Below are positions 1 through 64,000 of a stretch of 64,000 bases of DNA, piece by piece. The stretch spans positions 1,116,001 through 1,180,000 of the forward strand of contig JAUFOR010000003.1 of NCBI GenBank assembly GCA_040285745.1. Reading direction: 5' to 3'. The DNA comes from Barthelona sp. PCE (lineage: Eukaryota). A program made the position numbers and the translations under genes. Position 1 is the stretch's first letter, and each line of letters begins with the position of its first letter. The notes beneath the pieces were generated by a model. It made no database searches and had not been told where the DNA came from. It saw only the letters and a list, made by a program, of their open reading frames with translations.

Positions 1-2721
1 TTGGGCTTGGCATCGTTGTATGATTTCAGAGTGAGTGCAGTCAGCTGGCAAAATCAAGTTAGTAATATCAGTTCTGTCATGTGCTAAAATATATGCAACA
101 GTTTTACCAAGTGAAAATAAGTCACTTAGAAATGTTTGCGGTTGTCCAAATAACACTTCAGGGGCCATGTAACCGAAAGTTCCAGCCCCCATGGTTTGGC
201 CACCCATGGTTTGGTTGATGGAGACACTGACACCAAAGTCGCACAATTTGAGTTTGGGATTGGATCCATCCTCATTACAGAAGACAAGGACGTTCTGGGG
301 CTTGAGGTCGCGCAGAATGATACCAGTTGCATGCATCATGAACACAGACATTACGAGCTGATGAGCCATATCGTTTCTTGTCGAAACAGCAAGATACTGA
401 AAATTGTTCAGGTATTGTTCAAGGTCGTAGGGCGCACGCTCAAGCTCGATGCAGACGAATTTCATTGACACTTCACCTCGTCTCATTTCTGGAACGAACA
501 CCACGTTTTTGAGAGAAACAACACATGGGTGAAGCTTTGTTAGAACACGAAGCTCTCTTCGAAGTGCCTTAATGTTAAGGTTCAGACTTTCTTCTGATAA
601 TCTTTGTGATACACATATACATTTGATAAACCGATCATTTTGCCTCAAAATTCCATTAGTCAAACCGAAATCTTCCAGACAACCATTCAAATAACTATCA
701 AAATTAATGATTTTGGGCATGATTGGGAACATGATGGATGAAAGTTGTAGCTGCTCTAACGTTGCTGGCAATTCAACTGCAAAAGAAAACTCACAAATTA
801 AATTATTCAACTTTCCGATACTTTCTTCAATAATATTCAACAAATTTCTCTTTGCATTCTCGAAAAGTACGGTTTCACATGCGACGATGTCCACACGATG
901 ACGTTCTATTTGATCTCTTAACGAATAAAGCAAATCAAAATCTAAAGGATGAGGCTCTTCATTCTGGACCATTGCTTCTCTATATTCTGTGAATTGCTCG
1001 GATAACCCCGCTATCTGTCCAGCACTTTCAGTTAACGATGTATGTTTGTCAATAACCAACGTCATTGTGGAAATAACTTGAGAAGCTTGTGATGTTCCTT
1101 CAAAAAATGCGTTTGCACTGAAATAAGCATCAAAATAAGCATCTAAGTACTGCAATTCTTTGAACTTAGCTTCGTAAAGATGCATGTTTAATGCTCTGGT
1201 GACAGGGGATTCAATGCCTTCAAAAAGGGTTGAAAATGTTGAACTTAATGACTCATTGATTTGAAACTCAGCAATTATCCGCTCCATGTTGTGGATGTAA
1301 TTAATAACCAATCCCAACTCTTGAAGGTTTCTATCCAACTCTTCTGCTGGTGGATCAGAAGATAACCACTCAAAGAATCTTTCAGTTGGTATTTCAAGTA
1401 CTCGAATCTCATCAGCATATCCGTCAACCTGAGTTGTTAAATCATTGTACTGATTGTTTAAATCTGGGGAACGTTGGATTAAATCATCACGTAAAATGCA
1501 AAACATCTCAGTGTGAATAGCAAGCCTGAACCACAAATCATTATCTTCTGTTTGATCATCTGCAAGGATACCAAAATGTTCAAAGATCTTAATACGACCA
1601 AAACCATCGTCTGCACTCCATTCAAGCAGCATTTTTGTTCCATCTTGAAATGAGACGGTGAACAATGAGTCGGTTAGATTAGTAACATCAATAATCCCAT
1701 TAAGATGCATATACTTGGCCTCACTTTTTTGGAGTTGATTAATATGAAGAACTTTTGTATCAAAAAACAGCAAGTAACCATTTTCAACAGGATGAATGAT
1801 GTAGTTTGACTCATATTCTACTGCGTGTACATTAAAAATAAGAAAAAAAGAATGGATTGGATTCTTCAACAATATTAAGCTGTCCGCAAGTCTTTCAAAA
1901 ACCGTTCCTGGTCCTACAAAATCCTTACTTATGATTGCATCAAACCTAAAACACCCAATTTTAAAGACATATGCAATTTTTGGAAACGTGCAAAATAAAT
2001 GTTTTTGATCTGGTGATATGCAAATGGACTGCATTTGTTCCAAATCGCTGTTATACATAAACCCATCCTTTGTTTCTAGGTTGTACACTTGAAATGATGA
2101 ATCGTTCGCAACAACCAAAAAATTTTCAGAGATATCACAGTATTTAATAGGATTAACTATATGTGCTTCTGAAAAAAAAGTATCAGTGCCATCTGCATTT
2201 CTAATACGAATCTTAGGGCCTTTGAAATTGCAACGCTGAATTACAAACGCTTCACCATCAGAGTTTTGTAGCATGATATCACCTTCAAATATGTTGGATA
2301 CCTTGCTTGTGTGGGCATATTTAAAGTACTTTGATCCATTTTGAATGAATATATATTCAGAATTAACCCAACAATTACTACCTTTAGTAAATTTGATATT
2401 TGAAATCACTTCTAAGTTACTTAATTTGGTAGAATGATATGTATCATTAGCACGAAATGTAAGAATATCTCCTTTAGTGCTGAAACAACCATAACTAACA
2501 ATTCCTTCGGTTTCAATGTCATACAAATGAATCATTGTTTCAACATCGAATACACATATACGTCCCAGGTGAACTGTTGCCAATATCTTTTCATCCTTTG
2601 AGAAGCAATATGTTCCTAAATATTCTTCATTATACAGCCTTGTATTGTCAAAAACTCCAGTTTCAGGATTTAGCTTTCTGATAAACGCGCAGCCGTCTTC
2701 ACCCTTGTATACTAATACCAT
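1..2721 (-). CDS. Beta-propeller/coiled-coil/Ser-Thr kinase protein, 3'-truncated by the window edge; tandem paralogue of 3315-7445
   Basis: Absent from the ORF track because it has no stop in the window. Manual translation from ATG 2721 gives MVLVYKGEDG...FQDGTKMLLEWSADDGFGR...FVCIELERAPYDLEQYL...ILRDLKPQNVLVF...KLCDFG...GTFGYMAPE...SDLFSLGKT. Start and kinase are in the same frame; no stop was seen in the stretches read. Confidence 0.88.
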   Translation of the reverse strand, partial: MVLVYKGEDGCAFIRKLNPETGVFDNTRLYNEEYLGTYCFSKDEKILATVHLGRICVFDVETMIHLYDIETEGIVSYGCFSTKGDILTFRANDTYHSTKLSNLEVISNIKFTKGSNCWVNSEYIFIQNGSKYFKYAHTSKVSNIFEGDIMLQNSDGEAFVIQRCNFKGPKIRIRNADGTDTFFSEAHIVNPIKYCDISENFLVVANDSSFQVYNLETKDGFMYNSDLEQMQSICISPDQKHLFCTFPKIAYVFKIGCFRFDAIISKDFVGPGTVFERLADSLILLKNPIHSFFLIFNVHAVEYESNYIIHPVENGYLLFFDTKVLHINQLQKSEAKYMHLNGIIDVTNLTDSLFTVSFQDGTKMLLEWSADDGFGRIKIFEHFGILADDQTEDNDLWFRLAIHTEMFCILRDDLIQRSPDLNNQYNDLTTQVDGYADEIRVLEIPTERFFEWLSSDPPAEELDRNLQELGLVINYIHNMERIIAEFQINESLSSTFSTLFEGIESPVTRALNMHLYEAKFKELQYLDAYFDAYFSANAFFEGTSQASQVISTMTLVIDKHTSLTESAGQIAGLSEQFTEYREAMVQNEEPHPLDFDLLYSLRDQIERHRVDIVACETVLFENAKRNLLNIIEESIGKLNNLICEFSFAVELPATLEQLQLSSIMFPIMPKIINFDSYLNGCLEDFGLTNGILRQNDRFIKCICVSQRLSEESLNLNIKALRRELRVLTKLHPCVVSLKNVVFVPEMRRGEVSMKFVCIELERAPYDLEQYLNNFQYLAVSTRNDMAHQLVMSVFMMHATGIILRDLKPQNVLVFCNEDGSNPKLKLCDFGVSVSINQTMGGQTMGAGTFGYMAPEVLFGQPQTFLSDLFSLGKTVAYILAHDRTDITNLILPADCTHSEIIQRCQAQ

Positions 2722-3314
2722 TATTCAACTAGTTTTCGAAAAAAGGGGGTGAAAAATTGAAAACTGAAATTTTGGAGATAGAGAACATAAAAAACTTATG
2801 AATGTTATAGTTGTGTGTTTTGGATGCTAATAATGTAAAAGAAATATTGTTAAAATCTCAACGAAAAAAAATTAAATATGACCTGCATTAAAAAAAACCT
2901 GCTTTTCCATAAACATCAAAATCTGTTAATCTAAACTTTTTTAACTTGGGAATGTATTTGGTACCCACCTTGCAACCATGAAAATAGCTTAGCTCATGAT
3001 TATTACGAGCAAATATTATTGTTCGGATTCTCACTCGTTGGATGTAACTCATATTCGTGCATCTTTACGGTAGTGGCGACCCCCGAGTACATTGATTGTG
3101 CTGAGAACTGTTTCATTGCCCTTCTAATGAAAATAAACAAAAATAGAAAAGTTAAGTCATATGTTTGCACAGAGCACTCGAGAAAATCGCGTACACTCTC
3201 CCCAGGCACCCAAGCTAACGTGTTAATAACAAGCGCACATTCCCATTCTTTGTTGGAACAAATAAAAACTTTTACATATTTATTGACATACTTTATGAAT
3301 AAGTATGATCGTGA

Positions 3315-6300
3315 TCATGAGAACTGACGCATACTGTCTTGTACCTGCTCAAACGTCAGCTCTTGTGTTGGGGCAACTTCGCACTGACCAGCAGGATTGC
3401 AGATGGATGAGAGACACGAGAAACAGAATAAGAAGATGCATGAAGGACACTTCACGCTCTTGCAACCACCATCGTACGTCACCAATGTACAACATCTGGG
3501 ACAAGCACGAACTGATGGTACATTATCAATGCCGTTAATGGTGATGTCAATATCCAGTGCATCCTGCAAGCTTTCATTGAGATCTTCAACATCTTTCGTT
3601 GTATATCGAGAAAGTGTGCGCAGAACATGGAATTTCAAATCACTAGGCATAAAATTGCGAATAGCACTGCGAATAATTTCACCGATACATTGTGCATCGT
3701 TAGGTATGTGCAGCGTGCGTATAACACGACTAACCAATGGCGGTTTCGTGTTGTCATGATGAAATGCCACTGTGAACTGTGATAGTTTGGTCGACCCATT
3801 GAGCCAGTGCACAAAATGAGTTAATTCAAGAGAGTCTAGCCCGTGCAACAGTGTTTCAAAAGATTCCTTTAGATCTTCCGGCATGTCATCGACAAATTTG
3901 AGTGCTTTGAGCACCTTCTCCAATGTGAAACGAGGTGGCTCGCACATGATAGCCTTTATCTCAGTGAACGAACTCAGTTGCTCAGGAAGCTGAAATTCAT
4001 AAAATGTATTGTGAATATCTTCAGACAGTTTGATCCATCCTTCCTTAACGAAATTTTCACGAGCTCGTTGCATGAACTCATTGAGGTTCTCATCAGTGAC
4101 TGGCACGTCTTCACCTCCATAAAGGTTGAAGTTTAGATTATCATCACTGGCAATATTCTGAATGCTGATTGATTGCATAGGAAAAGCCCTTGCAAAAACA
4201 GCAGCATCAGAAAGCTGATCAAAGTCGCAGCTGAGTGCATTAAGAACGAAATTTCCGACTTGTGAATCATCAATGGGTGCCTGGAATACAAGGCAGCAGT
4301 ACAGAAAAGTGCACATATTCTTTACGTCAGTATCTGTTGATTTAGAGGTGATGGGCGGTACCAATCTGTGCTGGAAAAGATATCTGATGTATTGGGTCAG
4401 ATGAAGACGTTGATCGCCAAAAGTAATAATGGCATCTTTAAAAATAGTTCTTCTATCAATGATATAAGTGCGTATACTTCTGAATACCTGAAAAAAGTGC
4501 TCATATTCAATGTTTTCAATATCTTCAATCGCCTGTCTCTCAAGGAAAAACTCGATCATTTCCCTGCGAAGGTCCATATCAAAGTCAATATTCAACTTCA
4601 ACGCCAACTTATAAATGCTCGGTCTTTCAAGTGGTTTTTGCAGTACACATTCGTTTAATATGTCTGAATGAGGCCATAAATCCTGAATATTTGTTGGTGA
4701 ACCAAAAACTCTCCAAATTGTTTTGCCAAGCGAGTAAATGTCACCCATAAACGAGTTTGAATTTCCTTCACTCAATTCGGGCGGAATATACTGCACTGTT
4801 CCAACCCTTGTTGTACTGTTCGTCAGTTTAGGGTCAATACTATCACTAAAATCGCAAAGCTTTATGATTGGGTTGTTACCGTCTTCATCACAGAATACAA
4901 GGGCGTTGTTGGGCTTGATGTCACGCAACATTATTCCCCTTGTGTGCATAGTTAATACGCATTTAATGAGCTGCTTTGCTATGGAGATTTTAGTGTCCTC
5001 ATTTAAATCGGGGAATTCAGTCAAATACTGCTCAAGATCATACGGCGCCCTTTCAAGCTCGAGACAGACAAATTCCAGAGTTGGATCCTCATTTTCTGCC
5101 TCTTTATACACCAATGTAACACCCTTAAGCTCAACTACACATGTATCGAATCGGGTCAGAACCCTCAATTCATGCCTTAAAGACTTTATATTTCTCTCAA
5201 TATTACCATCAAACAGAGTTGATACACAAAAACACTTGCAACATAAATCTTCAGTGATCTGCACTGAGTTCTGCGTTCTAGTAATTCTTAGCCTGCCAAG
5301 AGAATACCTGAGATTAATTACTTTGGGAACAAATGGAAACCTGATACTTGAAAGATTGAGCTCTTCAAGTACACTAATGATATCCACATTCTTAAAACTC
5401 ACTTCACTAATGATTGCATTGAGTGATTGTTGAATATCTGACAATTCAACAATGAGTGCATTCTTTGCTTCACTGAAATAAGTCGTTTCAAGAGCTATGA
5501 TGGGTCGTAAATTTTGAGCAACCTGCTCTTTGATTGAAAATAGCGAATTGAAATCTGTTTTGTTGACAGCGTCATCATCAAACATGATTTGACGAAAATC
5601 TTCCATGTTTTTTTCAATGTCACGCAAATTCATTTTAATTACATTTATCTCACATTTTGTGCTCTGAAATAACACTACTTGATTGTGAATATCGCATAAA
5701 TCGAGATCCAAACACTGGTTATAACAATTAAAGTGAGTATCTAAAACTTTCAACTTCTCCACCATTTCATTTTTCTTTTCTTTATAAAGAATTCTAACTG
5801 TGCGGTTTTCTGCAACAATTGCATTATAATGTAAATCAAATGAGGTGCTTAGATGACTGTCATCAAAACCGTACTTCCTAACAACGCTTTTCAAACTCTT
5901 GACATACTCCTTAGCTAAATTGATGCTTCCTAAATGAACAAACATAGAATCTACGAGAGGTCTCTCGGTCAACCAATTGAAAAAGGATTCTGGGGGCTCT
6001 TTAAGCTGTAAAATCTCAGCAGCACAGTTATTAAAAATATTCATCAACTCAATAACTGATGAAGTTAAAAAACTTTGTTGAATAATTCTTGTATCATGTT
6101 TTGCAACATAACGATCCAATTGTGAAGGTGTTTTGCTCATCTCTGACAGTTTTCTTTCCATTTCCAACATCATTTCAGAAATATGATTTTGGAACATCAA
6201 TTCCATTTCTGATTTTGATACAAATATTGAGCAAAGATCAATAATTGTTGTTTTTGGCATTACATCAATTCTTTTTTGTAACATTAATGTGCGACCAAAT

Positions 6301-7445
6301 CCATCATTCTTGCTCCATTCCACAAGTTCCATTGTTCCATCATCGAATTCAACATAGAACACAGAATTATCATCCTTCTCAACATTGACAATTTTCCCAC
6401 TATGTCGTTCATAGTTTTGGGTGATACAATTTCTCTTCGTTATGTATACCACTTTTGATAAAAAAAACATCAAGTAACCGTCTATAACTGGTTTAGCAAA
6501 GTATATCGAATCATATGAAACATATGATGTACCAAAGTAAAAAAATGAGCTCAATGGAGTTAACAAACCTACAAAATCTTCACTTACAATGTCATAAGCT
6601 GTAGTTGGTCCTGTACAACATAAAGGCACAGTTGCAACAAATATTCCATTTAAAATATTGTAAACTTTTGCTGTTTCAAACTCAGCAACTGTCAAATGTT
6701 GTTCATTCAGTGATATGTAAACATTTTCAACTACATTTTCGAAAAACAAGTCTATCCAAGTTTCCAGATTTCTGTTACATAATATTACTCGCTTGCTGAA
6801 GCCCAACACTAAATATTGCGTTGAAATACAACTTAAAACAGAATCGACTTGCTCAACTAGTTCAAATTCTTTAACTATAACATCACTGCAAGTCTTAAGT
6901 CTTAAAAAATTTTTGCCATTTTTGTGAGAACGTTCCCAAAAATAAATATTCTCTTCATCTTCCATTACATAACCAACTAAACTACTGTCTACATTAATAG
7001 TATCAATAATACCATCCATCATATCATACCGGAATTTAAACACAGTATCGGATGAAAAAGATTCAACATAAAGGAATTCTGAATTAACCCAACATTTCAA
7101 ACCTGAAGCAAACTCAACGCTTGAGATGCAACGTTTGGAATTAATGCTATGTATATGGTACTTTCCACTGCCTTTAAAGGCTAGAAATTGCCCATCACCA
7201 CTGAGACATCCATTACCAACATACTCTGAATCAGTCTCAATTGAATAAATCTTCTCCAATGTAGGTATACGAAACACATAAATATGAGATTGGTGCACCG
7301 TGGCTATTGTACTCTCATCTTTTGATGTCCAATATATATCACAATAATCCTTAAAAGTCAAAATTTTATATTCCATTTGCTCTGTTTGACAATTGTAACG
7401 TTTGACTCTTACAAACCCTTCACTGGTTTTCTCGACCAGTAGCAT
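3315..7445 (-). CDS. Multidomain protein: beta-propeller-like N-terminus, helical/coiled-coil region, protein kinase, HECT-like domain without catalytic Cys, C-terminal RBR Rcat/IBR-type zinc finger
   Basis: 1376 aa ORF. Kinase motifs LRDIKPNN, KLCDFS, GTVQYIPPE, DIYSLG. HECT-like blocks GGEDVPVTDENLNEFM, FTEIKAIMC, FVHWLNGSTKL, PPLVSRVIRTLHIP. Cys pattern CPRC-x8-C-x4-CPSC-x4-CFSC. Confidence 0.85.
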   Translation of the reverse strand: MLLVEKTSEGFVRVKRYNCQTEQMEYKILTFKDYCDIYWTSKDESTIATVHQSHIYVFRIPTLEKIYSIETDSEYVGNGCLSGDGQFLAFKGSGKYHIHSINSKRCISSVEFASGLKCWVNSEFLYVESFSSDTVFKFRYDMMDGIIDTINVDSSLVGYVMEDEENIYFWERSHKNGKNFLRLKTCSDVIVKEFELVEQVDSVLSCISTQYLVLGFSKRVILCNRNLETWIDLFFENVVENVYISLNEQHLTVAEFETAKVYNILNGIFVATVPLCCTGPTTAYDIVSEDFVGLLTPLSSFFYFGTSYVSYDSIYFAKPVIDGYLMFFLSKVVYITKRNCITQNYERHSGKIVNVEKDDNSVFYVEFDDGTMELVEWSKNDGFGRTLMLQKRIDVMPKTTIIDLCSIFVSKSEMELMFQNHISEMMLEMERKLSEMSKTPSQLDRYVAKHDTRIIQQSFLTSSVIELMNIFNNCAAEILQLKEPPESFFNWLTERPLVDSMFVHLGSINLAKEYVKSLKSVVRKYGFDDSHLSTSFDLHYNAIVAENRTVRILYKEKKNEMVEKLKVLDTHFNCYNQCLDLDLCDIHNQVVLFQSTKCEINVIKMNLRDIEKNMEDFRQIMFDDDAVNKTDFNSLFSIKEQVAQNLRPIIALETTYFSEAKNALIVELSDIQQSLNAIISEVSFKNVDIISVLEELNLSSIRFPFVPKVINLRYSLGRLRITRTQNSVQITEDLCCKCFCVSTLFDGNIERNIKSLRHELRVLTRFDTCVVELKGVTLVYKEAENEDPTLEFVCLELERAPYDLEQYLTEFPDLNEDTKISIAKQLIKCVLTMHTRGIMLRDIKPNNALVFCDEDGNNPIIKLCDFSDSIDPKLTNSTTRVGTVQYIPPELSEGNSNSFMGDIYSLGKTIWRVFGSPTNIQDLWPHSDILNECVLQKPLERPSIYKLALKLNIDFDMDLRREMIEFFLERQAIEDIENIEYEHFFQVFRSIRTYIIDRRTIFKDAIITFGDQRLHLTQYIRYLFQHRLVPPITSKSTDTDVKNMCTFLYCCLVFQAPIDDSQVGNFVLNALSCDFDQLSDAAVFARAFPMQSISIQNIASDDNLNFNLYGGEDVPVTDENLNEFMQRARENFVKEGWIKLSEDIHNTFYEFQLPEQLSSFTEIKAIMCEPPRFTLEKVLKALKFVDDMPEDLKESFETLLHGLDSLELTHFVHWLNGSTKLSQFTVAFHHDNTKPPLVSRVIRTLHIPNDAQCIGEIIRSAIRNFMPSDLKFHVLRTLSRYTTKDVEDLNESLQDALDIDITINGIDNVPSVRACPRCCTLVTYDGGCKSVKCPSCIFLFCFSCLSSICNPAGQCEVAPTQELTFEQVQDSMRQFS

Positions 7446-7888
7446 AAGTTTTTAATTGATAAGCTAAAAAAGGAGAAGGAAAGAAAAAAGTATAACAATT
7501 GTCTGAAATTTAAATATTAGTCGCATTGTTCGCGCTTGTTTTTAGCAATATAGCACGTGTAGCTAATATTTTTTATGCAATATGTCCATCCTGTGAAACC
7601 CTGCTTTTCACAGGTAAGATTTTTATGTGTATTTCAAACATTGCGACCGCTAATTCGCCCACTAACAGCATATCAATTCTAAAGATTCAGAAGATCTTCA
7701 ATTTATAGCCAACTAAATTGAAACATGAACTTACCTACCGTTATACAGCTTATTTCAAAGTTTTATAATCTTCACCTATGCATACATTAAATAAACACGT
7801 GATTGACCCGGTTATATTCTTATTCACAGACCTTTAATTTTGAATTCAGTTTTTACCCCTTATTCTTAAATTACTACTTGTTTGTAAT

Positions 7889-9034
7889 ATGAAAGGATAT
7901 CAACAAATTGGCGTTTCTATCAATAACAGCAACCACAATCGTCCAAAAAAAAGAATGCTTTGCTCTTCTGTTTGTGACAAACTCTGCTGCTTTTTTGTTC
8001 TTGCTTTGATCGCTTTTATTTTCGTTGGCACGTACTATGGTACGCTGATGACACTTTCCTATAGAATTCAGTTGAAAAGATATGGTTTCAGTAACTCATC
8101 AACTTCAGTTTTCAATTACAATTTTAATGCTGCATACTATAATCAAATGAACTATGATGGTTCTTTCGAGAGATCACTCGCAGTGCGCTGTCAGAACATC
8201 ACAGGTGACTCCATCTATGATGTAGGACCATCGTACATTATGTACTCACAGGATAACACCGATATTTGTAATATCGATAAAGATGATGTATTACTTGCCC
8301 CTGACACACCAGGAGTCGACGATGCAGGTGTAGAGGATCCAAAAATAGTCTATTGGCAAAAAACTGGTTATTACTACATGTTTTACACTGCGGTTTCAAT
8401 CACTGAAGATGCTTCAAGAAATTCCAAACTGTCATTGGCAACAAGCCCTTCTGGCATTCCCAACTCTTGGACCAAGCACGGACCATTATGGGGTAAGAAT
8501 GGAAAAAATTCAACTGGTGGATCTGTTGTTCTTAATGGAAATAATGTTGTAGGTATGATTTGGGGAGATGGGTCACTATATTGGAGCTATTCAGATGATA
8601 TGATACATTGGACAAACGAAACAAAGCCTTGGTTGAGCCCTAGAAAAAATTTCTTTGATTCTGAATTTATTTACCCAGGTCCACCACCAATTAAATTGAG
8701 TGATGGAAACTACTTGTTTTTGTACAATTCCGCAAGGAAGTTCAATCAAACAACTGAAAAACCGGATTATGACTTACAATATAACGTAGGATTTTTAATT
8801 CTAAACGGAAAAGATCCCAAAAGGATTAGATATAGAAGCAAATCACCTATTATGAGTCCCAAACTGCCATTTGAAAAATGTATTGATGGTGGAGGTCAAA
8901 CTCCTAATGCAGTGTCTATTACTGGCATTCATAAGAATGAGGCAAAAGATTCGTTTACTGTTTACTACAGTGCCTGTAATTCAGGGACATACAAGGCCCA
9001 AATAACTGTGTACAGAAAGTTTAAAACTGCTTAA
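7889..9034 (+). CDS. Glycoside hydrolase family 130-like (beta-mannoside hydrolase/phosphorylase fold), type II membrane anchored
   Basis: GVEDPKIV, YYMFYTA, PGPPPIKLSDGNYLFLYN, YNVGFLIL and PNAV motifs of the GH130 five-bladed propeller. Hydrophobic segment at about aa 33-55. Confidence 0.75.
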   Translation: MKGYQQIGVSINNSNHNRPKKRMLCSSVCDKLCCFFVLALIAFIFVGTYYGTLMTLSYRIQLKRYGFSNSSTSVFNYNFNAAYYNQMNYDGSFERSLAVRCQNITGDSIYDVGPSYIMYSQDNTDICNIDKDDVLLAPDTPGVDDAGVEDPKIVYWQKTGYYYMFYTAVSITEDASRNSKLSLATSPSGIPNSWTKHGPLWGKNGKNSTGGSVVLNGNNVVGMIWGDGSLYWSYSDDMIHWTNETKPWLSPRKNFFDSEFIYPGPPPIKLSDGNYLFLYNSARKFNQTTEKPDYDLQYNVGFLILNGKDPKRIRYRSKSPIMSPKLPFEKCIDGGGQTPNAVSITGIHKNEAKDSFTVYYSACNSGTYKAQITVYRKFKTA

Positions 9035-9539
9035 AGCACTAATTTTACTAATACTCTGTGAATAAATGTTGAGTTATAAGCTTCATTATTGCCTAAAGTT
9101 TCCTTCGCTCTACTCACAATTCAACTGCAACGGGAGCAAAGTCTGAAGACTGGCGCCTATATATCACCCATATATATAAAAATTTGGGAAATCTTTAGAC
9201 AGGTACCTCAATTTTTCTATCCACAGAACTTTAGATCATAAATACGTTAGAGTATACATGTGAGTTCCTGTACCATGTATGACTAAATTGAGAAGGAAAT
9301 GCGATGCCATATCGAAAACGAAATACTCGTGTCACAATCCAAACGGTTATCCATCGCCGTTCTCATCACCCTACAGCTATTTTTCACCGACTCAACTGGA
9401 TAAAGAATACATTTAAGAGCATAATAGTGTTTTACGTTGTCTCTCCTTTACTCGTACGCAAACACGTACGTTTTCTTCGTTTCGTTTGATCATTGTGTAT
9501 TCTATTGAAACCCACTCATTCTTGATTGGATAAACGCAT

Positions 9540-10979
9540 ATGAAACGATATAAACACATCGCAAAGATCGGGGACGGTTCGTTCGGTACCGTCTATAGGA
9601 GCATAGCACTGGAATCCGGCCAGACAGTCGCAATTAAATCATTGAAACAGAAATATTTTTCATGGGACGAATGTGTCAGTTTAAAAGAAGTATCTGCTCT
9701 TATTAAGCTATCACATCCAAACATCGTCAAACTGAAAGAGGTAGTACGCCAGAATGACGAGCTATTTTTAGTATTTGAATATATGAAATGTAATTTATAT
9801 CAATTACTCAAACAAAGTGTAGGCGGTTTTACAGAAGCAAAAATAAGATCAATCATGTATCAATGCCTACAAGGATTAAGTCATTCACACCGTCATAATA
9901 TCATGCATAGAGATATAAAACCGGAGAACATATTAGTTAGTGATAATCGAGCGAAATTGGCCGATTTTGGTTTGGCTAAAGCAATTAGATCAAAACCACC
10001 GTTCACAGAATACGTTAGTACACGATGGTATAGAGCACCAGAGGTTTTATTAAGAGCCAAACATTACAGTTCTCCGATTGATTTATGGGCGATGGGGTTA
10101 ATCATGGCTGAACTCTATTCATTACGCCCATTGATGCCTGGCTCTTCCGAGATCGATCAATTGTACAGGGTTTGTGCTGTTCTTGGACCTCCTAATGATT
10201 GGCCTGAAGGACAAAGACTTGGTCAGAAACTAAATATTCGTTGGCCTAGTGTACAACCAGCTTCTATTGGTGCCCTGGTGGGAAACGCATCACCTGACGC
10301 CATTAGATTGATTACAGATATGTTAAAGTGGAACCCAAGGGAGCGTCCAACAGCAATGCAAGCTTTACAATATCCTTTCTTTACTAGACATCTAAAAGAT
10401 GATCCCAGTATCCCTGCGCCGTTATCACCACCTGGTCGACGTCAGGAAGGGACTAACTTGATAAATCAAAATGTTCAACAAAAGATGCTCACCGAGAATG
10501 CTTTACCTTCATTGGAAGATGGAAAACGTAAAGCTATTGGTACTGTTGGGAAAGTGGGCACTGTAGGAACAGTTGGAACAGTTGGGAAAGTTGGTAATCG
10601 TCGTAGTGGGTTGCCTGATCTCAATAAGAAAATCACTCCAGTAGTACAGAACCGTTTGAAAAAAATGAATCCAATTGCAAGAGGAAAAAAGGTAAGTGTG
10701 AACCATAGTAAGAACACACTGCCAGCTTTGAGCGATAGTTATAAAACTAGAACAGTACAACCAAGGTATAAACCTGGAGTAAGACCCAATGTTAATGCAA
10801 AGAAAGAAGATAGGCAGCAAATCAAGACGTTTTCACTCGGAGCTAAACTTTTACAAAAACAAAGTAGCTCAAATGCACTTAAAAGAGAAAGTTCAACTAA
10901 TAAGGTATCATTACCAGCATTATCTAGGAATTCAAGGTTTGGTAATGTGGCCGGTCGGTCGTATTTCGGCAGGCATTAG
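9540..10979 (+). CDS. MAK: MAK/ICK-family (RCK) CMGC protein kinase
   Basis: GDGSFG, VAIK, HRDIKPEN, DFGLA, PPFTEYVSTRWYRAPE (TxY activation loop) and WDECVSLKEV, typical of MAK/ICK. Confidence 0.9.
   Translation: MKRYKHIAKIGDGSFGTVYRSIALESGQTVAIKSLKQKYFSWDECVSLKEVSALIKLSHPNIVKLKEVVRQNDELFLVFEYMKCNLYQLLKQSVGGFTEAKIRSIMYQCLQGLSHSHRHNIMHRDIKPENILVSDNRAKLADFGLAKAIRSKPPFTEYVSTRWYRAPEVLLRAKHYSSPIDLWAMGLIMAELYSLRPLMPGSSEIDQLYRVCAVLGPPNDWPEGQRLGQKLNIRWPSVQPASIGALVGNASPDAIRLITDMLKWNPRERPTAMQALQYPFFTRHLKDDPSIPAPLSPPGRRQEGTNLINQNVQQKMLTENALPSLEDGKRKAIGTVGKVGTVGTVGTVGKVGNRRSGLPDLNKKITPVVQNRLKKMNPIARGKKVSVNHSKNTLPALSDSYKTRTVQPRYKPGVRPNVNAKKEDRQQIKTFSLGAKLLQKQSSSNALKRESSTNKVSLPALSRNSRFGNVAGRSYFGRH
10539..10595 (+). 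repeat. Degenerate 9-bp coding tandem repeat encoding (G[T/K]V)x6 in the MAK tail
   Basis: ggtactgtt gggaaagtg ggcactgta ggaacagtt ggaacagtt gggaaagtt ggt. Confidence 0.8.
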
Positions 10980-11043
10980 ATTTATGTAAAAAAAAAATGA
11001 TTATGAACGAGAAAAATTGTTAATCTTTATTTTACCTTTTACA

Positions 11044-14000
11044 ATGCAACCTGATATGGTAGAGCACGACCCAGTCGTCGAGGAACCCATTTTGCAGAGT
11101 GAAATTGAAGAGAGTGACGTAAACTCTGAAATATTTCAAAACGAAGATTCATATGTGAACTATGAGGAAGAGCATTTACCTGTACGCCGTGAGATCGCTG
11201 ACTTCGACGTAGATTTTGCATCCGAATTACAGGATGAAGAAGATTTGCGAATTGAAGATTTGGAAAACGGCAGTGAATACCTTTATTCGTCACATATGAA
11301 CGCAACAGACCCCATGAGTTCAGTGCAAGCGATAATTCAGGCTTCAAATGTTGAACTTGAGCACATGGACAGAGATGACTATACTCCTCAATATCAGACC
11401 TCCGCCAAGCGTATGAAGCACTCTGTGTCAATGAACCGCTTTGACAAGGACGCCAATAAGGCTGTTCCACTGCGTTTCAGCAACTCGCGCAAGTCCAAAG
11501 CTTCAAAGTATGATGAAGCACCAACCGATGAATTCGTTGAATTAGGAAGACAGCGTTGTATTGAACGTGTTTCCAAGCGCCTCAAGAAGGAACGTGCCTT
11601 AAAAAGGAAGAAGCACAAGGAGAATTTAAAGAAACGTATTGAACGCTTTGTCCGCTCCAAGATGCAAGAACTAAAATCATTTAAGGAACTACTCGCTGCT
11701 GAAGACAGGAACCTCTGCCGCAAGCACAATGAGCGTATTTCAGTTGAGCGTATCAAAATTAGAGCACTCGTCAAAACTTATGATAAGTGGCGTAAGGAAG
11801 TTGCAGCAAGTTTGCAGCAATTACACAACAACGCAGACATGCTCATGAACGAGATTGTTCAGATCGAAGAACGCAATGGAAACTATGAGCAAAAGCTGTT
11901 GAAGTTGGAATTGGAAAAAAATATTCCGGTCGAAATGGAGCTAATGTCTGCTCATGATGCTCTGTCAACATACTTTGAGGCACAGAACGAGTACAAGGTC
12001 CTCGAGGGACAGCTCACTGAGAAGCTGTCTAATCTCACAGAGCGTGGTGAGGAGTTGAGCAGTATTATTGAGCAACAAGACGCTCACTTTAGTGAATCCG
12101 CTGAAGAGCATATTTCTAGCATGCAAGCCATTAACGTGGCACGACAGGAGCGACAGGAACGTTTAACGACACTCAAGGAAGACTACGATAATGTTTGTAA
12201 CACCCGTAACGAAGTTGAGGTCAAAATCAATGATCTTAAGGATATAATTCGCAAGGAACAGAGCGAGTTCGAGTCTGAGCTGTACGAGAAGGAGAAAGCT
12301 TTGCTGAAGGAACAAGGAGAAATCGAGCGTAGCGGGAATGATATTGCGCAAAAGATTGAAACCGCCGCTGAGGAGATGCTTAATGCCGAGGATGCCATAG
12401 TTGGCCTTGAAAGCACATTGGAAACATTGAATGTCGAACATCGCCGTGTTGAAAGTCTGTTTTTAGAAAGCCAAAACAAGATTGCCGAACTAGAAAGTCA
12501 GTATGGTCTTGAATTGCGCATCGCAACGCGTGACAAGCGCCATGCTGAAGAGGAAAAAATGTTCAATGAAGATATTGAGCGACTGCAAGAAGAGAAACGC
12601 ATGTTGAACGAAAAGATGAATGAACTCGATTCTGAGATCACCATGCGCTCCAAGGAGCATAAGGACGTTGTTTTCCGTCTCAAGGAAATGGAAGCAGAAA
12701 TTCAAAACTTGAAGAATTCACTCGACGATCGAAAGAAGAAGAGTGCCGAGTTCTTACGTGTTAAACGTGAAGAACTTGTTAATAAGCGCCGTATTCTCAA
12801 GGATGTAGAGGGTGCACTCGAAACCATGAACGAGTATACGTTTTTGAGTCAGGCTTTCTCCGATCTAAACGCAGCTCAGTCCCGTGCCATGGAAAAGGAG
12901 TTCAACTGCATTGAGAGGGATATCCGCAATGTAGATAAGTCTGAGCTTATTGAGATCAACAAACTCTATGATATACAAATAGACCTGTCATCGAAACTCG
13001 AGGATACTCAGTGTCTTGTGAACAACCTCAAGACTCAAATCATCGCACATGCCAACGTGAACGCAGACACAGGACTTGATATTGATGGTACCATTGCAGC
13101 TGTACGCACCAATGTAATCAAATTCTTTGAACTCATCGAGCAGTCTCTCAGTAACAGTTTTGTATACAGCAACATCGACGCACTCCCCAAGCTGGAGTAC
13201 GATGTTCTCAGTGATCTTGTTGAATCTCTCAAGCACAACGAACAGCAATTGAAACTGATTCAGTCTCATATTGCCATTATCGATGAGAAGATTTCCACTA
13301 TGCGTCATAAGGAGCGTAAGCGCAAGGCCATGCTGCACGTTCTCCATATTATGCGTTTCGGTGTTGACACTGCTTTGCAAGAGAATACAACAAAGTGCAA
13401 AATCCTCACATCAAAGAATGCGGCAGCTATTCCTTCCATTGTTGGCAGCATCCAGGGCCAGATCACACAGCTGGAGGGAATGCTTGAGGACGTCAAGATG
13501 ATGAAGCAAGACTTCCAACGCGTCGTTGACCAGAAACAAGATGAATATAATGCCTTCCGTGATGAGGTCGCCGCAAAGGTTGATAACTACAATGATTGGA
13601 TTGCTGACAAGGCTGAGAAGGTCCGCATCGTAACCCATGATCTGCAGACCGTAGAACAAGCAATTGTTGAGCGCAGCTCTCAGGAGGAGGGTCGCGTCGC
13701 CAAGTACCGTGTTGGGAAGGATGAAGACGAGCGTGAGTTTGAACGCCTCATTCGACACGAGGTTAACACATTTATCCGCGAAAACCAAGCTCAATGGGTT
13801 CGTCTGAAGGGTCAATACGGTGAGCAGGCTGCAGTTAAGTACGTACAAGAGCATATTCTGCAGAAGCGCCAATCCAATGTGAGTAACTTTGAAGATCGTA
13901 CTCTTTTCTTCAACGAGTTCCAGAAGTCAATGATGGAATATGAGAAGGAACTAGAGTCCATTGAAAAGGAGCTTAACGAGGTCAAGGAATCCTTGCGAAA

Positions 14001-15228
14001 TGAAAGAAAGAGCGAAAAGAATGCACGTATTGAGATGACTGCTTTGGAGAGCGAACTTTCACGTAATCATAAGCAGTTAGAACATATTACCACTGTGCTC
14101 GATGATCTTCGGGAGAAATCCCGCATGTCTCACACTACTCAAGTTGATATGTACCGCACTGACCTTGATGAGATGTTAGACGAACGTAAGGGTCTGAAGG
14201 AGGATGAAAATGAACGTAAGATGGCTCTGGATGATTACGTTTCCCACCACAACGAGCTTGATAAAAAAGAGAACGCAGAGCTCATTGCTCTTAAGGATTC
14301 TTTAGATGATCTGACTACTTCAAAGATGAGTCTTGCTCAACAACAGGAGGACCTTGTCAACCAGGTTAACGAGATCAACGAGAGCTTTGCTGCTGACATG
14401 GAGCATTGTGAATATCTCATGGAGAAGAACTCTGTCTCATTCCAGGAGCATATTGATAAAGCAAACGCTGAACAAGCACCTGAAGCCAGTATTCCAAAGA
14501 GGATTGCACAGATTGAAACAGAGATGACAAAGGGAAAGGAGAAGAAAGCCAATCATCTTGTTAAAATTCAAAATTATCGTGGACAAATCGTGCAGGCTGA
14601 ACAACGTATTAATGAAGAAATTACGGTTGCAGAAGAGGTTATCAACGAGCGAAAGGAGAAATTGGCAATGGAGAAGGAGAAGTTGAGGAAACATGCTGAA
14701 GAAACCAGAATGAAAATTAAAGAACGAACTCGTGATCTGGCTGCTCAGATCAACCATACTGCTGAAGAACTTCGTGCTTTAGAGAACCTTAAGGAATTGG
14801 AAGGTAGATTGAAGGAAGTTGAATCAATGAAGAAACTGAGCTACAGTGATATTTTGAAGGGTCTTACCGATGAAGAGAGTGATATGAGCTCTGTTGATTC
14901 TTTTGATATGGACTCGACAGCCCAGAAAGCACGTGTTATGGTTCCGAAATTGAATTTAGCTAGATTGAAGAAACCAAAGACTGAGAAGAAGGCTAACGCT
15001 AATGGAATGCCCTTAAGTACTGGTCGTACTGTGCGTCAAGCAGATTTCAGTCTGTTCCAGTCTTCAGTTAACGAGTTGACTGAGGTTTTGAAGAAGTATG
15101 ATGGATCTCACTCTCGTGCAATGTTTATCGATCTCCCTGAATTCGCTTATACTGCACCTGATTTCGAGCACACGTTGGAAGAGTTGTACAGAACAGATGA
15201 GCGTTTGCTTAGACTAAACCGCAAATAG
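11044..15228 (+). CDS. Large coiled-coil protein, function unknown
   Basis: About 1394 aa from the first ATG (11044). E/K/L/Q-rich heptads throughout; no catalytic motif seen. Confidence 0.75.
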   Translation: MQPDMVEHDPVVEEPILQSEIEESDVNSEIFQNEDSYVNYEEEHLPVRREIADFDVDFASELQDEEDLRIEDLENGSEYLYSSHMNATDPMSSVQAIIQASNVELEHMDRDDYTPQYQTSAKRMKHSVSMNRFDKDANKAVPLRFSNSRKSKASKYDEAPTDEFVELGRQRCIERVSKRLKKERALKRKKHKENLKKRIERFVRSKMQELKSFKELLAAEDRNLCRKHNERISVERIKIRALVKTYDKWRKEVAASLQQLHNNADMLMNEIVQIEERNGNYEQKLLKLELEKNIPVEMELMSAHDALSTYFEAQNEYKVLEGQLTEKLSNLTERGEELSSIIEQQDAHFSESAEEHISSMQAINVARQERQERLTTLKEDYDNVCNTRNEVEVKINDLKDIIRKEQSEFESELYEKEKALLKEQGEIERSGNDIAQKIETAAEEMLNAEDAIVGLESTLETLNVEHRRVESLFLESQNKIAELESQYGLELRIATRDKRHAEEEKMFNEDIERLQEEKRMLNEKMNELDSEITMRSKEHKDVVFRLKEMEAEIQNLKNSLDDRKKKSAEFLRVKREELVNKRRILKDVEGALETMNEYTFLSQAFSDLNAAQSRAMEKEFNCIERDIRNVDKSELIEINKLYDIQIDLSSKLEDTQCLVNNLKTQIIAHANVNADTGLDIDGTIAAVRTNVIKFFELIEQSLSNSFVYSNIDALPKLEYDVLSDLVESLKHNEQQLKLIQSHIAIIDEKISTMRHKERKRKAMLHVLHIMRFGVDTALQENTTKCKILTSKNAAAIPSIVGSIQGQITQLEGMLEDVKMMKQDFQRVVDQKQDEYNAFRDEVAAKVDNYNDWIADKAEKVRIVTHDLQTVEQAIVERSSQEEGRVAKYRVGKDEDEREFERLIRHEVNTFIRENQAQWVRLKGQYGEQAAVKYVQEHILQKRQSNVSNFEDRTLFFNEFQKSMMEYEKELESIEKELNEVKESLRNERKSEKNARIEMTALESELSRNHKQLEHITTVLDDLREKSRMSHTTQVDMYRTDLDEMLDERKGLKEDENERKMALDDYVSHHNELDKKENAELIALKDSLDDLTTSKMSLAQQQEDLVNQVNEINESFAADMEHCEYLMEKNSVSFQEHIDKANAEQAPEASIPKRIAQIETEMTKGKEKKANHLVKIQNYRGQIVQAEQRINEEITVAEEVINERKEKLAMEKEKLRKHAEETRMKIKERTRDLAAQINHTAEELRALENLKELEGRLKEVESMKKLSYSDILKGLTDEESDMSSVDSFDMDSTAQKARVMVPKLNLARLKKPKTEKKANANGMPLSTGRTVRQADFSLFQSSVNELTEVLKKYDGSHSRAMFIDLPEFAYTAPDFEHTLEELYRTDERLLRLNRK

Positions 15229-15271
15229 AAGTAAAGTGTTGTTTCATATTTTTTATTCCATTTCGCAACCA

Positions 15272-17473
15272 ATGAGGAATGTTTTATTCTTCCTTGTGAT
15301 TTTGGCGCTCACTTCGTGCGCCTCCGCAGAGCAAAAAGATTTGGATGTTGAACCAGAACCTCAACAGTATTTTTTCTCGGCAGAAGATCTTAAAAATAGG
15401 CCAGGACAAGCACTGTATGCTTACCATGAAGGCATATCGAAGAATATCCCAGCAGCTTTGTATCATTACAGCAAATTGAAAAGATACGGATCAGTTGAGC
15501 TGAGTTTGACCCAAAACCTCACCGAGTGGTTGTGGGCACTTAACAAGTCGGCTTCCCTGGGATATCCACCAGCACAAACGGAATATGCCGTTTATCTGCG
15601 CAATGGATATCCAGTCGTCCCACCACAACCTAACCCGAACTATCTGAGCTGGGTATACCCCGAGGACAGGCTCCCCATGGACCCACAGAACCCGGTACAC
15701 CACGGGTCACTCAGTAGAGTGATCGAATCGCCACCCCCATATCATCTGAATGAAACACATAGGGACAACTCTCTGTTTTACTTAATGATGGCAGCACAAC
15801 AACATGAGCCACGGGCGGGGATGATTCTCGCAACAAAGTATATGCTGGGTGACGGTGTTCCAAAGGTGTGCACCGGAGCAGCAAAGCATTTGCTTGAAGT
15901 ATTGGGAACTCTGCTTTCTCCTGATTTGTTAAACAGTAAGCCTTGGTTCAAGTCATACACAGAGCCCATTTCTCTCCTGAATATGGACGATATCACACGG
16001 ACAACCATAAAGAAGAACTACGTCGTCCAGGACACCGATAAAGAGATACAGTTTCTTGAAGCTGCAGCTAAAGCGGGTAACACAGAGGCACGCAACAGGC
16101 TTGCGGCGCTGAAGACCACTGGACAAAACGGTATTCCTAAGAATCCTGACGAAGCACGTCGCTTCCTCGAACAAGGAGTTGCTGAGAATGATGCAGAAGC
16201 TATAGTTAAGCTTGGTTTTTGGTACTATGAGGAGAGTAGAAATCAGAAAACCGAGAGAGAAAAGGAGGAGTACCTGCTCAACGCATTGCAGCTGTTCCAA
16301 AAAGGTATTTCCATGAACGCAGCTGATGGTTTTACAGGACTTGGCGTCATGTACTACCACGGACACGGTGTGGAGAAGAATATCAACCAAGCAGCTGACT
16401 TATTCAAAGAGGCAGCTCAACTGCAAAGCATTAGTGGAAAATTCTTTTTGGGTATTATGTATGCTAAAGGTGAGTCATTCGAGCAGGACGGCAACCTCGC
16501 TATGAAGTACCTCCGTGATGCCAGTGAGAGCGGACATCTTTTGGCTTCTGTTTCACTCGGACAACTTTTTTCGACTGGAATGGTTGAGGGTGTTAAAGTA
16601 CCTTTTAATACTGACTGTTGGACTGGTGTTGCGTTTCTCCGCAAGGCAGCAGCTCATATTTTCGTCAGAAAAGATTTGATCGAAGCAAGCAACGCTTATC
16701 AAGAAGGAAATACAGACAAATCACTTACCAAATTATTGTTTTTGAGTGAATTGGGATTTGAAACGGCCGCTGCGTCATCAGCTTTTGTTATTAACAATGA
16801 AGATGATATGATTCCAGAACGAATCAGTGCTTTTGATCTAATGAGAAAAGCAGCTTTCCTCGGTCACCATCAGTCATTTATCGATGTAGCCCGTGTTCTC
16901 CGCGACGTGAAGAACCACACAGACATGGTTTTATGGCTCGAACACTCGGTTAAATACCAGCTTGCTGAAATCGACTTTTTGTTGGGTGAAGCATATCAGT
17001 TTGGATATGGAGTTGAGGTGGACTTCGATATGGCCAAGAGGTACTATGACCGCACAGCTGATCATTATTTGACAGACGATAACGGAATTATTGATAAGGA
17101 AAAGAAAACAAAATTCATTAAATTTTTTGCTGTTCTTAAGCTTCGAATCCATGGTTTATACAAGCACTTCACACAGGGTTTCCCACTAGGTGACTGGTGG
17201 AGGATTAAACCTGATCGCAATAATATAATGACTGATGAAGAAGATTTATCAACAAACAAATCAACTAATTTCATCTTAGTTGCCAGCATTGTGGGTTTTA
17301 TTGGTGTGATTTTCGCGTTACCACGTATAAGGAGAAATCGAAACGATCAAATAGCAGAAGAAGTCGTCATGGATCGTATGGCTCAAGTACATAGCACTGA
17401 AGCTGAAATTACACAGCTACAAACAGAAGATGAGGTCATGGATGAAGGAGTTGTGGAAACTGTGTCTGAATAA
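15272..17473 (+). CDS. SEL1L: SEL1L/Hrd3-like ERAD adaptor (Sel1 repeats)
   Basis: Signal peptide MRNVLFFLVILALTSCASA. Sel1 repeats LGVMYYHGHGVEKN, LGIMYAKGE, LGEAYQFGYGVEVDFDMAKRYYD. SELGFETA motif and a C-terminal TM helix. Confidence 0.8.
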   Translation: MRNVLFFLVILALTSCASAEQKDLDVEPEPQQYFFSAEDLKNRPGQALYAYHEGISKNIPAALYHYSKLKRYGSVELSLTQNLTEWLWALNKSASLGYPPAQTEYAVYLRNGYPVVPPQPNPNYLSWVYPEDRLPMDPQNPVHHGSLSRVIESPPPYHLNETHRDNSLFYLMMAAQQHEPRAGMILATKYMLGDGVPKVCTGAAKHLLEVLGTLLSPDLLNSKPWFKSYTEPISLLNMDDITRTTIKKNYVVQDTDKEIQFLEAAAKAGNTEARNRLAALKTTGQNGIPKNPDEARRFLEQGVAENDAEAIVKLGFWYYEESRNQKTEREKEEYLLNALQLFQKGISMNAADGFTGLGVMYYHGHGVEKNINQAADLFKEAAQLQSISGKFFLGIMYAKGESFEQDGNLAMKYLRDASESGHLLASVSLGQLFSTGMVEGVKVPFNTDCWTGVAFLRKAAAHIFVRKDLIEASNAYQEGNTDKSLTKLLFLSELGFETAAASSAFVINNEDDMIPERISAFDLMRKAAFLGHHQSFIDVARVLRDVKNHTDMVLWLEHSVKYQLAEIDFLLGEAYQFGYGVEVDFDMAKRYYDRTADHYLTDDNGIIDKEKKTKFIKFFAVLKLRIHGLYKHFTQGFPLGDWWRIKPDRNNIMTDEEDLSTNKSTNFILVASIVGFIGVIFALPRIRRNRNDQIAEEVVMDRMAQVHSTEAEITQLQTEDEVMDEGVVETVSE

Positions 17474-17478
17474 AAAAA

Positions 17479-17979
17479 TTAGTCTTTTTCTTCACCATCT
17501 TCCGTTAAAATTTGTTTATGTGCTTCCATTATTTCCTTAAGTTGTTGTTGTAACACAGCAACTTGGTCACGTAGATCTTCTACTACTATTTCCTGTGCAT
17601 CGTTTGCCTTTCTAGCCTTTCTGTATCTTGATTTATAAAGATCCAACTCACTATTGGCTTGTATCAATTTCTTTGAGGTCTTACTGACCTTTTCCATCAA
17701 CTCTCCATTCTTGCTCCTCAGCCCGATAACGGTTTCATTGTGTTTGCTTCTATGATCGTGAAACGACTGGTATACTGAATTTGCACATTTTTGAAGCTCT
17801 TGATAGTTTCTACGTGCGCGTGTACCGCCGCAACACCCTGCATTTGATCCAATAAAGCTGGAAAGTTTATCAAAACTAGCTACAAACTCGTTAGGAATAT
17901 AAAAATCGTCATCTATAACGCTTAAAAACTCATTCTTTTCGTCAATCGCAAGTAACAGTTCGCTATTAGTGTTGCTCAT
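17479..17979 (-). CDS. Hypothetical coiled-coil protein
   Basis: ORF from ATG 17979 with a heptad-rich C-terminal half. Confidence 0.65.
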   Translation of the reverse strand: MSNTNSELLLAIDEKNEFLSVIDDDFYIPNEFVASFDKLSSFIGSNAGCCGGTRARRNYQELQKCANSVYQSFHDHRSKHNETVIGLRSKNGELMEKVSKTSKKLIQANSELDLYKSRYRKARKANDAQEIVVEDLRDQVAVLQQQLKEIMEAHKQILTEDGEEKD

Positions 17980-18297
17980 GGTTATTAATGAAAAGAAGCC
18001 ACACAAAAGTGATAAAGGTAAAATATGATAAACAATAGTTTAAGCAAATATTATTGATAAAGACCAGTATAATATAGTATCAAATACCACAAAATTATGT
18101 GAATATGCAAATATTAAAATCATCTGGAAACAATTAGGAAATATCATACCAACATCATGATACATGATATAAAGTAACAGAATGTGGTACTTTAATCAAG
18201 AAAAGACAATTACAGACCGATAAAAACTGTTTCATACTGGTGAGATTTGTTATTCAATTGATCCTGTTCTTTCGCTACTTTTCATAGTAAGAATAGC

Positions 18298-19347
18298 ATG
18301 AGGGTGTCATTTTTACCGAGATATTCGTCAAGAGACCGCTTGATGTCGGGCTACATGCTTCTCAGTTATCTTCTTTTATCTACCATCTTTTTAAGTGCAA
18401 GGGCACGTGAGGTTAATTATGCTGATTGCAGAGAACTGTGTCAGATATTTAAGTTTAATCCTAACCAATGTGCTAAATGCCAATACAGTGATTATAGAAT
18501 TGGTATAGCCAACAGAGCTCATAGAGAATGTAAGCGTAAACACATATCTGATGATGACTGCATTGAAAAGTTAGCTGCTGTATACAATCCAGCGTTAAAA
18601 TCTGCTCTTAATAAGAAAAACAAAGTGAAAAACAAGAAAATTGCCATTGTTGATTCTCAGAAGACTACAGAAATCGTTACAGAAACTATAGACGTTCCCT
18701 TTTCAGGTCTGTATGAAGATGATTTGCCCTCAAAACCGAGCAAAAAGTGCCAATGCCCAGAGGCAGAGCGCGTTTCCGCTGGTGCATCATTTGGTATGCA
18801 TGGAGAGAAGCACAGCATCAAAGGATACATGTGCCCTCGACAAGGATGCATGGTTACTGAAAAATTGGAATTATTAAAGAAGCCGATAACTTCAACTTAT
18901 CAATTTAAGCTAACCGATATTAATCCACCTCAACCGTATGTCAAGAAGCGCAAGGGTGTTCTGAGAAAGAAGAAAAAGGTTTACACAAAGTCATTAACAC
19001 ATACGCTATGCCCAACCATAACTGTATTCTTTTCGGATACACAGCTGAGAAGATATGACGCCGGTACGCCTATGATGCTCAGCACAAAGGATGGTCTCGG
19101 TACCATGACGAATGGGGTTCAACTTAGTCGCTTTGTTGCCAAAGTTAAGAAACGCAGGTTATTCCACAAAAAGCGTTATATTACTCGTAAACAGCCTCCA
19201 GTCGCGCTGTATAAAGCTGATGGAACCAACGGGGCAATTAGAGAAGGTGATATTGTTTGTCTATCAAAAACATGCACATATTGCGTTACTTTCAACCGTG
19301 GAAAGCCGATCTGTGTCCCAACATCAAAGTACCGCGTTTCCTTCTAG
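18298..19347 (+). CDS. Hypothetical secreted, Cys-rich, basic protein
   Basis: Signal-like MLLSYLLLSTIFLSARA (true start may be 18343 or 18355). Many Cys and K/R clusters. Confidence 0.6.
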   Translation: MRVSFLPRYSSRDRLMSGYMLLSYLLLSTIFLSARAREVNYADCRELCQIFKFNPNQCAKCQYSDYRIGIANRAHRECKRKHISDDDCIEKLAAVYNPALKSALNKKNKVKNKKIAIVDSQKTTEIVTETIDVPFSGLYEDDLPSKPSKKCQCPEAERVSAGASFGMHGEKHSIKGYMCPRQGCMVTEKLELLKKPITSTYQFKLTDINPPQPYVKKRKGVLRKKKKVYTKSLTHTLCPTITVFFSDTQLRRYDAGTPMMLSTKDGLGTMTNGVQLSRFVAKVKKRRLFHKKRYITRKQPPVALYKADGTNGAIREGDIVCLSKTCTYCVTFNRGKPICVPTSKYRVSF

Positions 19348-19399
19348 CTGTTTGACATACTTTTGTGCAGTTAAATAAAAATGAAGAAATGGAATTTAT

Positions 19400-20497
19400 T
19401 TACCAATCTGAATCATCTTCTAATGGAGTGTATTTTGGTTTGTAGTTCTCTCCAAAAATAGCTATACGATCTTCTTTTGATATCTTTAAATCTCGAAACA
19501 CCTTAATAACGGAAGGCATTCCAATAATACCTGTCATTGCATCATAGAAGTGTGACAAATTCCGACTAACAAGAAGCTGTTCACGGACACCCTCCACTTT
19601 CAATCCATTTTCTAAAAGAACTGAACAAGTAAACATTGTATTAACACCCACCTCAAACTGGTTCTTGTCAAAAAAGTTCTGCATAATAAGGTTACTTGTG
19701 TCAATTGCTTCACCTGCATCAATTCCATTCACTGACGACCATAAGTTATAACAAACCAAAGTTGCCGCATCCATGTATTGCACGGAATAGTCAACCAGGT
19801 ACATGTTGATAACATAGTGTAGCGGTGGCTCGGTAGACTCCAATGCCTGCTTTCTGTACGAATCTGACTGTAAAAGACATGAAAGAAGCAGTAGGTTTTG
19901 GAAAACATTCTTCCTCTTTTCGAGCTCTTTCAACACTTTAGCCAGAATATTAAATTTCTTTGTGGTATTGTGGAACTCGGACAGATGGGGCTCAGGTTCA
20001 TCAAAAGACAGAAAATCATACACAGCATCAACAACCTCTACTCGATCACAAGCATGGATATAACAAGCTGCGACTGTTTCACTTAGTGGCTTGGTTAGTT
20101 CCAGGGGAGGTCCTGGCTTGGCGTCTGTGGTATCATGGATGATCTTAATGAGTGTTATGAAGATACCACAACACACTTCATCAAAAGGTAACACCTCAAT
20201 GCATCTTAAAATAGCCAACAGCACACCACCCTGCAACATACAATATCGCATATCGATGTCAACTTTGATGAATTCAACGAACATGTGACAAAGAACCTTA
20301 AACTGCTTTTCACTTGGATCTTTGGCTATAACATCGTCCATGAGTGCAATTCGGTCCTGTTGTGTGATAACCTTCCTCAAAACTGTGGTCAAAGTCTTAG
20401 GTTCGTTCTCAAAAACTGAATAAACATGATCTGCATCTATTGAATTAGAATTACGCCCTTCTTCACTTGGAAATATTTCCCCTTGCTGTGCTTCCAT
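19400..20497 (-). CDS. Hypothetical alpha-helical (ARM-like) protein
   Basis: ORF from ATG 20497 with amphipathic helical pattern; no clear family. Confidence 0.6.
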   Translation of the reverse strand: MEAQQGEIFPSEEGRNSNSIDADHVYSVFENEPKTLTTVLRKVITQQDRIALMDDVIAKDPSEKQFKVLCHMFVEFIKVDIDMRYCMLQGGVLLAILRCIEVLPFDEVCCGIFITLIKIIHDTTDAKPGPPLELTKPLSETVAACYIHACDRVEVVDAVYDFLSFDEPEPHLSEFHNTTKKFNILAKVLKELEKRKNVFQNLLLLSCLLQSDSYRKQALESTEPPLHYVINMYLVDYSVQYMDAATLVCYNLWSSVNGIDAGEAIDTSNLIMQNFFDKNQFEVGVNTMFTCSVLLENGLKVEGVREQLLVSRNLSHFYDAMTGIIGMPSVIKVFRDLKISKEDRIAIFGENYKPKYTPLEDDSDW

Positions 20498-20544
20498 TAT
20501 TATGGGAACTAAAAACAAAAAAGGATAAAATAAGAAATGCAAGT

Positions 20545-22743
20545 TTACTCACAATAGAAAACTGTTTCCTCATTAATAGTGATGATAGCACGGTCCTCCA
20601 ATCTTTCCAGAACAGCAGAGGCGTTAGAATGATACCAATTCATGCTCTTTGGCTTCAACCGCAAACGCAGAAACTCTGACAAATCATTGATCTGCATCTT
20701 CTTCTGCATCTTAAGCAGATGTGTGACGATTGCAGTCACCATAGACTCTGTGAATTTGTCAGATAGTTCTCTGGATTGCTTAAAACTCGACACTAATTGA
20801 TAGATGGTTAACTTAGTGCAGTCAGTAGTTGATTCAATACCACCGAAACCACGGTTGATAACCAGATCGTGACCATCCTTCAGCAAGACACCCTCATGTA
20901 TTAACGGTTCGATATGAGAGATGACGAGCTTCTCATCAAGTCGCATGGATTCACAGAGTTGGCTTATCGTTAAAGCATGCTCCAACCCATTGATGTGCAC
21001 GATTATGTGATACTGAAGCATTGTAACAAATAAATTACACTCATTCCATTTAAGCTGAAGACTCCCCAATAAAGGTGTTTCAAAAATAATCTTTTGTGGG
21101 TTTTCTTCCTTAAATTCTGTTAGAAACGCATCAATGTCATCATTAATCTCATCTATAACGAAATCTTCAACGACAATCTCACTAAATAATGTATATACTT
21201 CCTCTACTTCACCAAAACAGTAAATTCTACACGTTGAACGGTAGTGATCAATCTGGTTGCTCATTAGATTGCTGCACAATTTCTGATAACTCATGCAAAG
21301 GTCTCTGTCCAAATCCATCAAAAAGTCAATTACCATTTGCTCAATTTGATGATTGATAATACGACAATTACTGAACCGCAAACAGCCCAGATATGACATG
21401 TGTCTGAAGAAAACTCCACAATGAGTCAAATATTTTGTAAGATGCAAAGTTTTCATAATAAGATCTACTAAAAATTCGTCTTCAACCGTACAAATTCTCA
21501 AAAAATAGTCAATAGTCATAGACAGGCGTGCTGAAATGTGCATAGAAACATCTAAATCAGTAAGCATCTGACAGAATTTCTGAGACCCAAAAATTTCGTC
21601 TAATTTATAGAAAAAATCACTAAAAATAGGAACAAAAGATATTATTAACATTATACCTGACAAAAAATCAGGTGTATTGGTCAAAACAGAGTCATAAACA
21701 TCACATTCAAGAATCAAATCACGAAATGCACCACAACACTCTTGTTCATTACTGAGAACCTGTACTATTTCATCGATAACAACCTCAAAGATGGCGAAAA
21801 GCTGTTGCTGAAGATCTATAGTATTGTAAAAACTGGAAAGCTCCAATAACACAGACATATTATCCTTGTTTAAAAAGTAATAAGGGTCAGTGTATGAATC
21901 CAAAAAGACAGATATGATTGCGTTGGAAAACATTACATCACAAAGGACATCCTTAACTCCTTCAGTTGTGCTGTGATCAAAAACTTGACTAACCAACTGG
22001 ACTTCATTAGAGTATAACTCTTTAACTGAAGAAAGATATGTTTTGAGCTCTGTGTGTTCAACCATGAATACTTCCATTGTTTTCAAGTAAAAATAGTACG
22101 AACTCTCCAAAAATCGTTTCTCACAAAATTCTATTAACAACATTCTTCCATTACCACATGATAATAAAGACTGAACTGTCACCTGGAGATGTGCAGGTAT
22201 ACTCGTTCCTTCGTTACGTACCTTTTCAATAGCTGAATCAAATTGATCACGTAAGATATGTGAAACATCTCCTTGCCAAAAAAACTCCCGAAAAAGGTCA
22301 AAAGCATACTGTAATAATGGAGTTTTGTTCTTCAAAGTGATCCAATTGGATAGGTTTGAACAGATGCTGTTAACAATTGATGTAACATATTCAAAACGAA
22401 GCCAAATTGCTGAGACAGTTACTAACAAGTCGTTATGATTCGTTTCTTCCGATAATTCATCCCTAAGGCCCGCTATATGGTCATTCAGGATGGTCTTCAG
22501 TCCTGAATAGAGCTTTTCACTGTGACCACCAGTGCATAAAGAAAAAACAAGTCGATGTGCATCAACATATGGAATTGCAGCCCTCTTCCCTGTAACTTCA
22601 TCGACATTCGCCGAAGATGAGAGTACCTGCTTAAGCAAAGGTTCAAGAGATACAAAGGTTTCTTTGTAATCGACGTTGGATTGCTGAAGCAAAGGACTCG
22701 CGATGCCCTTGATCTTCACCCGACGCCTAGGTCTCAGAGACAT
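20545..22743 (-). CDS. Divergent cullin-family protein
   Basis: N-terminal cullin repeat (YVDAHRLVFSLC...SEKLYSGLK, IWLRFE), EKRFLESSYYFY, LGSLQLKW...VTMLQYHII, and a C-terminal winged helix (AIVTHLLKMQK...LERLEDRAII...FYCE). Confidence 0.75.
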   Translation of the reverse strand: MSLRPRRRVKIKGIASPLLQQSNVDYKETFVSLEPLLKQVLSSSANVDEVTGKRAAIPYVDAHRLVFSLCTGGHSEKLYSGLKTILNDHIAGLRDELSEETNHNDLLVTVSAIWLRFEYVTSIVNSICSNLSNWITLKNKTPLLQYAFDLFREFFWQGDVSHILRDQFDSAIEKVRNEGTSIPAHLQVTVQSLLSCGNGRMLLIEFCEKRFLESSYYFYLKTMEVFMVEHTELKTYLSSVKELYSNEVQLVSQVFDHSTTEGVKDVLCDVMFSNAIISVFLDSYTDPYYFLNKDNMSVLLELSSFYNTIDLQQQLFAIFEVVIDEIVQVLSNEQECCGAFRDLILECDVYDSVLTNTPDFLSGIMLIISFVPIFSDFFYKLDEIFGSQKFCQMLTDLDVSMHISARLSMTIDYFLRICTVEDEFLVDLIMKTLHLTKYLTHCGVFFRHMSYLGCLRFSNCRIINHQIEQMVIDFLMDLDRDLCMSYQKLCSNLMSNQIDHYRSTCRIYCFGEVEEVYTLFSEIVVEDFVIDEINDDIDAFLTEFKEENPQKIIFETPLLGSLQLKWNECNLFVTMLQYHIIVHINGLEHALTISQLCESMRLDEKLVISHIEPLIHEGVLLKDGHDLVINRGFGGIESTTDCTKLTIYQLVSSFKQSRELSDKFTESMVTAIVTHLLKMQKKMQINDLSEFLRLRLKPKSMNWYHSNASAVLERLEDRAIITINEETVFYCE

Positions 22744-22896
22744 TAGTAAAACGAATACGAATTACTGTAAAAGGTAATGAGAAAAATTGCAGGTACTTCT
22801 TTCAACCGCACTATTATATTCTTCTAAAGGTTGAATGTATCATAACAAATACAAAACCAAGTGAAAAATCGATAAAAATTGCTTGTTTATTATTTT

Positions 22897-23820
22897 CTAT
22901 ATCATATCTAACATTGGTGTAACGATTAAAGATGAATCAACTTCACCAATCTGCCCGAAATCCGTTGTGTATGTCTCTTGAACTTCCTCAGTATTGATCA
23001 TACCTTCTCCTTCCTCAATATTGGGTTGTTTTTCACGAAAAACATCCAGGTTAGCTAAAACACTCGCAAATGTATGAGGAGCACCTGGTGTGATATCATA
23101 ATACATGTTACCCATTTTAAGCTGGACTTTACCGCTCTTTCTCTTGATAACACTACCTAAAAGACCATACTTAGGTCTAATATCATGAAAACCATTTTCA
23201 TATTTTGCTTTATAACTTCTATTCTTAACTGTTTTTTCCTTAAGAGTTTCCTTTTTCTTCTTTTTTGGCTTTTTCTTTCTTTTTCGGAATGGAACTTTTG
23301 AAGGCATTTGTAAAAGAAATAAATTTGCAGAATCATCAAATAATTTTTGACCTGTATCATTCAGTGTACTAAAAGCTGGTGGTGCGTTGTGTTGGATGGG
23401 TGCTGCCCTGTCAATGGTATCAGAAGCTTTGTGAATTTGATCTTCTCCTCTTCCAAATGGAAGACTAATATTACTCACGTTATCAACACCTGCTGAGTTT
23501 CTAATTGCCATCATGTCCAGGTAATTGCCTGCGTCACTCTCTTCTACCACTTCTTGCATTGTTGACTGCTCCGTAGTAGTTACACGACGAAATGCATTAC
23601 GAAGCCCACTGCCTGTCGCTGAGATTCTGTTCTTTTTTCGGAACGATGCTCTCGGCTTCACTGCTATTTCCCTCTCTTTTGGTAAATTTTGCACTGGACC
23701 CAGTCGACTGCTACCTAATGCAGTGCCTCCTTCCTTTTTAATCTTTTTCTTCTTCTTAATGTTGCGCCCCGCCGCTTTCATCTCGCTCTTAAGCGAAAAT
23801 TTTGCTTTTTTTGGTGGCAT
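22897..23820 (-). CDS. RPC4: RNA polymerase III subunit RPC4 (C53/POLR3D)
   Basis: LFLLQMPSKVP and GLLGSVIKRKSGKVQLKMGNMYYDITPG match the RPC4 C-terminal dimerisation domain. Confidence 0.8.
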   Translation of the reverse strand: MPPKKAKFSLKSEMKAAGRNIKKKKKIKKEGGTALGSSRLGPVQNLPKEREIAVKPRASFRKKNRISATGSGLRNAFRRVTTTEQSTMQEVVEESDAGNYLDMMAIRNSAGVDNVSNISLPFGRGEDQIHKASDTIDRAAPIQHNAPPAFSTLNDTGQKLFDDSANLFLLQMPSKVPFRKRKKKPKKKKKETLKEKTVKNRSYKAKYENGFHDIRPKYGLLGSVIKRKSGKVQLKMGNMYYDITPGAPHTFASVLANLDVFREKQPNIEEGEGMINTEEVQETYTTDFGQIGEVDSSLIVTPMLDMI

Positions 23821-24082
23821 TTGATGTGAAAGAAGTCAATAATCGTAATACACGTATTTTATCCGTATCCAAGTATATGAGGGTGACATGTCCCATGACA
23901 TCACATGTAGAAATCGAAAAATGCAGTTGCAGAGAAAGAAATACTTATCTACGCTTATATCATCAATACAGTAATTCTAAGCACTGTGTGAGGACTGAAA
24001 ACATGTATTTACTGTTTTGATGAGTTAAAGTTCTTCAAATTCTGTTTTCTCCAATTTCACCCTTTCACACACTATTTTGGGC

Positions 24083-24493
24083 ATGCGTAAGAAAAAGAAA
24101 CCAAAAATCAACCTCAAAGCTGAGAAAATGACACATTTAACTGCCAAATCAGTTCCAAAACAGCTACAAACTCCAGAAAGAATTGCAGAACTGACGGATA
24201 ATGATTTAAAGCTGTTAAATCGGGGAGTTGTTGCTGACATCATGCTGAATAATCCACATGATACAGCTACAGAAGACGAAAACGTGCCTGAAGAAACCAG
24301 AAAGAAGGTTATAATTCAGAAGAACGCAAAAATCATTTATCCGCGGAACCAAGTGATTTCTAAGCGCGTAACTCAGTTTAGAAAGTCTTTGAAGGAAAGG
24401 AAAAAACCTGCTTGGTTACAGAATACAGTAGAAAAAGAAAGAAAAAACACAAAACAGTTTTACTACAAAAATAGCAATAAGGAAGAAGAGTAG
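24083..24493 (+). CDS. Small basic hypothetical protein
   Basis: 136 aa Lys-rich ORF from ATG 24083, preceded by the recurrent upstream motif. It fills the gap between RPC4 and G6PD. Confidence 0.55.
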   Translation: MRKKKKPKINLKAEKMTHLTAKSVPKQLQTPERIAELTDNDLKLLNRGVVADIMLNNPHDTATEDENVPEETRKKVIIQKNAKIIYPRNQVISKRVTQFRKSLKERKKPAWLQNTVEKERKNTKQFYYKNSNKEEE

Positions 24494-25906
24494 TTACTTT
24501 TCTGTATACCATTCGACACCAAAGCGATCCTTTATGAAAGCATCCTCTCCTTCAACACGAGAGCTACCACCCTTATAATAGTTCATATTAAAGTCATGAT
24601 TCTTCACAAGCACTTGGTCATAAACTCTCCACGACTCTTCAACCTCATATGGGCTCACAAACAGGTCTTGGTTACCATTAATGATATCTAAAAGCATATT
24701 TTCGTAAGCATCAGCAAGATCAGGGTCTTCAACCATATAAGGAAGTGCTTGACGACATGTACCAGTTGCTGAACATCTTCCATTCAGCCACATAGTAATT
24801 TTTTTCTTAGGCTGGATTTCGATTTCAAGGACATTTGGAGGCAAATTTGTACCAATACTGGTTGTTTCAGGTTGTTTAAATACTACCTTAATAACCAACT
24901 TCTTTTCATCCAAGTTCTTGCCTGCTCTGATAATGATAGGAACACCCTCCCATTCTCTGTTGTTTATCTCTAAACCTAGTGTAACAAATGTAGGTGTCTT
25001 GTTACTCTCACCTTCGATGGAAACTGAATCATCTGTATTATAACCCTCATACTGTGCAAAAAAAACGTTTTCTGGAGTAAGTGACTTAATTCTCTTAAGT
25101 ACCTTTAGCTTTTCGTAATGAATACTCTGTGCATCGTCCTTTATAGGCTCTTTCATTGTTAGTAATGTAACAATTTGGGTTAGATGATTCTGAACAACGT
25201 CTGGTAAAACTCCACCAACTCTGTCATAGAAACGGCCTCTGCCCTGAATATCAATTGCTTCACTGAGTGTTATCTGAATTGAATCAACGTGTTTGTTACT
25301 GAACAGATCTGCAAAAATTGCATTACCAAATCTTAAGCTCTGAATACCACTGACAATGTGCTTGAAAAGGTAGTGGTCTACCAAGTATATTTGATCTGGT
25401 GTGAAACTCAACGTCTCTAGTAATTGCACGAATGAGCTCCACGACTGTAGATCTTCACCATGTGGCTTCTCGAGAACTAAGCGAAGTGAGCCATTGGTGG
25501 GATTGCCGCGGTACAGCCCGTCTATGTTTACCAGAGTACCGGGCATAACTTGTGGAGGTAACGAAAAATAATAAATTCTATCTCCACCGTCTTTCTCTTT
25601 CTGACGAAGGAAATAGTCGAGCTCCGCCATATCATCGGACCCATAATAGTCTCCTCTAACGTAATAGACTCTTGCTAAGAAATCTTCAACAATATTCTCA
25701 CAGTCCTGTTCATCAAGAGGACATTTGTTGAGTAGAGTTGTGCGAAGAAGTTCTCTGAATGATTCTGATGTATGCTTTGAACGAGCATATCCGTAGAAAT
25801 ACACGTCATCTGGAAAATAACCCCTTCTAAAGTTGTTAAAAAGGCTTGGAATAACGTACCTTCGGGAGAGATCACCCGATGCACCCAATATAATTATGCT
25901 TAACAT
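24494..25906 (-). CDS. G6PD: Glucose-6-phosphate 1-dehydrogenase (divergent)
   Basis: IIILGASGDL, YGYARS, EKPHG, VDHYLFK, DVVQNHL, WEGVPIIIRAGK, AYENML. Start placed at ATG 25906, immediately before the Rossmann motif. Confidence 0.9.
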   Translation of the reverse strand: MLSIIILGASGDLSRRYVIPSLFNNFRRGYFPDDVYFYGYARSKHTSESFRELLRTTLLNKCPLDEQDCENIVEDFLARVYYVRGDYYGSDDMAELDYFLRQKEKDGGDRIYYFSLPPQVMPGTLVNIDGLYRGNPTNGSLRLVLEKPHGEDLQSWSSFVQLLETLSFTPDQIYLVDHYLFKHIVSGIQSLRFGNAIFADLFSNKHVDSIQITLSEAIDIQGRGRFYDRVGGVLPDVVQNHLTQIVTLLTMKEPIKDDAQSIHYEKLKVLKRIKSLTPENVFFAQYEGYNTDDSVSIEGESNKTPTFVTLGLEINNREWEGVPIIIRAGKNLDEKKLVIKVVFKQPETTSIGTNLPPNVLEIEIQPKKKITMWLNGRCSATGTCRQALPYMVEDPDLADAYENMLLDIINGNQDLFVSPYEVEESWRVYDQVLVKNHDFNMNYYKGGSSRVEGEDAFIKDRFGVEWYTEK

Positions 25907-26345
25907 TGTGATAAGGTGGACAAAAGTAAAACAAAATATTATTTGAGACTTCCAAACATTGGAACAAGTAAATTGCATTTGAGCATATGGTAGTGTGTCA
26001 CGGTGCCCTGAAAGGTTGATATTGACAGTAAAGTCTTTAATCATTAACTTTGTTCTTTATTGATGTCCAAAGCCTAATTTGCTCATACAAAGGTTTAAAT
26101 CATGATCCACTCACATATTAGAGCTACTTTTCCGGAGCTTCCACATATTTACAACGCATAGAAGCGAGATTTAAAACTTTCTTCCTTGAATTTGATAAGC
26201 CAACAATTGACAACATCATAAGGTCAAAGTATCCAATAAGCCTGATCAAACCATGAGAAATAGTAAGGAAAAAAAACTGAGCCATTGTGCGGCGTTATAC
26301 ATTCTCTCACCTATTTTTCAAACTTATACATACAAAACTGCGAAT

Positions 26346-27023
26346 ATGACAGAGGAATCGCTACAATCCAGATTCAAAGCGTTCAGAAAGCAACGAATGA
26401 AAGCTGTTTCAAATAGACAAACTTCAAGCACAAGTTCTGAACCAATTAGAACGCCTGAAGAGGCTGAAGATCTCAGAGCACAGTTTTTGCATCACGCGCA
26501 TAAGTATTGCGGAGTTCCTTACAGTCGAAAGCACCATAAAGACTTCCATGAATCTTTTCCTGGGTTATATTTGGACTGCTGTGGGTTGATTAGGCGTGTT
26601 TTTTGGAAAGACATTGATGCTGGTTTCAACCTGGGACCTTGGAATCAAAAATACTATTTTGAAGCACTAAATGATTACATAATACCTCTCGAACAAGCAA
26701 AACCTGGTGATCTTATTTTTTATAAGGGTGTTCGCACGGGAAAAACAGACCAAACAATAGTACATGTAGAGATACTGTTAGAAAATGAACAGTCGCTTGG
26801 TTCACGTTATTCTGGGGTGGATGTTAGAGAACACTTCTTATTCGATAGCAGCAGTTGGTCCCTGGTTGAATATTACATATGTTCCATTGATTCATGGTTT
26901 TCTGGTATACTAAAGCAGTTTCCCAGAAGTCATAAATATTTCATTCCTTTATTCAGTGAAAAATCAATTTTCTTTGATGAAACAGAGTATGAAGATGCTG
27001 AAAGTGATTGTGAAACAGAGTAA
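26346..27023 (+). CDS. NlpC/P60-family papain-like cysteine hydrolase
   Basis: YCGVPY, LDCCGLIRRV, AKPGDLIFY and HVEI give the NlpC/P60 Cys-His motifs. No signal peptide. Confidence 0.75.
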   Translation: MTEESLQSRFKAFRKQRMKAVSNRQTSSTSSEPIRTPEEAEDLRAQFLHHAHKYCGVPYSRKHHKDFHESFPGLYLDCCGLIRRVFWKDIDAGFNLGPWNQKYYFEALNDYIIPLEQAKPGDLIFYKGVRTGKTDQTIVHVEILLENEQSLGSRYSGVDVREHFLFDSSSWSLVEYYICSIDSWFSGILKQFPRSHKYFIPLFSEKSIFFDETEYEDAESDCETE

Positions 27024-27163
27024 TTTTGAGAATCACTCAACAGATCACAGGAAATCCTTTAAAAACTATTTATTCATGCTTCATTGATATAGATCTATAT
27101 GATCTGAATAATCAGTGACTGAGCATTGAATTTGATTTTGAGTAGATAGTAAAAATCAAAAAA

Positions 27164-28219
27164 TTAAAGATCAAACAACTCTGCAATTTGAGAAGAAATG
27201 CTTCTTTTATCACTTTTAGAAGCTGTGTGTGGTTGTTTAAGTTCTGAACTATTATACAAACTGTTCAAATTTGTCATTTGAGGTTTTTGACTTTTTAACA
27301 TTTCAAATGATGGTGGTTGTTCTCTTTTTTGCTTTTGAGGGGGAGGGATATCAAATGCTATAGGTTTCCTTTTTGGTCGTTGTAAAGTAACCATTGTATC
27401 GTCTACTCTGTTCTTCATCCGCCTTTCTGGGGTGATTGGTGCAGTGTGTGGTCTAACTACCGCATGTTGCTGGACCCGCCTCATCTGTATAGGTGCTGGA
27501 GTTGTATTCGTGGATATCTCAGGCTGTAGCGTATCTGTTTGTGTCTCTATACAAACTTTCATCGACTCCTGGGTTCCCTGTGTCACCATCTGCCTGCGTT
27601 TCGGCGTTATTGGCGGGTTTCCAATTCGATCTAGTGACTGTGTCATATCAGAAGCTGGTGCCAAAGGTGTCATGTGTTGATTTTTCATTTTTACGTTTCT
27701 CAATGTACTAGGCATAGAATGAGATCCAGAAAGAATCCGTTTTGGCGGTGGCAGGTGCTGTAATGTGTTTGGGGTAGAGCTTACTGCTTGTAAAGAAGGG
27801 ACTGATTTATAACTACCCATTTTTGCTTGATAATCATCATCTATCTCTGACTTCAATGACTGTGACACTGTTATAACATTGCCCTTAACGTTGAAAGACA
27901 GTTCATACATGGGGTTAGGTGTTAAAAATGTTACTGTAGCACCGTCCTCAGCATTCTGAAAAATTGCTATATCTTTTATCTCTCCTCCATTAAAATGGAC
28001 TTGATATGTCTTTGGTTCGCCCGCAGATGACTGGATCTCATCTTTTGGTGCCTCCTCAGCCTCTTCCTCAACAGCACTCTCCTCTTCTCCTGATTGTTGT
28101 GAACCTTCTTCATCATATCCCTCACTGTATGCATCATCGTAGTTGCTGTAGGCCCCAGAGTACTCGTCGTAACCCTCTTCACCTGAGTACTCGTCGTATG
28201 GTTCCTCAGAAGAAGACAT
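27164..28219 (-). CDS. Hypothetical low-complexity protein (acidic N-terminus, Pro/Gln/Thr-rich tail)
   Basis: About 351 aa ORF from ATG 28219. Confidence 0.65.
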   Translation of the reverse strand: MSSSEEPYDEYSGEEGYDEYSGAYSNYDDAYSEGYDEEGSQQSGEEESAVEEEAEEAPKDEIQSSAGEPKTYQVHFNGGEIKDIAIFQNAEDGATVTFLTPNPMYELSFNVKGNVITVSQSLKSEIDDDYQAKMGSYKSVPSLQAVSSTPNTLQHLPPPKRILSGSHSMPSTLRNVKMKNQHMTPLAPASDMTQSLDRIGNPPITPKRRQMVTQGTQESMKVCIETQTDTLQPEISTNTTPAPIQMRRVQQHAVVRPHTAPITPERRMKNRVDDTMVTLQRPKRKPIAFDIPPPQKQKREQPPSFEMLKSQKPQMTNLNSLYNSSELKQPHTASKSDKRSISSQIAELFDL

Positions 28220-28480
28220 AGTTAATAAAACACGTTTCACATATTTTCACAGCTGTCCTGAAGTTCACCGTGCACCTTTTGTGTCTGCGCGCATATCTAA
28301 AAAGTTGCAACAAAAAAATACCATGAAGCCTGCGCAAATCCAAAAAAAATACTTTTATTTTATTAACAAGATCAGATCATCTCTTATCGTGATCATGGTC
28401 ATGTAGCTTATTAATATTTACATCACCAACCTCGAAACAATATTATTCAGCAAATAGTGTGCACAAAGACAAACTCCAAC

Positions 28481-28770
28481 GTGTTGCTGAGGTACTACAG
28501 CCGATAGGACTTCGGAGGCTAACTAACTCTGAAGAGCGAATGAATCTCTCTAGATATCGTTCGACTTCTTGTTGCCTCTGGCTGTCTGTTGATGTCTACT
28601 GAGAATAAAGAAGACGAGAAAGAGGTGGAAAACGTAGATTTACGTTTCTTCCCTCTTTTGAGACTTATTATTTTATTTATTTTTAAACTATTGTGGGTGT
28701 AGGTACGAGGTACCTGCGTCCTCAGTAGGCTCGTCTTCTTCTGAATCCCACTCTGAAACTCAGTAAACAC
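28481..28770. ncRNA. Candidate structured non-coding RNA (about 290 nt), family unassigned
   Basis: Intergenic. Terminal complementarity 28481-28491/28759-28770, long hairpin 28497-28585, 11-bp duplex 28608-28618/28730-28740, hairpins about 28619-28658 and 28699-28717. Confidence 0.5.
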
Positions 28771-28771
28771 A

Positions 28772-30651
28772 CTAGCAAGTTTTACTCCTTTGATAGAGTA
28801 ACATGCACTCGAAGTAAGAATCTTGGTCTATACGAATAGAATCATCAACAACTGTGTATTCCGTTATCATAAATTTCTCATTTAACACATCATATTCGTA
28901 ATATTGCGCCTTTTTAGAAGTCACACACAATCTTTTTTCATCGAATTCATCGCTAAAAGCATGCAAACAAATTAGTCCAGCTGACGAAAATCTGAAAATT
29001 CCGTTCTCAAGGACAAATACGGTTTCTGAGAGAAAGCCCAAACATCTACACGGTTCCAAGATAGGGGTAGATTCCCATACGTCTGTTTTATGCCATACGT
29101 GATCTGAAGACACAATCATATCAGTAAAAAACGGGTTTACGCGACAATTACTCGTTGAAAATGGTAACTCCACAACACTCACATCGTCATCATCCCCGCA
29201 TATGTACATATTGCACTCCAATGTTAAAACAACTCTATTTTCAGAAACGTCATGAACAACAAATTGACTATCACAATCACAGATTATATCACAAACACTA
29301 TATGCATTACCTTCATCGGATCTTCTGTGAAAAGAAATGCATCTTAAATATTCATCATCATTCTCAAGCGTTATTTGCTCTAAAAAAACGACATCATTTT
29401 GGAATATAGATAGAACACGATGTTCATCATCTATTGCTGTTGCTCTACAGTCAAACATGGCACATAGTTCACGTTGCTTCCATTTATAATCCCAAAAGTA
29501 CTCATCATCGCCAACACCGAAACAAAAAGAGATGTTCTTATAAAAAATCATGTTTTTCGTCCAAGAAACATTATATACATCATTTTTCACGAATAACATC
29601 TTATTGTGCATGAAATCCAAGAAAAAAAAACCATGTGGCATAAAATAGACAATTCCATCATTAAAAACATAACCAAATTTGGTCAAATTGTAGACAATAG
29701 GCAGCTCTTCAGCCATGTGCACGACGGAATCGCTGTAATATATCACGTTGTTAGAAACAGAAAATACATGCCTGGGTCGAGAAACAAATGAAAATGAGAA
29801 AGGTTCAAAATCTATTACACATGATATTTCAGGAAAACAGCATCTTGTAAACTTAACTACTGGCTCATTTCCTTCCCAAAATAATTCTAAAATCCCTGAT
29901 TTACCAATCAAGAAAAAAACAATCATTCGAAGTACACGACGTTTAACAGAAAATTCCAATAAAAAACATTGTCTAGGCAAATCTACCATTGTTTGCCCAT
30001 TTACCTGAGGAAAAAGTGTCTCTATGTTCATTAATTCAGGCCCTGAATCGGTTATATGAATCAAACTAAATTTTGTATTCATATATAACCACGGAAATAC
30101 AAAAGCTACATCTGAATTTATGGCCGGTACGATCATAGGCATTTCAAAAGGATCAAACAACTCCGTACCAGAATTACTAATGATATTATTAGCAATATTA
30201 TTTTTGTGAAAAAATTTTTTTTCAACAAATACATAATCCCCAATTGGGAAGACATTGGTCAACATCAGATCAATTTCTTCCATGCTAATCCTTTGAATGG
30301 GAGAAGTATTTAACTCAAAAACTATCAAATATGAACGTAAAGCAAATATCAATGCAATTTCCTTTGTTATCATGAAAATATTAATTGTCTCAATTGGTAA
30401 ACAATCGACAATATAAGACGTGACCTCTTTGGTATATATATCAACAAAACAAATTTCAAAACATTGTTAGCCATCACATATAAAGTATGGTCATCCATCC
30501 CTTGACTTTGACATCCATAAGTACTGCAATCTTTAGATTTATCCGTCGTAAATAATCCCAAACATGATTCTGAAACACTAAACTCAAGATTTCCCTCATA
30601 ATTTAAGCTTGTTAGCCCTGTGGGTTCATCAAATGGAATTATTTGAGGCAT
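28772..30651 (-). pseudogene. Beta-rich (propeller-like) protein split by a 1-nt frameshift; paralogue of 31522-33480
   Basis: ORFs 30370-30651 and 28772-30373 join into one 626 aa frame if one base is added near the A4 run at 30458-30461. Shares motifs with 31522-33480. Could be a sequencing error. Confidence 0.65.
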
Positions 30652-30848
30652 GAAAAAGGTAAAAAGTAGTTAAACACACATTATGCTGGAAGATTATTTG
30701 ACTAGTAACTCTTAATTGACATATACGGCCACATTAACATACAATAAACAATATGTAAATGCTTTACCTTTTTGGTCCTCTTTTTGACATACTTTTAGGT
30801 CTTATTTACACCTTTTGGTCATATTTTCTTGCACACCTACACTAACAA

Positions 30849-31520
30849 ATGATTGCAACGAATTTTACATGCGACAAATCTACAATGACCGCTACAGATA
30901 GAAACGAAGCAACCGTCAAGAATCAAACTATCTTATCTGACAACATCCTTCTCGTCAAAGCTTCCCCCAACGCTCCAGACTTCTCAAATAGTTATGATAT
31001 TGCTTTTTCTTTAGTAACAACTATTCATCCCTACATGGTCGATAGCTCTCACTTCACACTTCTAGATCTCGCACACGAGAGTATTCCTGCTGTCACTGAT
31101 GATTTTTTGAACAGCAATCCAGCTGAATTGGAAGAAGTGAAACATTTGGCAAAAAAAATTTGGGGACATGATGGTATTGTTATAATAAGCACGCCTATGA
31201 TGAACTTCAACGTTCCTGCGAACCTCAAACAACTTATTGATGTTACAATTCAAGCTGGGTTGAACTTCTGCTACACAGAACAAGGACCTGAAGGGCTGAT
31301 GAACCCAGAGAAGACACGTATCTTCTTATGTATCTCTTCGGGTGGCATTTATGATAACGAGCGACGTGCTTATGATCACGTAAAACTCTATCTTGAACAG
31401 ATTGCTGATTTTGTCGGCTTAAAGGTAGAAAAAACATTCTGGTGGGGTGGTACCTCAATGCCCGGTGCACAGGAACGTAAGAGAGCGCTGCTTGATGAAA
31501 TGAATGATTACTTTGAATAA
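30849..31520 (+). CDS. FMN-dependent NADH azoreductase (AzoR/AcpD, flavodoxin-like)
   Basis: ILLVKASP, IISTPMMNFNVPANLKQLIDV, AGLNFCYTEQGPEGL, SSGGIY, YLEQIADFVG. Confidence 0.85.
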   Translation: MIATNFTCDKSTMTATDRNEATVKNQTILSDNILLVKASPNAPDFSNSYDIAFSLVTTIHPYMVDSSHFTLLDLAHESIPAVTDDFLNSNPAELEEVKHLAKKIWGHDGIVIISTPMMNFNVPANLKQLIDVTIQAGLNFCYTEQGPEGLMNPEKTRIFLCISSGGIYDNERRAYDHVKLYLEQIADFVGLKVEKTFWWGGTSMPGAQERKRALLDEMNDYFE

Positions 31521-31521
31521 A

Positions 31522-33480
31522 TCAATTCACAAATATTGTTCTACTATACTCATCATTCTCATCAAATGGGTTATGTAACGACGAAACAAACTTTGCATTG
31601 TAAAAAAATTGCTCTAAACAAAATACTTCCGTTGTAAGCTTCCACTCTTCGTTAACAAACTCAACATTATGAATTACCATGGAATTGCATTCATTGTCGT
31701 ACAGGTAACGACGGTACACCATGGAATCTAAATCTATTTTGGCTTTTTTTCCAGAAAGACCAAACAGCTTAGTTACTTCCAAATTTGATGTGTATCTATA
31801 AACTCCGTCGTACAAGATTACAGTATTTCCATCCAAAAACATTGTTGAGTTGTCTCTTCTAACATTTAAAGTTACACTCTTACCAGTTTCTGCATTATAC
31901 AGAAATCCCTTATTTTCAACGATAAAGAAGTTTGTATTAAAACGATTGACTATCAGATTACCGTAAATAGACTCACAATCGATTTGCACATCTTCTCTTT
32001 CCCAATTATTTAATTCATTTCGAGAAACCGTAACTAAGCTAAAACCACGCACAAAAAAAATAATCTTGTTATCCGATACATATAACTCCCTTGCATACTT
32101 ATCAAAGCGTACAATATCCTCAACCTGTTGGCTTGGAACATGCAACAAATGATGACCATCAGAAACAAACAAAATGGATTCTCTACAACCAGTTATAACT
32201 TTACCCTTCCTTATTGAGACACATGTTGAGAACGCGGAGTTGATCCCCTTTCGAGTATCAACACAATACCATCGATCATCTATTCTAATAACAGGCTGAA
32301 TAATATTGGAACATGTGATTAAACAATCTGTTGAGTTTTTGTTAGGGTGCTTACGCACATACATCACTTCATTTGCTGCAAAATCCAAGAATAACAAACC
32401 ACATGGACTAACATAACACACTGACTTGTTAAAAACTAATGTCATATTAGTAAGATCATTGACTCTAGGGTACAAGATGTTCCTTGAAGCAAGCACTCCG
32501 ATAATATTCAATGTGTTCATTTTAATTTGAAAAGCGTGGTAATATGACAGAGGGTGAATAACAGAAAATTCATGCGAAAAAGGTGTTGTCCTAAAGCAAA
32601 CAGGTTCAATCTCAGTGGTCATGAATGAATATGTGTCTCCAACAACTGTGAGTAATCGCCCCTGTACTTTTTTCCAACCATAAGGAAAAAACAGAATTGA
32701 TAATCGTCGTTCAGTAATACTAAACTCTAAAAGAAATGCCTGAGTAGCTTTAAAACATGGTAGATTTGGAAATATTTCATGCAATGCAATTTCATGTGTT
32801 CCACTATCAAAATAAAAAAGAGAAAAAAAGCGATAATCATCATCTTTTCTAGGTGCTCTTAAAATTGCATTAGTATTATGTAATATATAATAGTTAGCTT
32901 CCTGTGCATGTTCTAACACACGTAATTGTATATTTTCTGATGAAAATCTTTCAATATTTCCAAATTTGCCCAATTTAAGAGATGCAAAATACTCACCTAA
33001 AGAAAAATACTCTAAATCTGACCAAACACCTTCTTCAGTCAACAGATTAACGTTGTTTTCATCGTTTAACTCAAAAAGAAATTGATATCCGTTTGCCATT
33101 CGTATATAACCAGTTCTTTTAGTCGTTAAAAAGAGATAAGAAATTCTATCATATACATATGTCATTTTTTCAACTTCTAATGTGCGAACGTTAACAAAAT
33201 AGACGTTAATCTTATCGTTAAATGATACTTCCGATGCATAAATAATATCTTTATCCCATAAAGCTTGTTGAAACATCTTTAAATCTTTTCCACTGTTAAC
33301 AAGTGTCATTGGGTCACCTTTGAGAGTGAGCGTTACATCAAATTCGTCCAGTGAATCGTATTCTGAAGAATTTTCCAATGGAAGAAACTTTAGTGATGAT
33401 CCACCACCAAAAACAATTGTCCCGAAACAAGAATTACCCAAGTTCACAGTTATAATATCGATATCTGAGATATTTGGCAT
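31522..33480 (-). CDS. Beta-rich (propeller-like) hypothetical protein; paralogue of 28772-30651
   Basis: 652 aa from ATG 33480. FLLEFS, PxGxxFLDF, VNxF and FLxxxxxxLxxGxxR blocks are shared with the upstream copy. Confidence 0.7.
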   Translation of the reverse strand: MPNISDIDIITVNLGNSCFGTIVFGGGSSLKFLPLENSSEYDSLDEFDVTLTLKGDPMTLVNSGKDLKMFQQALWDKDIIYASEVSFNDKINVYFVNVRTLEVEKMTYVYDRISYLFLTTKRTGYIRMANGYQFLFELNDENNVNLLTEEGVWSDLEYFSLGEYFASLKLGKFGNIERFSSENIQLRVLEHAQEANYYILHNTNAILRAPRKDDDYRFFSLFYFDSGTHEIALHEIFPNLPCFKATQAFLLEFSITERRLSILFFPYGWKKVQGRLLTVVGDTYSFMTTEIEPVCFRTTPFSHEFSVIHPLSYYHAFQIKMNTLNIIGVLASRNILYPRVNDLTNMTLVFNKSVCYVSPCGLLFLDFAANEVMYVRKHPNKNSTDCLITCSNIIQPVIRIDDRWYCVDTRKGINSAFSTCVSIRKGKVITGCRESILFVSDGHHLLHVPSQQVEDIVRFDKYARELYVSDNKIIFFVRGFSLVTVSRNELNNWEREDVQIDCESIYGNLIVNRFNTNFFIVENKGFLYNAETGKSVTLNVRRDNSTMFLDGNTVILYDGVYRYTSNLEVTKLFGLSGKKAKIDLDSMVYRRYLYDNECNSMVIHNVEFVNEEWKLTTEVFCLEQFFYNAKFVSSLHNPFDENDEYSRTIFVN

Positions 33481-33539
33481 AAAAAGGGGTTGATGTGAGA
33501 AGGTTGAAAAACAATTTTCTGATAAAATGAAAGGTTTTA

Positions 33540-36080
33540 CTAGCAATTCAACCCCAAATCAGCATGTGAAATATCAGATAAGCCCATCCACTGACGCATT
33601 GCATTAATGATCTGGATATCACGGTGTACACGAGTGTAACCATCACCAGCATCATAACCACAAGAATCTGCCTTATAAGCAGGGAAATAAGGAACTCCAA
33701 CACATTCTTTGCAGTCTTGGGCGGTGCCTGTACACATCTTGCAATCGGAGTAACCATCAGGAACGGAACGAATACCCTGATACCACCAGTAAGAAGACAA
33801 GACCAACTTCAAACGTGCGTTATCACAACCATAAGGACTGGTAAAGAGTCTCTTCTCAAATTCACGATGTTGGTTAATAGCTGAAGGGCCAACTTTTGTT
33901 AAAACAACACCTTTATCCTGCAAATCACGAGAAGTGGAACCCGTTGAAGCTGACTCATCAAAATCATCGTTTTCAATTGCAGTTGGGTAATTAGAGTCAC
34001 AAAATGGCTGCAGAGGATAGCTTGCGTCCCAAATCATTATGTTTTTAGCTTCTTCATTTGAAAAACCATTTGCAAGCAAATATTTACGCAAACCATAAGT
34101 AAATGAGTATGGTGAATTGGGATTTCCAATAAGCATATCACGCTCACCGCCAGTCAACACCTCGAGATACATCACCATTGATTCGGGAATGTGCCCACCT
34201 AAAAACTTACGGACGTACTTGAATATTCCAGCCAGATCTTGAGGTCTTATGTGCTTGGCAGCATCAACACGGCCACCCTGGCCACCTGCACTGATGAACT
34301 CAACAATATAAGAAGCAATACGGCGCTGTGTGTAATCATCTGATGTGTCAATATCTGTCAAACCAGAAAGTGCCATTGCGTTCAAAATCAGAGGATCGTT
34401 CCACGAGATGGATCCTCCATACACTGCGTGGTACGAAGACGGAGGAAGAGCTGCGTATGGGTTTTCGTTAATAAGGGGGTTTCCTGTTCTAGGCGTTGCT
34501 TTGTATGCAAAACCGGATGAAATCCACCAAGGAAGAGGTCCATTCTTCCTGAACAGGTTCTGCGACGATGTCTTGGGGCCCCAGACGTCACAGTGTCCAC
34601 CGTTATCGTTCCTATGATAATACATGTCATTTCCAGAACCAGTTGAGTGGTTAATTATGAAGTCATTGATTATACCAACACCATGACTGCGACATGTGTC
34701 GACCATATCGATGAATTCGGAATATGAGCCATATCTGCTCTCGAAATCATACCCAGTAGGTTGATAATTGAAGAACCAAGGATTAAACTGACCACCGTAA
34801 TTGGCATGGAAATCCAGTAGGTGGCCCATCGTTTGTACCTTAACGGCTAGGTATCCTGCCTTGCCCATAAACTCGCATTCACGGGCAACGTCTGTGTACT
34901 TCCAACCGAAAAGTTCTACCACAGCACCCTTCTTTCCGCCTTCATAGTTATCTGGGCGTTGTTTCATGGGTGTGGCCTGCCAAACAAAACGAATGGGGTT
35001 AAGTGTAACCTTCAATCCGGTTTTTGTCGACTTCACAACAACATTAACGATATCTCTATGTGAAGTATCATACTTTTTCTGGGGGTTAGACGAACACTTT
35101 CCATCAAAACAAAACACCAATTTATCGTCTGTATGCTTCTGTAGTGTAACAATAACTAGATTAGCTGAGGTCATTGATGGGTCTGTGTACTGAATTGAAC
35201 CATACGCCATAACAGCACTTAATCCGCCATATCTTTCATCGTAGTCCGCATCCCCTGGGCGTGGCGCCTGCCAGCCGTAATCACCGAACTTAGAGGAAGG
35301 TGTATGGATATCATCCTTCGTTAGATCGCCTGCAGGGTTAGGCACCTGATATGTCTCACAACCAGGAAGACCACATGAGTAATCCTGAGGGTAACACTGG
35401 GTGTTATCGTTAGGGCACATCTTATAGTTTTTCAAACATGCTGTAATATGGCACTCACCAGAGCCACACTGACAAAGAGCCACTTTTGGTCCTTTTGTAC
35501 ATTTCTTGCCACAACCTCCACAGTTACTATTATCATTAAGAAAGTCGGTCATGCAAATACCATCAACTCCCTTACATGTTCCATAGTTGGCGTCGCAAAC
35601 ACATTCACCGTTAACATCACGGCCGTGCGGTCCGCAGTTCTTTCCTTTGCGTGCACAGTTGTATCCGTAGTATCCAGGATCACAAACGCACAGGTTTGGT
35701 GTTTCGAGTGTACCATGTTGACAATCTGAAATCTTTGAAGCTGGTGCAACCTGACCGTTTTGGAGTGTGTATGCTCCCTTATCGGTGATGTGGTAGTTTT
35801 GCCCGTTGTTGTTGTCCCAATCATGCCCATTTGTCATGTCAAAAATGAGATCATTGGAATTGATAATGGAGTATTTCCAACCAGAATAGCTTGGGTTACT
35901 AGAAGTTCCTAACTCATCACCTGGAACGCTATTCCAGGTTTTACCTCCATCTATTGAATCGTGGATGTATACAGTGTCCCAATTCGTCTTGTAATACACA
36001 GCAATATGTGCATTGCAGGAAATGCATAATGTTATCAAACAGAGTATCAAACAGAGTACAGATGCGGATTTTGGACGCAT
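33540..36080 (-). CDS. Secreted alpha-amylase (GH13) with N-terminal CBM25-like starch-binding module and EGF-like/Cys-rich linker
   Basis: Signal peptide; VYYKTNW...WNSVPG...WDNNNGQNY; CVCDPGYYGYNC. GH13 regions VELFGW, YQPTGY, DFIINH, RVDAAKH, YLEV. Confidence 0.85.
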   Translation of the reverse strand: MRPKSASVLCLILCLITLCISCNAHIAVYYKTNWDTVYIHDSIDGGKTWNSVPGDELGTSSNPSYSGWKYSIINSNDLIFDMTNGHDWDNNNGQNYHITDKGAYTLQNGQVAPASKISDCQHGTLETPNLCVCDPGYYGYNCARKGKNCGPHGRDVNGECVCDANYGTCKGVDGICMTDFLNDNSNCGGCGKKCTKGPKVALCQCGSGECHITACLKNYKMCPNDNTQCYPQDYSCGLPGCETYQVPNPAGDLTKDDIHTPSSKFGDYGWQAPRPGDADYDERYGGLSAVMAYGSIQYTDPSMTSANLVIVTLQKHTDDKLVFCFDGKCSSNPQKKYDTSHRDIVNVVVKSTKTGLKVTLNPIRFVWQATPMKQRPDNYEGGKKGAVVELFGWKYTDVARECEFMGKAGYLAVKVQTMGHLLDFHANYGGQFNPWFFNYQPTGYDFESRYGSYSEFIDMVDTCRSHGVGIINDFIINHSTGSGNDMYYHRNDNGGHCDVWGPKTSSQNLFRKNGPLPWWISSGFAYKATPRTGNPLINENPYAALPPSSYHAVYGGSISWNDPLILNAMALSGLTDIDTSDDYTQRRIASYIVEFISAGGQGGRVDAAKHIRPQDLAGIFKYVRKFLGGHIPESMVMYLEVLTGGERDMLIGNPNSPYSFTYGLRKYLLANGFSNEEAKNIMIWDASYPLQPFCDSNYPTAIENDDFDESASTGSTSRDLQDKGVVLTKVGPSAINQHREFEKRLFTSPYGCDNARLKLVLSSYWWYQGIRSVPDGYSDCKMCTGTAQDCKECVGVPYFPAYKADSCGYDAGDGYTRVHRDIQIINAMRQWMGLSDISHADLGLNC

Positions 36081-36148
36081 TTAATGATGTAAAATTCCCT
36101 AATAAAAGAAATAAAGAGGAGAGGAAAAAGTGAAACAGTACTCATACT

Positions 36149-36751
36149 TTATTGCTCAGTAACACCTGTTGTCTCAGCTACACTCTGTTGTTTAGCGTGT
36201 GCTTGCTCATATCTAACACGTTTAGCCTCTTTACGACGTTTATCACGGAGATATGAAGGATTAACAATCTCCAACTGCTCATCCGTCAAATCATCCAAAT
36301 AAACAGACTGTCTGGAGTCAAACGTCATAGTCACGGGCCCAGACAGGTGTAAATCAATGTCCATGTACTCACCAAACTGACCTGTTTCAATGGGTGAGCT
36401 ATGCTCTCCACGCATATATTCGATAAACTTGTTATATAACTCCTGTGCCTCTGTTGGTGCCATGGCTCGGTGGAATTTCGGTCTTTTTCCTCCCCAAATC
36501 GTATACAGAGTGAACTGTGATACAATTAATACAGGTATATTAAGATCACGAACTGAAGCTCTCCATGATCTTTGTTGATCATCCTGGAATATCTTTGAAT
36601 CAAGGATCTTCTTAGACGCCCACTCAAAATCTTCCTCTGAATCACCAGAAGTAAAACCGACAAGAACTGCTATTCCTTTTTCAATAGCACCGCTTATTTC
36701 ACCGCTGACCGTGACTGACCCACTGTCTACCCTCTGAAGAACCAAACGCAT
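36149..36751 (-). CDS. DTD1: D-aminoacyl-tRNA deacylase
   Basis: MRLVLQRV, VSQFTL, TGQFGEYM, GPVT. Confidence 0.92.
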   Translation of the reverse strand: MRLVLQRVDSGSVTVSGEISGAIEKGIAVLVGFTSGDSEEDFEWASKKILDSKIFQDDQQRSWRASVRDLNIPVLIVSQFTLYTIWGGKRPKFHRAMAPTEAQELYNKFIEYMRGEHSSPIETGQFGEYMDIDLHLSGPVTMTFDSRQSVYLDDLTDEQLEIVNPSYLRDKRRKEAKRVRYEQAHAKQQSVAETTGVTEQ

Positions 36752-37286
36752 TGTGTATAATGTGCAATAATGTCAAAAAAAGACAAAAGAAATGGGTAAA
36801 AAATTGTTTTTCAGACGAAATATTCATACTCCAATCTTATACTTCTGTATTAGAAGTAGAAAGCGCAGAATAAAACCGGTTTACTTCAAGTATTCTGAGT
36901 TCTTCAACCTTGCTTCATACCACCGTTATTATTATTATACTAATGACAAAGGTGTTACCTTTATGGTCTGATTCCGGTCGTTTATTTTGCAAACAATTTG
37001 CGTTCAAAGTGAAATTATGCTAATAGTCCTGACAAATAGTACATTAAATATTTCTACATCCTGAAATTGTATTAAAACAAAAATATCTGTAAAAAATCAG
37101 TTTACTTTCCCTCTATTGCCCCTTTTCAGGAAGATTCTAAGGAGAATATAGAAATAGAAGAAACAACACAAAAAGATGTTATGCAGGTAATATTAATTTT
37201 CAGCAACCATTCCCAAATTTGTTCCGTTTAGCCACAACTTAATATATATGTATGAGTAATAACAATAAATGTTTTACAAGAGTACA

Positions 37287-37997
37287 TTAACTATCGTCTT
37301 CTTCGACTTCCTTGATCTCGTAAGCCTGTGGTATATCCATATCTGTTGTCCTGAATACGTTCAAATAGCTGAATAATGACTTCAGATGATGGGCTTGTAC
37401 AACGCTCACATCATCAACTGTGATGCCTAAGTCCTTTGACATGCCCTGAGTCGCGGCATGTGCCCAGTTTGCTTCTGTGGTCACAGTCGTGTTTACCCAG
37501 CCTCCCTTCATCGCGAGCTCTCTAATTGCTACATCATCGCACTCCAACGCTACGGGATTACGTCGCAGGACACGTCTGGGTGCCTTTTTCTGATCAGCGG
37601 GCTGTACTTCCTCTATAGAAGGAAGCATAGCATCAAAGATGTACGTTTCCCTATGATATGAAGATCTACATTCATGGAACCAAGGTAAAAATGAGAGGAC
37701 GGTTTCGAGTCTCTCCAGTGTTGCATCGCTCATCTCCACTTTGTTCTTCTCTGGAATATTCGGGAGACTGAACTCACCCATACTCATCAGCTGTGGGACT
37801 AGATAACCTGCAGGGTGCCATGACTCCATGTCTACCGATACACCCTTGTCTGAAATGAAGAAGGAGAACTCAAGTTCGTTCAGGGGGAAGCTGTGGAAGA
37901 TGTTACCTTGTGGAATAATGGATTTATACTGAGGTTCACCGTAAAGCAAACGCAGCTCGACAATATCGCTCGGCTTCTCGAGCACAGGTTGAACGTA

Positions 37998-38030
<33 letters not shown>

Positions 38031-39422
38031 CTCCTTCGGCTCTTCACTTGGCTCGGGGGTCGGAGTTTCTTCAACTTCAACAGGTTGCACAGGTTCCTTG
38101 ATGTCGACAAGATCTGCAGGACCGACACGCCATCCACGAAGATGTTTGAAGATACGTGTGTCGACCAAGCAAGCAAAAAGACCAAGACGGTATGTGTTGA
38201 CTGTAACACTCGACTCATCAAGTGTGACCTCCATCTGTCCTTGTGTCCACACATTTTCCTCCTCGTCCCAGCGTGCGACCGAAAAGTCACACCCTGAATC
38301 AGGCCTGGGGAACGTGAACGTGACTGGATAGTCGGTCGTCTCAGCAGCAACAGACGGTTTACGCTCTGGCTGCTTAGGTTCCTCACTCTGTGATGCTGAC
38401 GTTGATGACGATGATGAAGGACGCGACTTCCTAGCGCTTCTGCCTCGCTTCTTGGGGGCCACAGCAACACGCTGTCTCTGCTGCACTGGTGGATAAGGAA
38501 GATACACTGGCTTGTCATGGGTCTCTGTAACCAACCTCATTGTCCATCCTGCAACCTGCTTAAACGCCTCAGGCATTTGAAGAAGATCCACCCTATACAG
38601 ATCACCAACCGGTTGATAGTGATTATCTGAGTCGGGGTTGCACAATCTCGGAACAGCTAACAACCGTAACGCAATGTTTGCATAGATAAGGCTAGCTGCA
38701 GAACCCTGTTTTGGAAGGATAATTGCTGATTCGAATCCATCAAAATCGATTGAATCAGTTTTTGATGCGTTGTGACCAACATTCATCCACAAACCAAATC
38801 TAATTTCTGGATGCTCGATGATCAAATCAGCCTTCGACCGATCTGTGTAGTAGTCGTTGCTGTGGACAAGATAGTGTACAGTTAGTGAGTCCACACTCTT
38901 TTGTATCATTTCAGCAAACTGTTTTTGGAATGACAACTTTGATTCCGAATCGACAAATCCTTTTGCATGAGCTTCATCGATTAAACGGATGTATCTGTAC
39001 GAGTCCGCACAGCGCTTCACCAGGACATCAGGATCAATCGTTGTCTCGTCTCTCCATAAACTAAGATATGTATTAATGTCAGAAATCGAGTGAAGATTCA
39101 AATCATCATCACAAGAGATGAACTTCGCCCAGTCGAGGGCTGCTTGCTCACTCTCCATAAGTGTAACAAAAGATTGCATACGAGAAACACGAAAATCAAT
39201 TTCATGTTCAGACTCCTTTTGTAATCTCTCAATTTCCTCAAGGCGGCGCTGCTTTTCCTGTGCTTCGCGCTCTGCCTTTGCTTGTTCTTCACGTTTCATT
39301 TGTTCTTCATGCTTTCTGGCTAATAAAGCTTCACGTTCCGCTGATTTGCCCTTGCTTTTCTTGGTAGACTTGTCCTGCTTCTTTCCGCCTCTGGACTTTG
39401 ACTGTCTGTTTGCACGAGGCAT
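37287..39422 (-). CDS. DNAI7: Axonemal dynein intermediate chain IC97/CASC1-like protein
   Basis: Charged N-terminal coiled coil, then WAKFISC...SDINTYLSLWRDE, FGLWMN, VDLLQMP...GWTMR, YPP and VARWD, as in the CASC1 family. Confidence 0.72.
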
Positions 39423-39604
39423 GATAAGGATAGATATTTGCAATACAATATCTGCTTCACTTTGCTGCCATATTAGAAAGGATAAGATCCGTTAAATCGC
39501 TTTTTATGCCCATGCAGAAAACTGAGTATCCTATTGAGTAAACAAACTTGCAATACAATTCTAACCCATTTTCCCTTTAACGTAACACATTTACATCTGT
39601 TCTA

Positions 39605-40531
39605 ATGTCTGCAGAGGAAAGCTCCCCAACGGTCTTGCCACCAATCTCCCCGCAAACACAAATAACGGCAAATTCTATTGAGGATAACGATAACCAAAGC
39701 AATCGTAGGCAATCACAACTCGATGGCATTTCAGCTGATGCATTTTCAGAGGGACAACTGATTGAATTAATGTACGAAACGGAAGCATCAGTTTTACCAG
39801 ATAAAACCGAAGTGCTAGAGAATTTAAAGAGAAGAAGCCCTCTGGCAAGGAAGCTATCCAAATCAGGTGGTCATGGTAAACCCAAAAAGAGCAATGCTTC
39901 AACAACACAAAAGTCGCCTCGTTCCAAGACAAAGAAGCCTAAAAAGCGTGTAACAGTAAGCCCCCCACGCTTTGTGCAGTATGATAAAGATGAGGTGCGT
40001 GCCAATGCCAAGGATGAATCAAAACAAAAAATGATTGAACGTCTGACCACACTTCAGCAAACTAAATTTGCTCTGTACAATGATCTAGAGGAATGGACGG
40101 ATAAGAGCGTTGACTATCGTCGTAAACGCCGTCATCAATCAGAAAAGAAGTATAACGTTTCACCTTTCCGTGTTTCAAATGAGAGTAATCAAAAAAATAC
40201 CCGCAAACAAATTAAGAAGAGGAAGAGGCAGAAGGAATTGAACAGAATCAAGAAGCTAATTGAGGAGCAAAGAGCAAAGGAAATGGATATTGAAGCACAT
40301 ATTCAAGCTACTGTTCAAGAAGAATTAATTAGAAAAGAAAGAATAGAGACTCTTCTGCAGCAGAAAAGTCAGTTAGATCATGAGAGAGAGGAAGAAGAAG
40401 AGAAGAAAATTGAAGATACTTATGATACGACTACTGACAGCGTTGAATTAACTAAGCCTGAAACTGAAACTGTAGCAGCTGTAGAAAAGCCTGAAGAAAG
40501 TCTTGTTGGAGAGGAATTAACTCCATTGTAA
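39605..40531 (+). CDS. Hypothetical charged/coiled-coil protein
   Basis: 308 aa K/E/R-rich ORF. Confidence 0.65.
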   Translation: MSAEESSPTVLPPISPQTQITANSIEDNDNQSNRRQSQLDGISADAFSEGQLIELMYETEASVLPDKTEVLENLKRRSPLARKLSKSGGHGKPKKSNASTTQKSPRSKTKKPKKRVTVSPPRFVQYDKDEVRANAKDESKQKMIERLTTLQQTKFALYNDLEEWTDKSVDYRRKRRHQSEKKYNVSPFRVSNESNQKNTRKQIKKRKRQKELNRIKKLIEEQRAKEMDIEAHIQATVQEELIRKERIETLLQQKSQLDHEREEEEEKKIEDTYDTTTDSVELTKPETETVAAVEKPEESLVGEELTPL

Positions 40532-40629
40532 GATTTCACTTGTGTTTCATTTGTTCCTCATCGCATATAGCTTTTTGTTTCTCATTTTTTATTGTTTTTC
40601 TTAGAAATAAATGTATCCTAACATTATTA

Positions 40630-41151
40630 CTATTGAATATTAAAAGCATTGTGAAATTTAACATGACCAACTGGTTCTAGTGCATCATCTCTGAGCTTTA
40701 GAACCATAAAATACTCCAAAGGAACATCTGCCAGCTTCAATGTTGTGCTCTGAATGAAACCAAAGCGTATATAATAATCTGGACTCCCCAAAACCGTTGC
40801 GCCATCATATCCCATCTCTGTTAGCTTCTCAAGAGAGTCTCTGATGAGCCTGCTGCCCACGCCAAGCTTCTGATATCTCGGATGTACTGCTACTGGTGCC
40901 AAACATAACCAATTGTTTGGAAGATCCTTTTCTTGCGTATGTATGAGCGAAAATGCAATATATCCAATGATTTCTCCTGTGCTAAGCTCTGCTACGAGTG
41001 ACAAAATAAGACCTTCTTGCTCACGAAGCTTACAAACTATTTCAGCTTCATTTCCATCAGAAACAGGTGCTTCCGCAAATGCTTGTCCCACTAAATCTGT
41101 AATCGCGTCAACTTCGCCCTCCTTCTCCCGTCTTGTAATAAATAAAGACAT
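40630..41151 (-). CDS. GNAT-family N-acetyltransferase (YhbS-like)
   Basis: LSLVAE...IIGYIAFS, LAPVAVHPRYQKLGVGSRLI, VLGSPDYYIRFGF, VKFHNAF. Confidence 0.88.
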   Translation of the reverse strand: MSLFITRREKEGEVDAITDLVGQAFAEAPVSDGNEAEIVCKLREQEGLILSLVAELSTGEIIGYIAFSLIHTQEKDLPNNWLCLAPVAVHPRYQKLGVGSRLIRDSLEKLTEMGYDGATVLGSPDYYIRFGFIQSTTLKLADVPLEYFMVLKLRDDALEPVGHVKFHNAFNIQ

Positions 41152-41425
41152 GATAAACCAGATAAATATTTTTTCAATGGTTGTGGACAATATTCCTGGA
41201 TTTTCAGGGTTTGTCTCTCATTTTGTGCCTGTTCATTCGAAATAAAAGCGCGCTTCAGACCTTTCAACTTTGCGATGGAAAAAGCTGTGTCTCTATTATT
41301 GGGGTATAAATAGCTTTCTTTTCCTTTAATATAACATATATACTAAGCATACCAACAACTGAAATCTGAATTTGTAGCTTTAATTATTACCTGCCTTTAG
41401 TTTTTCCAACCATTATCAAGATTAA

Positions 41426-41959
41426 ATGAGTACTGAAACGTCGATATTCGAGCAGTTTGATAGGCTTTTATCTGATCAAGATAACTTACAACGTCAAAAT
41501 GGTGCCCTGAGAACGAAAATTCAACAACTTGAGGAACAAATCAAATTTTACGAGGAGAAACTAGAAGAACGCGATACCAACAGGATGAATAATGAAGAAA
41601 AAATGCAAGAACTAGAAACAAAAGTTAGAAGCAGTGAATTTGATAGTGAAAACTCACGTAAACATATTGTTAGCCTTCAAGAAGAAAATCATGAGCTCAG
41701 AACCAGTAACAAAACCCTTGAAGATATTCTTCGAACCCAAAAGAATGAATGGTGCGAACGCCTCAACAATCTAAATTTACAATTGAACGACTATGCAAAT
41801 CAATACCATGGATCTCAGCTCTTCCGCCGCATACAGGACCTGGAAGCACGTAATAATGAACTAAATCAATACATTAAAGACATGAATGAAGAAACAAAAA
41901 ATTTGAATTTATGCCAAGCATGTAAGATTATTATTAATCAGCATTTTGGAGACGAATAA
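41426..41959 (+). CDS. Hypothetical coiled-coil protein
   Basis: 177 aa continuous heptad pattern with a C-terminal CxxC. Confidence 0.65.
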   Translation: MSTETSIFEQFDRLLSDQDNLQRQNGALRTKIQQLEEQIKFYEEKLEERDTNRMNNEEKMQELETKVRSSEFDSENSRKHIVSLQEENHELRTSNKTLEDILRTQKNEWCERLNNLNLQLNDYANQYHGSQLFRRIQDLEARNNELNQYIKDMNEETKNLNLCQACKIIINQHFGDE

Positions 41960-41990
41960 ACCCAAAAACAACTTTTTAATTAATGTACAG

Positions 41991-42470
41991 TTATAAGTCA
42001 GTCAATTTAAGCTCATCATCATTTTCCTTCTGCTCTGAAACGTTTCTGTCAGAAATAACTGCTTTCTGACCTGCATCTCGCTTCGGTCCGCCTTCAATAT
42101 CAATTCCAAAGTCTAAATCAGGCTTTGCAACAACTTTATCTCCTTCATCAGAATCCTTCTTCTTCTTTGTTGATGACTCAATAACTGATTGAGACTGTTT
42201 GAGTTCATGAATAGAACGTTGTAAAGATTCTACAGTTTCTCTCAAACGACGTACTTCCTCTTTCTTTGCTGCATTTGTCGTTGGGAGGATAGATTTGAGT
42301 GTTTTCAGCAACAAGCCCGATCCTTGGACAATAGGTCGTCCTAAATTTTTAAAATAATGACGATCGGGGAGTTCTCGTTTTAAAAGATCAATGTTTGGAA
42401 TAAATTGCTGCTTTTTTGCAAGATGATCGAATGCAGCCGTGCGTTTATGACCCATAAATGTTTCTGACAT
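41991..42470 (-). CDS. Hypothetical protein
   Basis: 159 aa ORF with a short coiled coil. Confidence 0.6.
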   Translation of the reverse strand: MSETFMGHKRTAAFDHLAKKQQFIPNIDLLKRELPDRHYFKNLGRPIVQGSGLLLKTLKSILPTTNAAKKEEVRRLRETVESLQRSIHELKQSQSVIESSTKKKKDSDEGDKVVAKPDLDFGIDIEGGPKRDAGQKAVISDRNVSEQKENDDELKLTDL

Positions 42471-42822
42471 TTGTGAAAAGGTTAATATAAGCGTATTACG
42501 ACCGTATGAAGTTTTAAACTTTTAACTTACTTATTAGATGGCTATCCAGCAGATACATTCAACAACGAGTATTGAGCTGTCTTGTAAAGCGATAAAGACT
42601 ACAATCTGCATGAAAATTTGCAGGTTACTGCTTTCTTAAGATAGTTAAGTTTCACACATATGAAGCACGTTTGAATATATATAGACCATCTTGAAGCAAA
42701 CGATGTCAGTGTAAAACCATCTGATGTATTGAAGAATTTATATCTACCCTTCTCAAGGTTTTGACGTATCACACACATTTGCTTTCACCCCGTTATCCGC
42801 ATTATACAAATTAAAAGAAACA

Positions 42823-43371
42823 ATGGGATTATTTTCACGCTTAATGGACTGGCTAAGGTCGCTCTTCTGGAATTCAGAAATGGAAATTGCGTTAGTAGGA
42901 CTCGCTGCTGCAGGAAAGACAACGTTTGTTAACGTTCTTTCCGGGAATGAATTCAGTGAAGCAAGAAAAGCTACACTTGGTGTTAACGTTCAAAGATTCC
43001 AACAAGGAGCATGTTCAGTAAGAGCATGGGATGTAGGAGGCCAACAAAGGTTTGTAAGCAGCTGGGAACGCTACTGCAGAGGTTGTGATGTTATTGTTTT
43101 TATGATCGATGGCTCTAACCCTAGTACTCATATGAACGCAAAGGAGGAGCTCTTTAACCTAGTCAACAGGCCCACCCTCCTGTCTATTCCTGTGTTGATT
43201 CTTGCAAATAAGTGTGATCTACCTGGCCATGTAAGTGAAGCACAATTATCAAACATTTTAGAGTTAAAGGAATTAAAGGGAGACCGTGACATCGCAATCT
43301 ATGACATCAGTTGCAAGAATTCACATAATTTAGATGTTGTAATGCGTTGGTTAAATCGTTTTAGTCGATAG
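42823..43371 (+). CDS. ARL8: ARF-like GTPase ARL8
   Basis: MDWLRSLFWNSEMEIALVGL, GKTT, WDVGGQ, WERYCRG, NKCD, ISCK. Confidence 0.92.
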   Translation: MGLFSRLMDWLRSLFWNSEMEIALVGLAAAGKTTFVNVLSGNEFSEARKATLGVNVQRFQQGACSVRAWDVGGQQRFVSSWERYCRGCDVIVFMIDGSNPSTHMNAKEELFNLVNRPTLLSIPVLILANKCDLPGHVSEAQLSNILELKELKGDRDIAIYDISCKNSHNLDVVMRWLNRFSR

Positions 43372-43415
43372 TTAGACTCTAGTAAATTAATAATTTTTAT
43401 TTCTCAATGAAATCG

Positions 43416-46400
43416 TTATGTAACCGGATCAGCACGTGTGAATGGTCTAATACCTCGTTCCAACAAGGTTAGGTATATATTCTTAACTTCATCAACCTGT
43501 GATTTAATATCTTTTGATGTCATGTACGATGCAGGAAGATTCTGAACCGACTTGACCAGCTTTGCAGTTCTTAATACCGCGGGAGCACTACTATCTGTCC
43601 CAACAACGCCATCAAAAATGAGATTGCAATTGCCGTTTATACTGTCACTGATCAAACATCCTAATGAAGACACGTCTTCAACTTTATCTAGAATCATGTG
43701 ATCAAACTCACTCAAAACAAATGCGTAATCACTTGGGACGTAAATAAATTGAATGGATGTTTGTAAAACATGTGGCTTTTGCTTATTCTTAACATTTAAC
43801 TGCCACATAATACCTAATGGCTTGTTGAATTCGATCTCTCCCAAATTCTCAGGATCCATATCCTCACAGCCACCGTACTGAACACGGTTACAAGCGGGAT
43901 ACAGGAAGAGGTCGTTATCAGAAGCTGCACACTTTCCTGTAAGCGGTGAACAAACAAAACAATGCTGCTTAATAACAAAGTCAGCACGTTTCTTATGAGC
44001 TAGTCGGCTTGCTACACTACAAAGTTTCTCAAATCCTCGTAGGAATTCATCTTTCGAATACCCAAACACAATCATGTTAGTACCTTGACCCTTCAACAAT
44101 TGCTCCAACAGAGGCCCAATGGACCTTTCCATTGTCACAGATTTGCCAACGCGGTCAACAACGTTTGTCATACCGCACAGCTCAAAGGTGCTACTGTTAA
44201 TTACGTTAGCTTCCTCGTTCTGCAACGATATAAAACTCAACCCACATCCAACTGCTCTCTCGAAGTCTGTTTGGATGAGTAGACGCTCTTTCTTCTCAGA
44301 CTTAGCCTGTTCTACCGCTTGCTTACCAGCTTTCTTGAGCTTCTTGAGTTGCTTCTTTGTTGATGACAGATCTCCCTCCAACTTCTCAAATGTCTCACCG
44401 AACTTGGACAACTCTTCGATTCCCTTCACTTTATCTTCAACAGTATTATTCAGTTCAGCTATAGTGATATTGTGCTCAGCAACTGTACTTTCTTTGGTTT
44501 CAACCTCACCTGTTAACGATGATACAGTTTCCTTCAGCGACTGCATCTTTGCATCAAGCTGTGGGTTCTGAGAAGCACCCGAGATGGACTTGATTCCTCT
44601 CTCGAATTTTTCCTGCGCCTTCTGCATGTCAGATGCATGATCTGCTGTAAGTCCTGCCAATCTTTTATCGCCCTGCTCTCTTACTTTTACGATTTGAGCC
44701 ATAACACGCTCAACATCGCGCTGCTGGGCACGCAAAGCATTCAACTCCTGCTTAACACCATGCATCTTCTTTTCCGTCTTCTCGACCGATCCTTCAGTCT
44801 TTTTCTTGTGTTTTGCGAGTGTTTCCAGTTGTTGTACCATCTGGGCCTCTCTCAAGTCTAAATCACCGCGGAAACGGTTCATTTCGTTCTTAAAGGTACG
44901 CAGCAAGTCTGCTAGGGTATTTTCATGCTCTTTCCTCATGTTTTCAACATCCTCATCGAACATAAGCTGCTTTTCAGCACGAACAATAGCAAAAGCATCG
45001 AGTTCTTTCTGTATCTCTCGCTCCTTCTTTTTCAAGATCTTCTCGTGTTCCTTCGGCGCAATATAGTCCACATACTCCTTGTGCACGAGCTCTTCCTCCT
45101 CTTTCATTACACGCTTTATCTCCTTTTGGAGTTCTTTGTTCGAAATCATCGAATCTCTCGCTTTCTTCAAGTTCTCAAGATGTTCTTGCTCCTCCAGTTC
45201 CTGATGCAACTCCTCCATCTGGCGCTGGTGCTCAGATAGAGGCATAGAGCCATCTGGTCCCTTCTTAATCTCACTGACAATACGGTCATGTTCGCTGCGA
45301 TCAATGTGCGTGTTGTTAAACTCAGCAATAGCTATATCCAGTGCTTCTTTCGTCAACAACTGCGATAATGTCGTTTGCAGCGATGCAATTTCAGCCAATA
45401 CCTCCTGAAATGATGGTTCAAGAATAGTAGTCTGCAATAATTCACTAAGTTTTTGAGTGAAAGGCAACAATGACAGATCTGTCACCTTAACAGCGTTCTC
45501 TCTAACCTTTGGCTGACTCTTACGTTCCTCAATTGCAACATTGATTTCACTACTCAATTCGATTTTTTGACTGTTTAGTTGTTTAATAAGCTCGTACATA
45601 CCAATTCCTTCTTTGATAATCTCAATATCGCCCTCAAGATGGAGTCCTCCACCAAGGATATTGAGCTCTGCTTGTTTTGAAACCCCAACTCGATCTAATT
45701 TCTTTAGCTTTTGAGTGAGTTTATCAATTTTCTTCTTCAACTCCTTGAATTCATTCATCTCATCTAATAATCCTGCTTGACGATAATCGCGACGTGATGG
45801 TTCTCTACCATGATGATCTTTTCTGTAAGACTCGATGAAAGAACTGATGATTGGTTGAAAAGAAGTGAGTTTGTTCAATAATTCAGTCTTTTCATTGTTA
45901 AGCTCTGTAATCCTCTCCGTTACTTCATCTATTTCTTTCTGAAGTTCATTGCTTTCCTTTTGCTTCTCCAAAATAACAACCTTCTTCTCATTTAACGCAT
46001 TCAATTTGAATTGCAACTCTTCCTTTTCACTAATAAATTCGTTAAGGGAGAGCGTAATTTCCTCTGCAGTTGGTAAAACACCAAGATCATCAGTTTGCTG
46101 TTCTGAATCTACCAGTTCAACTGGCTCACTCCACCTTGTTTGATTATCCAACCACTTTGCTTCCAAATCTGCCAGATCTTCCAATCTTTCAGATAGATTT
46201 TGATCAAATTGATTGACTTTTTCAGATTGTGAAACAAAAACTGTCTTCACAATATCTTGATATACTTCACGTATTTGATCTATAAGAGCACTAAATTCTT
46301 CAAGTTCTTTTGTTTTTTCATCAATAGAATCATTAGGAAAGAAAGATGAAGTATACTCAATAAACATTTTAATTACTTTGGAACTGAAATCTTTAGTGTT

Positions 46401-46955
46401 CTCAAGTGATATACTGGTAGCTTCAAGCCTTTTAACTATATCCTGCAATGCAATATCAATTTCATTGTCAAAATTTTTTTTTGTTTCAATAAGAGTCTCT
46501 GTCTTCATTTCGGCCTCTTTACGGAGATCTAGCGTTTCGTTGCTCAGACTGAGAAGGTTATCTGACAGATCAAAGCTCTCCTTTTGAAGATCATCGAAAC
46601 TTAACTGCAACTTTTTGATTCGTACATCAAACTCTTCTCGTTCTTTCTCTGCGTAATCAACGAGCTGGTTAGTGATGGACTCGAGTTCGAGCTGGTTACG
46701 CTGTTCAAACTGCTTGAACTTCTCAGATATGATCTTAAGCCTTTCTGAATAATGTTCTTTTAGTTTGTTAATTCTACGATGAATAGACTTAACAACCTGT
46801 GATACGATGGCCAGAGGGACGATTGTTTCTTCACCCTCGTGTGCACCGGCGATTGTATGCTTCCTCAAGATGCTTTCAAAGCTAATTTCGGATTCAGACT
46901 CCTCGGTCTCTGTTGTCGACACAATAAACGGCTGACTCTCGACTGTAACGCTCAT
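43416..46955 (-). CDS. Long coiled-coil protein with a degenerate C-terminal kinesin-14-like motor homology domain
   Basis: About 880 aa coiled coil followed by remnants of the kinesin-14 neck and motor (ERLLIQTDFERAVG, PLLEQLLKGQGTNMIVFG, LISDSINGNC, LRTAKLVKSV). No GxxxxGKT. Confidence 0.6.
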   Translation of the reverse strand: MSVTVESQPFIVSTTETEESESEISFESILRKHTIAGAHEGEETIVPLAIVSQVVKSIHRRINKLKEHYSERLKIISEKFKQFEQRNQLELESITNQLVDYAEKEREEFDVRIKKLQLSFDDLQKESFDLSDNLLSLSNETLDLRKEAEMKTETLIETKKNFDNEIDIALQDIVKRLEATSISLENTKDFSSKVIKMFIEYTSSFFPNDSIDEKTKELEEFSALIDQIREVYQDIVKTVFVSQSEKVNQFDQNLSERLEDLADLEAKWLDNQTRWSEPVELVDSEQQTDDLGVLPTAEEITLSLNEFISEKEELQFKLNALNEKKVVILEKQKESNELQKEIDEVTERITELNNEKTELLNKLTSFQPIISSFIESYRKDHHGREPSRRDYRQAGLLDEMNEFKELKKKIDKLTQKLKKLDRVGVSKQAELNILGGGLHLEGDIEIIKEGIGMYELIKQLNSQKIELSSEINVAIEERKSQPKVRENAVKVTDLSLLPFTQKLSELLQTTILEPSFQEVLAEIASLQTTLSQLLTKEALDIAIAEFNNTHIDRSEHDRIVSEIKKGPDGSMPLSEHQRQMEELHQELEEQEHLENLKKARDSMISNKELQKEIKRVMKEEEELVHKEYVDYIAPKEHEKILKKKEREIQKELDAFAIVRAEKQLMFDEDVENMRKEHENTLADLLRTFKNEMNRFRGDLDLREAQMVQQLETLAKHKKKTEGSVEKTEKKMHGVKQELNALRAQQRDVERVMAQIVKVREQGDKRLAGLTADHASDMQKAQEKFERGIKSISGASQNPQLDAKMQSLKETVSSLTGEVETKESTVAEHNITIAELNNTVEDKVKGIEELSKFGETFEKLEGDLSSTKKQLKKLKKAGKQAVEQAKSEKKERLLIQTDFERAVGCGLSFISLQNEEANVINSSTFELCGMTNVVDRVGKSVTMERSIGPLLEQLLKGQGTNMIVFGYSKDEFLRGFEKLCSVASRLAHKKRADFVIKQHCFVCSPLTGKCAASDNDLFLYPACNRVQYGGCEDMDPENLGEIEFNKPLGIMWQLNVKNKQKPHVLQTSIQFIYVPSDYAFVLSEFDHMILDKVEDVSSLGCLISDSINGNCNLIFDGVVGTDSSAPAVLRTAKLVKSVQNLPASYMTSKDIKSQVDEVKNIYLTLLERGIRPFTRADPVT

Positions 46956-47051
46956 TTACCCTTTTAAAAAAGACATTGCCTCAAATAATTGTATAAAGAA
47001 TAAAACAGGCTTGTATTGCACTATATAACCCATTTCTTTATATCAGTAGTC

Positions 47052-48470
47052 ATGCCGGGGAAGCGTAAATCCAAGGTTAAGCTAACGATGGGCAAAATCC
47101 TTGAGGATAGAGAATATTTTGCAAAAGGCAGTCGTGCTTTATTAGATCACAACATATTTCTCAGTTGGGAGGCTGACATTGACAATTCAACGTCCATACT
47201 CGTACTCAATAAGCTCAACGGAGAAGGGGGATACATCAATTGGTTTACTCATTCCTTTCATGATCGAGTTATCACTGAAGCGTTCGAGTTTGAGGTCGAG
47301 GAGGAAGCGTTCATCTTCATTCTGTCAGTGGATTTAATGCAACACACATATATATCGTGCATTAGCCTTTCATTCTCAATGTTTGTCTATGACAAAGAAC
47401 TTTATAAACACCCAATTTGGGCGGATTCTCTGGTCTCTTGCTTCAACAGGAAGTACCCTGAAGTCCAAAATCCCTTTGTTGTTATACTCACGGAAGATGA
47501 TTCACTATTCCAAATTGCTTGCCCTGAAGAAGTAGCAGATATCAAACTCAATAAGGTTCATTTTGATATTGAACTCACAGACGTTTCATTTACAGATGAT
47601 TATTCAGCGTTTTTAATATTAGATGTTAAGGGTAATGTACATATCGGTAATATTTCACCTGATGGAAAAGAGTCGAATTTCTCTGTGATTAGCACGGTAA
47701 GTAATGCCGTGTGCACTGGTCCTGAAGGAACGCTAATGATCACATCTGGTTTAGTTGACGTAAACGGTGTATGTATTGTGCAGTTACCAGAGAATCTTGT
47801 TGATCCACAACCTGTTTATGGTCTACCAGGCATGTTTGTTGTTGATGATGTGTTATGTTCTGTTTTTCTTAAAGATAGAGAATTTTCTTTTACTCTTCAA
47901 AATAACTCAACAATTTCAAATGTTATGATACATGATGATGTTGTATATGTTCTCAGTGATCGTTATTATCTTACTTCTAATTTGAGTAATAGTGAAACAG
48001 TATCCGATTTCTTGGATGAACCGTTCTACTTGAATATGAATCAAAAAAAACCCAGTTTGTCAGTTTTACTCGAAAAAGATTGCTTGGATCTTGCTTTTGA
48101 ATTATTTGATAACAATATTGTCATCAACACCTTAATAGAGATGGATAAAGAACATCTACTATATACAGCAGCCTTTTCTCCTGATGAATTACATCAAATT
48201 TTACCATTATTACCACATACCATTGTTGACGAACGTATCTCAATTCATGATGCTATTTGTCTTGCTTATGGTGTTCCAGAATATATCAAAAATGAAGAAT
48301 TAGGACAATTCTTTGATCAATTAACAAGAGAAGTTATTGAAAAAAAAACTAGCATTGAAGAATATCAAGAAAAAATTAAAGAAAAAATGAAAACAAGGAC
48401 TATCCACAAAGGATTGTTCTTAAACACACCTAATCAAAATGATTTAAAGAGAAAAGCCAGTGATCTATGA
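47052..48470 (+). CDS. Hypothetical protein (beta-rich N-terminus, helical C-terminus)
   Basis: 472 aa ORF from ATG 47052. Confidence 0.65.
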   Translation: MPGKRKSKVKLTMGKILEDREYFAKGSRALLDHNIFLSWEADIDNSTSILVLNKLNGEGGYINWFTHSFHDRVITEAFEFEVEEEAFIFILSVDLMQHTYISCISLSFSMFVYDKELYKHPIWADSLVSCFNRKYPEVQNPFVVILTEDDSLFQIACPEEVADIKLNKVHFDIELTDVSFTDDYSAFLILDVKGNVHIGNISPDGKESNFSVISTVSNAVCTGPEGTLMITSGLVDVNGVCIVQLPENLVDPQPVYGLPGMFVVDDVLCSVFLKDREFSFTLQNNSTISNVMIHDDVVYVLSDRYYLTSNLSNSETVSDFLDEPFYLNMNQKKPSLSVLLEKDCLDLAFELFDNNIVINTLIEMDKEHLLYTAAFSPDELHQILPLLPHTIVDERISIHDAICLAYGVPEYIKNEELGQFFDQLTREVIEKKTSIEEYQEKIKEKMKTRTIHKGLFLNTPNQNDLKRKASDL

Positions 48471-48487
48471 CAGTACTAATAAAAACA

Positions 48488-49342
48488 TTACAGATGCCTC
48501 TTATTCACTGCACTGTTCATGTACGGCCTCAAGGCCCATTCTACTTCTGCTTCAGCCATGTCCATAGTACCAAGGATAATCTTGTACGGTTTCATTTCGA
48601 AACGTGGACCTTGTTCTGCTACTGTCACTTCATTTTCTTCGTTCTTATAGATAAAATGACGGAATGATATATAATCTTCGGTATTATTAAACACCATGAG
48701 GCGCTTAGAAAGTGGTTTAGGAACTGGAAATAAATATTTCAAAATATTTGTAACTCGTGCACCCAATTCAGTAGAAAAACCTTCAAATATCAACTTAGGA
48801 TATGCTTCAGATAGCTTCTCGACATCCTCGAGATCATGACGTAAAATTGTATTCTCTAAAGCAAAATATGCCGTTGGTCCATATGGCATATGTGAAATTA
48901 TCAACCCATCTGGGACACCCTGATGCTCATGACAGACAATGAGATCTGTGACATCGTATCTGCGAGCAATGTCTACCAACTCAGGTACAATAATATTACC
49001 TCTGTTCATACGCTCAGCATTGGGGAAAATCAAACGAAGCTCTTTTGCAAATTTCATCAATCTACTTGACGGATTACGGCATGTGGTAATCATGATGGAT
49101 GGATCACGCTCTGTAGCGTTGGAATACTCATCATCCATATCCATTTTTTCTGTAAGCTCGTCTTCGTTCTGCATTTCATGCAACATGTCTTCTGCACCTT
49201 CGCGATACTGACCGGGGAGTGCGGTGGATGACTCTAGTGCCTCTTTAATACGTTGTTTCTGTTCAATCTTGGATTTCTCTCTGCTCTCAACGTTCTTGCG
49301 ATAAAGGAAGTCGCGGCGCATACGATTTGCTGTTCTGATCAT
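48488..49342 (-). CDS. IMP4: U3 snoRNP protein IMP4 (Brix domain)
   Basis: RMRRDFLYRK, ITTCRNPSSRL, HEHQGVPDGLIISHMPYGPTAYF, EQGPRFEMKPY, EWALRPYMN. Confidence 0.95.
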   Translation of the reverse strand: MIRTANRMRRDFLYRKNVESREKSKIEQKQRIKEALESSTALPGQYREGAEDMLHEMQNEDELTEKMDMDDEYSNATERDPSIMITTCRNPSSRLMKFAKELRLIFPNAERMNRGNIIVPELVDIARRYDVTDLIVCHEHQGVPDGLIISHMPYGPTAYFALENTILRHDLEDVEKLSEAYPKLIFEGFSTELGARVTNILKYLFPVPKPLSKRLMVFNNTEDYISFRHFIYKNEENEVTVAEQGPRFEMKPYKIILGTMDMAEAEVEWALRPYMNSAVNKRHL

Positions 49343-50227
49343 AGTTAGAGTGTTAAAATGGAAGCGAAAAGTTTAGATAAGGGGGGGAATTGTAGCTTCA
49401 ACTTCACATTTACTTTTACTTAATGAAATAAGGCTATAGATAGTTAACTTCTTACTTGCACCATATATGAGTGCAAAAATCCCTTGTTTACTTGCCAAAG
49501 ATAAAATAATTTTTCAAGTTACTGTTCTCACATATCGACAATTAAGTCCTGTTTCACATGATAATGAGGTACAAAATCCTCAGCGATACTTTAGGGAGAG
49601 AACAGCAAAAAAACCCGGCTTGGAGCTTTAATTCCTTTTCAAAGTGCATTTTTTAGTCATCAGCAGTGGAATGACATATGCTAGATATTTGCGCACTTTT
49701 TCACGAATAAGTATGTATGGAATACACGTCTAATATGTGCACTACTTTTGTTGCAATTAATGTTTCCCTATTAGTCAATTCACTAAGCTTTACATCGTTT
49801 TCCGGTATGGGAGACTGTCTTTAGCTTAAACAACAAGCTCAGTTTGTGGTTTTTTTAGGAATACAATTTAGGAACGACCCAGATATTTATGCCAGTTGAC
49901 CACTACTAATCCACAGAAGTGATGAAAATACGATGCCTAAGCACGTTTTTATTGACATATTCTAATAGTATCTAGCTAATTTTTCCTAAATAATCGGAAT
50001 ACTTTCCAAAACTTCAAGAAGAGTTTCACTGCCGAAATTGAGTTGAATCAACTGTTGTCAGTTAAGTAAAATCTGCAAAATTTCCAATTACCTTTATCAA
50101 AGGTTCTTTGCACTTGTTTTTATTTATTAAACGGATAACAAACGACCCAAGTGCATTCAGCTTTATCTATCAAAACTTTATAGACTCTATTCGTTGCACA
50201 AACTCATCCTTTTTTTTTTTTACATTT

Positions 50228-50929
50228 ATGATGCCTCATCGTAAAAATGGTTATTCAGATGGGCTCAGAACCCGTACGCGTATCACTTTCACCGAAGCGC
50301 AATTACAAACTCTTCGAGGTTTTTTCAATATTGAAAGTCACCCATCCAGTCGAAATCCCAATGAGTATAAACGTATTGCTAAACAGACAAATCTCCCTGA
50401 GAAAACTGTACGCATTTGGTTTCAGAACCAACGTGCTCGACAAAAACGTTCTAGAACTGGTAATGGAGAAGGTTCTCAAACTTCAAAGTCTGCGGAGTAT
50501 TTTAACAATCCTCAAACGTCAAATCATTTCCAGATGTATCAAATGTATATGTATCAGATGATGTTACAACAACAAATGATGCAACAACAACTTCAATCTC
50601 AAAATGCTGATGATCCAGAAGTTCAAGCTCAACTTCAACAGCAACAACAACAACAAATGGCTGCTTGGCAACAAATGCAAATGATGTACCCCCAAATGAC
50701 TGGTACAGAACAAGATGCTGCTGTTATTGCTGCAGCTGCTGGTGTAGATTCTAGTGCTGGTATTGCTACTGGTGTAACAACAGATAGTACAATAACAAGT
50801 GATATTCCTATGAATCCATTGGTTGAAACTCAGGTTAGTAAGCATGAACAACCTATTCAACATGAACCTAAGCTTGACTTTATTGTCTCAGCTAATCCCT
50901 TACAAGAACCCCATAATCAGCAGCAATAG
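50228..50929 (+). CDS. Homeobox transcription factor with Gln-rich tail
   Basis: RTRITFTEAQLQTL...TVRIWFQNQRARQKR, followed by a Q/M-rich region. Confidence 0.88.
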   Translation: MMPHRKNGYSDGLRTRTRITFTEAQLQTLRGFFNIESHPSSRNPNEYKRIAKQTNLPEKTVRIWFQNQRARQKRSRTGNGEGSQTSKSAEYFNNPQTSNHFQMYQMYMYQMMLQQQMMQQQLQSQNADDPEVQAQLQQQQQQQMAAWQQMQMMYPQMTGTEQDAAVIAAAAGVDSSAGIATGVTTDSTITSDIPMNPLVETQVSKHEQPIQHEPKLDFIVSANPLQEPHNQQQ

Positions 50930-51245
50930 TGGTGGTATATTTTCAATTTTTCTTTTTGTAGATTAATATTATCGGTTTTCACGGCATTTATGTTGTTATA
51001 AATGCTTATATTATCTACAAATTGCTGTTTTATCTAGAATAAAAATATTTTAAAAGCCTGTTCTATTTTTTTTCAAATGCAAGATCTATAATATGCTTTT
51101 TTCAGGAAAACTGTGCATTAAAGATTGCCAAATCTGAAAAAAACAAGATTATTATGGATATATGAAGCTATAATAACGTTTCACACCTCTTCCTTGTTAT
51201 AATTTATTTTGTGTGGTAAGATTTCGCACTTTGGGCATTTTTAAG

Positions 51246-54200
51246 ATGAATCCATCCATGAATTCAACACCAAAACGTCCTTTGAGTGGTTTTTTTCAAA
51301 AATCACATACACCTGTTTCTGAGTATCGATCACCATTAAACAGGGCCCAAACGAACCGCTTCGATACGGAACCGATCACAACAAAGGAACCACGGGACAC
51401 TTCAAATATCCAAGTTTATTTGCGTGTAAGACCTCTCTTCAAAGCAGAGAAACAACCACCCTGTCTCCGATATACTGGAGATGCCATCCATATGGATGCG
51501 AACAAACAGCATAGAATGCAATCCAACCACTCATTCAAATTCTCATACGTTTTTGATGTTATTGAACAACAAGAAGCTGTTTTCTCAACTACTTCAGCCC
51601 CCCTTGTTGACTATTTCCTTTCAGGATATAACGCAACCATCTTTGCGTATGGAGCAACAGGTAGTGGAAAAACTCATTCTCTATTCGGGCCTAATAAGCA
51701 ATTAAACCCATACAGTGACGACTGCGGCATCATTCCCCGTTGCGTAGCGCACATTTTTGCATTGTTAGATACATCAGATGAAGAAATGATCCAATCACCA
51801 TTTGTTCCAAAAGAGAATAATACAACCAGTTATACATTGACAATGAATGTTTTGGAGATATACAACGAGCGTGTCACTGATCTCATATCAAATAACGATA
51901 AAATCACATTACATGAACTTCCACAAGGTGGCGTTTATCCGCAGGGATGTACAGAGATAACATTGGTTGACGTCACGCAGACCATCGAAGTATTGAGGAA
52001 CTGTATACAAAAGAGAAAGACAAGAAGAACTAAGTCGAATGAAAGGAGTTCCAGATCACACTGCATTGTACAATTCCGACTTGAAAGTAAGCGTAGAACA
52101 GGTGATCGAGTTGAGACCTCTGTTTCGGTCCTCAGTTGCATCGATTTAGCAGGTTCTGAGCGCCAAGCAAAGACTGGTGCAATTGGGAAGACTCTGCGTG
52201 AAGCAGGAAGGATTAATCAGTCACTCACAACACTCAGTTTGGTTGTTAAGATTTTAAATGCAAAGGCACGTGGAAAAATGAGCTATGTACCTTACAGAAA
52301 CTCAAAACTAACATTTTTACTTAAAAACTCTTTGGGAAATAACGCCAAAACTAGTTTTTTAAGCTGTATTTCGGTTGATGCTCTACAATTACACGAAACG
52401 TTGAGCACCCTCCGTTTTTCAAGTCTTGCACAAAAGGTAACTTGTGATATAGTTAGAAATACCGAGACCATAGTCCCCCTCGACGTTCTTCAAGAGGAGA
52501 TGCAGAGATTGAGAAGCGAGGTGCAGCGTTTGCGTATTAAAAATCGTGACCTTCAGGCCAACACTGGAGGTGTTACTGTGGAGGAACAATCAACATTAGT
52601 ACGTCTCAAATGTTGCACAGAAACCCAATTAGATGAGGTTCTGAGTTGCAGTGTTTGCGATAACGTTTTTGATGTTTCATCCTTCAAACCGCAATCGATG
52701 GAGGCAGCTCTACGATATGGTCATCATATGGAACATCTTTTTTCTCGCTTGCTCAACCACTACTTCAACATGAAAGCCAAGTATACAAAGTCCAGCGAGG
52801 TTTTGTTAACGGAAAAAATGTATATACGTGCTCTTCAAAAAGACCTAGAGCAGCTATCATTCAATCATCGAACTCCATCTGAAGAATACAGCCGTGAGGA
52901 CTTGGAGAAGGTTAATGCTGAGCTACGAACACAGTTGGAGGTTATGGAGAAGAAATTGGATCCAAAAAATCATCCAGTTGTTTTGGAGTTCTTGTTTGAG
53001 AATTTTGAACTTCAGCAACAAGTTACATCTTTACGGGAGCAACTAGATGCATACAGTGGCAAATCTGACATGCAGAATGATATCAACTCGCTTTTAGATC
53101 AAATTAAAACCTTGCTTGAACAGAAGAGGCATTTGGAGCACGTGATCTCATCATCATCGTCACAGTTAAAGAGTGGCATGACTCCCACGCCTGCGAAAAC
53201 TCCTGTTGCCTGGAATGGTGAAGAAAATATGCCGAGAATCAGGTTCGCGTTGGATGACATCGAATATATTGATGAGGAGATTAATGAGGAGATTAATGAG
53301 GAGACTGAGTTGCTACGGGCGCGGTTGATGGAGTTGGAAGCTGATAATGAGACATTACTAAAGGAGAATGCAGCTCTAAGGGAAGAGCTCAGTTTTAATT
53401 TACATAACACTGTCATAAACGAAATACCTGATGAGATGAGTCCTCTCCACGACGAAAGATCAGTTTCTTATCGCACAGATATAGATAGTCTTGAAAAGTC
53501 AATCGCAAATCTATCAAACACAGTTTCCATACAATCAGAAAAACCTTTAAAAGATGAACCCATGCACATGTCTGATCTCGATGAGGACGATGATAGTCTC
53601 CGCACCGTTGTCAAGCAGGAACTGTATCAAATCCAGAATGAAGCAAAGGGATTACAGGAGTTAATGCATCATATGAATCAGCAAAAGGATGAAGCGTACA
53701 GCGAAATAATTAAGCTGGAGCGCCATCTCAACGAGTCAAGGATGCACGCTTTTAAGGTCCAAGAAACAATGATGACCGAACGGAATGAAATGGAAAAACG
53801 CGTGTTATTATTGGAGGGTGAGTTAACCCGAAAGGACATGCTCATAAAGCAGCAAAGCAGGGTCGTTGACAGGTTGCAGGAGCAGCTGTACCCAAATAAC
53901 GAAGAAAATGATGATGTTGATGTGGAGACGAGCGAGGTTGAAGTTCAGACTCGTGTGGATACACAATACATAAGCACCGTCGAGAGGGAGGTTGCAAAGC
54001 TCCTTAAGGAGAACAGCGAAATGCGTAATCAGGCAAAAGATAAAGTTCTGTCTTCTCAGAGTCAGAAGAATGAGGTCTTAAAGCTGCAGAAGATGTGTAA
54101 TCAGCTCAGTGTCGAAAGGGAAGACATGGATACAGAGCTGCGTGTTCTTAGAAAAAAGCTGCAGGCATTGGACAATCTTTCGGCTGTGAAGGTTGAAAAT

Positions 54201-54593
54201 GAGTTCCTAGAGCGCAGAAATCAAATGCTTGCATTGCAGGGCAACGATAATGTGCGCTTGATCGAAGATTTGCAGCAAAGAATTGGATATTTAGAAGAGA
54301 AAATTGGTTCCAACAATTCCCCAGTAGCATTTTCTGGAAGGGAAGCTCTTCAGCTAACAAAAACCTTACATGAGCTACGCAGGACCATAATCAAACAGCG
54401 AGAAACCGTAGAGGAAGAATCCAGGAATCGTCCGAGTGATGAAGACTTTTTTAACAGCATGACTCAAGACATTCAATCCCCCCAAGTAGTGCGATCGCCG
54501 CGTTCGTACATTTCACCATCATTACAATCATCAGCACGTTTTAAATCGCTGGAGAGTCGCTTATCCAGAATTGGTTCTCAAAATTCGAAATAA
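51246..54593 (+). CDS. N-terminal kinesin, probably kinesin-12 (KIF15-like)
   Basis: VYLRVRP, GATGSGKT, SSRSH, DLAGSERQ, VPYRNSKLT. Stalk motif NHPVVLEFLFENFEL resembles KIF15. Confidence 0.88.
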   Translation: MNPSMNSTPKRPLSGFFQKSHTPVSEYRSPLNRAQTNRFDTEPITTKEPRDTSNIQVYLRVRPLFKAEKQPPCLRYTGDAIHMDANKQHRMQSNHSFKFSYVFDVIEQQEAVFSTTSAPLVDYFLSGYNATIFAYGATGSGKTHSLFGPNKQLNPYSDDCGIIPRCVAHIFALLDTSDEEMIQSPFVPKENNTTSYTLTMNVLEIYNERVTDLISNNDKITLHELPQGGVYPQGCTEITLVDVTQTIEVLRNCIQKRKTRRTKSNERSSRSHCIVQFRLESKRRTGDRVETSVSVLSCIDLAGSERQAKTGAIGKTLREAGRINQSLTTLSLVVKILNAKARGKMSYVPYRNSKLTFLLKNSLGNNAKTSFLSCISVDALQLHETLSTLRFSSLAQKVTCDIVRNTETIVPLDVLQEEMQRLRSEVQRLRIKNRDLQANTGGVTVEEQSTLVRLKCCTETQLDEVLSCSVCDNVFDVSSFKPQSMEAALRYGHHMEHLFSRLLNHYFNMKAKYTKSSEVLLTEKMYIRALQKDLEQLSFNHRTPSEEYSREDLEKVNAELRTQLEVMEKKLDPKNHPVVLEFLFENFELQQQVTSLREQLDAYSGKSDMQNDINSLLDQIKTLLEQKRHLEHVISSSSSQLKSGMTPTPAKTPVAWNGEENMPRIRFALDDIEYIDEEINEEINEETELLRARLMELEADNETLLKENAALREELSFNLHNTVINEIPDEMSPLHDERSVSYRTDIDSLEKSIANLSNTVSIQSEKPLKDEPMHMSDLDEDDDSLRTVVKQELYQIQNEAKGLQELMHHMNQQKDEAYSEIIKLERHLNESRMHAFKVQETMMTERNEMEKRVLLLEGELTRKDMLIKQQSRVVDRLQEQLYPNNEENDDVDVETSEVEVQTRVDTQYISTVEREVAKLLKENSEMRNQAKDKVLSSQSQKNEVLKLQKMCNQLSVEREDMDTELRVLRKKLQALDNLSAVKVENEFLERRNQMLALQGNDNVRLIEDLQQRIGYLEEKIGSNNSPVAFSGREALQLTKTLHELRRTIIKQRETVEEESRNRPSDEDFFNSMTQDIQSPQVVRSPRSYISPSLQSSARFKSLESRLSRIGSQNSK

Positions 54594-54598
54594 AACGT

Positions 54599-56122
54599 TT
54601 ACAATCGTCTGTGTAACGCAACATATGCCTTTCCAAAAGGTCTAAAATCTAAATCACGGAAGTTATAATGTGAAAATGCTTCAAAAAGTCTGACCTCCTC
54701 AAATCCTTCATATTCCTCGTTAACAGCGGATAAAATATACTCTACGTTCTTGTAAAACGCCTCAAACGTGTCCTCACTAGTTAATTCTGGATATACATCA
54801 AAATTGATAACATCCACTGCAACTTGCTCAAAATCATCTGAAAACTTAACGTACTTGTGATAATGAACATCGTCGCGCAGAAGAAAACGGGTGATACCTG
54901 TCTGCATCGCTGCAGGTGTGAGAACAACATGTGCGCCGGATTCTACTTCTTTGTTAACCAAATTCAATGCATCTGCACCTGGATAATTGATCATACTTGC
55001 TCTTAAGTACAAAAAGCTCATAACCAGCGAGGCAAAAACGGCAGCGATGAAAGCAATGTGTATTAAAGCCTTGAAAAATAAATTCTGAGGTGACTGCAAG
55101 AAATGAGACACTCCAATGGCTACAAACAAGGCAATGACTGGGAACACATAAAAAATAAAGCGCAACTCCTTATGGGGAAGGAAAGAATAGATAAACACAA
55201 AGAAAAGAGTTGGAAGCCATATGTTCATGTGTCTCTTGATAAAAGATAAACGCAAAAGCAATAGAAAGGGAAGGAATGTGATGCAAACCTTTGGAATGGC
55301 ACGAAGGAAGTACCAAGACCATGGAAGGACGCCCCATAGCGAAGATTTGTTTTGCACGACATTAAAAAACCAAACTTCAAACTCTGGCCAACACCAACGA
55401 TTCCAGAACAGTGAGTCAAAAAGAATTGATGGGATCAGGATAGATGCGACTGCCCTGAGGCCTTGAGTAACAAACTCTAGGATAGTAACTTTCCTTGACA
55501 ATAAACAATGCAGAGAGAAAGCGGCAATAAATATTGAAATTTCTGAGCGGAAGATCAGTGCAGCAGTACAAAGGAAGAAGAAGGCGTGCCTGTTGTGCTT
55601 TTTTGTGTTGTATATCATATTACCGAGAGCTAAATTAAAAAATAACAATGCAAAAGTATTTGTTAACAACCGACTCGAATAAAACATGATGTGGAACATA
55701 GAACTTACAATAAAGCCAAACAGTGTGGCTGCAAGCTCACTTACGTTGTAGTAAATGTCGGACTGGATCTCTATAAAACTGCCAGAAAGAATTAGAGCCA
55801 AAGTGATTCGAACAATCGTTTGGATGACGGGTTTGGAGATACCAATCTGGGCAAGGGGGGCCCCAACTAACGTAAGAATTGCTGGGGCTGTGAAAGAACG
55901 AGGAACAGGCCCTTTAAAGACAAGATTGTCATATTGAGAATGATTCCAACCATGATATATCAAATCGTGGGATGCTTGCATTGCAAATGACTCCTCTACC
56001 TTTGTATATGGGCACATAAGAGCATAAACAACTGAAAGAACAACAATAGATATACTTGAAAGAACTAACAACATCTTCCTGGGGATTGAGCTGGTTAAAG
56101 CTGGCGTGCTTCCCGTATGCAT
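54599..56122 (-). CDS. ALG12: Dol-P-Man alpha-1,6-mannosyltransferase ALG12 (GT22)
   Basis: PYTKVEESF, GPVPRSF, FYSSRLLTN, IFRSE, WPEFEV, LPHKELRF, NYPGA. Multi-TM. Start could also be 56074. Confidence 0.93.
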   Translation of the reverse strand: MHTGSTPALTSSIPRKMLLVLSSISIVVLSVVYALMCPYTKVEESFAMQASHDLIYHGWNHSQYDNLVFKGPVPRSFTAPAILTLVGAPLAQIGISKPVIQTIVRITLALILSGSFIEIQSDIYYNVSELAATLFGFIVSSMFHIMFYSSRLLTNTFALLFFNLALGNMIYNTKKHNRHAFFFLCTAALIFRSEISIFIAAFSLHCLLSRKVTILEFVTQGLRAVASILIPSILFDSLFWNRWCWPEFEVWFFNVVQNKSSLWGVLPWSWYFLRAIPKVCITFLPFLLLLRLSFIKRHMNIWLPTLFFVFIYSFLPHKELRFIFYVFPVIALFVAIGVSHFLQSPQNLFFKALIHIAFIAAVFASLVMSFLYLRASMINYPGADALNLVNKEVESGAHVVLTPAAMQTGITRFLLRDDVHYHKYVKFSDDFEQVAVDVINFDVYPELTSEDTFEAFYKNVEYILSAVNEEYEGFEEVRLFEAFSHYNFRDLDFRPFGKAYVALHRRL

Positions 56123-56331
56123 GATCTGACAAACTTAATAGTACTTGTGAAAAGGTGAGAACAAGCTAGAACACGAACTTTTACTTAACAGTTGCCATGA
56201 AAATTATCATTTAACTCACAGGGGATGTTGTACGGAGATCAAACAAGTCCTTTGTGCAGGATCATACCTCAGATGGTGATAAGACAGTTGTTTTCTTCGT
56301 ATTACCCTTTTCAAACACAAAATATCTTTAA

Positions 56332-57414
56332 ATGTCATTTCAAAAGAACACATGCACTTATTTTTGGCTTTGCGTGGTTGCACTTCTCATTTTATTCGTT
56401 ATTCCTCCAGAAAAAGATGTTTTTAACATATCTGTACCTCCTCAACAAACTGTTGAGTACTCTCCCTCCGATTTCGGTGGTAAATGGTCCACAGAAGTTT
56501 ATCAGGAGCTCGAATTGAAGAGCAACTATTGGTTATTTTCTAACACAAACATTCAGTATACTTATGTGACTGATTTTGAATCCACCCCTAACAACAAGCG
56601 GGTGCATATCCACCAGAGCTCAACAACGGCACTAGAGTCTGTTGTTTTTAACACTGTCCTTCAGACGTACGATTCCTACAAGTTTACTTGGGCAGGTCCT
56701 AATACTTACACAATGATGACGTTTTGGGGCGATGAACTGTACAAGGACTACAAGAAATACGCTGAAGAGACTTCTTACGCCTCTCAAATCAGTGAGCTTG
56801 GCAGTGGAACACTTTCTCATACATCATATGAATACAAGAAGGTAACATTCGTAGCCCTCCGCTCCACTGATTTCTATGGCGAAATCCCCAACATGGATAT
56901 ATACATCAACGGAAGTAGTTACAACTGGGAGCAGTACAATGTTCTCTTCGACAAGAACTCAACGATTTGGGGAAGTGAGAAGTTTAACGTTGAGCAAGAT
57001 GGTTACCTTATGATCACAAACCACAATCCCAGCAGCAGTAGGGATATTGTTATCTTGGCATCGAAAGTGGATTCGTGGGCATTATCAAGTGCTAAATATT
57101 CGCTTGGTGTTCTCACCGTCATTCTCTTCTTCTTGTCTTTGAGGCAATGCCGCACCCCTGGGAAGAGGGAAAGTATTGCAATCGCGCAGGTGCCCACTAT
57201 GTATGTTACCACAGATAGCAGACCGTTATTGGCAAGACCACACGTCGTCCAACCCGTTATTCAACCCGTTATTCAGTCTCGCCCTCAGGCACAACAGACT
57301 TACGCGACATACCAGGTTGTTGGAAGTCTTCCTCCAAATACATTAACAACGCCAACAACACCAACAGTTTCTCCTCATGCTACAGCTCCCATATATGACC
57401 CATCCCGTATGTAG
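56332..57414 (+). CDS. Membrane protein with two hydrophobic segments and a Pro/Gln/Thr-rich tail; paralogue of 57690-58667
   Basis: N-terminal hydrophobic segment, S/T/Y-rich ectodomain, second TM near aa 255-270. Confidence 0.7.
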   Translation: MSFQKNTCTYFWLCVVALLILFVIPPEKDVFNISVPPQQTVEYSPSDFGGKWSTEVYQELELKSNYWLFSNTNIQYTYVTDFESTPNNKRVHIHQSSTTALESVVFNTVLQTYDSYKFTWAGPNTYTMMTFWGDELYKDYKKYAEETSYASQISELGSGTLSHTSYEYKKVTFVALRSTDFYGEIPNMDIYINGSSYNWEQYNVLFDKNSTIWGSEKFNVEQDGYLMITNHNPSSSRDIVILASKVDSWALSSAKYSLGVLTVILFFLSLRQCRTPGKRESIAIAQVPTMYVTTDSRPLLARPHVVQPVIQPVIQSRPQAQQTYATYQVVGSLPPNTLTTPTTPTVSPHATAPIYDPSRM

Positions 57415-57689
57415 GGGTGCAATAGGCAAAGTGTGAATAGTAAATCATAGCATAAGTATTGTGATTGGTAAAAAATCTCTACAAATAATTGTGTTAGATA
57501 CAATATTTCACTCAATATTTGAGAGATCTGGATGTGACCATCCATGAAATGCAATGAAACAAGAAAATCTCTTGCTTTAGCTTTTAACACGTATTCACGT
57601 ATTACCTTGCTTTTTCTCCATATTTAGGATTTACAACGTACCAAAACTCTTCTTTGCATCCCATTTAAATCTATCTACTCTTTTAATTT

Positions 57690-58667
57690 ATGAAATCACC
57701 TTGGATTACATTCTGGCTGGCACTCTGCGGAGTCCTGATCATGTTCATCTGGCCACGTGAATACACTAGCGTCCACTTATATGTCCCTACAACGTCTACA
57801 CAAAAAGCTCAACCAGCTGGCGCTCAAATGTGGGAGAAAAGTATTTACAAGTCATTAAAATTCACAAGCCCCTTCAACAGTCTCTGGACAACTCCTTCCC
57901 AATATGTTGGAGTCACTAATTATAACGTTGGACCCAGAAAAACAGTATCCGATATGTATTCGGATTCGACTTTAAACACCGGTGGTTATATTTTCGGTGT
58001 TTCCCTTGCAGCTGGTGACAGCTTCGAGATGGACTGGGCCGGAAGCCTTAGTAACTACAACATTGGAGTCTTTCAAAGTGAAGAAACATACATGAAATAT
58101 CAAAGCTCAAAAGATTTTTCTTACGCTGATCAATATTCCACCTCATCGTCAGGTTATCTTTCCTACAACTCAACAAGCTATACAAAGATTATTGTTGTTG
58201 TCGATAAATTCTCACCAAGTTCTCTTCCTGGATTCCCAACCGTCAATGTACGTTATCACATCTCTGATTTCGATTTGCCAATTAGCGACACTGTGTTCAG
58301 AAGTACTGCTGGACTTTGGTCTGAAGAAATTGACCTAAAGGAGGATGTTCACCTGTTTGTTGAAAATGAAAGCACTGCTGCCACAAAATACGTTTATGTC
58401 GTTGGCTATCATGTACGTAGCGTCTTATATATGGTTGGAATGACAGCCCTTTGCATAACGATTGTTGTTTCTTTTGTTGTTGGGTTGAAGCAGAAAAACA
58501 AAGTTAAGGCTGGTACTGATATGGTTGTTATTCCTTCTGCCCATCAGCAGTACAACCCTATGCATGGCCAAGTCCCATACAATCAACCTCTGATGCATCC
58601 TCAACCATATCCTCAACAATACCCTCAACCTTATCATCAGCAAAGCGGTGTGGTTTCTGGGGTCTAG
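57690..58667 (+). CDS. Membrane protein with a Pro/Gln/Tyr-rich tail; paralogue of 56332-57414
   Basis: FWL..CxxxI, W...Y..L, WAG, SYA.Q and WSE/WGSE blocks are shared with the upstream copy. Confidence 0.7.
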   Translation: MKSPWITFWLALCGVLIMFIWPREYTSVHLYVPTTSTQKAQPAGAQMWEKSIYKSLKFTSPFNSLWTTPSQYVGVTNYNVGPRKTVSDMYSDSTLNTGGYIFGVSLAAGDSFEMDWAGSLSNYNIGVFQSEETYMKYQSSKDFSYADQYSTSSSGYLSYNSTSYTKIIVVVDKFSPSSLPGFPTVNVRYHISDFDLPISDTVFRSTAGLWSEEIDLKEDVHLFVENESTAATKYVYVVGYHVRSVLYMVGMTALCITIVVSFVVGLKQKNKVKAGTDMVVIPSAHQQYNPMHGQVPYNQPLMHPQPYPQQYPQPYHQQSGVVSGV

Positions 58668-58718
58668 TGTTGATTTTTATCTGTTTATAGTGTAAAAATT
58701 TATTTTGAAATGCGAATT

Positions 58719-60764
58719 TTATACATCCTGCAACAGTGAATCTTCACCAGCATCAAGTCGACGACGTCTGCGACGTTTTGTAGTGCGACGCTTCTCACGC
58801 TCTCTTTTACGTCTTGCTCTCATTTCCTCCAACTCTGTTGCAGAAACCTCAGTGAAACTTTCAAATGCAGTGGAGAAATCCACTGTGGAATCAAAAGCCT
58901 CAGAAGGCTCTTCAACCTCAATCACTGTCATTTCATGCGCCTTCTCCAAGACGTCAATGCGCTTATCCTGCCTAATGGTTTCGATGATATCAGCTTCTTC
59001 CTCTTCATTATCATGTTCTTCGGGAACTTCTTGAACATCATCTTTATCAAACACAAGCGTGTCCAAATCCTCCGTCTCTGCAAGTTTGAGTGTGTTCTCG
59101 AGTGTCTCAATGCGCATAATAACAACCGTTTCAAGACTATTGAGCTTCTTTTGCTTCGATTTATGCGAGTCTAATAATTTCTTCAACTTCTGGATCTTTA
59201 AGGCCTGTCGCTTCCGCTCATGGGTGAGCTCAGGCTTGTGCTCTTCGTCTGCCTGCTCCTCCTGTGCCTTGACAACTTTGAAATTCGACAACATAGGTTG
59301 TAATTTTGTCTTTACCTTCCTGATCGACTCTTGCTTCTTCACCAGCAACTCGGCAACCTTGATCTTCTTCTGCTGAAGCTTGCCGAGCCTCTGACGCGCA
59401 TCCTTGATACGTTCATCTTGCTCTCGTTCATCTCTCTCCTTCTCAAGCTGTTGTTGAATTCTCTCCTCTGCTATTTCCTTCTCTTTCTGTTTCTCCGCCT
59501 CCAAGCGGGTGATTTCCTCTTGAAGAGCACGCTCCATTTTCTTCTTTGCTTCATTGACTCTTTTCTCAATCTCACGCTCCAAAAGTCCACTGTTGAGCTC
59601 CAACTCAATTTTCTCCTCGATCATTGAATTCAAATCGTTTGTCATGCGATCTCCGTCCTGACGCTGCTTGTTGCGACGCTGCTCATCAACTCTGATTCGC
59701 TCCTGTTCGGCCTCATAGCGCTTGGCCTCTTCCTGAGCTTCTGCCTCACGCTTCAACTTCTCCTCCTCAAGACGTTGTTCCTCGAGTTCCTTACGCTTCA
59801 CCTCTTCCTCACGTTCACGCTCAACACGACGATTTTCACGTTCAACACGGAGTCGCTCAACTTGGCGAAGCTTCTCTGCCTCTTTCTGTTTTCGAAGCTC
59901 AGCAAGTTTGTCCTGGCGGATCATAGCCTTTCTTATGAGCTCCTGGAGTGCCTTCTCTTCCTCTTCTTCTTCCTTTGAACGGTCTTCAACGACATCAACT
60001 GTTACATCTCTTTGCTTCAATAATGTCTCCTGCTCTTGGCTGCGGAGATCCTCCTGCTCCATAAGCATCAACTCAACCTGGCGGGTCTTCTCCACGATAT
60101 CTTCCTTTTGCTTCTTAAGGAACATCTCGTGTTCGATTCTTTTCTTTTCCTCATCTTTTGCTTGTTGCTTACGCTGTTTTTTCACAAACTTTCCCAACTC
60201 ACGCTCATGCTGCTTCGTTGTGTTTCCGCGGTACCATGGGAACTCCTTATGGAAGTTTTCATAGTTCTCAAATATTTCCAGCTGTGAAAAATTTTCTTTT
60301 CGTATGGGTGCACTAAAACGCGTATGATTCAACAAATAATGAATTTCCTCAAGCGGTGACGTGGCGTAGTCAAACGTCAGACTCACCTCATCAGCTGTAT
60401 CAAGCGTGCGGGCAACAAGATGTGAAAGACTCAGCATAGAATCATAATTGCTTAAAAGTTTTGCTTCAGGTGACTGTGCAATCTCCTTACGTGGAGAAGA
60501 AGCATCGAAGATGCGGGACATCTTGTCTTGGATGTTGCTAAGCATAGAATCAACACGATACTCCATGTCATTGACTTGTTCTACGAATTTATCGGCTACA
60601 GCTGGGGAGAACATCTCCTTTGTCATGCTGCTCCTCTTATCCCTCTTCTGCGGTGTTTTGTAAAGTGTACGCTTAAGATCTGAAGTTGAACGCTTCAAAT
60701 CTGAATTTGAACGTTTCAGACGTGCCGAATTTAAAATATCTATGGCTGAGCGCGTCTTCTTCAT
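58719..60764 (-). CDS. Arg/Glu-rich coiled-coil protein with a possible ARGLU1-like segment
   Basis: E/R/K-rich. IEEKIELELNS...EREIEKRVNEAKKKME resembles ARGLU1. Confidence 0.6.
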   Translation of the reverse strand: MKKTRSAIDILNSARLKRSNSDLKRSTSDLKRTLYKTPQKRDKRSSMTKEMFSPAVADKFVEQVNDMEYRVDSMLSNIQDKMSRIFDASSPRKEIAQSPEAKLLSNYDSMLSLSHLVARTLDTADEVSLTFDYATSPLEEIHYLLNHTRFSAPIRKENFSQLEIFENYENFHKEFPWYRGNTTKQHERELGKFVKKQRKQQAKDEEKKRIEHEMFLKKQKEDIVEKTRQVELMLMEQEDLRSQEQETLLKQRDVTVDVVEDRSKEEEEEEKALQELIRKAMIRQDKLAELRKQKEAEKLRQVERLRVERENRRVEREREEEVKRKELEEQRLEEEKLKREAEAQEEAKRYEAEQERIRVDEQRRNKQRQDGDRMTNDLNSMIEEKIELELNSGLLEREIEKRVNEAKKKMERALQEEITRLEAEKQKEKEIAEERIQQQLEKERDEREQDERIKDARQRLGKLQQKKIKVAELLVKKQESIRKVKTKLQPMLSNFKVVKAQEEQADEEHKPELTHERKRQALKIQKLKKLLDSHKSKQKKLNSLETVVIMRIETLENTLKLAETEDLDTLVFDKDDVQEVPEEHDNEEEEADIIETIRQDKRIDVLEKAHEMTVIEVEEPSEAFDSTVDFSTAFESFTEVSATELEEMRARRKREREKRRTTKRRRRRRLDAGEDSLLQDV

Positions 60765-60979
60765 CGTCCGCGATGCGTGTATGCAAAAGCAAGTTGAAAG
60801 AAGTTACAAATGGTTAAACAAATTCATAGAATATCTGATTTCTTCTTCTCTCTTCTTGTAACTCTTTTTAAGGCTTTTAAGTTCGTGTTAAATAACAATA
60901 AATACATCTAAAACTGTGAAATATCTTAAGACAACGTTTTTCTCTTTATCATCCTTTTCATTTATTTCAGGTGTTATTA

Positions 60980-62557
60980 ATGCATAAATTGTTCTCACTC
61001 TTTTTATTAACCATACTGATTGGTGCTTTTTGCGTTAACGAGAATGTTTGGCCAGTACCTAAATATAGGGTGTTTGGAGACATCACCAGGCGCTTTGACC
61101 CCCATTTTAAGTTTGTTTTCCCCAAGGGCGATTGCGACGCTTTGAAGTACGCTATTCCTAAGTATTCAAAGATTTTTAAGACTGCAAGTCTCCCCGAAGT
61201 TGTTTCTAAGGAGGTTAGCCCCACCCCACTTACCCAGATAGCTATCAGTATTGATAGCTGCGATACCACAAAGCTTGATATTGATATTAACGAGGCATAC
61301 GCTTTGTATATCACTTCAAGTTCTCCCACCATTGCTATTACAGCAGAAACATATGTGGGTGCCCTGTATGCGCTTGAAACCCTTGCCCAACTCATCTATA
61401 TTGATGAAACAGGCCCCTTTATAAGGAGTGTCCCCATTCGCATAGAGGATCAACCTCGTTTGAAATGGCGTGGTATGATGCTTGACAGTGCCCGCCACTT
61501 CCTCACCGTCTCCAAGATCAAGGAGATGATGGAAATCATGGTTACTGCCCGTTTTAATGTTTTCCATTGGCATCTAACTGACGCACAAGCCATCCCCCTC
61601 GGCATTCACGCTATGAAGGACGTTGCACATGCTGCAGCATACTCCACCCGTGCAATCTACAGCAGAAGTGATATCGAAGAAATAGTTCAGTTTGGTCTCG
61701 TCCGTGGTATTAAGGTAATGCCTGAAATTGATGTACCGGGTCATTCTTATGCCTGGGGGCTTTACGACAAGGAGTTTGTCAGCCAGTGCCCGGATAGATA
61801 CGCAAAGAACATTAATAATTGGCCGATGAATCCCGCCAGTGATAAGTTAATGAATATGCTAACCCAAGTTTTTGCTGAGTTCAAGGAGATATTCCCCTTC
61901 TCACATGCTCATATAGGCTTCGATGAGCCATGCATGAGCTGTTGGACACAGTCAAAGACGAAATCAGTGCAAGATTTCATCAAGAAAACTGGGTTAGATG
62001 GTCGTGGAATTTACAACTATTTCCTCGACAAAATGAGCAGAATGGTTACTGACAGCGGCCTCACCCCTGTTGGTTGGGGCGAAATCTACCGTAAAACCGA
62101 TGGAAAGGCGCCAAAATCAATGATTGTTGAAGCTTGGGCTTTTAATGATTTCTTTAAGGAAGCTATCCAGAAGGGTTACAAGGTCCTCCTCGCTCACGGT
62201 TTCTACTTGGATCAGCAGGTTCCCTCCCCTAGTCGCACTACACACTACCTCTGGGGTGACACATTCTATGATTTCCTTGGTGTTGATCCCCTCAACGGTT
62301 TGTCGAAAGAGGAGCAGAAATCAGTGTTGGGCGGCGAGATCCCCATGTGGGGAGAACAGGTGAACAACCGCATGATTGTATCTCGTGTTTTCCCTCGGGC
62401 TTTCGGTGCTTCTGCAACTTTTTGGTCTGATGTGCAAGAATACGATGTTACTGCAACTAGATACGTTATTAACGATCTTTCCTGCCGCATGAACGGACGT
62501 GGTCATGACATGGGCCCAATGTATGCTGGTTATTGTATGTATGCAGATGTTGAATAA
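60980..62557 (+). CDS. Beta-N-acetylhexosaminidase (GH20)
   Basis: Signal peptide; VWPVP, WRGMMLDSARHF, NVFHWHLTD, PEIDVPGH, HIGFDE, LGGEIPMWGE, VFPR. Confidence 0.93.
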   Translation: MHKLFSLFLLTILIGAFCVNENVWPVPKYRVFGDITRRFDPHFKFVFPKGDCDALKYAIPKYSKIFKTASLPEVVSKEVSPTPLTQIAISIDSCDTTKLDIDINEAYALYITSSSPTIAITAETYVGALYALETLAQLIYIDETGPFIRSVPIRIEDQPRLKWRGMMLDSARHFLTVSKIKEMMEIMVTARFNVFHWHLTDAQAIPLGIHAMKDVAHAAAYSTRAIYSRSDIEEIVQFGLVRGIKVMPEIDVPGHSYAWGLYDKEFVSQCPDRYAKNINNWPMNPASDKLMNMLTQVFAEFKEIFPFSHAHIGFDEPCMSCWTQSKTKSVQDFIKKTGLDGRGIYNYFLDKMSRMVTDSGLTPVGWGEIYRKTDGKAPKSMIVEAWAFNDFFKEAIQKGYKVLLAHGFYLDQQVPSPSRTTHYLWGDTFYDFLGVDPLNGLSKEEQKSVLGGEIPMWGEQVNNRMIVSRVFPRAFGASATFWSDVQEYDVTATRYVINDLSCRMNGRGHDMGPMYAGYCMYADVE

Positions 62558-62580
62558 ATTTATTAAAATATTTTATTATA

Positions 62581-64000
62581 TTAAAATGAAAGTTTATCAG
62601 AAATTGAAGAGTATTTACGTAGATTATGTTTGATATTAGTTATTACAAAATTAATCTCGGTATAACACTCTGTCAACATCGTGAACAATGGTAATGCGAG
62701 AAAGTTAATAAATCCAATCTGTTGCTTACATACATCAGCCAATGATGCAGGTAAGGGTGGACTTAAATCGGGGGCAAATGATGGTGCTATAGTCACCATA
62801 TCTTGTACCTCTCTGTAGTAACGTTGCGCCCATCTTTTTGCCAAACTAAAAGATTTCGTTACATTGGAGATATCAACTGCTTTAATAAACAATTGTAAGA
62901 AAATAATGCGCTTTTCGGGAGGAATTTGTTCTAAAGTAAGACCTTCCAAAGCTGTAGCTGAATGTAGAATTTTTGAATGTAATGCCATATCCGTTGAAAT
63001 AATGAGCTGTTCGACGTTACTTATAATTCGATCAACAACACCACTGCCCAGATGACTTAACAACCCTGATGCAGTGATGGTATGTTTAGTTATTTTTAAA
63101 TGAAGCTTTTCCAAGGGTGATGCATCTGGAAAAGCCTTAGTGATATCATGGTCTATTTTTCGAAGACATGCTTCATTAAGACCAGGATGACCACAATCAT
63201 GGCATATTGTGGCAAGACCTACAGACAGTAATTCTTCAGGTTTAAAGCTATCTATGGTACTGTGAGCGATGAAGAAAACAGAAATATACAGGACATCCAA
63301 CACATGCGATCGATTGTGGTAAGCATTATGCTGAGACATAGTCTCGATAACATCAAAGAAGAACTGACGTAATCGCTGTTCTTTAAGATTAAACTGCTTA
63401 ATGACGCCAAGAAATTGGAATAGCACAAGGAAAAGATAATAAGAAGTGATTGGTCGTCGAGAAAAAGCACTGACATCAAATTTGTTGGTTAAAAATGGTC
63501 CAGAATCCATGCAGCTCTCTTGTAAAATTTGCAAATGCTCATATTCGAGAACATCCAAGTCATTAAGAATGTTCTTCATGATCGTAAATAACTGATTGTC
63601 ATCGTAACCAAACGTATCTAAATCAAAACAAGAGTTGGTCATTGACGTATAACTACTATCTGAATTAAGAGAAGAAGAAATTTCAAAATTATCAGTCTTT
63701 TCAATATTAAATTCAGCAAGTGAATCATCTACTATGTTAAAACCATCTACTGAAAACGTTCTATCAAAAGACTGAAAATGTGAATTTTTTAACAAATTTT
63801 CAGCTGATCCTGAAGTCAATGAGTTCCTGCTTGGGATTGAAATGACATCAATGTCTAATTCATCAAAACGACTTTTTAACAAATCTTCATCAAAACCACT
63901 CACTTTTAAATGTTCAGGAGTGTGAGTTCCTGATTCTATTCCGAATTCAACATTGTCAAAATACAAAAACTCAGCCACGTCAACCTCCCCATTTTCATCA
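62581..64000 (-). CDS. Class I cyclic nucleotide phosphodiesterase, 5'-truncated
   Basis: YHNRSHVLDV, CHDCGHPG, LEKLH, STDM, KAVDISN, QIGFI. The frame stays open past 63978 to the window edge. Confidence 0.9.
   Translation of the reverse strand, partial: DENGEVDVAEFLYFDNVEFGIESGTHTPEHLKVSGFDEDLLKSRFDELDIDVISIPSRNSLTSGSAENLLKNSHFQSFDRTFSVDGFNIVDDSLAEFNIEKTDNFEISSSLNSDSSYTSMTNSCFDLDTFGYDDNQLFTIMKNILNDLDVLEYEHLQILQESCMDSGPFLTNKFDVSAFSRRPITSYYLFLVLFQFLGVIKQFNLKEQRLRQFFFDVIETMSQHNAYHNRSHVLDVLYISVFFIAHSTIDSFKPEELLSVGLATICHDCGHPGLNEACLRKIDHDITKAFPDASPLEKLHLKITKHTITASGLLSHLGSGVVDRIISNVEQLIISTDMALHSKILHSATALEGLTLEQIPPEKRIIFLQLFIKAVDISNVTKSFSLAKRWAQRYYREVQDMVTIAPSFAPDLSPPLPASLADVCKQQIGFINFLALPLFTMLTECYTEINFVITNIKHNLRKYSSISDKLSF

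Follow-up and report, generated by a model that had tools for sequence, protein, structure and literature searches.

A strongly folded 290-nt intergenic element in Barthelona sp. PCE, a candidate for a lineage-specific structured non-coding RNA

The DNA analysed here, in the following called the window, is a stretch of 64 kb which is compact and intron-poor, with 88% coding sequence under the standard code and 12% intergenic DNA. Its genes use TAA, TAG and TGA as stop codons, and their products include a kinesin, a cullin, a homeodomain protein, RPC4 and an axonemal protein of the Casc1 type, a set which marks the host as a flagellate. Two protein genes of the minus strand (27164-28219 and 28772-30373) flank a spacer of 552 bp, and the right half of this spacer is occupied by the candidate ncRNA element on the plus strand (28481-28770, 290 nt). 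The element ends 1 nt from the TAG stop codon (28772-28774) of gene 28772-30373. Within the spacer there is no plus-strand ORF of at least 50 aa, and the sole ORF on the minus strand comprises 83 aa and begins with GTG; a tRNA gene is not present. The GC content of the element is 42%, higher than in the intergenic DNA as a whole (31.8%) and in the 260 nt next to it (34%), and the spacer holding it is the most GC-rich among the 30 spacers of the window. Neither a second copy nor a fragment of the element was found in the 64 kb, the longest secondary matches having at most 16 nt. Beyond the window, a 25-base pattern derived from the element had no match in metagenome contigs or viral contigs.

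Several genes in the vicinity and elsewhere in the window deserve a remark of their own. Gene 28772-30373 and gene 31522-33480, both on the minus strand, are orphans and distantly paralogous to each other, with 26% identity over 274 aa (E 1e-10). In the alignment, the shorter paralogue sets in at residue 118 of the longer one, so that it may lack the N-terminus. A 93-aa ORF (30370-30651, minus strand) overlaps the start of the shorter paralogue by 4 nt and shows no similarity to the N-terminus of the other (E 41). No relative of this family was found in a collection of 5.8 billion protein clusters, where the 533-aa neighbour protein matched only itself. A search of the ESM Atlas gave sub-threshold leads only, and for the NlpC/P60 neighbour no relative was found in the PDB at E up to 0.001. 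The ORF of glucose-6-phosphate dehydrogenase (24494-26044, minus strand) has its first codon 46 codons ahead of the conserved N-terminus, GASGDL; judged from this sequence, the true start is therefore probably the ATG at 25906. A pattern search of metagenome contigs based on this gene delivered 23 matches, none of them a relative. At the left edge, the tandem large ORFs 1-2721 and 3315-7445 (both minus strand) have similar N-termini. In the complete one of the two (1376 aa), a protein kinase domain occurs together with weak matches to HECT and IBR, which is unusual. The largest spacer of the window (49343-50227, 885 bp) is free of ORFs, and Rfam gives no family there at E up to 5. Its minus strand bears ACCTTTGATAAA at 50093-50104, from where it is about 750 nt to the next downstream ATG on that strand. 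This spacer could hold another unannotated transcript.

The original prediction for this locus was made from the sequence alone, and every helix named in it was found, by reading the sequence and from the pair list of a ViennaRNA fold. As proposed, the two ends are complementary and form a closing helix, in which GTGTTGCTGAG (28481-28491) pairs with CTCAGTAAACAC (28759-28770) by 11 bp including one bulged A and one G-U pair. The 5′ strand of this helix, X1 (GUGUUGCUGAG, 28481-28491), has its partner at 28759-28770 in the minimum free energy (MFE) structure, with a mean pair probability of 0.84. It is followed by domain 1, the long irregular hairpin H2, which had been placed at 28497-28585 and was folded at 28498-28591 (94 nt, 35 bp, 5 G-U pairs). 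H2 contains the segments GGAGGC/GCCUCU, GAAG/CUUC, CGAAUGA/UCGUUCG and AUCU/AGAU and is capped by the apical loop CUCU. The hinge segment X2 (GUCUACUGAG, 28594-28603) is complementary to two segments near the 3′ end, Y1 and Y2. Domain 2 is a three-way junction of 133 nt (28608-28740), closed by 11 perfect base pairs of AAGAAGACGAG with CUCGUCUUCUU. The closing strands of this domain are B, which is purine-rich (28608-28618, mean pair probability 0.95), and B′ (28730-28740), whose first base, 28730, is common to Y1 (28721-28730). Between them lie hairpin H3a (28619-28658, 17 bp, loop GAUU), a U-rich junction tract of 29 nt that is unpaired in every fold (28659-28687), and hairpin H3b (28688-28728), with 6 + 12 bp, 5 G-U pairs, loop GAG and pair probabilities of 0.97-1.0. 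The hairpin at 28619-28658, the U-rich tract and the pairing of GUAGGUAC with GUACCUGC had all been named before, and all were found. A 3′ tail (CUGAAUCCCACUCUGAAA, 28741-28758), unpaired or weakly paired in every fold, leads to Y2 (28759-28770), the 3′ strand of the closing helix, which stops 1 nt short of the neighbouring TAG codon.

This structure is beyond chance and outstanding for the window. The plus strand of 28481-28770 folds with an MFE of -98.9 kcal/mol, whereas shuffled controls reach -72.5 kcal/mol on average (z -5.41) and 0 of 200 shuffles are as good; for the minus strand, the MFE is -80.6 kcal/mol (z -3.96, likewise 0 of 200). Of the 95 bp in the plus-strand MFE structure, 56 have a probability above 0.9. 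Domain 2 reaches a z-score of -6.5, and both domains adopt identical folds in contexts of 290, 490 and 540 nt. When the whole window was scanned in 200-nt windows on both strands (1277 per strand, energy regressed on GC content), the three most over-structured plus-strand windows were 28551-28750 (z -4.4), 28601-28800 (z -4.05) and 28501-28700 (z -3.1), all of which lie on the element. The single stems differ in their weight. An 11-bp Watson-Crick stem is reached in only 0.5% of 1000 dinucleotide shuffles, whereas 24% of them contain a stem of 10 bp or more that is free of interruptions and has no more than one G-U pair, and 3.5% contain two such stems; the crossed 10-bp helix discussed below is weaker evidence of structure than the 11-bp stem.

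The segments X1 (28481-28491), X2 (28594-28603), Y1 (28721-28730) and Y2 (28759-28770) are mutually complementary. CTCAGTA, which had been noticed to occur twice, is found at 28721 and 28759. X2 can pair with Y1 by 10 bp or with 9 of 10 positions at 28759-28768, in Y2. The first of these options corresponds to a helix of the original prediction, in which GTCTACTGAG (28594-28603) is complementary to CTCAGTAGGC (28721-28730) by 10 bp with 1 G-U pair. Together with the complementarity of AAGAAGACGAG (28608-28618) to CTCGTCTTCTT (28730-28740) over 11 Watson-Crick base pairs, it does give the crossed order A-B-A′-B′ described there. The pseudoknot suggested by this order is not supported: Y1 and B′ overlap at base 28730 without a linker, and the ensemble treats X2.Y1 and B.B′ as alternatives. 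In the ensemble, X2.Y1 has a probability of about 0 and X2.Y2 one of about 0.08, and enforcing X2.Y1 costs 5.9 kcal/mol (-93.0 kcal/mol versus the MFE of -98.9 kcal/mol). In longer contexts, X2.Y2 replaces X1.Y2 as closing helix. Thus the crossed pair X2.Y1/B.B′ is best read, as far as the modelled ensemble goes, as a set of alternatives, and the closing helix is not fixed. ViennaRNA scoring covers nested structures and leaves out pseudoknots, so that a strained knot may still form.

Regarding the coding strand of the putative RNA, the plus strand is favoured, not proven. H2 scores z -3.26 on the plus strand (1 of 200 shuffles as good) versus z -1.42 on the minus strand (16 of 200), and H3b z -4.65 (0 of 200) versus z -1.98 (7 of 200). 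Scores are equal on both strands for H3a (z -4.44 on plus and -4.21 on minus) and for domain 2 as a whole. A bias of G-U pairs towards the plus strand had been claimed and is seen in the MFE structures, with 11 G-U pairs on plus against 5 on minus. The plus-strand fold has C × U as its sole 1x1 mismatch and not a single A-C opposition. If this fold is imposed on the minus strand, 11 pairs and 42 kcal/mol are lost, leaving -56.6 kcal/mol. After regression on the (G+T)-(A+C) skew, the energy difference between plus and minus is not significant (residual z -0.5 to -1.6). By our arithmetic, Watson-Crick pairs contribute nothing to this skew, while the 11 G-U pairs make up 22 of the element's excess of 30. 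Since the G-U pairs supply much of the skew, this control partly removes the signal under test.

Signals of transcription were searched for by comparison with the other genes of the window. Half of the genes (18 of 36) have CCTTT in the 70 nt that precede the ATG, compared to 8% of random 70-nt windows, and the word often appears as CCTTT(T)CAC(A) or CCTTT(T)CA(C/T), for example at 42481 and 56155 on the minus strand and at 24060 and 60953 on the plus strand. These upstream words match the core promoter of Trichomonas vaginalis, which consists of m5 (CCTTT) and Inr (HCAHW) according to a passage of PMC7370421. By this motif, the host may be parabasalid-like. The word TTTCACA is about five-fold enriched in spacers (12 copies in the 12% intergenic DNA, 16 in the 88% coding DNA). 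Two copies, at 28235 and 28245 on the plus strand (28235-28251), are not followed by any plus-strand ORF within 2.6 kb downstream, and it is possible, as we infer from their position, that this pair is the initiator-type start of a longer plus-strand precursor. A clear promoter or 3′ end signal directly adjoining the element was not found. Between the TTTCACA motifs and the element there is a weak Rfam match to U6 on the plus strand (28279-28361, 12.9 bits versus a gathering score of 44, E 3.8), which is most likely noise. The word GCGCAAAT, with one copy at 28332 upstream of the element and one in spacer 49343-50227, was considered as a shared promoter word and rejected: two copies only, in the two largest spacers, correspond to chance for an 8-mer, and their arrangements differ. 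TATCGT occurs on the plus strand at 28385-28390 and at 28554-28559; the second site lies in H2, and the minus strand gives GAACGATA there. By chance, a spacer like this one should hold about 0.3 copies, and we take these words to resemble the Myb recognition elements of T. vaginalis promoters.

At the other side of the element, the 3′ end of the neighbouring gene has to be considered. Most genes, 27 of 36, have a TAAA within the first 40 nt after the stop codon. Past the stop of gene 28772-30373 on the minus strand, the first TAAA is 89 nt away, in the complement of the U-rich tract. T. vaginalis uses a poly(A) signal of the TAAA type. If the host does so as well, the mRNA of gene 28772-30373 would end inside the element, and the composition of the U-rich tract may be due to the TAAA-rich 3′ end region of this neighbour. 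The pairing partners of B′, Y2 and H3b would be located beyond this likely poly(A) site. Because these partners would lie past the mRNA 3′ end and promoter motifs stand at most 70 nt from the ATGs, the fold is hard to assign to the UTR of either neighbour.

A comparison with known RNA families was carried out with Rfam release 15 and by motif searches. The whole 64-kb window gave zero matches at gathering score. At the relaxed threshold of E up to 10, no known family was found: eight chance-level matches were obtained for 901 nt (the best with 18 bits versus a gathering score of 50) and four for 361 nt. Among these matches, RNase P, MRP, SRP, U3 and telomerase RNA are absent, and no snRNA match falls inside the element. 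In nuclear RNase P RNA, CR-V (ACNNNANNNNGNNUA) pairs with CR-I as P4, and P3 is situated between P2 and P4. CR-V has no exact match here, and the plus-strand sites with one mismatch (28687 and 28769) lie off the 3′ strands of both crossed helices. For RNase MRP RNA, a passage of PMC1796607 gives a search consensus for P4 with 5′P4 gaaAGuCCCC and 3′P4 acnnnanGGGGCUnannnu at a distance of 80-500 nt and at most two deviations in all; in 28400-28850 on the plus strand, the best matches deviate at 4 of the 10 positions specified for 5′P4 and at 4 of the 11 specified for 3′P4. In T. vaginalis, P RNA (251 nt) and MRP RNA (222 nt) were found via these conserved regions (a passage of PMC3228867), so that a P or MRP RNA of a relative should be recognisable. 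Neither the MRP model (RF00030) nor the nuclear RNase P model (RF00009) gave any score, both in the 64 kb at gathering score and in the 901 and 361 nt at E up to 10.

Helix 8 of SRP RNA is marked by a GNAR tetraloop and conserved bases in an internal loop. None of the terminal loops of the element (CUCU, GAUU and GAG) is of the GNAR type, and GNARNNAGCA has no match on the plus strand inside it at up to one mismatch. U3 and other box C/D RNAs carry box C or C′ (RUGAUGA) and box D (CUGA) joined by a terminal stem, with box A at the 5′ end. The best plus-strand match to RTGATGA has two mismatches and the closest box A-like 12-mer at least four, and a U3 match in Rfam is lacking. A telomerase RNA contains a single-stranded template complementary to about 1.5 telomere repeats. 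Templates for TTAGGG, TAGGG, TTTAGGG and TTGGGG, repeats which may not be those of the host, are absent, with at least two to three mismatches in 9-10 positions. The parabasalid telomere repeat is not stated in passages of PMC13735942, PMC8767320 and PMC12589397, and our literature search, as far as its excerpts reach, found no paper on a trichomonad telomerase RNA.

Further classes of small RNA were also considered. snRNAs of the Sm class have an Sm site (RAUUUUUGR) between hairpins and are distinguished by the U1 5′ end, the U2 branch-point site, the U5 loop and the U6 ACAGAGA box. The best Sm-like site is UAUUUUUAA at 28678 with two mismatches, and none of the other motifs is matched exactly on the plus strand inside the element: GTAGTA of U2 (28492) and ACAGAGA of U6 (28598) occur with one mismatch, U5 and U1 motifs with at least two. 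A box H/ACA snoRNA consists of a hairpin, an ANANNA hinge, and a second hairpin directly followed by ACA 3 nt from the 3′ end. By eye, AGAAUA (28602-28607) stands between the domains, and the first ACA (28767-28771) is located 26 nt past domain 2. It directly follows the alternative helix X2.Y2, and that fold leaves no hinge; an Rfam match to H/ACA RNAs was not obtained for 901 and 361 nt at E up to 10. In Giardia, a 12-nt motif for ncRNA 3′ processing, [TAC]C[CA]TT[TC][ATC][CTA]T[CTA]AA, is placed at or just after the 3′ end (a passage of PMC3510501). Here, TCCTTTGATAGA at 28786-28797 fits it in 10 of 12 positions only, and its CCTTT is a common promoter word in the window; it was rejected. 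The same applies to a reading as intron of the plus strand (GUAC at the 5′ and AACACACUAG at the 3′ end), for which no flanking plus-strand exon ORFs are seen by eye. The intron motif of the T. vaginalis type (ACTAACACACAG) is matched nowhere in the window with fewer than two mismatches. A hammerhead-like arrangement of CUGAAGAG and CGAA in H2 was dismissed as well, as no GAAA follows stem II (by eye) and no ribozyme match exists in Rfam. Transcription by RNA polymerase III, for which a box B-like GTTCGA and T-run terminators were considered, was rejected too, since the RNA would then lack B′ and Y2; the internal T4 and T5 runs argue against this polymerase.

From these results, we tentatively read 28481-28770 as a stand-alone, lineage-specific structured ncRNA of the plus strand that belongs to no known family, a reading of the predicted fold to which we give somewhat less than an even chance. 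The original proposal of a candidate ncRNA, possibly a new one, is retained with regard to its exceptional structure, the preference for the plus strand, its GC enrichment, its non-coding character and its single copy in the window. Its other part, a divergent member of a known family, did not find support. Such an RNA would be built of two independently stable domains, the irregular hairpin of 94 nt and the three-way junction of 133 nt, and its ends would be joined by the terminal helix X1.Y2 or alternatively X2.Y2. RNA polymerase II might transcribe it, perhaps from the TTTCACA motifs about 240 nt upstream, and the precursor would then be trimmed. The paired ends could protect it against exonucleases, and the loops and the U-rich junction could serve as platforms for protein binding, which would fit a role as RNP scaffold and not one in long antisense pairing. 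We count against this reading that B.B′ and H3a are perfect Watson-Crick palindromes, equal on both strands and resembling inverted repeats in DNA.

These palindromes are the starting point of an alternative which we regard as unlikely: the element could act as DNA and not as RNA. Its inverted repeats would then be clustered as a foldback or MITE-like remnant, or as palindromic sites for protein binding, in a long spacer where gene 28772-30373 has its terminator and gene 27164-28219 its promoter. Consistent with this, the termini form an imperfect inverted repeat of 11-12 nt, each hairpin has apical parts that, like B.B′ and H3a, are perfect Watson-Crick palindromes with equal z on both strands, and the whole minus strand still folds better than its shuffles (z -3.96). 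However, the excess of 11 G-U pairs over 0 A-C in the plus-strand fold, as well as the loss of stable H2 and H3b hairpins on the minus strand, would not be expected from a strand-neutral decay of palindromes. In addition, no target-site duplication beyond a 2-nt AC was detected, the 64 kb contain no second copy or fragment, and three local hairpins plus long-range helices take the place of one long foldback. Typical MITEs are AT-rich, whereas the GC content of the element exceeds the intergenic level. Structure on the minus strand could also belong to an mRNA, either to the 3′ UTR of gene 28772-30373 or to a long 5′ UTR of gene 27164-28219. The element begins 1 nt past the TAG stop on that strand, and with no TAAA until 89 nt downstream the mRNA probably runs into it; the minus-strand z-score of -3.96 would agree as well. 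Nevertheless, we consider this very unlikely. On the minus strand, neither H2 (z -1.42) nor H3b (z -1.98) reaches significance, and B′ has its partner on the far side of the A-rich tract, the likely 3′ end of the mRNA. Moreover, a 5′ UTR of 260-550 nt would be atypical where CCTTT-type motifs are at most 70 nt from the ATG in 18 of 36 genes.

Two other explanations assign the element to a known class of RNA. There is a small chance that it is a hairpin precursor from which Dicer would release small regulatory RNAs, for the most part out of the 94-nt hairpin. Small-RNA precursors typically have very negative z-scores, and H2, an imperfect hairpin of about 35 bp, has a suitable size and a strongly negative z. 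On the other hand, the stems of H3a (17 bp) and H3b (18 bp) do not have the length needed for Dicer products, long-range helices and a three-way junction are foreign to precursor clusters, and the only match to a microRNA family in Rfam is noise (MIR529, 13.5 bits versus a gathering score of 75). A highly divergent RNase P/MRP, SRP, U3 or telomerase RNA, as brought forward in the original prediction, seems remote. The length of about 290 nt, the paired ends and the multi-domain fold recall such RNAs, the crossed order of helices recalls P2/P4 and the U-rich tract near the purine-rich helix recalls telomerase pseudoknots, all of which are resemblances only. Against them stand the missing Rfam matches to these families, an MRP P4 consensus missed by 4 and 4 positions, a hairpin position unlike that of P3, the lack of a GNAR loop, at best two mismatches to box C and the absence of the four telomere templates. 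It also weighs against this explanation that in T. vaginalis, which has similar promoter motifs, the P and MRP RNAs were found via conserved regions (a passage of PMC3228867). As a long shot, the element might be the RNA subunit of an essential RNP, with telomerase RNA as the obvious candidate, or a bistable switch with the B.B′ and X2.Y1 folds as its two states. For a telomerase RNA, the enclosing helix would act as core-enclosing helix, the purine-rich helix and the U-rich strand would provide the pseudoknot/triplex region, and the three-way junction would correspond to the stem-terminus element.

If the stand-alone ncRNA we tentatively propose is transcribed, it would represent a new family of mid-size structured RNAs in poorly studied flagellated protists. 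In organisms such as this host, standard covariance models recover the most conserved RNAs only. With its very strong and well-defined fold, the element lends itself to Northern blotting, RACE, structure probing and pull-down, and it could serve to build a covariance model for use on related genomes. Furthermore, it is a reasonable first place to look for the missing RNP RNAs of this lineage, including telomerase RNA.

Compared with known systems, the element shares with RNase P and MRP RNAs the size class of 220-340 nt, the paired ends, a long irregular 5′ hairpin and a crossed A-B-A′-B′ order like that of P2/P4. It differs from them in that its long hairpin precedes the P2-like strand and both 5′ strands, whereas P3 sits between P2 and P4, in that it has no CR-I/CR-V (P4) consensus, and in that its 3′ strands abut and behave as alternatives. 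With SRP RNA it has in common a length of about 300 nt and a long-range helix around two hairpins, comparable to helices 6 and 8 of the S domain, but it is without the GNAR/helix-8 motif and has a 94-nt hairpin in place of an Alu domain or helix 5. Telomerase RNA is resembled by the enclosing helix, a possible pseudoknot next to U-rich and purine-rich strands and the three-way junction domain, but the four common templates are missing and the only short-period repeat of the element (CUAACUAAC) is partly base-paired. MITEs or foldback transposons are similar in length (about 290 bp), in the terminal inverted repeat of 11-12 nt and in strong folding on both strands; in contrast to these, the element has several local hairpins, strand-asymmetric G-U pairs and no other copy in the window. 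T. vaginalis possesses promoter-driven intergenic long non-coding RNAs, for which no compact, highly stable multi-helix fold is known. The element, in turn, is known here from its structure and not from expression. What it shares with these transcripts is an intergenic position apart from its neighbours, a genomic setting with promoters of the m5/Inr type, and TTTCACA motifs upstream on the same strand.
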